Virus record (IMG/VR): IMGVR_UViG_3300048578_000440
Coordinates: 1 to 40,539 of that record
Source of the DNA: a virus
Lineage: Duplodnaviria > Caudoviricetes
Direction: 5' to 3' (one strand)
Length of the DNA: 40,539 bases
In this document: positions 1 through 40,539 of the stretch, piece by piece
How positions within the stretch are numbered: the first letter of the stretch is position 1
Layout: every line of letters begins with the position of its first letter
Made by a program: the position numbers and the translations under genes
Notes under the pieces: generated by a model
What the model was told of the DNA's origin: nothing
Seen by the model: only the letters and a program-made list of their open reading frames with translations
Database searches by the model: none

Positions 1-297
1 CCTATGCGCGTTGCCAGGGAAGCGGTGTACGAGACGCTCGGCGGCATCATAAAGCCACAAACGATCAATATCTGTGACAGCAAAGGAGATGGCCCAGCCG
101 TCAGGTACACTATCGGCAGAAAGGTCGTCTACGACACCAAAGTCTTGCTCGAATGGATTGTTCGAAAGTACGGCCTCAAGCGTCATCTGGATCTGGATGG
201 GATGGTGGCGAGCACAGGATCGCAACATCCTGCAGCAGCGCAGAAGGGCGCAAGTGGGCGTAACGCTGAGTCATCGCCGGGGTCTTGTGCCGCATGA
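1..297 (+). CDS. Excisionase-like / small winged-helix DNA-binding protein (probably 5'-truncated by the window edge)
   Basis: The pattern VAREAV..TLGGII.PQT....DSKGDGP..RY.IGRKVVY....LLEW resembles Xis/AlpA-like proteins found beside integrases. The frame is open from position 1. It converges on the integrase and overlaps its 3' end (176-297). Confidence 0.65.
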   Translation, partial: PMRVAREAVYETLGGIIKPQTINICDSKGDGPAVRYTIGRKVVYDTKVLLEWIVRKYGLKRHLDLDGMVASTGSQHPAAAQKGASGRNAESSPGSCAA

Positions 298-1354
298 GCT
301 TTTGGATGCGGTACAGATCCACATCCGCCAGGGCCAGCCAGGAGGCGAACGTATGCCGCAAGCTGTGAAACGTCAGGCGATGCTGCCTATCTTCTTCCCC
401 GGTGTTCAGTCCGAGTTCTTTGGCCAGTCGCGTGAACTGCCTGGACAGGGTTTTGGCAAGCTGATCGGTGGGGGCAATGACGAGGCCGGAACTCCTGCCG
501 GCAAGCCTTCGCGTCAGCATGGCGCGAACGTCGTCATTCAGGGGTACTTTTCCCCCGGGCTTGCCGTCGTCCTCGCGCACGGTCAGATAGCCATGGGCGA
601 GGTCCACGTCGACGGCATCAAGCCGGTGGATCTCGCCAAGCCGGAGGCCGGTATGGACGGCCAGAACAATGGCATCCCTCAGGTCGGTGGTTCGCATTTT
701 CCCCGCTGCGCCAACAAGCCGGGCGTAGTCCTCGCGGGACAGAAACCTTTCGCAAGCGTTGTCGAGCCGTGGCATTTTGACGTTGGAGACGGGGTTGCGC
801 AACGCGAACAGTCCGAGTTGCGCAAAGTGGTTCAGCGTCTTCCGCAGCAGCGCCAAAATCTGTTTCGCCGTGGATCGGCTTAGCGTCTCCAGCAGCCGGT
901 CCCGAAACACCTCAATCGCCTGCGTGGTGATTGCCTCAAGAGGCATGTCTCCAAATGCCGGGTAGAGGTGATTTTTGAGCCGTATCTCGTCCAGCCATCC
1001 CGACTTCTTTTCACGCTTCGCCCACGGCAGATAGTGCTTTTCTGCCAAGCCTTGATAAGTTGTCGGCGCATCATTCTGCTCTTGGGCTTTCTCCTCCTGC
1101 CTTAACTCCCCCCTCTTGGCGGCCAACGTGTCTGGCCCCTCGCCCGTTTTGTGGGCCACCTTGAGCCGGTCGCGAAGGTCTGACGCCTTCCGGACGGTCC
1201 AGCCTTCCGACGCCCACCCCAATCCTTCCTCTATATCCCTTCCTTGACGAAAAAACCTGATGCTGAAATATCGGTCAGGCGCACCACCCCGGACGGTGCG
1301 TTCGGGGTGCTCTCGATACCGCACGCCTGGAACGCCAGAACTCATCCATTTCAT
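176..1354 (-). CDS. int: Tyrosine recombinase / phage integrase
   Basis: Full catalytic set is present: TGLRLGEI (R), K, FHSLRHTFAS (HxxR), MRHK (H), TQRYAH (Y). N-terminal arm-binding-like region (GVRYREH...YFSIRF). Likely start ATG at 1354 (MKWMSSG); the ORF track extends to 1453. Adjacent to the tRNA-derived att core. Confidence 0.95.
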   Translation of the reverse strand: MKWMSSGVPGVRYREHPERTVRGGAPDRYFSIRFFRQGRDIEEGLGWASEGWTVRKASDLRDRLKVAHKTGEGPDTLAAKRGELRQEEKAQEQNDAPTTYQGLAEKHYLPWAKREKKSGWLDEIRLKNHLYPAFGDMPLEAITTQAIEVFRDRLLETLSRSTAKQILALLRKTLNHFAQLGLFALRNPVSNVKMPRLDNACERFLSREDYARLVGAAGKMRTTDLRDAIVLAVHTGLRLGEIHRLDAVDVDLAHGYLTVREDDGKPGGKVPLNDDVRAMLTRRLAGRSSGLVIAPTDQLAKTLSRQFTRLAKELGLNTGEEDRQHRLTFHSLRHTFASWLALADVDLYRIQKLMRHKTPAMTQRYAHLRPSALLQDVAILCSPPSHPDPDDA

Positions 1355-1361
1355 TTGGTTC

Positions 1362-1392
1362 CCTGTCCCGGCCTGTCCCGGCCCTGTCCCGG
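1362..1392. repeat. Three direct repeats CCTGTCCCGG with 10-11 bp spacing; putative Xis/accessory-factor sites overlapping the int RBS
   Basis: Copies at 1362-1371, 1372-1381 and 1383-1392. Function is inferred from position in the att arm. Confidence 0.6.
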
Positions 1393-1504
1393 TTTCGTTG
1401 ATACACCCACATATCCCGAGGTATCGAGTACACGCCAAGTAGCCGGGATGCAAGGTTTTGTATATTCCGACGAACCCCCACGAACGCGACGGAACCGGTC
1501 CAGA

Positions 1505-1562
1505 CTAGACTTAGGATCTGGCGGCTTAGGCTATGGGGGTTCGAGCCCCCCCTCTCGCACCA
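1505..1562 (+). mobile_element. att core: 3' half of tRNA-Leu(TAG), from anticodon arm to CCA
   Basis: Anticodon arm CTAGA-CTTAGGA-TCTGG (TAG at 1512-1514), long variable arm, T-arm GGGGG-TTCGAGC-CCCCC, 3' acceptor strand CTCTCGC-A-CCA. There is no proper D-arm or correctly placed 5' acceptor strand upstream, so this is a fragment next to the integrase. Confidence 0.88.
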
Positions 1563-1621
1563 AATTGATTTTATTGAGAAATTCTTACCCCTCTCTGCCC
1601 TCAATACACACGTTCGTCTAA

Positions 1622-1683
1622 TCTGCCCCAAAGTCTGCCCCAAAAAACAGGGCAAATTTGGGGCTATTTGCATTTGGGGCAGG
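1622..1683. repeat. Integrase arm-type site cluster (TGCCCCAAA, direct and inverted)
   Basis: TCTGCCCCAAA at 1622-1632 and 1634-1644. Inverted TTTGGGGC at 1657-1664 and TTTGGGGCAGG at 1673-1683. All lie 60-120 bp from the att core. Confidence 0.6.
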
Positions 1684-1765
1684 CCATGTTCGGCCTGATC
1701 TTCGCCCCTTCTTTCCCCGCGGTTGCCCTCCTGGCGGGCCTTTTCGCCTTCGGGCTTGGGAAACG

Positions 1766-1786
1766 AAAAACCCCGCCGAAGCGGGG
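1766..1786 (-). terminator. Rho-independent terminator for the leftward toxin-antitoxin operon
   Basis: Stem CCCCGC-CGAA-GCGGGG (1771-1786) preceded by A5 (1766-1770), which gives a U-tract on the minus strand. Confidence 0.75.
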
Positions 1787-1957
1787 CTTGATCGTGGGCG
1801 TGGTCACGTTCCCGATGATTCGGTGCGCTCAAGGGTCACCTACCGTCATCCGGGACCTTGCGTGTCTCTGTTGCAGCGACACAAGCGGTGAGGGTCTTGT
1901 CTTTGGCAACGACGGCCGGAATCCGATGGATTTTCGAGAGCTAAGGCTACGGATACT

Positions 1958-2290
1958 CTACAGAAAAATCCGCCAGTTCATGCTCAGGGCTTTTCCCAGT
2001 CGCTTGGCCATTTCCTTGCCAATTGGGCGCTTGCCGCGTTCCATCTCGGAAATATGGGACTTGTGCACACCGATAGCGGAGGCGAGCCGGGCCTGGGTCA
2101 TTTCCCGCAATCCGCGCGCACCGGAAAGAATTTTCCCCGGCGTCGAGTCGGCAAAAACCTCTTCGGCCGGAATGTTCGGCTCCAAAGCGTTTTCGATGGC
2201 GCGCACTACGTCGTCAACCCGATCTGCTGGAACGACGACACTGACCACCACGAATCCGTCAGCGCGGAAGGTTTTTGTAATTTCCAACAT
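1958..2290 (-). CDS. XRE/Cro-C1 HTH protein, HigA-like antitoxin type (no adjacent toxin)
   Basis: C-terminal HTH_3 motif LSGARGLREMTQARLASAIGVHKSHISEMERGKRPIG..MAKRL. Confidence 0.8.
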   Translation of the reverse strand: MLEITKTFRADGFVVVSVVVPADRVDDVVRAIENALEPNIPAEEVFADSTPGKILSGARGLREMTQARLASAIGVHKSHISEMERGKRPIGKEMAKRLGKALSMNWRIFL

Positions 2291-2311
2291 AGGTTGTTCC
2301 CGCCAGCACGC

Positions 2312-2548
2312 TTATTCGACCTGCAGCTGTTGCCAATTCACGCCCAAGGCTTCTGCGATCTTTTTGCGGGTCGCCACATCGGAATGCGCATCAGGGGCTT
2401 CCATCTGGGCAAAGGCCGAGACGGGGACTCCCAGTCGCTGGGCGACTTCATCCTGGGTCAACCCCAGGTATTCGCGCCAAGCCTGGATGAGACTGGCCCC
2501 GTCAAGGTGCAGTTCGGCGACTTCGAAGGGAATGGTCACGGTGTCCAT
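2312..2548 (-). CDS. XRE HTH protein, HigA-like antitoxin type; short, apparently lacking an N-terminal extension
   Basis: IPFEVA...SLIQAWREYLGLTQDEVAQRLGV..SAFAQME...KKIAEALG. Confidence 0.8.
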   Translation of the reverse strand: MDTVTIPFEVAELHLDGASLIQAWREYLGLTQDEVAQRLGVPVSAFAQMEAPDAHSDVATRKKIAEALGVNWQQLQVE

Positions 2549-2579
2549 GTGGGTACACTACGGGAGAATCCGCCAAAAA

Positions 2580-2921
2580 TCACAGCACGGCATCCCTCGC
2601 CGCCCTTTCGGCCGCATCGGCCACGAATTCGTTGAGGCTTTTGCCTTTGGCCCTGGCGGCGACGGCCAGAAGTCTATGGATTTCCGGAGACAGACGCAGC
2701 CGGAATTGCCCGGAGCAGGGCTTTTCAGGAGTTCTGCCTGCCTGGGCGCACAGGTCCAGATAATCCTCCACGGAGTCGGCCAGGGCTTGCCGCAGCTCCT
2801 CGACCGAGCGGCCGGAGAAATGAATCACATCCCGGATGCCTATTACCCGACCGTGGAATTCGTCGTCATCGGGAATGAAATCAAAATATCCGGTGAAGCC
2901 CTTGTAGGTCATGGTGTTCAT
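2580..2921 (-). CDS. hicB: HicB-family antitoxin (partial RNase H fold plus RHH), orphan
   Basis: N-terminus MTYKGF.G...DDDEFHGRVIGIRDVIHFSG.SVEELRQAL.DSVEDYL; C-terminus PEKPCSGQFRLRL.PEIHR....A....KSLNEFV (RHH). Confidence 0.88.
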   Translation of the reverse strand: MNTMTYKGFTGYFDFIPDDDEFHGRVIGIRDVIHFSGRSVEELRQALADSVEDYLDLCAQAGRTPEKPCSGQFRLRLSPEIHRLLAVAARAKGKSLNEFVADAAERAARDAVL

Positions 2922-3002
2922 CGTTATGGCCCTGGCGCTTCGGCCTGCACCCGATTTGGTGTCGAGGCGGCAACGAGTGCCCTGTTGGGGATGGCATATC
3001 GG

Positions 3003-3389
3003 CTATTGGCAGGCCATTTCACGCCTGGCGGCGCGGACCAGGAAAGCGGAGCGGTTGAGGCCGCGTCCTTTGGCGGCGCGGTCGATTTCCTCAAGTGTTC
3101 CGGCGGGAACCGTGATGTTCACCCGGACCGTGCGCTCATCCATGAACCCGAGATCCACATTGACCAAGGCCCACACGGCGTCCTTGTAAACCGGATCGTC
3201 CTTGTAGTGCTCCAGGCTGCTGGGAGCCGGCTTCTCGGAGGCGTCTTCAAGAATGAGTTCGACAGCTTCCTGGGTGTTGGCAAGAGCTTCTTCCAGGGTG
3301 TCGCCCGCGGTGTTGCAGCCGGGGATGTCCGGCAGGGTCACTCCGTAGGCCTTGCCTTCCTCAATGAAGACGGCGGCGGGAAAATACAT
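3003..3389 (-). CDS. hicB: HicB antitoxin cognate to the adjacent HicA
   Basis: YGVTLPDIPGCNTAGDTLEEALAN..EA motif and C-terminal RHH RVNITVP...LEEID......GLNRSAFL. Confidence 0.92.
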   Translation of the reverse strand: MYFPAAVFIEEGKAYGVTLPDIPGCNTAGDTLEEALANTQEAVELILEDASEKPAPSSLEHYKDDPVYKDAVWALVNVDLGFMDERTVRVNITVPAGTLEEIDRAAKGRGLNRSAFLVRAARREMACQ

Positions 3390-3398
3390 GATTGCCTC

Positions 3399-3584
3399 CT
3401 ATTCGATGAGCTTGGCGTCCTTGCGCAAGATTTTACGCACCAAGCCCGTGCCCAGGTCCTTTTTCGGGTGTGGAACTATGGTGACGCGGCCGTCGGGATG
3501 GCGGTATTTGTGGTGGCTGCCACGAATGCTCACCAGTCTGAACCCTGCCTCTTCGAGCAACCGAATCAGTTCCACGCTGTTCAT
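3399..3584 (-). CDS. hicA: HicA mRNA interferase toxin
   Basis: ELIRLLEEAGF.LVSIRGSHHKYRHPDGRVTIVPHPKKDLG.GLVRKI; the GSH catalytic motif is intact. Confidence 0.93.
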   Translation of the reverse strand: MNSVELIRLLEEAGFRLVSIRGSHHKYRHPDGRVTIVPHPKKDLGTGLVRKILRKDAKLIE

Positions 3585-3589
3585 GGCGA

Positions 3590-3619
3590 ATTAATGCGCA
3601 CTGGAGTGTGTATTGTCAA
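3590..3619 (-). promoter_or_regulatory. Putative sigma70 promoter of the hicAB operon with an operator-like palindrome
   Basis: TTGACA on the minus strand (3619-3614) and ATTAAT (3595-3590) a few nt before the hicA ATG, so the transcript is likely leaderless. Imperfect inverted repeat TGCGCACT-GG-AGTGTGTA (3595-3612) lies between -35 and -10. Confidence 0.55.
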
Positions 3620-3629
3620 GGGTGGGTCC

Positions 3630-3889
3630 TTGACGCCCCCGGCCCGCCTCATGCACGTTTGGTCAACCAATTTTGTGAGGCGTCCTGCCGCCTTGATCCG
3701 GTCCCAAGCCGGAACAAAAGAGCGGGCTTTTTGCATTTGTCGCCCATGCGCCTCCCCTTTGGGGAAGGGCTCGTATTGGCGGCGGCATGACGTCCGGGTG
3801 TCCGCGAGGCCCCGGCCGTGTTCTGCGGGGGAGCGTCATGCCGTCGCCTTTTTTCGTGCCCAAATCCCAACAGAACGAGGTGCATCATG
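3630..3889 (+). repeat. Regulatory cassette copy 1 (promoter, leader, C4-like RNA and target) upstream of the antirepressor
   Basis: About 260-bp imperfect duplicate of 4250-4506 (offset 620). The block 3677-3749 is identical to 4297-4369. TTGACG at 3630. Confidence 0.9.
3778..3854 (+). ncRNA. C4/P4-CI-like antisense RNA, copy 1
   Basis: Closing stem GGCGGCGGCATGACG (3778-3792) pairs with CGTCATGCCGTCGCC (3834-3848) and is followed by T6. Internal hairpins are present. GTTCTG...GGGA is complementary to TCCC-AA-CAGAAC (3865-3876) at the antirepressor RBS. Confidence 0.65.
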
Positions 3890-4507
3890 ACCGGCCTTAT
3901 CCCCATCACTCCCGGCCAACTGGCCGGGGAACCTGCCCAGACCGTCAATGCCCGTGAGCTGCACGAATTCCTGGAAGTCGAAACCCGGTTCGACGACTGG
4001 ATTCGTCGTCGAGTCGAGGAGTACGGCTTTGCGGAGAACCAGGATTATGTGTGGTTTTCCTCAAAAATGAGGAAAACCCCGGAAGGCGGTCGTCCAGCCA
4101 AGGACTACCACCTGTCCATCGACATGGCCAAAGAGCTGGCCATGGTCGAAAAGACCGACAAGGGGCGGCAGTCCCGCCGTTATTTCATCGATTGCGAACG
4201 ACGGGCTAAGGCCGCAGTTGTCAATTTCTCTGCGCCAAGCGTTCGTCCCTTGACGCCCTCTGCCCGCCTCGGGCATGGTTGGTCTCCCAACCTTACGAGG
4301 CGTCCTGCCGCCTTGATCCGGTCCCAAGCCGGAACAAAAGAGCGGGCTTTTTGCATTTGTCGCCCATGCACCTCCCTTCGGGGTGGGGCAATGAATTGGC
4401 GGTATGACGTCCGGGTGTCCGCGAGGCCCCGGCTGCTCGTAAGGCAGGGGAGCGTCATGCCGCCTTTTTTATTGCCCCAATCCCAACCTTACGGAGGTGC
4501 GCCATGA
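3887..4507 (+). CDS. AntA/AntB-family antirepressor whose C-terminus reads through cassette copy 2 (Ash-like extension)
   Basis: AntA signature VNARELHEFLEV.TRF.DWI.RR..EYGF.ENQDY...GGRP.KDYHLSIDMAKELAMVEK..KG...RRYFIDCE. RBS GAGG before ATG 3887. The stop overlaps the next start (ATGA). Confidence 0.9.
   Translation: MTGLIPITPGQLAGEPAQTVNARELHEFLEVETRFDDWIRRRVEEYGFAENQDYVWFSSKMRKTPEGGRPAKDYHLSIDMAKELAMVEKTDKGRQSRRYFIDCERRAKAAVVNFSAPSVRPLTPSARLGHGWSPNLTRRPAALIRSQAGTKERAFCICRPCTSLRGGAMNWRYDVRVSARPRLLVRQGSVMPPFLLPQSQPYGGAP
4250..4506 (+). repeat. Regulatory cassette copy 2 upstream of rha, lying inside the antirepressor ORF
   Basis: TTGACG at 4250. The target motif TCCCAACCTTACG occurs twice (4285-4297 and 4481-4493). 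Confidence 0.9.
4398..4470 (+). ncRNA. C4/P4-CI-like antisense RNA, copy 2
   Basis: Closing stem GGCGGTATGACG / CGTCATGCCGCC followed by T6. Segment CGTAAGG...GGGA (4438-4451) is complementary to TCCC-AA-CCTTACG at 4285-4297 and 4481-4493. Confidence 0.7.
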
Positions 4508-5256
4508 ACAGTCTTTCCCCCAACCTGACCATCGTCGCGGGACGTCCGGTCGTTTCCAGCCTCACGGTGGCCGCGCATTTCGGCAAAGAGCACAAGAATG
4601 TTCTGCGGGATATCCGGGAACTCCTTGCCAGTTTGCCCGACGAACTGCGTGCGCTCAATTTTGAGCCCACGCAGATTGATGTACCCATGCCAGGTGGCGG
4701 TACCCGCAAAGACGCTGTCTACAACCTCTCCCGGGATGGCTTCACCCTGTTGGCCATGGGTTTTCGGGGTAAGCGCGCCCTGGCCTGGAAGATCCGCTAC
4801 ATCCAGGCTTTCAACGCCATGGAAGCCCGGCTCCACGAGAGGGTCGCGCCACCGGTCGCTTTGTCACATCCCGCCGAAAGCCCGTTGCTCGTCCTGGAAG
4901 GCGAACTGGCCCGCATCCGGGCCAACGTCGCTTTTTTCAAGGACATGGCCGTGGTGCTCAACACCCTGGCCTTCACCCGCGACGCCGACGCATTTTCCAG
5001 AAGCATGGCCGGCGCGCTGAGGGACATCGCCCAAAGCAGCAGCGACATGCTCGGGCGGGTCGCCGAGGACGTGGGCCAAGTGCGCGGCCGGACACTGGCA
5101 GCCGTCCAAACTGCCCTGGCCGTCGGTCTGGGCAGTCCGGCCGATGCCGCAGCACGCTCCGCCAAGGCAGCAAAAGCGGCCCGGGCGCGTTGGGACAAGG
5201 AACGGGACAAGAAAGCCGCCACTCCTAAAGGCAGGAAGGGCGGCGCCGTGCATTAG
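4504..5256 (+). CDS. rha: Rha-family phage regulatory protein
   Basis: VSSLTVAAHFGKEHKNVLRDI...YNLSRDGFTLLAMGFRGKRALAWKIRYIQAFNAME. Confidence 0.93.
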   Translation: MNSLSPNLTIVAGRPVVSSLTVAAHFGKEHKNVLRDIRELLASLPDELRALNFEPTQIDVPMPGGGTRKDAVYNLSRDGFTLLAMGFRGKRALAWKIRYIQAFNAMEARLHERVAPPVALSHPAESPLLVLEGELARIRANVAFFKDMAVVLNTLAFTRDADAFSRSMAGALRDIAQSSSDMLGRVAEDVGQVRGRTLAAVQTALAVGLGSPADAAARSAKAAKAARARWDKERDKKAATPKGRKGGAVH

Positions 5257-5266
5257 CAGGGAGTTT

Positions 5267-5303
5267 CCGCCCCGGCCGGTGGCTTTTGGGCCGGCCGGGG
5301 CGG
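5267..5303. other. Strong intergenic hairpin (13-bp stem) between rha and dnaB
   Basis: CCGCCCCGGCCGG (5267-5279) pairs with CCGGCCGGGGCGG (5291-5303). No clear U-tract, so the role is uncertain. Confidence 0.5.
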
Positions 5304-5322
5304 GATAGCGAAGGGGGAGCGT

Positions 5323-6684
5323 ATGGCCACGCCACGAAACCGCCGCCCTGAATCCGGGCCGGCAGACCTGACAGGGATGCTGCTGCGCAATGTGCCGCCG
5401 CACAACCTTGACGCCGAGCAGGCCGTGCTTGGCGGGGTGCTCATCAAACCTTCGATCCTGGACAAACTGGGGATCGAGCTGCGCCGTGTGGATTTTTACG
5501 ATCCTCGCCATCAGGTGATCTGGGAAGCGATGGGTGGCCTATGGCGCGAAAACAAGCCGGTGGATCTGATCACGCTGGCTGCCGCCCTGACTGCCGCTGG
5601 GCAGCTCGATAAAGCCGGCGGCCCGGCCTATCTGGGCGAACTGGCCGGCTGCATCCTTTCGGCCGCCAATACCCTGCACCATGCCGGCATCATGCGGGCC
5701 ATGTCCAAGCGCCGGTCAATGGCGGTCATGGGCCGGCGCATCATCGAGATTGCCTACGATCCGGAGCGCGATCCGGCCGAGTTTGTGTCCATTGCCCAGA
5801 CGGCGTCCGATGCGGTGCTCAAAGACCGGCTGGATACCCACGGCGAGACGCCGGATGAATTTCTCGACCCGTACACAGCGTACCTGGAGAAGCTCGAAGA
5901 GTCGGGCGGAGGCGGCGTTTCCACACCGTTTTGGAAGCTCAACGGGCTTATACGCTCGTTCATGCCCGGGGAAATGATTGTCGTCGGGGCCCGGCCAAGC
6001 CACGGCAAGACGGCCCTGGCCCTGACCTTTGCCGAACACGCTGTCGGGCTTGGGCATCCGACCGGGATTTTCTCGCTGGAGATGGGCAGGCACCAGTTGC
6101 TGAACCGCATGTTTTCCTCTGGAGCCGGGGTGGCGGCCCAGCGATTCCGGGACGGCAAATTTTCCGACGAGGACTGGTCCAGGATCTACGATCACTGCCA
6201 GCGTATGAAGCAGATGCCGCTTCACATCTATGACAAGCCGGCGCGCAAACCGTCCGACATCCGGGCCGCCTGCCGGCGCTGGCGGCAAGAGAGCGGCCTG
6301 GACATCGTGTTTATCGATTATGCCCAACTCATCCCGCCCGATGGCCACCACCAGAACCGGGAACAGGAAATCGCGGCGATCTCACGGTCAGTCAAGCTGA
6401 TGGCCGAGGATCTGGCTGTGCCGGTTGTGCTGCTGGCCCAGGTGAACCGCGAGGTGGCCAAGCGAAAATCGCCGAAGCTGGTGGAATCCGACCTCCGGGA
6501 GTCCGGAGCCATCGAGCAGGACGCGGATATCATCCTCCTGATCCAGCCGTGGGACCGCTCGGGGCGCGAGGATGTCCAGTTCACGCAGTTGACCGTGGCC
6601 AAAAGCCGCAACTCCATGACCGGCGACGTGCCGGTCGCGTTCAATAGAAAAAATGTGCGATTTGAGCAGGATGACCGTTTGTAG
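5323..6684 (+). CDS. dnaB: Replicative DNA helicase, DnaB family
   Basis: N-terminal PPHNLDAEQAVLG; Walker A GARPSHGKT; FSLEM; IDYAQL; LAQVNR; SDLRESGAIEQDAD; AKSRN. Confidence 0.96.
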   Translation: MATPRNRRPESGPADLTGMLLRNVPPHNLDAEQAVLGGVLIKPSILDKLGIELRRVDFYDPRHQVIWEAMGGLWRENKPVDLITLAAALTAAGQLDKAGGPAYLGELAGCILSAANTLHHAGIMRAMSKRRSMAVMGRRIIEIAYDPERDPAEFVSIAQTASDAVLKDRLDTHGETPDEFLDPYTAYLEKLEESGGGGVSTPFWKLNGLIRSFMPGEMIVVGARPSHGKTALALTFAEHAVGLGHPTGIFSLEMGRHQLLNRMFSSGAGVAAQRFRDGKFSDEDWSRIYDHCQRMKQMPLHIYDKPARKPSDIRAACRRWRQESGLDIVFIDYAQLIPPDGHHQNREQEIAAISRSVKLMAEDLAVPVVLLAQVNREVAKRKSPKLVESDLRESGAIEQDADIILLIQPWDRSGREDVQFTQLTVAKSRNSMTGDVPVAFNRKNVRFEQDDRL

Positions 6685-6814
6685 GCTATTGCGGCAAGAT
6701 GAGGGCTTTTTCAGAACATGATGCTATTACGGGGAGTTATGCTCCAAGCATAATCAAGCAATGCTCGTTTTGGATTTGAGCAATGCTAACGCATGAATGC
6801 GCCAGGAATTTCGT

Positions 6815-7660
6815 ATGAACACGGACATTCGAATCGCCGTTTCCTTCAAGGGGCACCGAAAGCGGAAACGCTTGCGAATGATGCTCGGCCCGGACTCAAC
6901 CGACTATCTCCTTGACCTGTGGATTTCCACGGCCATGAATCATCCTACCGGAATACTTCATGGAATGGATGCCACGGACATCGCGCTCGAGGCAGGATGG
7001 GAGGATGATCCGGAAAAATTCGTCTCGGCGCTCCAGACCTGCGGTTTTCTCGATCAAGACGAGGACGGCGCGTACGCCCTGCACGATTGGGAAGATCACC
7101 AGGGCTACGCTATCCATGCGGAAAAGCGGACAGAAAAGGCGAGGAAGGCAGCCCAGGCGCGATGGGGCACAAAAGAGAAAAATGCTCCGAGCATGCCCGA
7201 AGCATTGCCCCAAGCATCGTTTAGCAATGCCCCTTCTCCTGCTCCTTCTCCTGCTCCTTTAGCTCTCTCTCACCCGTCAAACGGGGAGAGAGCGAGAGAA
7301 ATCATTTTCGCCCTCATGTCCGAGTGCCGGCCAAAAAAGAGGCCGAAACGTCCGGGCAAATGGCCGGCGATGCTGCAGGGGCTCCTCGACGATGGGCAAA
7401 CCCTCGAAGACATCGAGCGGGCAACCCGGTTTGCCCTGCAGAATTGGTTTTGGAGTTCACGAATCCTTTCACCGAAAGCGTTCTTTGAGAACTTCGGACA
7501 GATCGTTGACCAAGCGGCAAAGGAACTGGAATCACAAGCCCAATGCAGCGTTGATGGCATAGGGCAGGGGATGAGCGCTGAAGCCTGGGAAGAGTTGAAG
7601 AAAAAAAGCCGAGTGCAGCATGCAGTTTCCAACACAGTGGTGAAGTCAATGCCTCCTTGA
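6815..7660 (+). CDS. Phage replication initiator / replisome organiser-like protein
   Basis: Follows dnaB. N-terminal winged-helix-like region (HRKRKRL...LLDLW...DIALEAGW....FVSAL..CGFLD......LHDWEDHQ), basic helix KARKAAQARW, Pro/Ser linker, and C-terminal FW...ILSP.AF..NF motif. ATG 6815 has an AGGA RBS (alternative start 6797). Confidence 0.7.
   Translation: MNTDIRIAVSFKGHRKRKRLRMMLGPDSTDYLLDLWISTAMNHPTGILHGMDATDIALEAGWEDDPEKFVSALQTCGFLDQDEDGAYALHDWEDHQGYAIHAEKRTEKARKAAQARWGTKEKNAPSMPEALPQASFSNAPSPAPSPAPLALSHPSNGERAREIIFALMSECRPKKRPKRPGKWPAMLQGLLDDGQTLEDIERATRFALQNWFWSSRILSPKAFFENFGQIVDQAAKELESQAQCSVDGIGQGMSAEAWEELKKKSRVQHAVSNTVVKSMPP
7181..7230. repeat. Iteron-like ATGC/AGCA(T/A) repeats in the initiator linker; putative replication origin
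   Basis: AATGCTCCGAGCATGCCCGAAGCATTGCCCCAAGCATCGTTTAGCAATGC has AGCA at 7190, 7201, 7213 and 7223. Related motifs (TATGCTCCAAGCATA, AGCAATGCT twice) lie upstream of the gene at 6738-6787. Confidence 0.55.
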
Positions 7661-7755
7661 CTACAAAAACGGGTGAATGCTGGTCAATATTTACGGGTTG
7701 AGTACAGTAAAGCGGTGTAGTAGAGTTTGAGAACTGGGAAAGCAGAGTTCACCAC

Positions 7756-8298
7756 ATGGCGAAGTTTACCGACGCGGACTACCTCGAAGGCAAGAAAGCA
7801 GGCCTGACCCAAAAGCAGATGGCCATAGAGCATGGCGTTTGCGAGGCCTATGTCTCGAAAGTCAAGAAACGCTGCGAGGGAAGCGTTGCGGCTGCGACGC
7901 CGCCGGTGATCCAGGCCGAGGTGCTCACGCGGCAGCATGACGCGCTGACCAAACTCTCGCTGCTGGCCGACAAGGCGGCCGCCCTTGCGGAGTTGTGCGA
8001 GAAGGCCCTTGCAGGCGATTGGCAGGCCAAAGGGCGGCTGGAGCAACTCGTGGGGCGCAAGGGCAATGGTTTGCAGGCCTACATCGCCATCCTGGCCGAG
8101 ATGCGCAAGCAGCTGGAACTGGACAACACGATCAAGCGCACCAAGTTCGACATCGAGCGGTGCATGCAGTTCCAGGCCAAGGTCATGGAAGTTTTGCAAC
8201 GAGCCGCGCCGGATCTTGCCCGGCAGGTCGTCGAGGAGCTGCTGGCAATCGACGCCACGCAGAATGCCCTGGATTTTGGACTGAAGGCGTCGGATTAG
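7756..8298 (+). CDS. HTH protein, putative terminase small subunit
   Basis: N-terminal HTH (GLTQKQMAIEHGVCEAYVSKVKK) followed by long helices; lies upstream of the large terminase. Confidence 0.55.
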   Translation: MAKFTDADYLEGKKAGLTQKQMAIEHGVCEAYVSKVKKRCEGSVAAATPPVIQAEVLTRQHDALTKLSLLADKAAALAELCEKALAGDWQAKGRLEQLVGRKGNGLQAYIAILAEMRKQLELDNTIKRTKFDIERCMQFQAKVMEVLQRAAPDLARQVVEELLAIDATQNALDFGLKASD

Positions 8299-8299
8299 A

Positions 8300-8329
8300 T
8301 TCGTCGTCTTTAGCATAAAAGACGACGAA
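8300..8329. promoter_or_regulatory. Perfect 12-6-12 inverted repeat; candidate tyrosine-recombinase crossover or binding site
   Basis: TTCGTCGTCTTT-AGCATA-AAAGACGACGAA, about 135 bp upstream of the second recombinase. It could also act as a terminator. Confidence 0.5.
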
Positions 8330-8463
8330 AAGATTAGAAGGAATTGAACGTGAATTCAGGGTGTTGTCGCGATATTGCCGAAATTGCCGGTTTCGAAGCC
8401 CTTGACGTTAGTCGTGTAAAGCTGAAAAATGCCATAAAACACGACGAAACGGAGGGCCAGGAA

Positions 8464-9057
8464 ATGACGCGCAACAACCACGCTCCGAAAGGCTCGGCCA
8501 TCGCGGTTGACCCGATCAAGAGCAAGAAGGCGCTCGGAACCATCGCCAAGCTGCTGTTCGACAAGCCGCGCGACCATGCGCTGTTCGTGGTCGGGATCCA
8601 CTCGGCCTTGCGGGCCAGCGACCTGCTGTCCCTGACCGTCGGCGGGGTCAAGGCCATCCTGGCCGATCCGGACGATGGCGACGTGGTGCGGGAGATCAAA
8701 ACCGGCAACCTGCGGCGGATCAGTGCCAACAAGCCCGTCAGGGAGGCCGTGGAGCGCCTTTTGGCCTCCAGGCCATACCAGGATGCGGATTTGCTCTTTC
8801 AGGGCAAACGGGGCCGTCTGACGACGTCCTGGCTGCGGCGCATGGTCATCGGCTGGTGCGAAGCCGTCAACCTGCCCGGCCATTACGGTTCGCACACGTT
8901 GCGGAAAACCTGGGGCTACCACATGCGCGTGACCTGCAACGTGGATATTCCCACGCTGATGGCCGTCTTCGGTCACGCGACGCAGAAGCAAACGCTCGAC
9001 TACCTGTGCATCCAGCCGGACGAGATCCGGTCAGTGTACGCCTTCGAGCTGGTGTGA
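8464..9057 (+). CDS. Short, catalytic-domain-only tyrosine recombinase (resolvase-like)
   Basis: RDHALF..GIHSALRASDLL (R), EIKTG (K), GSHTLRKTWGYH (HxxR), FGHA (H), TLDYL (Y). About 197 aa with no arm- or core-binding domain. RBS GGAGGG at 8451. Confidence 0.88.
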   Translation: MTRNNHAPKGSAIAVDPIKSKKALGTIAKLLFDKPRDHALFVVGIHSALRASDLLSLTVGGVKAILADPDDGDVVREIKTGNLRRISANKPVREAVERLLASRPYQDADLLFQGKRGRLTTSWLRRMVIGWCEAVNLPGHYGSHTLRKTWGYHMRVTCNVDIPTLMAVFGHATQKQTLDYLCIQPDEIRSVYAFELV

Positions 9058-9065
9058 GGGAAGCG

Positions 9066-10697
9066 ATGGCGGGACGACGGACAACGGGACTTGTGGGAGG
9101 AAAGGATGGGCGGTCGATCATGACCGACTTCCTGACCAAGGTGCAGACGGTGGTCCAGACGACGGAGCAGGCCCCCCCCGGGGGGGTGGGGGGGTGGGCC
9201 TGCCAGAAGGGGGTGGTGCTCGACCGGGGCCCCTTCTCCTTCTCCCGTCACGAATGTCTGCAGGTGCCGTATTCCGACGATCATCCCCGCCAGGTCGAAA
9301 TGAAGTGCGCCCAGATGGGCAACACCACCCGGGCTATTTTGCGGGCGTTTTGGTGCGCGTTGTTCATGCCCTTTGTCGGCATCCTGTACCTGTTCCCGTC
9401 GTCCAAGGGCTCGGGCGACTTCTCGCGGACCCGCGTCGGGCCGCTGGTGGACCGCAACGCTGATACCCTGGGGAAGTGGGTGCAGAACACCGACTCCATC
9501 GGCGTCAAGCAGGTGCGGGGCAAAAACCTGCTGTTTCGCGGGACGAAGTCCACGGAAGGGTTGCGCTCGGACCCGGTGGACTTCGTGATCTACGACGAAT
9601 TTGACCTGTTTCCGGCCGGAATCGACGCCGTGGCCCGGGAGCGCATGGCCCACTCGGACCACAAGTGGGAGCATTTCCTGTCCAACCCGACCCTGCCGGA
9701 TTTCGGGATTGACCGCCTGCACCAGCTCACGGACCAGCGGCGCTGGCTGCTCAAGTGTCCGGCCTGCGGCGGCTGGACCGATCCAGTGGAAGAGTGGGAA
9801 GCGGCGGCCACTCCCCGGGAGCGGGGGGTGCCGGACCTTTTGTGGGAGCGGTCGGACGGGACGGTGGTGCTGCGGTGCATGCGCTGCCGTGACGGCGTGC
9901 TGCATCCGGCCCAAGGCGAGTGGGTGGCGCGCAAGCCCGGGGTGGCGGACTGGCGCGGCTACCAGTACAGCCAGCTCTTTTCGCAGTATGTGACCCCGGC
10001 GGAAATTCTCTCGCAGTACCGCACCACGCTCAGCATGTCCGCGTTTTACAACTACAAGCTCGGGTTGGCCTACGTCGAGGCGGATTGCCGCATCACGAAG
10101 GAAGAGGTGCTGGCCCTGTGCGGTTCCCACGGCATTGCCGCCTCGGACACGGGGCCGTGCTGCATGGGGGTGGACCAGGGCAAGGGGCTGCATGTGGTCA
10201 TCGGGCGGCGGGACGGCACCATCATCCACCTGGGCGAGTACCGGGATTTCGAGGAGCTTGATGGGTTGATGCGGCAGTTTGGCGTGTCGCGGTGCGTCAT
10301 CGACGGCATGCCCGAGACGCGCAAGGCCCGGGAGTTTGCCGCGCGTTTCCCGGGCCGGGTGTTTCTCAACTGGTACAGCCCGCACCAGAAGGGGGCTTAC
10401 GCCTGGAACGAGGAAAAATTGCAGGTGTCGGTCAACCGGACGGAAAGCATGGACGCGGCCCATGAAGCCCTGACCGGAAAGCGGCTGGTGCTGCCCAGGC
10501 ATTGCGGCCCGGTGGACGTGTTCGCTTCCCACTGCGCCGCGACGGCCAAGAAGCTGGAAGAGGACGAAGAGACGGGGAGCAGGACCTACACCTGGGTCAG
10601 GCTCGGGCCGGATCATTATCGGCATGCGCTCAACTATTGGGGCATTGCGGCGGATTTCGCCAGCAACAGTTTTTATGCGGGGATGAACTTGCAATGA
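9066..10697 (+). CDS. terL: Terminase large subunit, GpA-like
   Basis: Walker A-like KCAQMGNT, Walker B VIYDEFD, LSNPT coupling motif, CPAC...CMRC Zn ribbon, nuclease MGVDQG ... IDGMP ... DHYRHA. Start is 9066 or 9120. Confidence 0.9.
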   Translation: MAGRRTTGLVGGKDGRSIMTDFLTKVQTVVQTTEQAPPGGVGGWACQKGVVLDRGPFSFSRHECLQVPYSDDHPRQVEMKCAQMGNTTRAILRAFWCALFMPFVGILYLFPSSKGSGDFSRTRVGPLVDRNADTLGKWVQNTDSIGVKQVRGKNLLFRGTKSTEGLRSDPVDFVIYDEFDLFPAGIDAVARERMAHSDHKWEHFLSNPTLPDFGIDRLHQLTDQRRWLLKCPACGGWTDPVEEWEAAATPRERGVPDLLWERSDGTVVLRCMRCRDGVLHPAQGEWVARKPGVADWRGYQYSQLFSQYVTPAEILSQYRTTLSMSAFYNYKLGLAYVEADCRITKEEVLALCGSHGIAASDTGPCCMGVDQGKGLHVVIGRRDGTIIHLGEYRDFEELDGLMRQFGVSRCVIDGMPETRKAREFAARFPGRVFLNWYSPHQKGAYAWNEEKLQVSVNRTESMDAAHEALTGKRLVLPRHCGPVDVFASHCAATAKKLEEDEETGSRTYTWVRLGPDHYRHALNYWGIAADFASNSFYAGMNLQ

Positions 10698-11350
10698 AGC
10701 TGGAAGCCTATGTCGAGCCGGTGAGCGGACTGACGCGGATTCGGGACAGGGAGACCGGGATGCGGTTCACCCGGGTGGTGGCCGGGCTGTGCTGGCCCAA
10801 GGGGACCACGCCGGGTGCGGTGGTGGCCCTGGCCGAGGATGTGGCCGCCGATCCCGTGGACGGCTACCGCACGTTGCGGCTGGTGGACTACGAGTCCCAC
10901 GCGGACGTGGAACGCCTTTTGGAACTGGCGGCGGAAGCAGCCCCGCTGGTGGGGGAGTGGGCCGGCCGCTCGGCGGTAACGGCCTGGGTGGGCAACCCCT
11001 TTCACCCGTATTCCAAGCGGCTGCGGATGTTCAATGAGCGCCTGACAGCCCAGGGACGGCCGCGCATCACCCTGCGCCCCGCCCCCGGGGTGGGGGCCGG
11101 GGGCCAGCTCCACGCCGACCTGGCTCCCTACCTGACGGCCCGGGTGGTGGGTCGCTCGGCCCTGGTCCTGGGCCGGCAGGATCTGGTTGCCCAGGTGGAG
11201 GACGCCGGCCGGGACATCCGGCGGCATATCGAGGATTTTCCGGCCGTGGCGGCGCTGTTGTGGGTTATAGCCTGCTGCGACGAGCGCAAGCCGGCTCTCG
11301 GACGCAGGGAAACACGGTCGGGTTCGGCCGATACCGTGGCGGGGTATTGA
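10694..11350 (+). CDS. Hypothetical protein coupled to terL, possibly RNase H-like fold
   Basis: ATGA overlap with the terL stop. Beta-rich N-terminus FTRVVAGLCWP...GAVVALAED. Confidence 0.65.
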   Translation: MKLEAYVEPVSGLTRIRDRETGMRFTRVVAGLCWPKGTTPGAVVALAEDVAADPVDGYRTLRLVDYESHADVERLLELAAEAAPLVGEWAGRSAVTAWVGNPFHPYSKRLRMFNERLTAQGRPRITLRPAPGVGAGGQLHADLAPYLTARVVGRSALVLGRQDLVAQVEDAGRDIRRHIEDFPAVAALLWVIACCDERKPALGRRETRSGSADTVAGY

Positions 11351-11351
11351 T

Positions 11352-11552
11352 ATGGCGGGAGAAGGGCGTGATCCCAACGTGTTGCTTGGTCGGGATGTTA
11401 TCCGGGGAGTGCTTGGAGTAGGCCGAAGGCGGTTTGCGCAGCTTATAGAGCTGGGGTTGCCGGTGCGCAAAGATGGGTATAGTTATCTTGCTCATCGGGA
11501 AGAAATACTGCTCTGGTGGCGCGAGTACACGGACGGTCCAGTACAGAGGTAA
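11352..11552 (+). CDS. Small HTH (excisionase/MerR-like) DNA-binding protein, candidate late regulator
   Basis: LLGRDVIRGVLGVGRRRFAQLIELGLPVRKDG..YLAHREEILLW fits a winged-HTH pattern. Confidence 0.65.
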   Translation: MAGEGRDPNVLLGRDVIRGVLGVGRRRFAQLIELGLPVRKDGYSYLAHREEILLWWREYTDGPVQR

Positions 11553-11557
11553 GCGCG

Positions 11558-11794
11558 ATGCTCCTGTTCGATGATTCAAAGAAATTGGAAAAAGCCGTAG
11601 GCCCTGAAGCGGCTGAGGTTATCGCCAAGCTGTTCGAAGCCCAGGACGCAGCTATGCGGAAAGACTTGGCGACCAAGGCTGATTTGGAGCTCAAGCTGGC
11701 CGAGACAAAAGCCGATTTGATCAAGTGGGTGGCTGGGATGTTGGTTGCCCAGTCAGCCATTATTGCTGCCCTGGTGAAGCTGCTGGCGAAGTGA
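11558..11794 (+). CDS. DUF1640/CCDC90-like coiled-coil membrane-anchored protein
   Basis: GPEAAEVI...LATKADLE..LAETKADLIKWVAGMLVAQSAIIAALVKLL. RBS GAGG before ATG 11558. Confidence 0.75.
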   Translation: MLLFDDSKKLEKAVGPEAAEVIAKLFEAQDAAMRKDLATKADLELKLAETKADLIKWVAGMLVAQSAIIAALVKLLAK

Positions 11795-11798
11795 CGCG

Positions 11799-12014
11799 AT
11801 GACTGAACAGCACAAAGATTCAATCAATGTGACGGCGATTTTGGTTTCCGCTATTATTGCTTTCGCAATTGTCTTTAGTGTTTATATCTATACGGATTCT
11901 AATCGATATTCAGTTAATTTGCATGATCTTCGTGGGTTTGTATTGGATAAAAAGACTGGTCAGGCGTGGTTTTTAATGCCAGACACGATGCGGCCAGTAC
12001 CTGTTACCAGATAG
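11799..12014 (+). CDS. Small single-pass membrane protein (AT-rich, moron-like)
   Basis: Hydrophobic helix AILVSAIIAFAIVFSVYIY followed by a short beta-rich tail (VLDKKTGQAW). Confidence 0.65.
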   Translation: MTEQHKDSINVTAILVSAIIAFAIVFSVYIYTDSNRYSVNLHDLRGFVLDKKTGQAWFLMPDTMRPVPVTR

Positions 12015-12140
12015 CTTTTTCTACCCCTCCCGATCCGCTTCTTGGGCCTTGCCTACGGTGCCGAAAACACCGCCGCAGACGGCCTCCCCGCACGATGCAG
12101 ATTCCAGCATGAATATTTGTCAAGAAAAAACTTCATACCC

Positions 12141-12226
12141 ATTCCGGTTCATCTCCGGCTCTATCCGGTTCATCTCTGGTACATTCCGGTACAGGGCCGA
12201 AACAGCGTAAAAACCCGTGGTACAGT
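12141..12226 (+). promoter_or_regulatory. Putative late promoter: five helically phased T-C-(C/T)-G-G-Y repeats plus extended -10
   Basis: C(C/T)GG at 12144, 12155, 12165, 12176 and 12186 (spacing 11, 10, 11, 10). TG-G-TACAGT at 12218-12226. No recognisable -35. Confidence 0.55.
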
Positions 12227-12290
12227 TTGGCCTGCTGCAACGGCTGCCGCCCGTACGTTTTCCACCGCACGACGCCCTCTCCTGACCCTG

Positions 12291-12326
12291 GACATGGCGG
12301 CCGCCACTCAAGGAGGCCGCCATGTC
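12291..12326 (+). promoter_or_regulatory. 12-bp hairpin sequestering the endolysin RBS and start codon
   Basis: GACATGGCGGCC (12291-12302) pairs perfectly with GGCCGCCATGTC (12315-12326), which contains ATG 12322 and the end of AGGAGG. Confidence 0.7.
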
Positions 12327-12879
12327 TCTTTTTGCCGCCACGGAAGAACAAATCGTCCAGATCGCGCATGAAGCGGCCAGCCGGCACGGGCTGCCGCCGC
12401 TCCTGGTCCAGTCCGTCATCCAGGTCGAATCCGGGGGCGACGTCTGGGCCTGGAATGCCGAGCCGCGCTATCGCTGGTTCTGGGATGTCCGGGCCAATAA
12501 GCCGTTTCGTCCGGTCACCGCTGCCGAGTCTGCGGCCGAAGTTCCGCCCAAGGATTTCATGGCGTGCAAAGGGGTTGACCCGGACGCCGAGTGGTGGGGC
12601 CAGCAGGCGTCCTGGGGTCTGATGCAGGTCATGGGGGCCGTGGCCCGGGAGCGGGGTTTCCCGGGCCGGTTCCTGAACGCCCTGCATGATCCGGTGGCCA
12701 ACGTGGACATCGGGTGCAAGCACCTGGCCGCCTACGCCAAAAGCTACCTCGGCAAATACGGCTGGGCGGGCGTGCTTCGGGCCTACAACGGCGGCCCCGA
12801 CGCTGCCGTGCACAATACCAATCCCGGATACCCGGCCAGGGTCTGCGCCCTCATCGACGGAGGGCTGCCCCATGCCTAG
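12322..12879 (+). CDS. Endolysin, SLT lytic transglycosylase family
   Basis: VIQVESGG (catalytic E), SWGLMQVM, AYNGG. Confidence 0.9.
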   Translation: MSLFAATEEQIVQIAHEAASRHGLPPLLVQSVIQVESGGDVWAWNAEPRYRWFWDVRANKPFRPVTAAESAAEVPPKDFMACKGVDPDAEWWGQQASWGLMQVMGAVARERGFPGRFLNALHDPVANVDIGCKHLAAYAKSYLGKYGWAGVLRAYNGGPDAAVHNTNPGYPARVCALIDGGLPHA

Positions 12880-13402
12880 CCCCCTGGAATGGCTGCGGCA
12901 CCGCTGCAACCCGCTGCATGTGTTTTGCCGGTTGAAGGATCTCGGATTTTCCGAGGCCGTTGCCCGGCGCAGCTGCGCGGTCTGGGAGTGGGTCTACACC
13001 CGGCCGCGTGTGGCGCTGATCGTCCTGGCCACGGCGTTGGTGCTGTTCTCCTGCCAGTCGGCCCGGGCCGGCCGCGACCATCCCGAAAAGTTCTACCAGG
13101 GCATCTGGTGCGCCTCGGCCGGCGGGGCGCTGGAAACCACGCCGCGCGAAGGGCTGCGGGTGGACTGCGAGACGGACAGCCACGCCGTGGAGTTCGATTT
13201 TGCCAGCAAATGGGCCGAGGCTGTGGGCCAGTCCCTGGCCTACGCCGGGGCAACGGGCAAGCGGGCCGGGATCGTCCTGATCCTGGAGCGGCCCGGGGAT
13301 GTGCGGTTTCTCGACAAGCTCCGGTTTGTCATCGCGGCCAGCGAACTGCCCATTGACGTCTGGACCATGGGTGCGGGCGTGGAGGTGAAGCGTGGACGCT
13401 AA
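12872..13402 (+). CDS. Membrane-anchored/exported protein with a PD-(D/E)XK-like core
   Basis: TM segment VALIVLATALVLFSC, then RVDCET..HAVEFDFASKWAEAVGQSLAYA..TGKRAGIVLI. Confidence 0.6.
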   Translation: MPSPLEWLRHRCNPLHVFCRLKDLGFSEAVARRSCAVWEWVYTRPRVALIVLATALVLFSCQSARAGRDHPEKFYQGIWCASAGGALETTPREGLRVDCETDSHAVEFDFASKWAEAVGQSLAYAGATGKRAGIVLILERPGDVRFLDKLRFVIAASELPIDVWTMGAGVEVKRGR

Positions 13403-13793
13403 GACCGTTTTGAGCGCCTACGCCAGGTCCAAAACCGTCTGGGGCGGCCTGCTCCAGTGGGCGTTGTCCGGGCTGTTGGCGCTGATGGCCTCAGGCACGG
13501 TCCACACGTTCAAATTCTCCATCGACGAGAACGCTCCCCTGGTCCTTTCCCTGGACGCGCCGACGTTGTTTGCAGCGGTTTCGGCCTGCCTTGGGCTGGT
13601 GCTGTACGGTCGAAACGAGGCGCAGGGGCCGCTTTTGAGCGGGAAGGTCAAGGACCCCAGGGTGGAGAGTTCTCAGCAGCAGATTCTCGCCGTCCTGGAG
13701 CAGGCAATAGCCTCCAGGAAAAACCAACCCATTGTCGGGGCAACGGCCCCTGAAGGAGCCGAGCCATGCGACACCTCGCCGCATGTATCCTGA
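13392..13793 (+). CDS. Two-TM membrane protein, holin-like
   Basis: N-terminus AYARSKTVWGGLL typical of small holins; two hydrophobic segments; GTG start after GGAGG. Confidence 0.55.
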   Translation: MDAKTVLSAYARSKTVWGGLLQWALSGLLALMASGTVHTFKFSIDENAPLVLSLDAPTLFAAVSACLGLVLYGRNEAQGPLLSGKVKDPRVESSQQQILAVLEQAIASRKNQPIVGATAPEGAEPCDTSPHVS

Positions 13794-14020
13794 TCGTTTC
13801 CCTTCTTCTTATGGCCGGCTGCGCCGGCATGACCGGCGTCACCGCCGATTCCCTGGAGAGCCAGGCGGCCGGCGTGGTCGCAGCGCTGGAAGCGTTGCCG
13901 CAGATCCCGGCCGACGCCAGGACGCAAGCCCAGGTGGATGGTTGGAAAACGTGGCTGGCCTCTCTGGCCAAGGCCGGATCCGCCGTGGCCGTGGCCGCCA
14001 TGAAGGCCCGGGGGATGTGA
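13766..14020 (+). CDS. Small lipoprotein (possible spanin component)
   Basis: Signal peptide with lipobox LMAG-C; RBS AAGGAG; lies within the lysis cassette. Confidence 0.65.
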   Translation: MRHLAACILIVSLLLMAGCAGMTGVTADSLESQAAGVVAALEALPQIPADARTQAQVDGWKTWLASLAKAGSAVAVAAMKARGM

Positions 14021-14021
14021 C

Positions 14022-14933
14022 GTGAAAATTCTCGCCATTGATGGTGGCGGCATGAAGGGGCTGCTCCCCGCGCTGCTGCTGTCCGCGTTCGAGACCAGGA
14101 CCGGGCAGTCTATTGCCAGGCATTTCGATCTCATCGCAGGCACCTCAACCGGCGGCATCATCGCCCTGGGGCTTGCCGCCGGCATTCCGGCAGCCCGTTT
14201 GGCCGATTTTTACCTGGAACGTGGGCCGGCCATTTTTAGTCTATCCTTAAAGCAATGCTTGAAGTCTTTGGGAGGGGTGGCCGACGAACTCTATGATGCC
14301 GGGGAGTTGGAAGTGGCCCTGTCCGATGTGTTCGGGGACCGTTTGCTTTCATCGACAGAGACCCGGGCCATGGCTGTGGCCTACGACATTGAGGCCCGGG
14401 AGCCGGTGATTTTCACATCCTGGAGCGCCGGGGATGATTACCGACTGGCCGACGTGGGCCGTGCGACTTCAGCCGCGCCGACGTTTTTCGAGCCGTTCGC
14501 TATCGCCAGCCTTTCCGGCCGGGTGACGCCGTGCATTGACGGCGGCGTGGTGGCCAACAACCCGGCGCGGCTGGCCCTGCTGGCCGGCCTGGGGCTGCTG
14601 GAGGAAACAGACAGCCGAGGCGTTGCCCTGATTTCCCTGGGCACGGGGCGCTGCGAAAAGCCCATTCTGCTCGAAGCTGCCCGGTCCTACGGGTTGGCGC
14701 AGTGGGCGCCGCAACTGATGGACGTGATGTTTTCCGGCGGGGCCGAGATGGTGCATCACGACTGCGCGGCCTCACTTGGCGACCATTACGTCCGCCTGCA
14801 GGCCGATCTGCCCGAGCCGGTGGCCATGGACGCCACCGACGCCCATTCCCTGGCCATCCTCAAGATGGCGGCCAAGCGGTTGGCCGACAGCCCCGAGTCC
14901 GCCCGGGCGCTGGCCCTGGTGGGGGCGGCCTGA
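14022..14933 (+). CDS. Patatin-like phospholipase
   Basis: ILAIDGGGMKG oxyanion motif, AGTSTGG nucleophile elbow, ATSAAPTFF, IDGGVVANNP catalytic Asp, ISLGTG. Confidence 0.93.
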   Translation: MKILAIDGGGMKGLLPALLLSAFETRTGQSIARHFDLIAGTSTGGIIALGLAAGIPAARLADFYLERGPAIFSLSLKQCLKSLGGVADELYDAGELEVALSDVFGDRLLSSTETRAMAVAYDIEAREPVIFTSWSAGDDYRLADVGRATSAAPTFFEPFAIASLSGRVTPCIDGGVVANNPARLALLAGLGLLEETDSRGVALISLGTGRCEKPILLEAARSYGLAQWAPQLMDVMFSGGAEMVHHDCAASLGDHYVRLQADLPEPVAMDATDAHSLAILKMAAKRLADSPESARALALVGAA

Positions 14934-15430
14934 TGTGGGGCGTCGTCTGGGATAATCTGGCCAATGTGGGCAAGGATCTGCTCGTCGGGTGGCTGGGCAA
15001 GACGTTCTGGTCCACGGTCCTGGCTGTGGCCTGCGGCCTGCTCGGCGGCTGGGACAAGCTGACCAACGGTTTGTTTCTGCTCTGGGGCGTTGATTTCGTT
15101 CTTGGTTTCACCCGGGCTTGGATTGACGATTGCCTGTCACGGCGGCGCTTCATGCGCGGCCTGTCCAAATTCTTCCTCTACGCCGCAGCCATCTTCGCCG
15201 CCGTGACCCTCGACAGCATGTTGAATTTCAAGGCCGAGGGCTGGCTGCACTTCGACTTCCGGGCCGGCATCATCCTCTATCTCGCCATCAACGAAATGCT
15301 TTCCATCATGGGCCATCTGAAGGCGCTTGGTTGCCCGATGCCCCAGGCCGTCGTGAAGAGATTGCGGGACTACCGCGATTGCGTGGTGTTCGCCGGCCGG
15401 CCGGCTGAGAAGGGGCGGCATGATGGCTGA
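14933..15430 (+). CDS. Phage holin (holin-4 / toxin secretion-phage lysis type)
   Basis: LLGGWD.L...LFLL..VDFVLG, SRRRFMRGL.KF, YLAINEMLSIM.HL..LG.PMP..V...L; multiple TM helices. Confidence 0.85.
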   Translation: MWGVVWDNLANVGKDLLVGWLGKTFWSTVLAVACGLLGGWDKLTNGLFLLWGVDFVLGFTRAWIDDCLSRRRFMRGLSKFFLYAAAIFAAVTLDSMLNFKAEGWLHFDFRAGIILYLAINEMLSIMGHLKALGCPMPQAVVKRLRDYRDCVVFAGRPAEKGRHDG

Positions 15431-17420
15431 AATGCTTCCCAAGCTGGCCAGGGAGTTGGTCTCCGAGCGCGATAGCGCAAAACTCGACCGGCAGTTGCAG
15501 GAAGAGATCTGGCTGGAGGATTGGCGCGCCTACAAGGGTATCTATGATCCAAAGACCTTGCAGGAGATAGACGAGGATCGTTCCAAGGTCTTCATTCGCA
15601 AGACCAAGGTCAAGTGCGACACGATTGAAGCCAGGATCATGGACATCCTGTTTCCGCAGTCAGGAGACCCGAACTGGGAGATTGGTCCGACGCCGGAGCC
15701 GGCTCTGGATCAATCCGGTCAGGATGAGGCCAAGCGCCGGGCTCTGGAGCAGGGGCGGCCTGTGGCGGAATGCTTGCTTGAGGTGGCCAAAGAGCGGTCC
15801 GAAGCCATGCGAATCGTAATGGCGGATCAGCTTGCCGAGTCGCCGGATCACTGCGGGTACCGCGCCACGATGCTTGAGGTGGTCCGCTCGGCCGTGCGCC
15901 TTGGGACAGGCGTCCACAAGGGGCCGCTGGTCAATCAGCAGGTCCGTGAGGTCTGGAAGCCTGTCCCGAAAACGGTTTCTGACGCTTCAGGAGCGGAGAC
16001 GGTGCAGGCTGAATGGCAGCTTGTGCGTGAGCCTGCCGCGTTGCAGCCGACCTCGACCTTCGTCAATCTCTGGAATTTTTACCCGGATATGTCCTCCAAG
16101 GATATCCGCTCCTGCCGCTACGCCTGGGAACTGTATCAAATGCTTTACGGCGAGGTCATGAAACTCGCCGGCCGCAAGTCTTTCAACGGGAAGATCATCA
16201 GGGAGTATCTGCGTCAAAACAAAGACGGCGACGCCGAGCAACGAAGGATCGACGCTGAATTGCGCCGGGTGGGCGAGAAAACTGCCACCGTGAATCTCGC
16301 CGGCCGCTTTGACGTCTGGGAACGCTGGGGCTGGCTGCGCGGCGACCAATTGGCCGAAGCCGGGGTGGAGATTCCCGAAGACCAGCTCGACCAGGAATTT
16401 TTTTGCAACGTCTGGTTGCTTGGCGATCAAATCATCAAGGCCGTTCGCGCTCCAGTCCAGGGCGTCGCAATGCCGTATCAGCTTTATTATTGTGAAAAAG
16501 ATGATGCTTCGATTTTTGGCGAAGGCGTTGCCCGTATTCTGCGCCATCCGCAGCGCGCGCTCAATGGTTCAGTCCGGGCCATGCTGGATAATGCCAGTGT
16601 TTCAGCCGGACCAATCGTCGGCATAGACAGAAACGCGCTCGCCCAGGACGAAGATGCGAGAAAGCTTCACGCCTTTCGTGTTTTCCTGTTCGATAATGTT
16701 GATGACCTGAAGAATTTTATTGTTTTCCATCAAGTCCAGAACAACATCCCATTGTTCCATACCATGATCAAGCTGTTCGACGAGTTCATGGACGAACAGT
16801 CGACGCCACGATGGGTTCATGGCGATGGGAATGTCGCGGATGCTGCAAAGACGCTCGGCGGCATGTCCATGCTTATGGGGGCGTTGACCATCAACATCGC
16901 GGCGATGGTCAAAGTCTTCGATGATTACGTTACCGCGCCGTATATGACTGCGCTTTACAACTGGAATATGGATTTCAACCCCCGTGAGGACATCAAGGGT
17001 GACTTTTCCGTAGTGGCGCGTGGTGCGACGGCTCTTGTTGCCAAGGAAGTCCGCTCACAGCGGCTCCAAAATTTCTCACAGATGGCTACGCAAAATCCGG
17101 CTTTTGCCCCCATGATCGATAACAGGGTTCTGCTGCAGGAATTGGCTGATTCCATGGAGATCAGCAAGCCAATCATTCTTAACGATGCAGAAGTTCAAAA
17201 GCGACAGATGGACCAACTTGTCATGCAGGCACAGGCCGCAACGACTGGGAAGATTCAAGCTCTCATCGCTGAGATGGAATCACGTCATATCGCTCCGGCT
17301 GCAGTATTGCAGGAGCTTTTGGGGCAGGCGCTCCAGGAAGCGCCTGCTGGTGAAATGTCGCCTGATGCCGGACAGCCGATGCTGATGGCTGCGGACACAG
17401 GACAGCAACAGGCGATGTAG
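15420..17420 (+). CDS. Portal protein (podovirus-type)
   Basis: 666 aa, helical. RSKVFIRKTKVK, AVRLGTGVHKGP, WNFYPD, VWERWG, FGEGVARILRHPQRALN...RAMLDNA, IKGDFSVVARG. First gene of the head cluster. Confidence 0.88.
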   Translation: MMAEMLPKLARELVSERDSAKLDRQLQEEIWLEDWRAYKGIYDPKTLQEIDEDRSKVFIRKTKVKCDTIEARIMDILFPQSGDPNWEIGPTPEPALDQSGQDEAKRRALEQGRPVAECLLEVAKERSEAMRIVMADQLAESPDHCGYRATMLEVVRSAVRLGTGVHKGPLVNQQVREVWKPVPKTVSDASGAETVQAEWQLVREPAALQPTSTFVNLWNFYPDMSSKDIRSCRYAWELYQMLYGEVMKLAGRKSFNGKIIREYLRQNKDGDAEQRRIDAELRRVGEKTATVNLAGRFDVWERWGWLRGDQLAEAGVEIPEDQLDQEFFCNVWLLGDQIIKAVRAPVQGVAMPYQLYYCEKDDASIFGEGVARILRHPQRALNGSVRAMLDNASVSAGPIVGIDRNALAQDEDARKLHAFRVFLFDNVDDLKNFIVFHQVQNNIPLFHTMIKLFDEFMDEQSTPRWVHGDGNVADAAKTLGGMSMLMGALTINIAAMVKVFDDYVTAPYMTALYNWNMDFNPREDIKGDFSVVARGATALVAKEVRSQRLQNFSQMATQNPAFAPMIDNRVLLQELADSMEISKPIILNDAEVQKRQMDQLVMQAQAATTGKIQALIAEMESRHIAPAAVLQELLGQALQEAPAGEMSPDAGQPMLMAADTGQQQAM

Positions 17421-17429
17421 GAGATATCC

Positions 17430-17747
17430 ATGCAATCCATGAAACAAGAACGAAAGAAATCAAATAAAGTGTCATATGAGGTTGACGGCTCAGCATATCC
17501 TTGGGGACTGCGCCTGACATTAAATGATGAAGCGCTGAAAAAGCTCAAGATGAAAGCTGATGATTTCGAATACGATGGTATATATTTGTTGGCTGCAAAA
17601 GTTGTTGTTGTTGGAATGTCCGGGAATGAAACATCGTCAGGAAAAGAAACCACCGTTGATCTTCAAATAACAGACATGGAAATCCAGGATGAATCTGATG
17701 AAGCGCTGAAGCTCTACGAGGAGGCATATGAGGGTGGCAGGAAATAA
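17430..17747 (+). CDS. Capsid staple-like protein
   Basis: YPWGLRLTLNDEALKKL...AKVVV.G.S......VDLQITDMEI motif, as seen in podovirus staple proteins. Confidence 0.65.
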   Translation: MQSMKQERKKSNKVSYEVDGSAYPWGLRLTLNDEALKKLKMKADDFEYDGIYLLAAKVVVVGMSGNETSSGKETTVDLQITDMEIQDESDEALKLYEEAYEGGRK

Positions 17748-17976
17748 AAGAGATCTGATCCGTGAAATATATGCCGAGGGACATTCGCGTTCCGTTTCTG
17801 CTGTGTTGGAGTTGATCGGTCTTTATCGGGATGATGCGGTCAGAGCGCTTAAAACAGCGACCGAAGGGAATTTCCGGCTGTTCCAGGGGCAGATTCAGGC
17901 CCTGGATGCCCTTGAAAAAGACATCGTCGGGAAACCCGCGCCTGCGCCCTCGGGGAGTGGCGCTTACAGCGGGTGA
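17734..17976 (+). CDS. Small helical head-cluster protein
   Basis: FRLFQGQIQALDAL motif typical of small genes between portal and scaffold. RBS GAGGAGG. Start is 17728 or 17734. Confidence 0.6.
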   Translation: MAGNKRDLIREIYAEGHSRSVSAVLELIGLYRDDAVRALKTATEGNFRLFQGQIQALDALEKDIVGKPAPAPSGSGAYSG

Positions 17977-18064
17977 TCCTGGCGATTAACGGCATCGCGG
18001 TTTTGTCGGCCGCGACCCGAAACGATCCCGGCCCGCCTCGCGGTACCGGGGCATGGAGTGGAAG

Positions 18065-19117
18065 ATGGCAGACCTGGAAATTGACGGCGCTGACTTTGAT
18101 GCCGCTTACGGCGTGGAAGAAAGCGGATTGGCCGGTGGGCCGGGTTTGGAAGCCAGCGGCGACGCTGCAGGCCCGATCGAATCCGGGCCGGCTGATGTGT
18201 CCGGTCCCGGGGCGGATGGAACCCCGGAGGAAGGAGGGGCCGACGGGAAGACGTTCGGGGATGGCGTCAACGAAGGCGGCAAACCCGGGGGCGACGCAAG
18301 TCCCGGCAGCAGCCTGGGTGATGCCGCCGTTGGAGAGGGTGCGGACGAAGACGATCCGGCCAAGCTGCGCCTGGAACTGAAAACCCTGGGTGGGCGGACG
18401 GCAGCCCTTGAGGATCAGAAAAGACAGCTTGAAATCGAGCTGGCTGCCCTGAAGGCCGGGAAACCGTCGGGCGAGCGCAGGGAAGTTCCCGCAGGCGGAA
18501 CGGGTGATGGCGCAGCGCCGAAAACGGTGGAGATTCCTGAAAACCTGCGCAGTGACGCCGAGGAATTCCGTGAATCCTACCCGGAACTGTATCCGCTTCT
18601 CGAAGCCGCCGGGCCGGTGGGTGACCGCTTGCGCAAACTTCTGGGGGATTCCGGGGCGGATATGGCCGGTCTGGCTGCCCAGAATGTCGTCCTTCAGATG
18701 GAACTTGGCAGGATGCGGTCCGAGGTGCGCGAAATCACCCAGGAAGAGCACAACGCCAAGGTCGAAGAACACCATCCCGAGACGCGTGGCTATCGATCCA
18801 GTGATCCCGCGCTCCAGGAAGAGTACGCCACCTTCCTGTCGGGACTGACGGCCTGGATTGACCGGCAACCGTATGCCGACGCCGTGGACATGAAACGTGT
18901 GCTGCAAGCCGGTAGGGCGGGCGAGGTTATCTCCTTGCTCGATCAGTACAAAAAGACACTCAACAAGAAGCCGGACACGCCGCTGAGCGAAGACAAGCGT
19001 CGGCGGGCCGAGGAAGCCGGCGCGGTGGGCAACCGCCGCCCGGTTGCGCCGTTGGCTGGCGCGCCCGACCCGGATGATTACAATGGCGCGATCGTAGAGG
19101 CGTTCGGGCTTTCATAA
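18065..19117 (+). CDS. Capsid scaffolding protein
   Basis: Acidic low-complexity N-terminus and coiled coil; lies directly upstream of the capsid gene. Confidence 0.75.
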   Translation: MADLEIDGADFDAAYGVEESGLAGGPGLEASGDAAGPIESGPADVSGPGADGTPEEGGADGKTFGDGVNEGGKPGGDASPGSSLGDAAVGEGADEDDPAKLRLELKTLGGRTAALEDQKRQLEIELAALKAGKPSGERREVPAGGTGDGAAPKTVEIPENLRSDAEEFRESYPELYPLLEAAGPVGDRLRKLLGDSGADMAGLAAQNVVLQMELGRMRSEVREITQEEHNAKVEEHHPETRGYRSSDPALQEEYATFLSGLTAWIDRQPYADAVDMKRVLQAGRAGEVISLLDQYKKTLNKKPDTPLSEDKRRRAEEAGAVGNRRPVAPLAGAPDPDDYNGAIVEAFGLS

Positions 19118-19129
19118 AAGGGACATCTT

Positions 19130-20164
19130 ATGAGCCGTTTTGGAACGACGACCACGCAGGACGTCTCCAACCGTACGCGGGCTTTTCTGGCCAGTGAATT
19201 CCTCAAGGTCATGTATCCCCGGCTGTTGCTGTGCCTCTTTGCGCAGCATGCGCTGATTCCCAAGAACCAGACCGAGGTCATCGAATGGCGGCGCTATCTG
19301 CCGTTGCCCACTGATCCCAAGGTGCTGGCCGAGGGCGTGACGCCCAAGCCGGGCAAGATGCAGTGGGAGGACGTCGCCGCCACCCTGAAGGAATACTACG
19401 ATCTGTACATGATCACCAACCGGGTGGAGGACACGCATACCGACCCGACCTTGCAGCTCTCCAAGGATTACCTGGGCAAGGCCGCCGCCGTGATGTTCGA
19501 GAAGGTCACGGCGGCCGAACTCCTCGGCGGCATCAATGTTTTCTACGCGAACGGGGCTTCCAGGAGCGCGGTCAACACCACGGTCAACTACAGCCTGATC
19601 CAGAACGTGGTGCGGATGCTGGAACGCAACCTGGCCGAACCCATCACCAAGGCCCTTTCCAGCACGCCGGCCTACGGCACCGAGGCCCTGGATGACTGCT
19701 ATATCGCGGTCTGCCACTCGGATCTGGCCAAGGACATCCAGAACTGCGACCGGTTCGTGGAAAAGAAGAACTACGGATCGGTCACGCCCTATCCCCAGGA
19801 AATCGGCGCGATCGGGCCGGTCCGATTCCTTAAGAACAACGTGCTGACCGCCTGGGCTGGCGCGGGCGGCGCTGCCGGCGGCACGGTCCTGACCTCGTCC
19901 GGCGGCAAGGCCGACGTCTATCCCATCCTCATCTTCGGAGCCGATGCTTACGGCTGCGTCGCCCTCAAGGGCTACAAGACCAAGAACGCCGACGGCAAGG
20001 GCATGGCCGTTTCGCCTGTGGAAATTTCGGTCGTGCCCGTGGACAGGCGGGATAAGGACGATCCTCTGGGGCAGCGCGGCTATGTCGGCTGGAGATCGTA
20101 CTACGTGGCGAAGATCCTCCAGGATCTGTGGCTGACCCGCGTTGAAGTGGCCTGCTCCGTTTAG
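19130..20164 (+). CDS. Major capsid protein, N4-gp56 family
   Basis: IPKNQTEVIEWRRY, LAEGVTP, YIAVCHSDL..DI, EIGAIG.VRF, DVYPILIFGADAYG.V.LKG, DPLGQRGYVGW. Confidence 0.92.
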   Translation: MSRFGTTTTQDVSNRTRAFLASEFLKVMYPRLLLCLFAQHALIPKNQTEVIEWRRYLPLPTDPKVLAEGVTPKPGKMQWEDVAATLKEYYDLYMITNRVEDTHTDPTLQLSKDYLGKAAAVMFEKVTAAELLGGINVFYANGASRSAVNTTVNYSLIQNVVRMLERNLAEPITKALSSTPAYGTEALDDCYIAVCHSDLAKDIQNCDRFVEKKNYGSVTPYPQEIGAIGPVRFLKNNVLTAWAGAGGAAGGTVLTSSGGKADVYPILIFGADAYGCVALKGYKTKNADGKGMAVSPVEISVVPVDRRDKDDPLGQRGYVGWRSYYVAKILQDLWLTRVEVACSV

Positions 20165-20191
20165 CGGCACCAACCAAAGAGGAGAATCGGC

Positions 20192-20659
20192 ATGAATCGT
20201 ACGTTTACCGACGCCTTTCCGAACGAGCAGCAGGCGGCGCTGCTTGGCTTTATGCGCGATGGTCCCATCGGCCCTCCCGGATTGGCCATCGCAGCGGGGG
20301 CAAGCCCGGCGGTCAAGGCCTCGGCGTTTGACTATCGCATCAACGGCAGGATTTTCGGCAAGGCGGCCCAGGCCGCCGTTTCCCTGGCCAACCTTGGCGT
20401 GGTTGCCGCCGGAAAGTCCTCGGCCGCCTTCCTGGCCATTGACGCCGCCGGCAACGTCACGGTGTCGGCCGTGGCCCCGGATGAAGGAAACGACATCGTC
20501 GTGCCCGATCCCGGTTCCGGCGCCTGCCTGTTCGGGGCGGTCAACGTGTCCAACGGCGGGGCCACGGCCTTTACCGGCGGCACCACGGCCCTGGACGCGG
20601 CCGATATCACGGTAATCTACCACAACCTGTCCGGCGTGATCCCCGGCGAAAGCCTGTAG
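20192..20659 (+). CDS. Minor capsid / decoration protein
   Basis: Ala/Gly-rich beta protein right after the capsid gene; C-terminal FTGGTTALDA motif; RBS AGGAG. Confidence 0.65.
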   Translation: MNRTFTDAFPNEQQAALLGFMRDGPIGPPGLAIAAGASPAVKASAFDYRINGRIFGKAAQAAVSLANLGVVAAGKSSAAFLAIDAAGNVTVSAVAPDEGNDIVVPDPGSGACLFGAVNVSNGGATAFTGGTTALDAADITVIYHNLSGVIPGESL

Positions 20660-20662
20660 GAC

Positions 20663-20869
20663 GTGGCTATGGAACGAACGCTCAACGATATCCTGTCCAG
20701 CGTCCATGATCCCGGCACAAAGATCGCCCTGCAAAAGGCGTTTCGGTTGGTCATCGATGCGATTGAAACCCACGCGCACAAATGCGGCGGTGATGGGGTG
20801 GTGTCGTCGGCGGCCTGTACGGACGCGCCGGGCCATACCGCTGACACGCCGTTGGTGCTTCCCAAATAA
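20663..20869 (+). CDS. Small hypothetical virion-cluster protein
   Basis: Fills the operon gap; HAHKC motif. Confidence 0.55.
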   Translation: MAMERTLNDILSSVHDPGTKIALQKAFRLVIDAIETHAHKCGGDGVVSSAACTDAPGHTADTPLVLPK

Positions 20870-20881
20870 GGAGCGGCTGCT

Positions 20882-21208
20882 ATGGCCAAAAAAGACTTGT
20901 CCGATGACACGGCCGTCCTGCTGGGGCACCGTATCAGGATTGCCAGCGAGAAAACGAAGGAAGGCCGCCGGGCCGTTGTCGGAGCCCATGCCGGCGTCAA
21001 CTTCCAGATTCCGCGCGATACGGAATGTGTCGTGTCCGAGGCCGTGTTGGAAATCCTGAGGAACGCGGAAGTGCCTGACGTTGAACTCCTGGAGGATGGC
21101 GGCGTGGACATCCGCATGGTCCAGCGCTTTCCGATCACCTATATCGGGCCTGTGTACGATGGATCGGCCGACGCGATGGCTCCGGAGTCGGGTTTTGCGG
21201 CTCCCTGA
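20882..21208 (+). CDS. Conserved small head-cluster protein
   Basis: VVGAHAGVNFQIPRDTE..VSEAVLEILRNA...VQRFP; RBS AAGGAG. Confidence 0.7.
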   Translation: MAKKDLSDDTAVLLGHRIRIASEKTKEGRRAVVGAHAGVNFQIPRDTECVVSEAVLEILRNAEVPDVELLEDGGVDIRMVQRFPITYIGPVYDGSADAMAPESGFAAP

Positions 21209-22046
21209 CCTGCGCGAAGAGGCGCGGCGGCCACTCCTGGATGCGTCCGTCGGCGACGACGAGCTGAATAGTTACGCCAATGAGGCGTTGCGGATGGCGG
21301 CCTCCCGGGTGTTTTTGCCCGACCTGGAGGCCGCTGCCGCCGTCGTCGTGCCGGCCGGTGCTTCGACCGTGGCCCTGCCCGGCGATTTCCAGCGCGAGTT
21401 GTTCAGCGCCGCAGACAGCGACGGCCGGCCGCTGTCCGTCGTGACGTCACGGTTTGACGGGGCGCGATTGGACGCGGCCCGTTTTTCGGCCGGCGAGATC
21501 CGGTTTGTGGCGGCCGTGGGCACCACCCGGCTGCGAGTCTGGCCTGCGCCGGAGGCTGAGGCAACCATCATTCTGGGCTACTACCGGTTGCCGCACACGT
21601 TGGAGCAAGGGGCCGGCAAGGTGGCTTTTTCTGCCTCGGGTCTCCTGGCGGCGGATGGACCGCTGTTTGACCGGTTCCACGCCGGCGACGTGTTTACGGT
21701 CTCTGGCAGCGCCGGCAATGACGGCGAGTACACCGTGGAGGCGGCGTCGGGTTCCTCCTGCCGCGTGGCCGAACCCCTGGCCGATGAAGTGGCTGTGGCG
21801 GTCAACGTCACGGCAACGTCCATCGAAGCCGTGCCCGAGCATCTGCACCGCAATGTCCTGGTCAACGGCATTTTGGCCAGGGCTTTCGATTCCAAGGAAG
21901 ACGCCTTCGAAGGCAAGAAAAACACCGCCTACTACATGGCCATGGCCGACGAGGCCATCCGGCAGCTTAAGCGCGACATCAACGCCACGGGCTATCGGGC
22001 GCGTACCGCCGGTTCAAAAGAGCTGCGCGGCAGGAAGCTGGCATGA
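21195..22046 (+). CDS. Head-tail adaptor-like protein with an inserted beta domain
   Basis: DDELNSYANEAL, VALPGDF, LRVWPAP, VPEHLHR.VLV.G adaptor pattern. The insert GDVFTVSGS..NDGEYTV resembles a small beta-barrel. TTG start at 21195 after GGAG (alternative ATG 21159). Confidence 0.65.
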   Translation: MRLPDLREEARRPLLDASVGDDELNSYANEALRMAASRVFLPDLEAAAAVVVPAGASTVALPGDFQRELFSAADSDGRPLSVVTSRFDGARLDAARFSAGEIRFVAAVGTTRLRVWPAPEAEATIILGYYRLPHTLEQGAGKVAFSASGLLAADGPLFDRFHAGDVFTVSGSAGNDGEYTVEAASGSSCRVAEPLADEVAVAVNVTATSIEAVPEHLHRNVLVNGILARAFDSKEDAFEGKKNTAYYMAMADEAIRQLKRDINATGYRARTAGSKELRGRKLA

Positions 22047-22957
22047 GACAGGTTGTTTTCCAGGAGTTTCGGGGGCTTAATACCGTCAGCCCGCCGGAAG
22101 CGTTGCGCTATGATGCGCGTTCGGGTTCCTGTGAATTGGCCGTGGCGGTCAATGTCGACGTTACGGATGGCGGCCGGAGGCTGACAACGCGGCCAGGATT
22201 TGCCTTGGCTCTGTCGCTTTCCGAACCGCATTCACCTTTTGTGGATGGTGCCCGCACTTATCTGGCCTCACAAAACATGCTTCTTGCGGTCGCCGGCATG
22301 ATGGCCACGCCGATCTTTACAGGTCTGACGCCCGGGGCGCGACTGGCGTGGTGTCGGCAGGGGCAGGCGATCTACTGGAGCAACGGCATCCAGAAGGGGC
22401 GGATCGTTGACGGCCAAGCCCGGGCCTGGGGCGGCATCCCGTTTTCGAGCGATGCGCGAGAAGCGGCCGAATACGCCGAACCGCCAGCCGGCACAGTCCT
22501 GGCGGCGTTCGCCGGGCGCATCTGGATCGGCGTCAATGACGAGATCCTCTACACGGTTCCCGGTTATCCCCATCACATTCGCATCGGTTCCTGCCGGCTG
22601 CCGCGACTCTCTTCATCCGTGCGCATGATCCAGCCCATCGATGACGGCGTCTACATCTCCACCGAGCACCGGATTGTTTTCCAGGCCGGTGTTGACCCGG
22701 GCGCGATGCAAATGACCGTTGTCAGCCATGAGCCGGTCATTCCTCGCATGTTTATGCCGGTCCTGGCCAGCGACGTTGTCAGAAAAGTCAACCCGGAACA
22801 TGGCGTCATTTGGGCCACGGCAAAGGGTCTGGAACTTGGACTTTCCGGCGGAATGATCATCAAGCTCACCGAAGACAACGTGGCCATCAACGCGACGGCA
22901 AGCGGCGGCGCGATGTTGCGGCTGCCGCACCGTGTGGTGGCCATCTACCATCCATAG
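22043..22957 (+). CDS. Tail tubular / nozzle-like beta protein
   Basis: N-terminus FRGLNTV...AVNVDV...L.TRPG characteristic of podovirus nozzle/stabilisation proteins; ATGA coupling. Confidence 0.6.
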   Translation: MRQVVFQEFRGLNTVSPPEALRYDARSGSCELAVAVNVDVTDGGRRLTTRPGFALALSLSEPHSPFVDGARTYLASQNMLLAVAGMMATPIFTGLTPGARLAWCRQGQAIYWSNGIQKGRIVDGQARAWGGIPFSSDAREAAEYAEPPAGTVLAAFAGRIWIGVNDEILYTVPGYPHHIRIGSCRLPRLSSSVRMIQPIDDGVYISTEHRIVFQAGVDPGAMQMTVVSHEPVIPRMFMPVLASDVVRKVNPEHGVIWATAKGLELGLSGGMIIKLTEDNVAINATASGGAMLRLPHRVVAIYHP

Positions 22958-22966
22958 GAGTTCGCC

Positions 22967-23425
22967 ATGGCATTGCGCGTTTCCACCGGCCTTCGCAATA
23001 AGTTGTTGGGCACGGACAGTTTCAAAGAAATCATGCGAAACGGCGTCATCCGCATCTTCCCGGGTGTGCAGCCGGCTTCAGCCGATGATGGCGAAGGCAC
23101 GGCACATTTGCTGGAGATCACCGTTTCGTCGGGACTCTTCACTCCTGGGGCCGAGGCTAATGGCCTTAATTTCGCCGCCCCCTCTGCCGGGAGCTGTGCC
23201 AAGGCCTCCTCAGAAATCTGGTCCGGCCTGGGCGCACTCACCGGCACGGCCGGCTGGTTCCGTTTCTATGCCAATGACCGCACTCTCGGAGCCAGCCTCG
23301 ACGCAGCGAGATTCGACGGCTCCGTCTCCACCTCCGGGGCGCAGCTCAACTTGAGCAGCACGGCAGTTACCGTAAACGCAACTGTCACTATCGACAGCTT
23401 TGTAGTCGTCGCTCCTGCGTCCTAG
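22967..23425 (+). CDS. Virion/tail structural protein
   Basis: MALRVSTGLRNKLL...IRIF.G.QPASAD...GTAGWFRF...RFDGSV.TSGAQLNL pattern; RBS AGGAG. Confidence 0.7.
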   Translation: MALRVSTGLRNKLLGTDSFKEIMRNGVIRIFPGVQPASADDGEGTAHLLEITVSSGLFTPGAEANGLNFAAPSAGSCAKASSEIWSGLGALTGTAGWFRFYANDRTLGASLDAARFDGSVSTSGAQLNLSSTAVTVNATVTIDSFVVVAPAS

Positions 23426-23443
23426 ATCAGAGCAATACAAGGA

Positions 23444-23471
23444 AGCGGCCGCCCCCGCCCGGGCGGCCGCT
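23444..23471. other. GC-rich 11-bp hairpin at the boundary of the AT-rich module
   Basis: AGCGGCCGCCC-CCGCCC-GGGCGGCCGCT, flanked by the direct repeat AGGAAGC (23440-23446 and 23472-23478). Confidence 0.55.
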
Positions 23472-23480
23472 AGGAAGCAC

Positions 23481-25208
23481 ATGTGCAATCTTGCTGCCAC
23501 ATATCCCTATGTTCCAGGCGATGTTTGGATTGGATGCGATTTCAAAGGCGACGTCCAGGCCGGACAGTCGCGAATGGGGCATGTGCAACATGCGATTCAG
23601 GCTTTAAAAGCAAACAACAATCGAAACATGCAAGTTTATAGCCACATTGTTGCATTTACCGATGGAACGGTTGTCACGGCGCATCGCGTTTTTAATCAGT
23701 ATTCTGCTACGGTTTATGTGCCAATAGTTAGCGCAAATATTGATATGCCTAGTGACAGTGGCTCGGCGTTGATTGTTTTCTACGAAAAAGGTGGATCGAT
23801 AAGGGCATCAAAAGTTGAGATTTCAGGGGACAAAATAAGAGCAAAAAAACTTAACAGATTAATAGGAACTAGATTTAACGGAATTAAGGGCCATGTCCCC
23901 TCGTATTCAAAACGTGTTGAAATGACAATCGAGATAAAAAATGGAGAAAATAGCGGCCGGATGAAACGTCCTGTTTTACTGTTTGGCTCCCCTTTTACGA
24001 TTACTGGGCATGGTGCTGCAACAACACTAGGCTATTCAGGAAACCCTTTTGGACTTGGAAGTCAATATCGTTATCATATCTATGCGATTGATTTAACTTC
24101 AGGCCTGCATGTCCTCGTTTATAGTTTCTACTCACCGCTTGGAGTGACAATCATTCCGTCGCAGACTGAAGATAGTCCTCAACCGCACGTACTCGTCTTT
24201 GACATAAATAGCGACGGGGAAAATGTTTACATCTACCAGCGAACTGAAACTTCAAAATACGCTCTTATGTCGTTTAGGCTGTCAATAAACAATGGAGTGA
24301 TGGAAGCAATTAGAGATAGATATTGTTTATATCAAAATGAATATGAGGACGAAAATTCAACATATTTAGATAATTCTGGAAATTTACGCTTTATCAATTG
24401 TACGTATAAGAATCAAATTGCAACTTATACATACGTTTCAAAGAATATTTTGGCAAACACAAACACTGTAGAAAAAGAATTCAAATCAATTGTCATAACA
24501 AAAAAAGAAGGCGACGTGCGCATTTATCCGGCCATTTCCTATGTCTGCTTTTCTGATTCATCGCATGAAATGTATTCGGAATTATTTGGTCGGGTGGAAT
24601 ATCTCACGAAAGAAGATGTTGTTCATTGGGATGGGTCAATTACAAAGTCACCAATTGATCAGATCACGATTTATATGGACTCAACAAAAAAAGAGATATT
24701 AAAGTACAAGCAATCGCAAGCACTGTATAGTAATGAGTATTATGATTTTAACGTGGCCGGTCATGGCGCGGCGTTTATCCCGTACCCAAGAGCATACAAA
24801 TACGATGCTCCATTCTTAATGTTGGTCGAGACTGAGATTGAAACAGGATGGAAGACAAGAACTATTAATGTTCGTCTACAGACGCCGCACAAAGAAATTA
24901 CTATTGGCGGACAAATGTCTTATCAAATTGATGAAACAAGCTATGAATTTTTCCAGAAATGGTTTGCCACGTTTGGATCGTTTGGAAGTCTTCTGAACTG
25001 TGAAATGGAAAATGGAAACGACATAATACAGGGACTGTCCTACATCGGTTTTGATGGAGAAGAGCCATTCAATAAGGAGACTTACATTTTTAGAAACGGC
25101 GTCGACATTACTGAGGCGATGGCAAGGATTCTGTCCGCCCAAGAAAGTGAAATATTAGGAGCTGTATATATCCCGACAAAATTAAATACCATATTTAAGT
25201 TTTTCTAG
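23481..25208 (+). CDS. AT-rich beta-rich tail-associated protein (candidate receptor-binding module)
   Basis: 575-aa ORF, markedly AT-rich and Tyr/Ile/Asn-rich; located in the tail cluster. Confidence 0.7.
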   Translation: MCNLAATYPYVPGDVWIGCDFKGDVQAGQSRMGHVQHAIQALKANNNRNMQVYSHIVAFTDGTVVTAHRVFNQYSATVYVPIVSANIDMPSDSGSALIVFYEKGGSIRASKVEISGDKIRAKKLNRLIGTRFNGIKGHVPSYSKRVEMTIEIKNGENSGRMKRPVLLFGSPFTITGHGAATTLGYSGNPFGLGSQYRYHIYAIDLTSGLHVLVYSFYSPLGVTIIPSQTEDSPQPHVLVFDINSDGENVYIYQRTETSKYALMSFRLSINNGVMEAIRDRYCLYQNEYEDENSTYLDNSGNLRFINCTYKNQIATYTYVSKNILANTNTVEKEFKSIVITKKEGDVRIYPAISYVCFSDSSHEMYSELFGRVEYLTKEDVVHWDGSITKSPIDQITIYMDSTKKEILKYKQSQALYSNEYYDFNVAGHGAAFIPYPRAYKYDAPFLMLVETEIETGWKTRTINVRLQTPHKEITIGGQMSYQIDETSYEFFQKWFATFGSFGSLLNCEMENGNDIIQGLSYIGFDGEEPFNKETYIFRNGVDITEAMARILSAQESEILGAVYIPTKLNTIFKFF

Positions 25209-25246
25209 AATTGCTGATGTTCTTGGTCATGGGGTGATAGTACGGC

Positions 25247-26470
25247 ATGGAAACATACTATTCAGAAGCAGCCAGTGACGATGCGTTTTGGGAAAGGAAT
25301 GCCGCCGACGGCATCGTTTACCCTGGGACGAGTTTCTATTTTGGATATACTGGAACGCAATATCTTGATGCCTTCGTTCGTTTCCGGTTGCCTGTCCGCC
25401 CTGGCGCTTCCATTGTTTATGCGGCGCTTTCTTTCAAGAATGAGGATGATCAGTCTGCTTTGACTGCTGTCACAATCCATGCCGTTCTCGACGACGACGC
25501 ATCAGCTCCGGAGACAATAGATGCCGCCAGGGCATTGCCACTGTCGGATGGCGTTGCATGGGAAATCGTGGATTGGGAAGCTGGCGTACGATATTACTCG
25601 GCTGATATAAGTTCGCTCCTTCGAAACATAGTCAATAGGCCGGGATGGCAGGAAGGCAACCATGTCGTCCTCATGATCAAAGGTGACAATTCACAACCTA
25701 CTGTCAGAAGGGTTGTCAGTTTTGATAGCGAATTGACGGATTATCATCCTGCCTTGTCTGTCGAACTGGCGGGCGCTTCCATCCTGTTCCCATCTTTCGC
25801 AATCAGCGCATCGGGGCGTGTTTCACATGTCGTTGGCAACGCCACCATAACATGGTCGCAGTTAACGAGTACCGGCCAATCCAATCTGGCCGCGTTTGGA
25901 TTGGCTGAGTTGCTGGCGTTTGAGGTGGTGGCGCACGGCGGGGGGGTGGCCGAGGCGGCTGTGCCGATGCTGACCGTCGCGGCCACGGGCCATATGACGT
26001 TGCACGCCTTCGGACGGGCGGAACTCCCGGCTTTTGAAGTTACGGCGTACGGCGGAGGGGTGGCCGAGTGTCTTTTTCCTGCGTTTGCCGCCGAGGGCTT
26101 CGGGGGCGCTCAGGGCTTGATGCGGTTTTCCGGATGGTCGGTCGTGGCTACGGGCACCGCCCGCCCGTTGGTTGTCGGGAACATGGCGTTCCCGGGCTTG
26201 AGGGTCGAGGCCTCTGGATGCGTCGGCACCGTGGCGGAAGGCATCTGCCGTCTGTCGCAGTGGACGTGTCGCGGCACAGGGTCGATCAACATCACGGGGC
26301 GGGGCTACATGGCGTTCCCGCGACTGTCGGTTTGCGGAGGGAGTGGCGGGACAATTTTTGGATATGGGGAGATCAAATTGCCGCGATTCGCTTTGGTCCT
26401 GGGCCACGCCAAGTCCCGGCCGCCTTGGGCTACTGATGTTTTGTGTTTTGATCCAGAGAGGTTGGCATGA
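25247..26470 (+). CDS. Tail fibre/spike-like protein with an N-terminal beta-sandwich and Gly/Ala repeats
   Basis: N-terminal AFVRFRLPV.PGASI..A.LSF ... SADIS.L...IVNRPGW..GN ... HPALSVE; 39-aa tandem repeat (AFG.AEL.AFEV.A.GGGVAE). Confidence 0.65.
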   Translation: METYYSEAASDDAFWERNAADGIVYPGTSFYFGYTGTQYLDAFVRFRLPVRPGASIVYAALSFKNEDDQSALTAVTIHAVLDDDASAPETIDAARALPLSDGVAWEIVDWEAGVRYYSADISSLLRNIVNRPGWQEGNHVVLMIKGDNSQPTVRRVVSFDSELTDYHPALSVELAGASILFPSFAISASGRVSHVVGNATITWSQLTSTGQSNLAAFGLAELLAFEVVAHGGGVAEAAVPMLTVAATGHMTLHAFGRAELPAFEVTAYGGGVAECLFPAFAAEGFGGAQGLMRFSGWSVVATGTARPLVVGNMAFPGLRVEASGCVGTVAEGICRLSQWTCRGTGSINITGRGYMAFPRLSVCGGSGGTIFGYGEIKLPRFALVLGHAKSRPPWATDVLCFDPERLA

Positions 26471-26910
26471 GCGATGCGCTGGTCATTTCCTATCCGTTGG
26501 ATTCCGGGGCAGTGACACAATACCTGGGGTGGCCGTTTACGGATTTTTTCGAGTCCGGCGGCGTGGCCTACGGTCTGGCTGCCGACGGCATCTACCGCTT
26601 GGGCGGACATGACGATGCCGGCCAGGACATCGTCTGGTCAGTGGAAAGCCCTCTGACGGAAGGCGGTGGAACCGGGGGCAAACGGTTGGGTATGGTCGTC
26701 CTGGCCGGGCCGTTGGGCGAGGATGTCCGGGTATCCACGCGGTTTGATGGCAAGCCCTGGCGGCCAGCCTTGAGCGCAGGGCAAGGACAATTCGCCGTGG
26801 ACAGGCAGAATTTTGGTCAGGCGATGCAATTTATGATCGAAGGCAGCGGGGCGTGCGGGATTACGGGCGTCGTACTGCACACCCTGAGCCTGGGCAACCG
26901 GAGGGTTTGA
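26467..26910 (+). CDS. Tail-associated hypothetical protein
   Basis: ATGA-coupled; AVTQY.GWPF..F.....YGLAADGIY.LGG.DDAG motif. Confidence 0.65.
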   Translation: MSDALVISYPLDSGAVTQYLGWPFTDFFESGGVAYGLAADGIYRLGGHDDAGQDIVWSVESPLTEGGGTGGKRLGMVVLAGPLGEDVRVSTRFDGKPWRPALSAGQGQFAVDRQNFGQAMQFMIEGSGACGITGVVLHTLSLGNRRV

Positions 26911-26911
26911 G

Positions 26912-28792
26912 ATGGCTCAGGGTTTTTTGGATGTCGACAATTCCTCGCAATTGGTCACCCAGGCCTTTTCTGATGCCGCCAGCAAAGCAAACTCGGCGTT
27001 TTCGGCGGCGACAGGGGCTATCGGGCAACTTGCCAATGGTCTGTCCAATTTTACTGTTCCGGATTCGGTTGTGTCCGTGGGCAATGTCTCGACGAACATG
27101 CAGGCGATACCAAGTCCGCCGCAGGTTCCTCGTCCGTCCGTGGATACTGTTTCAGTCGCCGATGCGCCTTCCCTTGACCGCCTGGAAATCCCTGCCGTGC
27201 AACTGCCGGTCTTCACGGCTGTTGCGCCCACGGTATCAATCCCCCAGATGCCGACTGTTGCCGAACCGGAAGATCCAGGACCCGCGCCGAATATTGACGA
27301 TGTCAGCCTGCCGAGCGATCCCGGCGTGGAACTGCCCACACCACCAGGGTTGCCGCAGGTGGAGCTGCCGTCCCTGGTTGATGTCGGGCTGCCTGTATTC
27401 GAGGGTGAGCGTCCCGGAAGGCCGAACATTGACGTGCCGGGCCGGTTGTTTGTCTACGAAGAGGGGGAATTCCGTTCGCCGCTCCAGGAAACCATTGAGG
27501 CAGAGATATACAACGGCCTGTTGTCTGGCGGCGACATTGTGTCCATTTCCGGCATTACAGCCGCGGTTGCCCAGGCCGAGTCCGTGGCGGCACGGACGTT
27601 GCGCATCGAGTTGGCTGCCATCCGCGACGGCTGGTCGGCACGGGGTCAGGACGGCCCAAGCGGCGCGGACAACGATAAGGAGTATCAAGCCAAACAGCGT
27701 TATGCGGATTCGGTCAATGAGGTCACAGCCCAGCTTGTGACCGAACAATGCCGTCTGACGGTGCAGCACCGCGAATTCTTAATGCAGCATGGAATATCCG
27801 CCGTGGGTCTGCGCCTGGAAGGGTTCAATCAGGCACAGGCCCGGGCGCTGGAAGCGGCGCACCATACGGCTGATTTTGGCTATCGCGTGGTGGACATCCA
27901 GGTGTCCGTCTACAATCTCCAGCTCGCCCAATACCAAGCCGACGCAGCCGTGTTTGAGGCCCGCATCCGGGCCGCAGGACTGGCTCTGGATGCTCGTCGT
28001 CTGGAGTTGGAACGGGCGCGGTTGGCCGGGGATTTGCGGAAGCAGGATATCGACGTCTATTTGGCCGAATGCCAGGCCCAGCAAGTTCGCGTTGAGATCT
28101 ACAAGGCGCAAATCCAGGGAGCCATCGCCAAACTTCAGGCGCAGTCTGAAAAAATCCGAGCCTTTGAAGCGAAAGTCGGGGCTTTCACCGCGCATATCAA
28201 CGCGATGGTGGCCCGCTATAACGCCTGGGGCACCCAAATTTCCGCCGAAAAAACCAAAGTGGACCTGTTCCAGGCCCAGGCGTCGGCTCACGCCACGGTG
28301 GTTGGCGCGGCGAAGGTCGCCGTCGACGCCCAGGCGGTTCAGGCGTCTGTCGTGGATTCGGGCAACCGTGGACAGATCGAGCTGTACCGGGCGGAGTTGG
28401 AGAAAGCCAAGGTTGAAATGCAGGGTATGATTGCTGCGGTTGACGCATCCGTCCGCATCTCCTCTGCCGAAGTCCAGGCCTATGAAGCCGCCGTGCATGG
28501 CGTGGCCGCATCCAATGAGAGTGCGCGTGGCATGGCGTCGATCCAGGTACAGCAGGAGTCGATCGTGGCAAACGCGGCCATAGAAACGGCGCGCATTGCG
28601 GTTGAGGCGGCCAAAGCCAAAGCCAGCGTGGCCGAACATGCACTGGCCGCTGCGGCCAGTACCGCGGCGCAATTGGCCGCGTCGGCCATGGCATCGCGTC
28701 ACGCGTCGGCCAGCGTCGGATTCTCTGGCGGCAACAGCAATTCGAGCAGCTTCAGCGAAGCCTACTCGCACGTCGAGCAAATCAGCGCCTAG
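26912..28792 (+). CDS. Putative internal virion / DNA-ejection protein
   Basis: Pro-rich N-terminal half and a long Ala/Gln coiled-coil C-terminal half; lies before the giant gene. Confidence 0.65.
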   Translation: MAQGFLDVDNSSQLVTQAFSDAASKANSAFSAATGAIGQLANGLSNFTVPDSVVSVGNVSTNMQAIPSPPQVPRPSVDTVSVADAPSLDRLEIPAVQLPVFTAVAPTVSIPQMPTVAEPEDPGPAPNIDDVSLPSDPGVELPTPPGLPQVELPSLVDVGLPVFEGERPGRPNIDVPGRLFVYEEGEFRSPLQETIEAEIYNGLLSGGDIVSISGITAAVAQAESVAARTLRIELAAIRDGWSARGQDGPSGADNDKEYQAKQRYADSVNEVTAQLVTEQCRLTVQHREFLMQHGISAVGLRLEGFNQAQARALEAAHHTADFGYRVVDIQVSVYNLQLAQYQADAAVFEARIRAAGLALDARRLELERARLAGDLRKQDIDVYLAECQAQQVRVEIYKAQIQGAIAKLQAQSEKIRAFEAKVGAFTAHINAMVARYNAWGTQISAEKTKVDLFQAQASAHATVVGAAKVAVDAQAVQASVVDSGNRGQIELYRAELEKAKVEMQGMIAAVDASVRISSAEVQAYEAAVHGVAASNESARGMASIQVQQESIVANAAIETARIAVEAAKAKASVAEHALAAAASTAAQLAASAMASRHASASVGFSGGNSNSSSFSEAYSHVEQISA

Positions 28793-28801
28793 GGGGCAGC
28801 C

Positions 28802-29584
28802 ATGCCTTGGAATCAATCGCTATTCGATGCATCGGTTCGGAAGAAGTACGAAATCCTGGGCCAGAACGCCGACTCGGACACGACCCGGGCCAATGCGACC
28901 GCCCAGGACGTGGCGCAGCGGCCGGGGATGCAGGCGGCGGCCGATGCTGCGGCCATGGAGCGGGCGCGGCTGGCTTCGCAGACACAGCTTGGCGCGGAGC
29001 AAATCCGGGGCGGCTTTGGTCTGCAGGAGCGAACCCTGGTCAATCAGGGCGCGGCCAACGTGGCCGGCATCCAGGGAAACTACGGCCTGCAGGAACGGAC
29101 CCTGGCCAATCAGGGTTCGTTGGCCGTGGCCGGCCTCGGCCTGGAAGGCGACAAGCTGCGGACACAGGCCATGATGCAGCCGCAGTATGGAGCCATTCCG
29201 AACAAAGACTATGACCCTCGTGAAAAAGGATCTGTTCCGTATTGGCAGTACGCCCAAAACCAGGCGGCCATGGACCGCGCCCCGGGCCTGCCGGGCGGGT
29301 TGTCCATGGGCACAAGCGTCGGCGGATTGCCGGGAGGCGGCGGGCTGGTCGCGCCGCCGGCACAGGCCCAGGCTCCGGCTGTTGGCGGGTTGCCGGGCGG
29401 ATCGTCGATTGCGCCGACGGCAGCGCCATCAAAAACGGTTTCGCGCTCGGATCGGATTGGCGACTTTGATTATGGCGCAAGGCTTGGCGGCGGGCTACCC
29501 GGACAGAATGTCCCGTTGCCGACTGTCCGTACGCCGCAGGAGGCGCTTCAGGATTCCAGGAAAAACCGCCGGTCGTATTGGTAG
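28802..29584 (+). CDS. Putative ejection (pilot-like) protein, Gly/Ala/Gln-rich
   Basis: Low complexity, with a 22-aa duplication GLQERTL.NQG...VAG (about 29018-29134). Confidence 0.6.
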   Translation: MPWNQSLFDASVRKKYEILGQNADSDTTRANATAQDVAQRPGMQAAADAAAMERARLASQTQLGAEQIRGGFGLQERTLVNQGAANVAGIQGNYGLQERTLANQGSLAVAGLGLEGDKLRTQAMMQPQYGAIPNKDYDPREKGSVPYWQYAQNQAAMDRAPGLPGGLSMGTSVGGLPGGGGLVAPPAQAQAPAVGGLPGGSSIAPTAAPSKTVSRSDRIGDFDYGARLGGGLPGQNVPLPTVRTPQEALQDSRKNRRSYW

Positions 29585-29596
29585 GATGGTGCCCGC

Positions 29597-32500
29597 ATGG
29601 CTGTTGATCTGATCAAGTACCGCGCCGAGAATGCCGGCTTTTACGGCCAGTCTTCCCTGGCCGATGTGGCCGCCGATCTGCACGAGCGCAGCGGTTCGGC
29701 CAAGGCCGGGGTGGCGTTTGAGGATTTCGCGCGCCAAAACGGCTTTGACGCGCAGATAGCCCAGGAAACGCAGCCGAAGCCGCAGCCGCAACAGCAGCCC
29801 GGGTATGGACTTCCGGGCGGTTCGGTGACGGCCGGGGATTACGCCCGGAGCATCGGCGTCGGCCTGGACCAGTTCGGCCAGGTGCTTGGCCGGGGTATGC
29901 AGTGGGTGGGCCTGGACCGCGCCGGCAAGGCCGTCGAAGGCCTCTACAAGGAGCGCGAGACGGCCACGCGCGGGCAGCAGTTCGGAGCCTACAAGGCCGA
30001 GATGGCCAAGCCGTTTGTGCAAGAACGGCCGGACGGCGGCGGCATGTTCGGCTACGGCCTTGGCCCGGGCGTGACGTCGCCGGCCAAAATCCTTGGCACC
30101 ATCGTGGAGAGCGTCCCGGCCATGGCCGCTGCCGGCGGTCCGGCCGTGGCGGCGACCCGGGGCCTGATCGGCCTGGGCCTCAATGCCGGCGTGGCCGGTA
30201 TTGTCGGGTCCGGCCTGGGCGAAGGTGTGATTGGCGGCCTGTATGCGGCCAAGGAAGGCGAGGATCAAATTCTGGAAGCGCCGGATGGCGTGTTGCAGCA
30301 GCATCCGGACTATCAGCAGGCCCTGGCCGCCCTGCCGGCCGACATGCCCGAGGCCGAGCGCCAAGCGTCGGCCAAGGCGTCGGTGGCGCGGGGCGAGGCG
30401 CTGCGCAGCGGCTTGATAGCCGGCGGGGCCACGGCGGTGCTTGGCGCGCCGTCCGGACACTTCCTGGGCAAGTCCATCGGCGGCGAGACCGGCAGGACGC
30501 TGGCCCGCACCATCGGCAAACAAGCCGTGCTGGAAGCCGGCCAGGAAGCCAGCCAGAGCGCGGTGGAGCAGCTTGTCCGCAACGACGCGGCCCGGCGCTA
30601 CATCAACCCGGACCAGTCCATGGGCGAGGGCGTGGCCGAGGCCATGGTGGGCGGCGCGATCACCGGCGGCGTCATGGGCGGCGGCCTGGGCGGGTTTTCC
30701 CACAACCGGGCGGCGTTGCAGTACCGCCAGGACTTCCAGGCGGAAACAGCCAAAGCCATCACGGACGGCTCTGTGGCCGGGCTGGCTGACGATGACCTGG
30801 GCCGGGCCTTCCAGATTGCCGACGGTCTGTACCGCGAAAACCCCGATGAGGGGTTGCAGCAGGTGTTGCTGGGCCTCAATGCCGAGCAGTTCCGGCGGCA
30901 AGGCGCGGCGCGCGGTTTCCCGCTCAACGAATTTCTGGCCGACGACGACGCGGCCCGGGCCGCTGCGGCGCAGCAGGCGGCGCAGCCCCAGGAGGCGCCC
31001 GGCCTCCCCCCCGAGGCTGCGGCCGGGCCGGCCGGCCCGGATCGGGGGGCCGAACTGACGGCGCTGTCCAAGCGGGAATTAAACGACCTGGCTGCCGGCC
31101 TGGGTATTGCCAAGCCGGGACGGATCAAGCGTGATGAGCTGGTGGCGTCGGTGCTGCAGGCCGAGGACGCGGCCCGGCGCTGGAACGATCCTGAGGCCGT
31201 GGCCGCCCGCTACCAGGAGGCCCATGCCGCGCCGTTCCCGGGCCAAGTCGATGGCTTCCTGGAAGGCGTGGCCCCGGTCGCGCTGTCGCAGCAAGCGCCG
31301 GCCGCCGCGCCGGAATCGGGGCAGGCGGCTCCGGACCGGGCGGCGGAACTGTCCGGGCTGGCCTATTCCGAGTTGCGCGACATGGCCGCGTCCCTTGGCG
31401 TGGAAAAGCCCGGGAGGCTCAAGCGCGCCGCTCTGGTACCGGCCATTGTGGCGGCCGAGGAACAGGCCCGGCACTTTTACGATCCGGCCAACCTGGATGC
31501 GCGCTACCAGGAAACCCATGCCGCGCCGTTCCCGGGCGGACTGGATGGCTTTCTGGACGGTGTTGCGCCGGTGGGCCAGCCGCAGCCGGCCGAGGGCAGG
31601 GCCTCGCGCAAACGCCAGCCCAAGGCGGCGGCCGAGCAAGAACCGGCCCAGGCAGGGCAAGCCGCCGCGCCGGAATCGCTGGCGCCGTCGATGGCCCAGG
31701 CTGCCGGACCCACGGGAGAAATTCCGCTGGTCGAAATCGGGGCCACGCCGGAAGCGGTGCAGGAGGCGGAACCGGAAGCGCAGTCCGAGGCGCGCCCGGC
31801 CCTGGTGGAGCAGACTCCGGCCGGGGTGCTGCCGACCGGGGAAATTCCGTTGACGGCGGTGGGCGAGACGCCGGCGGCCGGTGAAAAAGTTGTGGCAGAT
31901 TTGCCACAAAATAAAGGGCAGGAGCCGGGCCGGGACGTTGCTGGATACCCTGCGGTCGAGACTGGACAGCCCCAGGCCGATATGCAGGAGGCGCAAGCGC
32001 CGCCGGCGGCCGAAGACCTCAAGGCCCGGAGCAAGCGGGAACTGAACGACTTGGCCGTGTCCCTGGGGATTGAGCGGCCGGTGGAGATTCGCCGGGATGA
32101 TCTGGTGGGGCGGATCGGGCAGGCGCGGCAGGAGGCGGCGGCCGGATCGGTGCAAGAGCAGCCGGGTGCGGCTGGCGCGCCGCAGACGGCCAAGGTCTGG
32201 TCTGGCGACACGTTGCGGGAGGTGCCTGTTGTTGAGCACGACGGCGTCAAAACCGTCAACGTCATGGGCCAGGGGATGCCGCCGCGCTATGCCGTTTTAA
32301 ACGCTCTTGCCGGTTCAGATGAGCACCAGATTTCGCAGTACAGCGGCAACACCCCGGCGGAAGCGGTCGCCGCCGCGAAACGGCCGCCGGAACCGCCGCA
32401 TCCCATGAATGCCGCCACCCGGGGGCGGGCGTTGCAGGCCATGGCCCCGGACCAGCAAAACGCCCTGGGCAAGGTCCTTGGCATCAAGCCGGGCAGGAAG

Positions 32501-35500
32501 TCGCGGCTGGGGTTCCTGGAAGCGATTTCCGATACGCCGGAACTGAAGCTGCGGGCGGCGTATGACACGGTTGTCGGCGAGGCCGGGCAGCAGGCCGAGG
32601 CGGACAAGTCTCCGGGCGTGGCCACTGGCGAAGCGCAAGGTGATGCCCAGGATCAGGCGGCTGTACCGCCCGGGGACGTCGGGGCTGTTGCCGAGCCAGC
32701 GGCAGAAGTGCCTGCGCAGTCCGAGCCTTCGTCAGCCGATGCTGCGCCGAAGGAAGAGGCCCGGGATGAGCCGGCAGCCGAAGCCGAACAAAACGAGTCC
32801 GCTGCCGTCGAAAGCCGGCCTGAAGAAGCGGCTGGTGCGGCGACCCCGGAGCAAAGCGAAAAGATCGGTCTCGCCCTCGGGGAGAAGATCGGCGGCTCCC
32901 GCAAAGACACGGCTGCGCCGACCGGCCCTCGTGTGCGTTTGCCCGGGAAAGACGACTCCGTGCCTGCCTGGAAAAAGCGGTTCATGGCTGTCCAGGTCAG
33001 TGAAACCGGTTTCCGTTCCGGCGAAGACAAAATCTATTGGTCCATTGCCGACCAAAAGGGCCTGTTACGGACCGGACGATTCAAGTTCGACTCCAAGGAG
33101 GAGGCCGAAGCCGCCATCCCGCTGGCGGCCGTATCCTTGAAGCACCGGGTCACGAAGCGCGGCGAGGCCTGGGAAATTTATCGGAAGGTCACGGACAGAA
33201 AGACCGTAGTCATCAAGGACGGCTTCGCCACGGAGGAAGACGCCAAGCGGTACATGGCCGAACATGCCGAAGACATCCTCAACACCAAGACCGGGTTTGG
33301 CGAGGAAATCCTGGTCAGACCGGAAAAGGTGTTCCGGAAGGGTGCGCCCCGGCGCGAGGGGCCGGCGAAGGGGCAGGACTTCCTGGATGCCTTTGGCTTC
33401 CGTGGCGTGGAGTTTGGGGAGTGGAACGACCAAGACGAACGGCAGGAAGTGCTCAACCATGCCTATGACGGCCTGCTTGATCTGGCCGAACTCCTCAATG
33501 TTCCGCCCAAAGCACTTTCCCTGAACGGGGATCTGGCCCTGGCCTTTGGCTCACGCGGGCGCGGGCTTTCCAGCGCCAAAGCCCATTACGAGCGGGATTA
33601 CGGCGTCATCAACCTGACCAAGCTGACCGGGGCCGGCTCCCTGGCTCATGAGTGGTACCATGCGCTGGATCACTACCTCGGGCGACAGGATACAAAGGCG
33701 TCGTCTGAAAAGGTGGAGAACAAGCGTGGCGATCGGGTTTTCGCCGCCAGTGACGCACCTTCGCGGGACTATTTGAGCCACGGGGCAAGCCGCAAATCCC
33801 AGGTGCGCGAAGCGTTGCGGGCGGCTTATGAAAAGCTGCTTGGCGACATCGCCTACAAGGCGGAACAGTACAAGGAAGACACAGAAAAGGCCGAGCAGTT
33901 TGTCAGTCGCGCCCGGGGCTATCTGGAAAGGAATCTGAAGGACATCCGTACCGGCCTTGCCCAGGATGCGCAGTGGGGAAGAAAGCGCGCGCCGGCCAAG
34001 GCCGGACAGTTGGAACGGTTCGACGCCCTGGCGGAACAGCTTTTGAGCGGCGACAATCTGGCCCTGGAGATGCGCAGCAATGAGGCCGGGGGGCGGCAGC
34101 GCAGCCGGTTTGGCTCCTACCGTTCCAGCAACGACATTCTTGACGGCCTTGCGGCGATCTACAAGGAGGTTCGCGGCCGCAGTGGATTCAATGCGGAACG
34201 GACAGGCCCGTTTAATTCGCTGGCAGCCAATGTCCAGGACTTCGCCAGACGGGCGAAGATGCTGGAAGACGCCAGAAGCAAGACGGAAAAGACCAAGCAG
34301 ATTCCCACGGAGTACCGGCGCGCCGCCTATCTCATGGACCAGGGCAGGACGTCGGACTACTGGAGCGAACCCCACGAAATGGCCGCCCGGGCGTTTTCCT
34401 CCTACGTGGAAGACAGGGTGGCCCAGGATGATGGCCGCAGCGATTTTCTTGTCTACGGCGCAAACAACGCCATGCTGGAATACCGGCTGGTCAACGTCCG
34501 GCCGTTCCCTGAAGGGGCGGAACGCGAAGCCATCAACGCCGCCTTCGACACCTTCTTTCAGACGGTCAAGACGAAGGAGACGGGCCGGGGCGTGGCCATG
34601 TTCCAGAGAGAGGACGGATCAGAGGCTCCTGCCTCCCCCATCACCCGGGCCGTGGCGGCCGAGTTGCGCCAGGGCATTTCGCAGTTTCCGGCCTTGCGGG
34701 GCATCGTGGACGTGTACCAGTCCGAGGCCGACATGCCGGCGGATCTGCGCGAGGCGGTGGAGGATGCCGGGGTGTCCGGGCGGTTCCACGGGGTCTATGA
34801 CGCCGAGACGAAGCGCATTGCCCTGGTGGCCGGGAACATCCCCACGGTCAAGGCAGGGCAGACGGCGTTTGTACAGATGCTGTTGCGCCATGAAGGCCGC
34901 CACGCCGGGTTGGACCGGGTATTGGGCGGCGTCCGGGAGCGCGAAGACTACATGGCCAGGGCGGCCCAGGCGATACCCCGGGAGGTGACGCGCTGGCTCA
35001 CGCGCCACGGCATGGAATCCAACCGCCGCAACCGGGCCGAGGCAGCCGAGGAAATCCTGGTGTCCTGGGCCAAGGACGGCACGGTGCATCGCGCCTTGGA
35101 CCGGCTGCTGTCGAAAATCGCCGCCTGGGTGCGGTCGATCTTCCCGACGCTGGAACTGACCCGGGCCGAACTGCGGCAACTGCTGGCCCAGGCCGACGAC
35201 TTTGTGGACGGCAAAGGTCTGGATTTCATCGCGCCGCCCGGGCAGCCGTTTTCTGCCGCTCCGGCGTTTTCGCGCGGGGAAGGGGCTTCCTGGGCGCAGC
35301 AGGTGGATGATTTTCTGGGCAATCGGTTTCGTCCCCACGAGCGTCTCGACCTTGGCGGAACGCCGCCGGTGATCGGGCTGCTTGGCGGACATGATCTGCC
35401 CCTGCAAATGACCCAGGGGAAAGCGAATAAAATACTGAAGGGGGCGGATGCAGGCGGGAAACACGGGGTTTCACCGGAAGTGCTGAAGCAGTTGCCACAA

Positions 35501-38500
35501 GCGTTGGAGCGACCTGTCGTTGTCCTGAAGTCTGCCACCTGGGCCGATAGTCTGGTGCTGGTGACGGAGTTGCCGCATCAGGGTTCATTCCTAGTCGCAG
35601 CAGTACATCTGAATGTTCGGGAAGGGCGTGCGGAGATCAACGAGGTCGCAAGCGTCCATGCCCGGGGGACACAGCCGCAGTGGGTATCAAACCAGATTCG
35701 TGATGGTGGGTTACTCTACAGGGATAAAACGAAAGTCCCTGGTTGGCAGAGATCTTTCGGGCTGCAATTGCCCACAGAGATGCCAACCAGGGACAAGCGA
35801 AAGATATTCACGGAAGTTGATCTCGTCAAGTACGAACAGGGGCTGCCCCAGAAAGGAAGTGGCCCCCGCTTCGCCCGCACCGGCGACCTGGCCGGCGTCC
35901 CGGACGAAAAGCGCGACGTGGCCACCTGGCTCAAAGACGAAGCCTCGGCCAATGTCCGCTCCATCCTGGCCGGGGTGCATGGTCTGTCGGAAACCGGGGT
36001 GCTGGGCAAGATGGTGCGGTCGCCGGAATACTGGCAGCAGCCGGTGCTCAAGCGCCTGTATGAGACGTTCCGGGACCGCACCGACCGCGCCCATGAACTG
36101 CTGCACCAAGCGTTCGATGTGGGCGACGGCCGCACTATCATCCAGGAAGCCAAGGACGTCCTCAAAGACCCGAAGCAGCGCGAGATTTTGAATGCGGGCG
36201 TGGACCACGCCGACGTCAACGAGGTCGGGCCGGAGGCCATGGAGACGTGGTTTGCTGAGCATGGGGCCAACGAGGCCACAATTGGGCTGTGGCGCATCAT
36301 GCGTGAACGCTACGACATGCTGCTGGACGAACGGCTGGCCTCCTACCGCAAGCTCATCGACAAGGCGCGCAGCGGCTATGAGCGCAAGATCGTGCGGCGG
36401 TTGATCGACGCCGGCATCCCGGCCGACGCGGCCAAGGCTTTCGACGCGGCCGGCTACAACTCCGACAAGACCCTGGCTGACGAACTGGCCCCCTACGCCG
36501 ATGAGGTGAAGGCCGTGGTGGCCGCTGCCCGCAAGGCCGGGGTGACCATCAAGGGCCAACTTTCCGACGTGAAGCTCCACGACGAAAACGGCACCTCTTT
36601 CAGCTTCGCCGAGATGGTGGAAAAAATGGGCCAGTTGCGGGGCTTTTATGCGCCGCGTCTGCGCGAACAGGGCGACTATGTGGTGCGCGGCCAGCGTACT
36701 GGCGCGGACGGGGATATCGAGCGGTTCCGGGCGCACAAGGAATGGCGCAAGTCGGCGGAAAAGCTGCGACTGGAAATGCGGCGCGCCGGTTGGGACATGG
36801 AGCCGGTGGGTAAGCTGGACAAGCTGCCCGAGGCCACCCAGGGGATTCTCAAGACCCTGGAGCTGGCCAAGACGGTGGAAAGCGCGGTCAACCAAGTGGG
36901 CGAGGACGTGGACGCCGGACTTGTTCAAGAGATACTTGAGACATTGGCTGACGAGGTGAAGGCGCGGGGCTTCCGGTCGCAGTCGATCCGGCGCAGCGGC
37001 CGGCACGGCGAGGTGGTGCAAGGCTATTTCAAGGACGCGGTGGAGCGGTTTGCCCGGTATGCCGGGTCCACGGCCTACGGGCTGGCCAAGATGGAAGCGG
37101 CCGAGAAGGCGGCCAAGGTGCTTTTCGGCACTGCCGGCGCGCCGGGCCTGGATATCAAAAAGGAGCGCGACACGTACCGGCTGGCCGTGGACTATCTGGC
37201 TGAGAACCTGCGCAACGCCGAGTCCGGGGACCGGGTTTTTGCCCTGGCCAAGTCGGTTGCCTCGCTCAAATACCTGGGCCTGAATCCCAAAAGCGCGTTG
37301 GTCAACCTTTCGTCCATGGCCACGTCGGTGCCGGCGGCGCTCCATGCCTATGCCATGCAGGGCAAGGGCGGCTGGTCCAGGGTGGGCCGCGAGATCGCCC
37401 GGAGCATGTACGATTACCTGGGCCGCATGACCAAAAAATGGGGCCGGTTTACGGCAGATGAACAGCGGTTTCTGGACGAAATCCGGCGGGAATCCCTGGA
37501 TGATCCGCAGTTCGCCCGGGAGGCGCTTTCCGTCTACCGCGACACGGCCGGCCAGGGCTGGTCCTGGCTCATGGGCAAGTCCATGGCCCTGTTCGGGGCC
37601 ACGGAGCAGCTCAACCGGGGGGCGACGCTCTTGGCCGGCTACCGGCTGGCCCGGGCCGGCGGGGCGGATCATGCCACGGCCGTGGCCCGGGCCAGGGAGA
37701 CGTCGGACCGGGCGCACGGCGTCTATGACCGGGCCACGCAACCGGCCTGGACCTGGGGCACGTCCATCGGGGCGCGGGTCGGGCAGGCGTGGTACGTCTA
37801 CAAGAAATACGGTCACAACTATTTGCAGCTCGTGCATGAGCTGTTTGCCAAAAAGGATTGGCAGGCGGCCACGTTTGCCTTGGCTGCGCCGGCTGTGCTG
37901 GGCGGGTTGGGCGGCCATGTGCTGACCTCGCTGGCTAAAGCGTTGATGGCGGCCGGCGGCGGCGACGATGACCCGGAAAAGTGGCTGTATGATTTCCTGG
38001 GCAAAAACCTCGGCGGCGAGGCCGAAGACCTGGCCCGGTTCGGGCTGCTGGGGCTGGCCACCGGCGCGGACCTGTCCGGCAGCCTGGGGACCATGATCGA
38101 CATGCCGGATACGTGGTCCGACGTGCTTGGCCCCATGGGCGGCCTGGGCAAGGACATGCTTACGGCTGTGGGCTATCTGGCCGGCGGCCAGCCCGGGCGG
38201 GCAGCGGAAAAGGTGTTGCCGTCGGGCGTGGCCAAGGTGCTGCAGGCCGTGCGCGAATCGGACCAGGGCGTGACCACGGGCAAGAACTATCCGGTCCTGG
38301 GCGAAGACGGCAAACCGCTCAAACCGTCGCGCGGCGAATCCGTGGCCAAGGGGCTGGGGTTCCGGCCGCTGCGCGAGGCCCGGGCCAGGGACCGCACCAG
38401 CGAGGCCATTACCGAGGAAAAGCGTTTTGGCGACCGCCGGGATGTGATCTACGCCCGGTTCCGGGCCTTTGCCCTGGACGGCGGCCAGGATGCCGACGAA

Positions 38501-39022
38501 CGGCAGGACTTGGTTGCGGCCGTGGCCGAGTACAACCAGGACGTGGCCGAGGCCGGGCTGACCGGCCGGGTGTCGCCCATCACCAAGGAATCGCTGCTGC
38601 GCCAGACCGAACGGCTGGCCCGGCCCACCAAGCGGGAGCAGGCGCGCCTGAGCGGCCCGGCCGGCCGCGCCGAGACCGCGCCGGCCGTGGCACCTCTGGA
38701 TGCCGGCGACATCGAAGACCTGTCCCACCCGTATTATCAGGTGCGGCGCACCTATCTGGATGCCAAGGGCCGCTATGACGCCTTGCGCGATGCCGGGGAT
38801 ATGGAAGGCGCCATGACCGTGCGCAGCGAAACCCGGCTGCCGCGCCTGCGCGCCCTGGTCGGCCGGGTGCAGTCGATCCATGAGGATATGGCCGGGCTGC
38901 GCAAGCTGCGCCTGGATGATGCCGCGAAAGCCGAGCGCATGGAGCTGTTGCGGGATCGGGAGCGGCGGGAAATGGACCGGGCGGTGCGGGTCTGGGGCGT
39001 TCTGGCGGCGAACGGGGAGTAG
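29597..39022 (+). CDS. Giant large polyvalent protein (internal virion protein)
   Basis: 3141 aa. Gly/Ala-rich membrane-like N-terminus; Rho-N/HeH-like repeats; GEKIGGSRKD (LPD5-like); FGFRGVEFGEW...SLAHEWYHALD...YWSEPHEMAARAF (LPD1/zincin-like); second HEGRH zincin-like motif; LPQALERPVVVLKS (MuF-C/PBECR-like); YAPRLREQGDY (PLxRFG-like) helical C-terminus. Confidence 0.88.
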   Translation: MAVDLIKYRAENAGFYGQSSLADVAADLHERSGSAKAGVAFEDFARQNGFDAQIAQETQPKPQPQQQPGYGLPGGSVTAGDYARSIGVGLDQFGQVLGRGMQWVGLDRAGKAVEGLYKERETATRGQQFGAYKAEMAKPFVQERPDGGGMFGYGLGPGVTSPAKILGTIVESVPAMAAAGGPAVAATRGLIGLGLNAGVAGIVGSGLGEGVIGGLYAAKEGEDQILEAPDGVLQQHPDYQQALAALPADMPEAERQASAKASVARGEALRSGLIAGGATAVLGAPSGHFLGKSIGGETGRTLARTIGKQAVLEAGQEASQSAVEQLVRNDAARRYINPDQSMGEGVAEAMVGGAITGGVMGGGLGGFSHNRAALQYRQDFQAETAKAITDGSVAGLADDDLGRAFQIADGLYRENPDEGLQQVLLGLNAEQFRRQGAARGFPLNEFLADDDAARAAAAQQAAQPQEAPGLPPEAAAGPAGPDRGAELTALSKRELNDLAAGLGIAKPGRIKRDELVASVLQAEDAARRWNDPEAVAARYQEAHAAPFPGQVDGFLEGVAPVALSQQAPAAAPESGQAAPDRAAELSGLAYSELRDMAASLGVEKPGRLKRAALVPAIVAAEEQARHFYDPANLDARYQETHAAPFPGGLDGFLDGVAPVGQPQPAEGRASRKRQPKAAAEQEPAQAGQAAAPESLAPSMAQAAGPTGEIPLVEIGATPEAVQEAEPEAQSEARPALVEQTPAGVLPTGEIPLTAVGETPAAGEKVVADLPQNKGQEPGRDVAGYPAVETGQPQADMQEAQAPPAAEDLKARSKRELNDLAVSLGIERPVEIRRDDLVGRIGQARQEAAAGSVQEQPGAAGAPQTAKVWSGDTLREVPVVEHDGVKTVNVMGQGMPPRYAVLNALAGSDEHQISQYSGNTPAEAVAAAKRPPEPPHPMNAATRGRALQAMAPDQQNALGKVLGIKPGRKSRLGFLEAISDTPELKLRAAYDTVVGEAGQQAEADKSPGVATGEAQGDAQDQAAVPPGDVGAVAEPAAEVPAQSEPSSADAAPKEEARDEPAAEAEQNESAAVESRPEEAAGAATPEQSEKIGLALGEKIGGSRKDTAAPTGPRVRLPGKDDSVPAWKKRFMAVQVSETGFRSGEDKIYWSIADQKGLLRTGRFKFDSKEEAEAAIPLAAVSLKHRVTKRGEAWEIYRKVTDRKTVVIKDGFATEEDAKRYMAEHAEDILNTKTGFGEEILVRPEKVFRKGAPRREGPAKGQDFLDAFGFRGVEFGEWNDQDERQEVLNHAYDGLLDLAELLNVPPKALSLNGDLALAFGSRGRGLSSAKAHYERDYGVINLTKLTGAGSLAHEWYHALDHYLGRQDTKASSEKVENKRGDRVFAASDAPSRDYLSHGASRKSQVREALRAAYEKLLGDIAYKAEQYKEDTEKAEQFVSRARGYLERNLKDIRTGLAQDAQWGRKRAPAKAGQLERFDALAEQLLSGDNLALEMRSNEAGGRQRSRFGSYRSSNDILDGLAAIYKEVRGRSGFNAERTGPFNSLAANVQDFARRAKMLEDARSKTEKTKQIPTEYRRAAYLMDQGRTSDYWSEPHEMAARAFSSYVEDRVAQDDGRSDFLVYGANNAMLEYRLVNVRPFPEGAEREAINAAFDTFFQTVKTKETGRGVAMFQREDGSEAPASPITRAVAAELRQGISQFPALRGIVDVYQSEADMPADLREAVEDAGVSGRFHGVYDAETKRIALVAGNIPTVKAGQTAFVQMLLRHEGRHAGLDRVLGGVREREDYMARAAQAIPREVTRWLTRHGMESNRRNRAEAAEEILVSWAKDGTVHRALDRLLSKIAAWVRSIFPTLELTRAELRQLLAQADDFVDGKGLDFIAPPGQPFSAAPAFSRGEGASWAQQVDDFLGNRFRPHERLDLGGTPPVIGLLGGHDLPLQMTQGKANKILKGADAGGKHGVSPEVLKQLPQALERPVVVLKSATWADSLVLVTELPHQGSFLVAAVHLNVREGRAEINEVASVHARGTQPQWVSNQIRDGGLLYRDKTKVPGWQRSFGLQLPTEMPTRDKRKIFTEVDLVKYEQGLPQKGSGPRFARTGDLAGVPDEKRDVATWLKDEASANVRSILAGVHGLSETGVLGKMVRSPEYWQQPVLKRLYETFRDRTDRAHELLHQAFDVGDGRTIIQEAKDVLKDPKQREILNAGVDHADVNEVGPEAMETWFAEHGANEATIGLWRIMRERYDMLLDERLASYRKLIDKARSGYERKIVRRLIDAGIPADAAKAFDAAGYNSDKTLADELAPYADEVKAVVAAARKAGVTIKGQLSDVKLHDENGTSFSFAEMVEKMGQLRGFYAPRLREQGDYVVRGQRTGADGDIERFRAHKEWRKSAEKLRLEMRRAGWDMEPVGKLDKLPEATQGILKTLELAKTVESAVNQVGEDVDAGLVQEILETLADEVKARGFRSQSIRRSGRHGEVVQGYFKDAVERFARYAGSTAYGLAKMEAAEKAAKVLFGTAGAPGLDIKKERDTYRLAVDYLAENLRNAESGDRVFALAKSVASLKYLGLNPKSALVNLSSMATSVPAALHAYAMQGKGGWSRVGREIARSMYDYLGRMTKKWGRFTADEQRFLDEIRRESLDDPQFAREALSVYRDTAGQGWSWLMGKSMALFGATEQLNRGATLLAGYRLARAGGADHATAVARARETSDRAHGVYDRATQPAWTWGTSIGARVGQAWYVYKKYGHNYLQLVHELFAKKDWQAATFALAAPAVLGGLGGHVLTSLAKALMAAGGGDDDPEKWLYDFLGKNLGGEAEDLARFGLLGLATGADLSGSLGTMIDMPDTWSDVLGPMGGLGKDMLTAVGYLAGGQPGRAAEKVLPSGVAKVLQAVRESDQGVTTGKNYPVLGEDGKPLKPSRGESVAKGLGFRPLREARARDRTSEAITEEKRFGDRRDVIYARFRAFALDGGQDADERQDLVAAVAEYNQDVAEAGLTGRVSPITKESLLRQTERLARPTKREQARLSGPAGRAETAPAVAPLDAGDIEDLSHPYYQVRRTYLDAKGRYDALRDAGDMEGAMTVRSETRLPRLRALVGRVQSIHEDMAGLRKLRLDDAAKAERMELLRDRERREMDRAVRVWGVLAANGE
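31035..31575 (+). repeat. Approximately 294-bp tandem duplication inside the giant gene
   Basis: PDR.AEL..L...EL...A..LG..KPGR.KR..LV......E..AR...DP....ARYQE.HAAPFPG..DGFL.GVAPV occurs twice at both DNA and protein level. Confidence 0.85.
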
Positions 39023-39031
39023 GGGGACGGT

Positions 39032-39682
39032 ATGTCGTTATCGGACCGCATTGAATACCGGACGTACAAAATCACTCTGATTGAGCCGATATTGGGCTCG
39101 TTGCCGTCGCAACGGCAGGTGTACCAGGATTTGGTGGCGGCCAGGGCTCCGGAACCCGACGTGGAGGGGGCGGAGGAGGCTGCCATGTTGCCGGAGGGCG
39201 CGGATGAACGCACGACCGTGTTTCTGCGCAACCAGGACGGGTGGTGTTCCATCCTGGATTACCAGTTCTTCGGGTTTCTGAAGGAGGCCGGCAATACGCT
39301 CAAGGATATTGTGCAGCATGAAGCCATGGTCAAACGGACAAAAACCACGAAACAGGGCATTGCCGCCCTGCGCAACAAGCTGACCCGGTTTCTCTTTTGC
39401 GGCCCCCGGATTATTCCGCTGCAAAAGGAACCGAACGGGATCTTCCGGAGGCCGCTGCGGCGGATCACCAAGGAGGGGCCTATGAGCTGCATCGCCACCT
39501 CCGAGATCATCAACGCCGGGGTGTCCTTTGACGTCTGGATCGGGCTTTTGCCGCACGGCGAGGTGCAATGGGGCGTTGTGGAGCAGCTTTTGGAATATGG
39601 TCAGATTAAAGGGCTTGGTCAGTTTCGGGGCGGGGGATTTGGTCGGTTCGCCTTTGACCTTGTCTCCCAGGGTGCAATGTAA
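39032..39682 (+). CDS. Stand-alone RAMP / Cas7-like (Csf2/Csm3-like) RNA-binding protein
   Basis: RAMP hallmarks in the expected order: beta1 YKITLIEPILGSLP; helix ILDYQFFGFLKEA (equivalent to IPGSSLKG.LR); SEIINAGVSFDVWI; C-terminal Gly-rich loop GLGQFRGGGFGRF. Confidence 0.8.
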   Translation: MSLSDRIEYRTYKITLIEPILGSLPSQRQVYQDLVAARAPEPDVEGAEEAAMLPEGADERTTVFLRNQDGWCSILDYQFFGFLKEAGNTLKDIVQHEAMVKRTKTTKQGIAALRNKLTRFLFCGPRIIPLQKEPNGIFRRPLRRITKEGPMSCIATSEIINAGVSFDVWIGLLPHGEVQWGVVEQLLEYGQIKGLGQFRGGGFGRFAFDLVSQGAM

Positions 39683-39683
39683 A

Positions 39684-39736
39684 AGCTAGGTCCGGTATCG
39701 TTGCGTGCCGTGACGCGCGGCTCTATCGATCGAGCC
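39684..39736 (+). ncRNA. Candidate guide-like RNA: eight 5-nt VGY-NN units plus a 3' hairpin
   Basis: AGC-TA GGT-CC GGT-AT CGT-TG CGT-GC CGT-GA CGC-GC GGC-TC (39684-39723), closed by stem GGCTC/GAGCC (39719-39736). It begins 1 nt after the RAMP stop codon. Confidence 0.6.
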
Positions 39737-39762
39737 CTTCAATCTGGCCGTAGGATGGCTGT

Positions 39763-40539
39763 ATGGACCATGTGGTGCTGTTTGATTGCCATGGGCTCAA
39801 GGCCCGGCTCAGCCCGACGCAGTGCAGGGCGAACCGGACCCGGCCGGTGTCGTCTTCTCTGGCGAATCTGCCGACGCGGCCGATGGCCTGCCTGTCCTGC
39901 ACGCAATGGCATGAATTTGATCCGCCGGCGAATGTGACAGACCCGGCCGAACTGGCCCTGGCCGAGACCCTGGCCACGTTGTGGCCCGACATTGATGAGG
40001 GCAGGCTCGGGGTCAAGCATATCCTGACGGCCTATAACCGGCGGGTGATGCCGGAATTGCGCAAACGCCGATCCCTGCTGATGGCGGACTGGCTGGTCAT
40101 GCTCGGCTTCCGGGTGCTCCACCAGGAACAGTTCCAGGGTGTGAGCGGCTTGCGCTGCCTGTGGGTGGATTCGCTGGTGGAAGGATTCGTCCGGGAAAAG
40201 GGATTTGCCGTGCTGCAGCGTACCGATGTTGCGGCCCTGGATCGTTTGCTGGGGGTGGTCGGCTTGAAGCAGGACGCGCCGCTGCCAGAGGAAGAGCCGG
40301 AGATATCGGAAGAGCGTGAGGCGGCTGAGCCGGCGGCCACGGAGGAAGCGGCAGCGGTTGCACAGCCTTTTGTCCGGTCCAAACCATTGGCCGGCGCTGC
40401 TCCCTGCCCCGAATGCCTGTTTTTCAGGCCGATGCCGACGTATCATGCCGGCGTTGAAGGGATACGCCTGTGCTGGGCGGACGCCACCTTGTGGGAATTC
40501 GCCTGCTTCAAGCCCCGTCAGGAGGATATGGCATGCTGA
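39763..40539 (+). CDS. Hypothetical Cys-rich (putative Zn-binding) protein
   Basis: N-terminal C..C..CxxC (FDCHG...TQC...ACLSC), acidic linker, C-terminal CPEC...C...C; ends at the last base of the window. Confidence 0.65.
   Translation: MDHVVLFDCHGLKARLSPTQCRANRTRPVSSSLANLPTRPMACLSCTQWHEFDPPANVTDPAELALAETLATLWPDIDEGRLGVKHILTAYNRRVMPELRKRRSLLMADWLVMLGFRVLHQEQFQGVSGLRCLWVDSLVEGFVREKGFAVLQRTDVAALDRLLGVVGLKQDAPLPEEEPEISEEREAAEPAATEEAAAVAQPFVRSKPLAGAAPCPECLFFRPMPTYHAGVEGIRLCWADATLWEFACFKPRQEDMAC

Follow-up and report, generated by a model that had tools for sequence, protein, structure and literature searches.

We propose, with a probability of roughly 0.7, that a temperate phage carries a VIPR system with a single guide against a conserved gene of a gene transfer agent (GTA)-like cluster fixed in Solidesulfovibrio, and that this system likely blocks transcription of the distal cluster genes during assembly. 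The phage is represented by a 40,539-nucleotide virus record, which is analysed here at its full length (the window). The proposal draws on five results computed here: the RAMP fold of the protein, the 5-nt repeats, the guide-target match with its controls, the synteny of the cluster and the purifying selection on it. By its fold, RNA and code, the system belongs to a known kind, the VIPR systems; this name, which the original prediction had given, is in print (10.64898/2026.04.26.720920, 10.64898/2026.04.26.720927). What is new is a clade-fixed short guide against a vertically inherited host element, which was not found in the VIPR literature searched. The novelty first suggested, a minimal single-guide variant with CGY/GGY triplets, does not hold, as YNNNG variants, single-vrRNA loci and staggered arrays have already been described (10.64898/2026.04.26.720920).

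Table 1. Positions of the VIPR features in the window and of the targeted element in the genome of strain DCME (G001).
Feature	Position	Strand	Basis
Phage's own paralogue of the targeted gene (phrog_10969, 32% identity)	26912..28792	+	
Large polyvalent virion protein, 3141 aa, directly upstream of vipr	29597..39022	+	Context
vipr gene (single-RRM RAMP protein, 216 aa)	39032..39682	+	AF2 fold, Foldseek, VIA, weak SUSP1 Vipr profile similarity
Conserved stretch over the vipr stop codon, likely 5´ boundary of the vrRNA	39674..39683	+	Inferred
vrRNA repeat tract, 8 NGY/NN units	39684..39723	+	Period-5 scan; one-base-skip pattern TANCCNATNTGNGCNGANGCNTC
Conserved non-periodic 3´ tail of the predicted vrRNA (core motif 39729-39737)	39724..39754	+	Clade comparison
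Candidate vap (accessory) gene; its 258-aa product has an alpha/beta core flanked by two Cys clusters	39763..40539	+	Clade conservation
Two-locus GTA-like element (cluster and terminase-regulator locus)	G001:C1:4622908-4640443 and 28880-35988		

The vipr gene and its genomic setting

The start codon of vipr lies 9 nt past the stop codon of the gene for the 3141-aa virion protein, and vipr thereby stands last among the structural genes, as in the original prediction. The protein contains the RAMP motifs in the expected order: PILG at residues 19–22, E158..G163..F166, and the loop GLGQFRGGGFGRF at residues 194–206. Seven residues (G22, P25, G194, G196, Q197, G204 and F206) are invariant in 28/28 Vipr homologues. 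The AF2 model (pLDDT 90.4) adopts the RRM/RAMP fold that had been set as a test, with type VII Cas7 and Csm3 as the top Foldseek matches (E 4.5e-8), and comparison with Csm3 in VIA gives a Z of 11.6 and an rmsd of 4.1 over 159 aligned residues. Vipr shares the RRM core, the G-loop and the thumb with Cas7, Csm3 and Csf2 of class 1 CRISPR-Cas. However, the identity to these proteins is 11–15%, the RNA is built of 5-nt repeats instead of being a repeat-spacer crRNA, and no cas family was found among the 40 window ORFs scanned against PHROGs, in agreement with the original prediction, in which no other cas gene was recognized. Pfam and PHROG searches with the 216-aa protein returned no family.

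The sequence kinship of this protein to SUSP1 Vipr is weak. SUSP1 Vipr (36pp_D) is matched with an E-value of 0.58, below Cas7 and Csm4 in the profile ranking, and hhalign gives a probability of 45 and an E-value of 2e-4 over the C-terminal 76 columns, with 33 identical columns in the alignment. The assignment to VIPR therefore rests on the fold, the RNA architecture and the target rule. W178 and R179 of the SUSP1 G-loop, which hold G2 and Y3, align with F198 and R199; D177, which reads G1, aligns with Q197, in an alignment of low identity. A glutamine at the G1-contact position would be in keeping with a free first triplet base. The clade of this protein may be among the 667 systems of 10.64898/2026.04.26.720920, one homologue being in nr.

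The original prediction regarded vipr as a solo gene, which is probably wrong, as a Cys-rich ORF that is conserved in the clade follows it (Table 1). This ORF has 11 homologues, is located after vipr in L001–L007 and in G282, and has an apparently disrupted counterpart in G001. It belongs to no family in the search made and shows no homology to the vap1-like protein tested, and its model has a low-confidence fold (pLDDT 57) with only weak winged-helix-type matches (E above 1). We treat it as a candidate accessory gene of the system.

The remainder of the window contains an integrase gene (176-1453), replication genes, and terminase, portal and capsid genes. The closest named Vipr homologues (87% identity) are found in Solidesulfovibrio, including a prophage of strain DCME (G001), so Solidesulfovibrio is the inferred host genus. 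The early region (2315-3389, minus strand) encodes two HicB-family antitoxins and HTH regulators. A second, short tyrosine recombinase gene (8344-9057, plus strand) immediately precedes the terminase gene and is retained at 80–83% by the prophages of G001 and G282. Two direct repeats are present, one in the antirepressor region (3628-3904 and 4248-4520, 83% over 281 nt) and one in the large virion gene (31159-31278 and 31453-31572, 78% over 122 nt). The G001 VIPR prophage (G001:C1:2754000-2771000) has apparently lost the greater part of the structural genes that lie from portal to vipr, and its accessory gene seems disrupted, yet its vipr and guide are intact.

The repeat tract and its predicted guide target

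Eight consecutive NGY triplets, seven of which are SGY, start at 39684, 39689 and so on to 39719. This run is the longest of the window on both strands, and 0/60 dinucleotide shuffles of the window reach eight units. The periodic tract predicted behind the stop codon is thereby confirmed for the eight units from 39684, but it stops near 39723, the stretch 39724-39754 being non-periodic. Period-5 tracts near homologues, which had also been set as a test, are common: at least seven of eight period-5 GY slots were found within 400 nt at 51/80 viral homologue loci, compared with 0/133 control windows. In distant relatives, including L005, L006 and L213, the arrays are longer, and their guides are separated by one-base phase shifts. 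The conserved stretch over the vipr stop codon resembles these shifts and is thus the likely 5´ boundary of the vrRNA. Long arrays in which one-base phase shifts recur accompany many distant Vipr homologues (L008–L080), and some of these arrays lie 5´ of the gene.

The tail motif is found in 11/12 clade loci examined and is absent from L006. The predicted vrRNA tail has a folding z of −0.19, with covariation no higher than in shuffles. A hairpin that pairs unit 8 with the tail was considered on account of one compensatory change and rejected, as it does not stand out from shuffles (247/500). No Rfam match was found.

The 14 NN bases of units 1–7 are identical in 9/9 tracts, one of which is probably a duplicate record, and the triplets at units 2, 6 and 8 differ between these tracts; the unit-8 dinucleotide also differs among kin. 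Over the same phages, the third codon positions of vipr show 53–59% identity in the four pairs computed. No sequence difference was found within 39684-39723 among the matches listed from contigs of four public data sets. This pattern points to selection on the guide, with units 1–7 carrying a fixed specificity.

The system shares with published VIPR systems a phage-borne single-RRM RAMP protein with a G-loop, the lack of any CRISPR array noticed, an adjacent period-5 tract with a conserved tail, a one-base skip on the wobble position and the absence of a self-target. A typical vrRNA has 9–16 YNNGG repeats, and the search threshold used in that work was 4 units (10.64898/2026.04.26.720920). The tract here has eight units, 9–16 being a typical range and not a hard criterion. 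The first triplet base is free here (A, C or G), with Gln197 at the position of SUSP1 Asp177, the G1 contact.

The target search followed the published one-base-skip rule, in which the code is aligned to wobble positions (10.64898/2026.04.26.720920). The last base of the pattern was set to Y, since sister tracts end in TT. The one-skip pattern of the window guide matches 15/16 positions in G001, with the host site at G001:C1:4626477-4626499. With the Y-ended pattern, perfect matches occur in 22/401 host-family genomes, 18 of which belong to the 25 Solidesulfovibrio genomes. All 22 sites end in TT, so the score is 15/16 for the window guide and 16/16 for the guides of the sister phages L002 and L004. 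In every case the site is the same, codons 590–597 of one 639-aa gene, the guide is complementary to the coding strand, and the skipped bases fall on codon position 3 (wobble). The 22 matches are orthologues of one site and not 22 independent tests, so permutation of the dinucleotide order is the fairer test.

Several controls were applied. With at most one mismatch, the guide pattern is found in 50/401 genomes and the reversed pattern in 18/401; other skip rules give 0/25 (0-skip) and 1/25 (2-skip) genus genomes. Among the one-mismatch family matches, 1/30 loci checked (G161) lies in the target gene, and recurrent ones starting with TG lie outside it. A permuted dinucleotide order attains 15/16 in 2/1500 trials over 160 kb of G001. 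Extrapolated from these permutations, a 15/16 match anywhere in a 5-Mb genome has a chance of a few per cent, so the weight of the match rests on where it falls and on the related locus L213.

The Vipr of L213 is 60% identical to that of the window, and its guides differ from the window guide. One guide of L213 matches 14/14 at codon 541 of the same gene by the triplet-rule parse and, when extended through degenerate triplets, 21/22 in 11 genomes. Another L213 guide matches 13/14 at codon 388 in two genomes, and both have the same orientation as the window guide. Across 151 family genomes, the L213 guide matches in four genomes, always at the coordinates of the target gene, and the control in none. 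Setting the last position of the window guide to Y and extending the L213 guide were both choices made with the target already known.

The site is not uniformly matched within the genus. G243, G040 and G182, all of the genus and with the cluster intact, reach only 13/16 to the window guide, as does G151, and G161 reaches 15/16. A related prophage in G243 (G243:C1:2777900-2806000; L259, L260), with a large virion protein 76% identical, has no vipr-vrRNA-accessory cassette behind the gene for that protein. The host site has drifted to 13/16 in this genome; the absence of the cassette is a single case, which could reflect loss after target escape or chance.

Self-targeting is not apparent. The guide matches at most 12/16 in the window and at most 13/16 in five related phage records; under skips of 0–3 bases, nothing exceeds 13/16 save the tract itself under the 3-skip rule. 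The equivalent site in the phage's own paralogue (28700-28723) matches only 11/16. The lysogens G001 and G282 carry both the system and its target, so no lethal effect is implied.

For the guides of L005, L006 and L007, no convincing targets were found, the best being 13/14 or 14/16, and the longest of these guides matched 0/5 genomes. One L005 guide reaches 13/14 at G118:C1:3856381-3856400, in a gene adjoining the target gene, and 12/14 in G173, G070 and G151, complementary to the coding strand and with the skip on the wobble position. Other 13/14 matches of this guide lie elsewhere, and the cluster gene remains only a candidate target. Exact scans of viral contigs with two guide endings returned 6 and 7 matches, none homologous to cluster or window genes; all 13 were rejected as targets and treated as chance.

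The chromosomal element with the predicted target

The target gene is located within an 18-kb cluster of portal, capsid, adaptor, head closure and tail-type genes (Table 1), several of which are homologous to the structural genes of the window (31–76% identity). The gene order and the host flanks of the cluster repeat in G134, G213, G377, G228, G292 and G282, and also in G270, of which one side was examined. The sister genus genome G118 has the cluster with different flanks. The capsid gene is present at 83–100% identity in 23/25 Solidesulfovibrio genomes; in the two others, the target gene lies on short contigs. Close orthologues of the target gene are found in 8/151 family genomes. The cluster genes have dN/dS values of 0.04–0.40 and no stop codons, and their dS ranks like that of the flanking host genes. 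By its synteny and sequence evolution, the cluster is under purifying selection and vertically inherited.

A second locus contains a TerL-TerS gene pair, a Mor-type activator and a CI-like (HTH-S24) repressor, and is syntenic in 4/4 genomes examined (G001, G134, G213 and G377); in G118, it adjoins the cluster. No integrase or replication module was found in the 19–21 ORFs scanned, nor by BLAST of window genes against the cluster regions. A structural cluster with a separate, syntenic terminase-regulator locus looks like a gene transfer agent, and by this anatomy the element looks domesticated. Like the gene transfer agents RcGTA, BaGTA and Desulfovibrio Dd1, as they are described, it has clustered structural genes of phage origin, is inherited vertically under purifying selection and is spread over more than one locus with dedicated regulators. 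Its TerS has 191 residues with a Terminase_2 domain, whereas the TerS predicted for Dd1 has 125. The literature search found no published gene transfer agent in Solidesulfovibrio or in one related species. GTA and Desulfo terms do not occur in the VIPR papers 10.64898/2026.10.15.759431 and 10.64898/2026.10.21.760802, and Desulfo does not occur in the supplement text of 10.64898/2026.04.26.720920. The two-locus element of Solidesulfovibrio and sister genera is apparently undescribed.

Two other identities of the element were considered and rejected. The target was first read as a second prophage, a reading that was dropped after the synteny across genomes was seen. A phage satellite was dismissed in view of the flanks fixed genus-wide, the presence in 23/25 genomes and the dS that tracks host genes. 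The idea that the element is devoid of the internal ejection proteins of the phage was also abandoned: none are found in the cluster regions, but each is present in 1/5 genomes, and the genome search for these proteins had overlooked a 28% homologue that was found by a later search.

The F5 satellites targeted by the type II VIPR of SUSP1 are reported as mobile, with an integrase and without capsid, portal or terminase, and their VIPR target is a recombinase (10.64898/2026.10.15.759431). In contrast, the element here has portal, capsid and tail genes, a separate terminase locus and fixed flanks, with no integrase seen alongside, and the targeted gene is of virion type. The two cases are alike, as far as the SUSP1 work is described there, in that the guide reads codon positions 1 and 2 of a conserved gene and the structural proteins of the targeted element are homologous to those of the phage. 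Productive infection by SUSP1 is reported to require its VIPR (10.64898/2026.10.15.759431). The VIPR targets given in 10.64898/2026.04.26.720920 and 10.64898/2026.10.15.759431 include satellites, prophages, other VIPR loci and REP elements, whereas here one guide is fixed across a phage clade and its target is a vertically inherited chromosomal element.

A prophage of G213 has a capsid gene 74% identical to that of the domesticated element. The same prophage contains a second, SUSP1-like VIPR (G213:C1 about 741869-743500; L198:11869-13480), with a Vipr 33% identical to that of SUSP1, a vap1-like gene recognized by eye and five GGY arrays of 9–13 units. One of its guides matches 17/20 inside its own prophage region, and the others have no clear target.

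Mode of action and alternative explanations

By analogy with the published systems, Vipr would coat the RNA with one subunit per repeat, and the NN bases would pair with the coding strand, every third target base being skipped. Repression would be exerted through DNA binding, as in the SUSP1 and P. fulva work. The vrRNA is presumably made from the late transcript, since no promoter-like site for it was found. Binding at codons 590–597 of the 639-codon gene would act as a transcription roadblock, which may also cut off the four genes that follow, one of them tail-fibre-like. Since vipr stands last in the structural run and the element repressor is of the self-cleaving type, VIPR and the element are likely both active at induction; the element would be co-induced with the prophage through its CI-like repressor. 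The gain for the phage would be that homologous virion parts of the element, which might otherwise mis-assemble into phage particles or compete with them, are avoided. Such avoidance of cross-assembly or competition, predicted here, would parallel SUSP1 against its satellite. Repression of a competing element or of host genes, as originally suggested, is thus borne out computationally with one specific predicted target.

We also raise, more tentatively and at less than even odds, the idea that the GTA-like element is an anti-phage weapon of the host, co-induced with the prophage, whose homologous parts spoil or hijack phage particles, and that the phage clade has fixed a guide against it genus-wide.

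Other explanations of the match place the action elsewhere. The guide could in reality be directed at a mobile relative of the element, either a phage or a satellite, and the chromosomal match would then be a side effect of protein motif conservation. The published targets cited above include satellites, prophages and other VIPR loci, and mobile relatives of the element exist, such as the G213 prophage. We consider this unlikely: the exact scans of viral contigs gave no match homologous to cluster or window genes and none at all for the L213 guide, and the prophage-borne homologues in G213 and G243 reach at most 12/16 and 16/22. It is quite unlikely that the complex acts on the mRNA of the element instead of its DNA, by blocking translation or destabilizing the transcript. 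All three well-matching guides are complementary to the coding strand, and SUSP1 VIPR is reported to pair with ssRNA in vitro (10.64898/2026.04.26.720927). However, a single orientation for three guides has a chance of 1 in 4, other VIPR clades target both strands (10.64898/2026.04.26.720920), and with RNA the filament assembly described in 10.64898/2026.04.26.720927 is incomplete, the triplex needing DNA.

The good matches lie in the distal part of the cluster and not at its start or in the regulators, phage and element share one structural protein at 76% identity, and the G001 VIPR prophage apparently lacks most structural genes. These observations would suit a phage that tunes the element, silencing only the distal tail genes and borrowing or tolerating the capsid, portal and adaptor products. 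This seems very unlikely to us, as the phage of the window has its own portal, capsid and tail set and the case for tuning is built on only three known sites. A decayed, functionless array with a chance match is an extremely improbable explanation. The tract contains fewer repeats than the published range, some of its triplets are not GG, and neither its fold nor its covariation reaches significance, but its NN bases are invariant among phages with synonymous sites about 55% identical, the matches listed from the four public data sets do not differ within it, and L213 converges on the same target gene. We therefore retain the reading of a single phage guide directed at the GTA-like cluster.

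Why hosts keep gene transfer agents and domesticated phage clusters is described as a long-standing open question (PMC11841831). That this guide is conserved, and that a distant relative independently directs other guides at the gene, is evidence of a cost that the cluster imposes on the phage, and singles out a target gene with which the role of the cluster can be tested. The very short natural guide (7–8 units, with a relaxed first base) offers material for defining the minimal VIPR code. The finding extends VIPR from conflict between viruses to conflict between a virus and a domesticated host element. If the weapon reading is true, VIPR guides would be a readout of domesticated viral elements that act as defence, and no RNA-guided counter-defence against a gene transfer agent would have been known before this one.

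Follow-up and report, generated by a model that had tools for sequence, protein, structure and literature searches.

VIPR, a phage RNA-guided system described in 2026 preprints (10.64898/2026.04.26.720920), is the closest described counterpart of the locus considered here, and its published basis also includes the main texts of 10.64898/2026.10.15.759431 and 10.64898/2026.10.21.760802. Repeats of the system were searched for from four units up, with 9-16 units called typical, and the methods list YNNNG repeats (equivalent to NGY/NN) among the alternatives, along with single-vrRNA loci and staggered arrays (10.64898/2026.04.26.720920). In the SUSP1 Vipr protein, according to passages of 10.64898/2026.04.26.720927, H17 and D177 read G1 of the repeat, W178 reads G2 and R179 reads Y3. 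The present locus resembles VIPR in its phage-borne stand-alone RAMP protein, its predicted pentamer-repeat RNA, its accessory gene, the 1-nt wobble skip of its target and the lack of a self-target (10.64898/2026.04.26.720920), and it almost certainly belongs to this system. The variable dinucleotides (NN) of its likely guide match a phage-derived cluster gene that is fixed in the presumed host genus, and the loaded Vipr protein would probably bind this DNA and silence the gene without cutting.

The vipr locus and its pentamer tract

The window, that is, the whole 40,539-nt stretch of DNA analysed, is a virus record with terminase, portal, capsid, helicase and endolysin genes. For many of these genes, among them that for Vipr (87%), a prophage of the Solidesulfovibrio sp. 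DCME chromosome carries close counterparts, which points to Solidesulfovibrio as the host genus. Within this record the vipr locus is minimal (vipr and vap) and no cas operon; it lies on the late-gene strand immediately behind virion genes and has a virion gene and the vap candidate as its neighbours. The gene directly upstream (window 29597-39022) encodes a 3141-aa polyvalent virion protein with LPD1, MuF_C and repeated Rho_N domains. The features of the locus are as follows.

39032-39682, plus strand: vipr gene, encoding a 216-aa stand-alone RAMP protein with a G-loop, GLGQFRGGGFGRF (open reading frame, structure model and profile homology)
39673-39682, plus strand: lead-in pentamers tgcAA tgtAA, within the 3' end of vipr including its stop codon, one base out of phase with the tract
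39684-39718, plus strand: putative vrRNA guide core of seven NGY-NN units, NN = TA CC AT TG GC GA GC (unit reading; NN invariant in 9/9 close loci; exact skip-1 target)
39719-39723, plus strand: eighth unit, ggcTC, also the 5' arm of a possible stem; half-matched, the target having TT
39719-39736, plus strand: possible 5-bp stem GGCTC / GAGCC, tentative
39728-39737, plus strand: tail motif G-R-Y-C-R-A-G-C-C-C, likely a 3' element of the RNA
39763-40539, plus strand: vap candidate, 258 aa, with two Cys4 zinc-finger-like ends and a central domain that is weakly winged-helix-like

The AlphaFold model of Vipr (pLDDT 88.9) finds its best PDB matches among Cas7/Csm3 RAMPs (best E 4.9e-7) and, in BFVD, among phage RAMP-like models (best E 9e-16); scans of Pfam, PHROG and NCBIfam gave no match, and the family numbers 2437 representatives at E<=0.001. 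Compared as single sequences, Vipr and SUSP1 Vipr show weak similarity from which the G-loop alone is recovered, and HHalign of a 113-sequence Vipr profile against one of the SUSP1 Vipr family built from 58 sequences gives a probability of 97.5% with E 5.8e-12 over 184 columns, which is full length. Such full-length homology of a RAMP-fold gene to the SUSP1 Vipr family identifies the locus as a VIPR system composed of Vipr, one vrRNA and a zinc-finger vap. In the alignment, SUSP1 R179 corresponds to R199 (109/113), W178 to F198 (W in 90 and F in 21 of 113 sequences), D177 to Q197 (Q in 109/113 family sequences) and H17 to a gap beside S/T23; the loss of both G1-reading residues would fit a repeat whose position 1 is free. 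A 55% identical vipr gene occurs in G155 as two equally scoring copies at distant positions (L289, L290).

The tract at 39684-39723 reads agcTA ggtCC ggtAT cgtTG cgtGC cgtGA cgcGC ggcTC. A sequence-only reading of this DNA had described eight consecutive pentamers starting 1 nt after the RAMP stop, with about 0.05 chance hits expected per window, and all three statements are borne out: the pentamers are present as claimed, the stop codon ends at 39682 with 39683 as the single base before unit 1, and runs of at least 8 units turn up 0.01 times per window in order-1 and 0.06 times in order-5 Markov controls, with 100 controls for each order. No other run of at least seven N-G-Y-N-N units occurs on either strand of the window, the runner-up having six. 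The VGY triplet of that reading had to be relaxed to NGY, as position 1 is free among 590 family units (A 0.29, C 0.18, G 0.37, T 0.16), the only position whose frequencies are informative, since positions 2-3 are fixed by the selection of units. Eight units are in phase and seven are conserved, which is below the 9-16 typical of VIPR, and a 39-base spacer separates the tract from the 258-aa open reading frame at 39763-40539. The lead-in pentamers, present in 9/9 close loci compared, are set off from unit 1 by a 1-nt phase shift (39683) and resemble the boundaries of the staggered arrays of relatives, with ..AA-[N]-agc/ggc also seen in L005, L006, L007 and L008.

Among the 126 vipr family loci fetched, 95 were distinct with at least 150 nt downstream, and an NGY-NN run (score at least 5) lies within 350 nt behind vipr in 79 of these 95, compared with 15 of 671 control windows. 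Nine close loci, with Vipr proteins 86-88% identical and very different upstream genes, share the first seven NN pairs identically, and within units 1-7 variation is confined to the first and third triplet positions; the NN of unit 8 varies among relatives. A contig that is 95-99% alike differs at 12 of 401 bases, none of which falls within the eight units. In relatives at 55-63% protein identity the arrays are different and longer, are broken by 1-nt phase shifts, vary freely in their NN pairs and mostly keep the same tail motif. The expectation that NN pairs would vary among orthologous loci stands at 55-63% identity but fails among the nine close loci, where the seven pairs are frozen. Although NN pairs as conserved as the triplets had been named in advance as evidence against a guide, such freezing among close relatives is accounted for by conservation of the target gene and leaves the guide reading intact. 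From its sequence features, the tract is likely the guide RNA (vrRNA) of a phage VIPR system.

All close loci retain the tail motif, as do L005, L006, L008 and L049; it shows one change in L101 and was not seen in L007. Both of the hairpins that had been proposed to close the tract are present as written but are weakly supported as an RNA element. In the first, 83% of cells are paired over 7 loci with one compensatory change and covariation not above shuffles, and two bases of its 3' arm are changed in the 95-99% alike contig; in the second (39747-39759), which contains the likely ribosome-binding site of the next gene, 61% of cells are paired, again with covariation not above shuffles. The tract region folds no better than shuffled sequence (z -1.49 to +0.30), and the first stem is absent from the minimum-energy fold of the full tract. 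The single Rfam match was sub-threshold and was taken as chance.

The vap candidate stands behind the guide in 11 related loci with 8 invariant Cys, and its central domain is absent in 4/12 sequences. Top PDB matches of its model (pLDDT 62) are mostly winged-helix proteins (best E 0.057); no nuclease was seen in sequence or model, Pfam, PHROG and NCBIfam gave no match, and the ESM Atlas no usable one. In one prophage (L042, 10658-10900) only the first few codons of vap are left before unrelated sequence begins, with vipr and the guide intact.

The probable chromosomal target and its cluster

Read with one base skipped between successive NN pairs, the guide has a specific natural target, which upholds the idea that the constant triplets are protein handles and the dinucleotides a gapped target, an idea equal to the published VIPR code. 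The pattern TA-n-CC-n-AT-n-TG-n-GC-n-GA-n-GC is exact in 15 of the 301 genomes of the family to which the Solidesulfovibrio genome G001 belongs, compared with 2 for the reversed pattern. Fourteen of these 15 matches share one site in a single orthologous gene, where they lie antisense to the codons for ASAQIGY and each skipped base is a wobble base; one falls elsewhere. The gene encodes a 639-aa virion-type protein (phrog_10969) and is present in 25/25 Solidesulfovibrio genomes, of which 18 match the site exactly, 1 differs by a single mismatch and 6 have no match within one mismatch; the 3 of these 6 that were examined read ATAQIGF, with 2/14 mismatches. ATAQIGF marks one host lineage (L251, L252 and L263, from G044, G247 and G186), in which escape by amino-acid change, or plain drift, is possible. 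With unit 8 included, 15/16 positions match in 14/17 cluster regions, and the L002 and L004 guides, which carry TT in unit 8, match at 16/16.

Several controls bear on specificity. Among 2520 orderings of the seven NN pairs, the real order alone matches the G001 cluster, and none of 197 seven-unit runs from distant loci matches any cluster region. Because the reversed-pattern control can understate background, as the L006/L101 guides indicate, weight is put on the off-cluster rate (1/301 genomes) and on the permutations. The sequence-only reading had allowed for either a contiguous or a skipped-base target; the skipped-base form gave the exact match, and the contiguous form was rejected together with 2-skip and 3-skip readings, which across 18 cluster regions came no closer than 3, 2 and 3 mismatches of 14, respectively, a comparison biased to skip 1 for the window guide, around whose match the regions were chosen, but not for the L049 and L005 guides. 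The VIPR skip code is thereby confirmed by natural sequences of a Vipr clade that is distant and whose handle is relaxed to NGY.

The search that the same reading had proposed for the phage, its host and related phages yielded an exact skip-1 site in the presumed host genus and none in viral sequence of the phage's own kind: the window has no such site with <=3 mismatches, and four related virus records have none within one mismatch. The phage encodes its own homologue of the target, and the target itself lies in a cluster of G001.

26912-28792 of the window, plus strand: the phage's own homologue of the target gene (phrog_10969), unmatched by the guide
G001:C1 about 4622900-4640450 (L217:6908 to L218:4443): head-tail cluster of about 17.5 kb
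G001:C1 28985-31400 (L299): terminase genes at a second locus

The phage homologue is 32-35% identical to the target protein, and its equivalent site near 28700 has 4/14 NN mismatches (5/16 with unit 8); four other phage homologues have 7-10/16. A scan of IMG/VR with the 14-base pattern returned 88 exact matches, of which L146 alone lies in a homologue of a cluster gene; this unrelated low-GC virus record (1501-1520) matches at 15/16 in a 30% homologue of the target, with a shared ASAxIGY motif. The other 87, lacking homology to cluster genes, were rejected as targets and treated as chance. G001 and G286 each hold a prophage bearing the same seven NN pairs as well as the exact chromosomal site. 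Taken together, the cluster gene is very likely the selected target of the guide.

In G001 the cluster comprises genes for a portal, an FmdB-type zinc ribbon, a major capsid, a phrog_3758 virion protein, the 639-aa phrog_10969 target, phrog_644 and a tail protein. The large terminase is found at the second locus in 24/25 genus genomes, with the small terminase beside it where in view, and both terminases adjoin the cluster in G122, which lies outside the genus sample (L244, L300). The small terminase open reading frames (186-215 aa) are full length and match phrog_51 TerS, and their N-terminus is presumably a DNA-binding helix-turn-helix. Gene order is kept in the cluster regions fetched, and the flanking response-regulator gene is the same in 14/16. 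The dN/dS values of six cluster genes against seven genomes range from 0.04 to 0.59, with the target at 0.18-0.55 and without stops; the start of one cluster gene was probably called too early, and stops appear there. No integrase, replication or lysis genes were seen in the G001 cluster by open reading frame lists and PHROG scan, no tRNA in four cluster regions, and no solo vrRNA with the tail of this guide in the cluster or terminase regions scanned. At E<=1e-30 the capsid gene occurs in 15/201 family genomes; the giant virion protein of a prophage, searched for across the genus, occurs in 5/25 genomes only. The window phage and the cluster share tail-side genes at 31-76% identity, with the phage portal and capsid coming from other families, and the target protein groups in the ESM Atlas with unnamed, mostly viral clusters.

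On the basis of intact head-tail genes, purifying selection, split loci and no integrase seen, the cluster is regarded as a candidate domesticated phage of GTA-like layout that is fixed in the genus chromosome. Near the G001 terminase locus (L299:14762-15989) lie what we take to be a small Mor-type activator-like gene and an XRE-type regulator, which are possible regulators of the GTA-like element.

Guides of sister loci were also compared with the cluster, 15 guides of at least 5 units having been parsed from six sister loci, two of them near duplicates. The first 10 of the 12 units of L049 guide 2 match the same gene 138 nt away, at 20/20 in 7/17 regions and wobble-aligned on YLKSAEVSIK; in 201 whole genomes this guide has 6 matches within one mismatch (3 exact), all in the target gene, compared with 0 for controls. 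The first 7 of the 8 units of L005 guide 1 match the next gene (phrog_644) at 14/14 in 9/17 regions. L049 guide 1 reaches 12/14 in the same gene, which is suggestive only, since 2/12 shuffles equal it. All matched guides pair with the coding strand (antisense to mRNA; three same-strand cases) and all fall at the tail-side end of the cluster, the part homologous to the phage. For 12/15 sister guides no convincing target was found in the sequences searched. The first L006/L101 guide was set aside, as its many one-mismatch matches are typical of codon bias, and the second, searched in five genomes, has no match with two or fewer mismatches; the low-complexity L008 guide 2 does no better than shuffles. 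The L005 guide (L005:5660-5700) is also exact in the phrog_644 gene of the VIPR-bearing phages L001, L003, L008 and L049.

Proposed mechanism and alternatives

It is envisaged that vipr, the guide and vap would be co-transcribed and the guide released by cutting close to the 1-nt phase shift that follows the stop codon. One Vipr would then occupy each pentamer, as the SUSP1 structures suggest, gripping G2 and Y3 and leaving position 1 free, since neither of the G1-reading residues of SUSP1 is retained in this protein. As the sequence match shows, the 7-8 NN pairs are complementary to the coding strand at the (N)ASAQIGY codons with each wobble base skipped, and binding may block transcription of the target gene and of the tail-side genes behind it. 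That silencing works by DNA binding appears quite probable from this analysis, and silencing rather than cutting is likely because the prophage and the exact site are co-resident in G001 and G286 and no nuclease was seen in vap. The least certain step concerns purpose: the tail-side parts of a GTA-like particle, being homologous to those of the phage, would compete with or poison phage assembly, and silencing them would protect yield. Protection of phage assembly from homologous host-particle parts is, as a motive, evenly poised between true and false.

The alternative carrying the most weight, though an unlikely one, is that a real vrRNA is directed against mobile relatives of the cluster, phages or satellites, its chromosomal match being incidental to the conservation of a protein motif. 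In the published work VIPR acts on satellites, prophages and other VIPR loci (10.64898/2026.04.26.720920), and both the 15/16 site in the L146 homologue and the exact L005 matches in four phage loci point the same way, indicating that this clade does have mobile targets. However, among the 88 exact IMG/VR matches L146 is the only one in a homologue of a cluster gene, the L049 20-base pattern has 0 exact matches in IMG/VR yet matches the cluster, scanning with a peptide pattern brought up no viral gene closely related to the target, and prophage homologues within the genus differ at 7-10/16 positions. Still less probable is a role in lysogen upkeep, in which the cluster would be targeted to stop GTA-like production or lysis of the carrier cell rather than to aid virion assembly. 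The two genomes that hold a VIPR prophage with the exact site would suit such a role, as would the classification of several close vipr loci as proviruses, but the position of vipr on the late-gene strand and the lack of a sigma-70-like promoter in 38800-40539 (where no relevant terminator was found either) suggest late lytic expression, and the guides converge on tail-side genes homologous to the phage.

The antisense orientation of every matched guide raises the further question of whether the complex binds the cluster mRNA instead, blocking translation or destabilising the message, and the closest solved folds are indeed RNA-targeting type VII and III Cas7 proteins. This is nevertheless improbable to a high degree, as SUSP1 VIPR binds dsDNA and silences from either strand (10.64898/2026.04.26.720920 and passages of 10.64898/2026.04.26.720927), and three same-strand cases are too few to establish a bias. 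Finally, 14 specified bases do recur at random in large collections, as the 88 IMG/VR occurrences illustrate, so the periodicity and the match might be chance or the tract a dead relic; this is very hard to reconcile with the family-wide coupling of NGY-NN runs to vipr, the freezing of NN pairs while handles vary, the convergence of three independent guides on two adjacent genes and the permutation control, and it is the least probable explanation of all.

Under the preferred reading, silencing of a host-fixed cluster gene through DNA binding, the target would be a vertically inherited host cluster of phage origin and not a rival mobile element, and sulfate reducers would gain a candidate element of GTA-like type. 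A guide that phages keep against such a gene set would be evidence of conflict, with a bearing on the reasons for which bacteria retain GTA-like genes. More tentatively, and at somewhat less than an even chance, temperate Solidesulfovibrio phages may have repeatedly programmed guides against a genus-wide domesticated GTA-like particle that serves as an anti-phage device, its tail-side proteins poisoning or hijacking phage assembly, which would make VIPR an RNA-guided counter-defence; if true, VIPR guides could be used as a map to find domesticated elements.

Comparison with known systems

Searches of the open-licence PMC and bioRxiv literature found nothing on this cluster or on VIPR acting against a GTA. 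The string 'Desulfo' does not occur in the supplement text of 10.64898/2026.04.26.720920 or in the main texts of 10.64898/2026.10.15.759431 and 10.64898/2026.10.21.760802, although the data tables, with 667 loci listed, may include the present ones, L042 among them, and 'gene transfer agent' does not occur in the main text of 10.64898/2026.10.15.759431.

Within VIPR, the present locus differs in having 7-8 units instead of the published 9-16, a free position 1 where GGY/NN or related repeats were published, and a guide frozen across phages at 86-88% Vipr identity. Unlike the SUSP1 system, its tail consists of about 10 conserved bases without sign of the SUSP1 pseudoknot, and its vap, with two zinc-finger-like ends, shows no similarity to Vap1. 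There is also a likeness to SUSP1 acting against F5 satellites, where, as the main text of 10.64898/2026.10.15.759431 describes, the guide is likewise fixed on amino-acid-determining positions and the chromosomal element shares structural genes with the phage. The same text presents F5 as mobile, encoding a recombinase (the target) and borrowing its capsid, whereas the cluster here has its own portal and capsid, no integrase seen, the same chromosomal place and virion genes as the part targeted. The marks of a satellite, an integrase or recombinase and a patchy distribution, were likewise not found, the target gene being present in 25/25 genomes with a common flank in 14/16.

The cluster is like GTAs, as passages of PMC11841831, PMC6854486 and PMC12946183 describe them, in being vertically inherited, with intact head-tail genes, split loci, no replication or integration genes seen and purifying selection. 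It differs in its TerS, which is full length at 186-215 aa, whereas that of known GTAs is shortened and without a DNA-binding domain, according to passages of PMC6854486 and PMC11841831. With class 1 CRISPR Cas7/Csm3 proteins, Vipr shares the RAMP fold with a G-loop, but it differs in its 10-15% identity, in giving no Cas family match in the scans and in a 5-nt, non-contiguous code. The published work already covers VIPR with its code, as well as repeats of NGY type, loci with a single guide and fixed, wobble-aligned targets; what is new is the kind of target.
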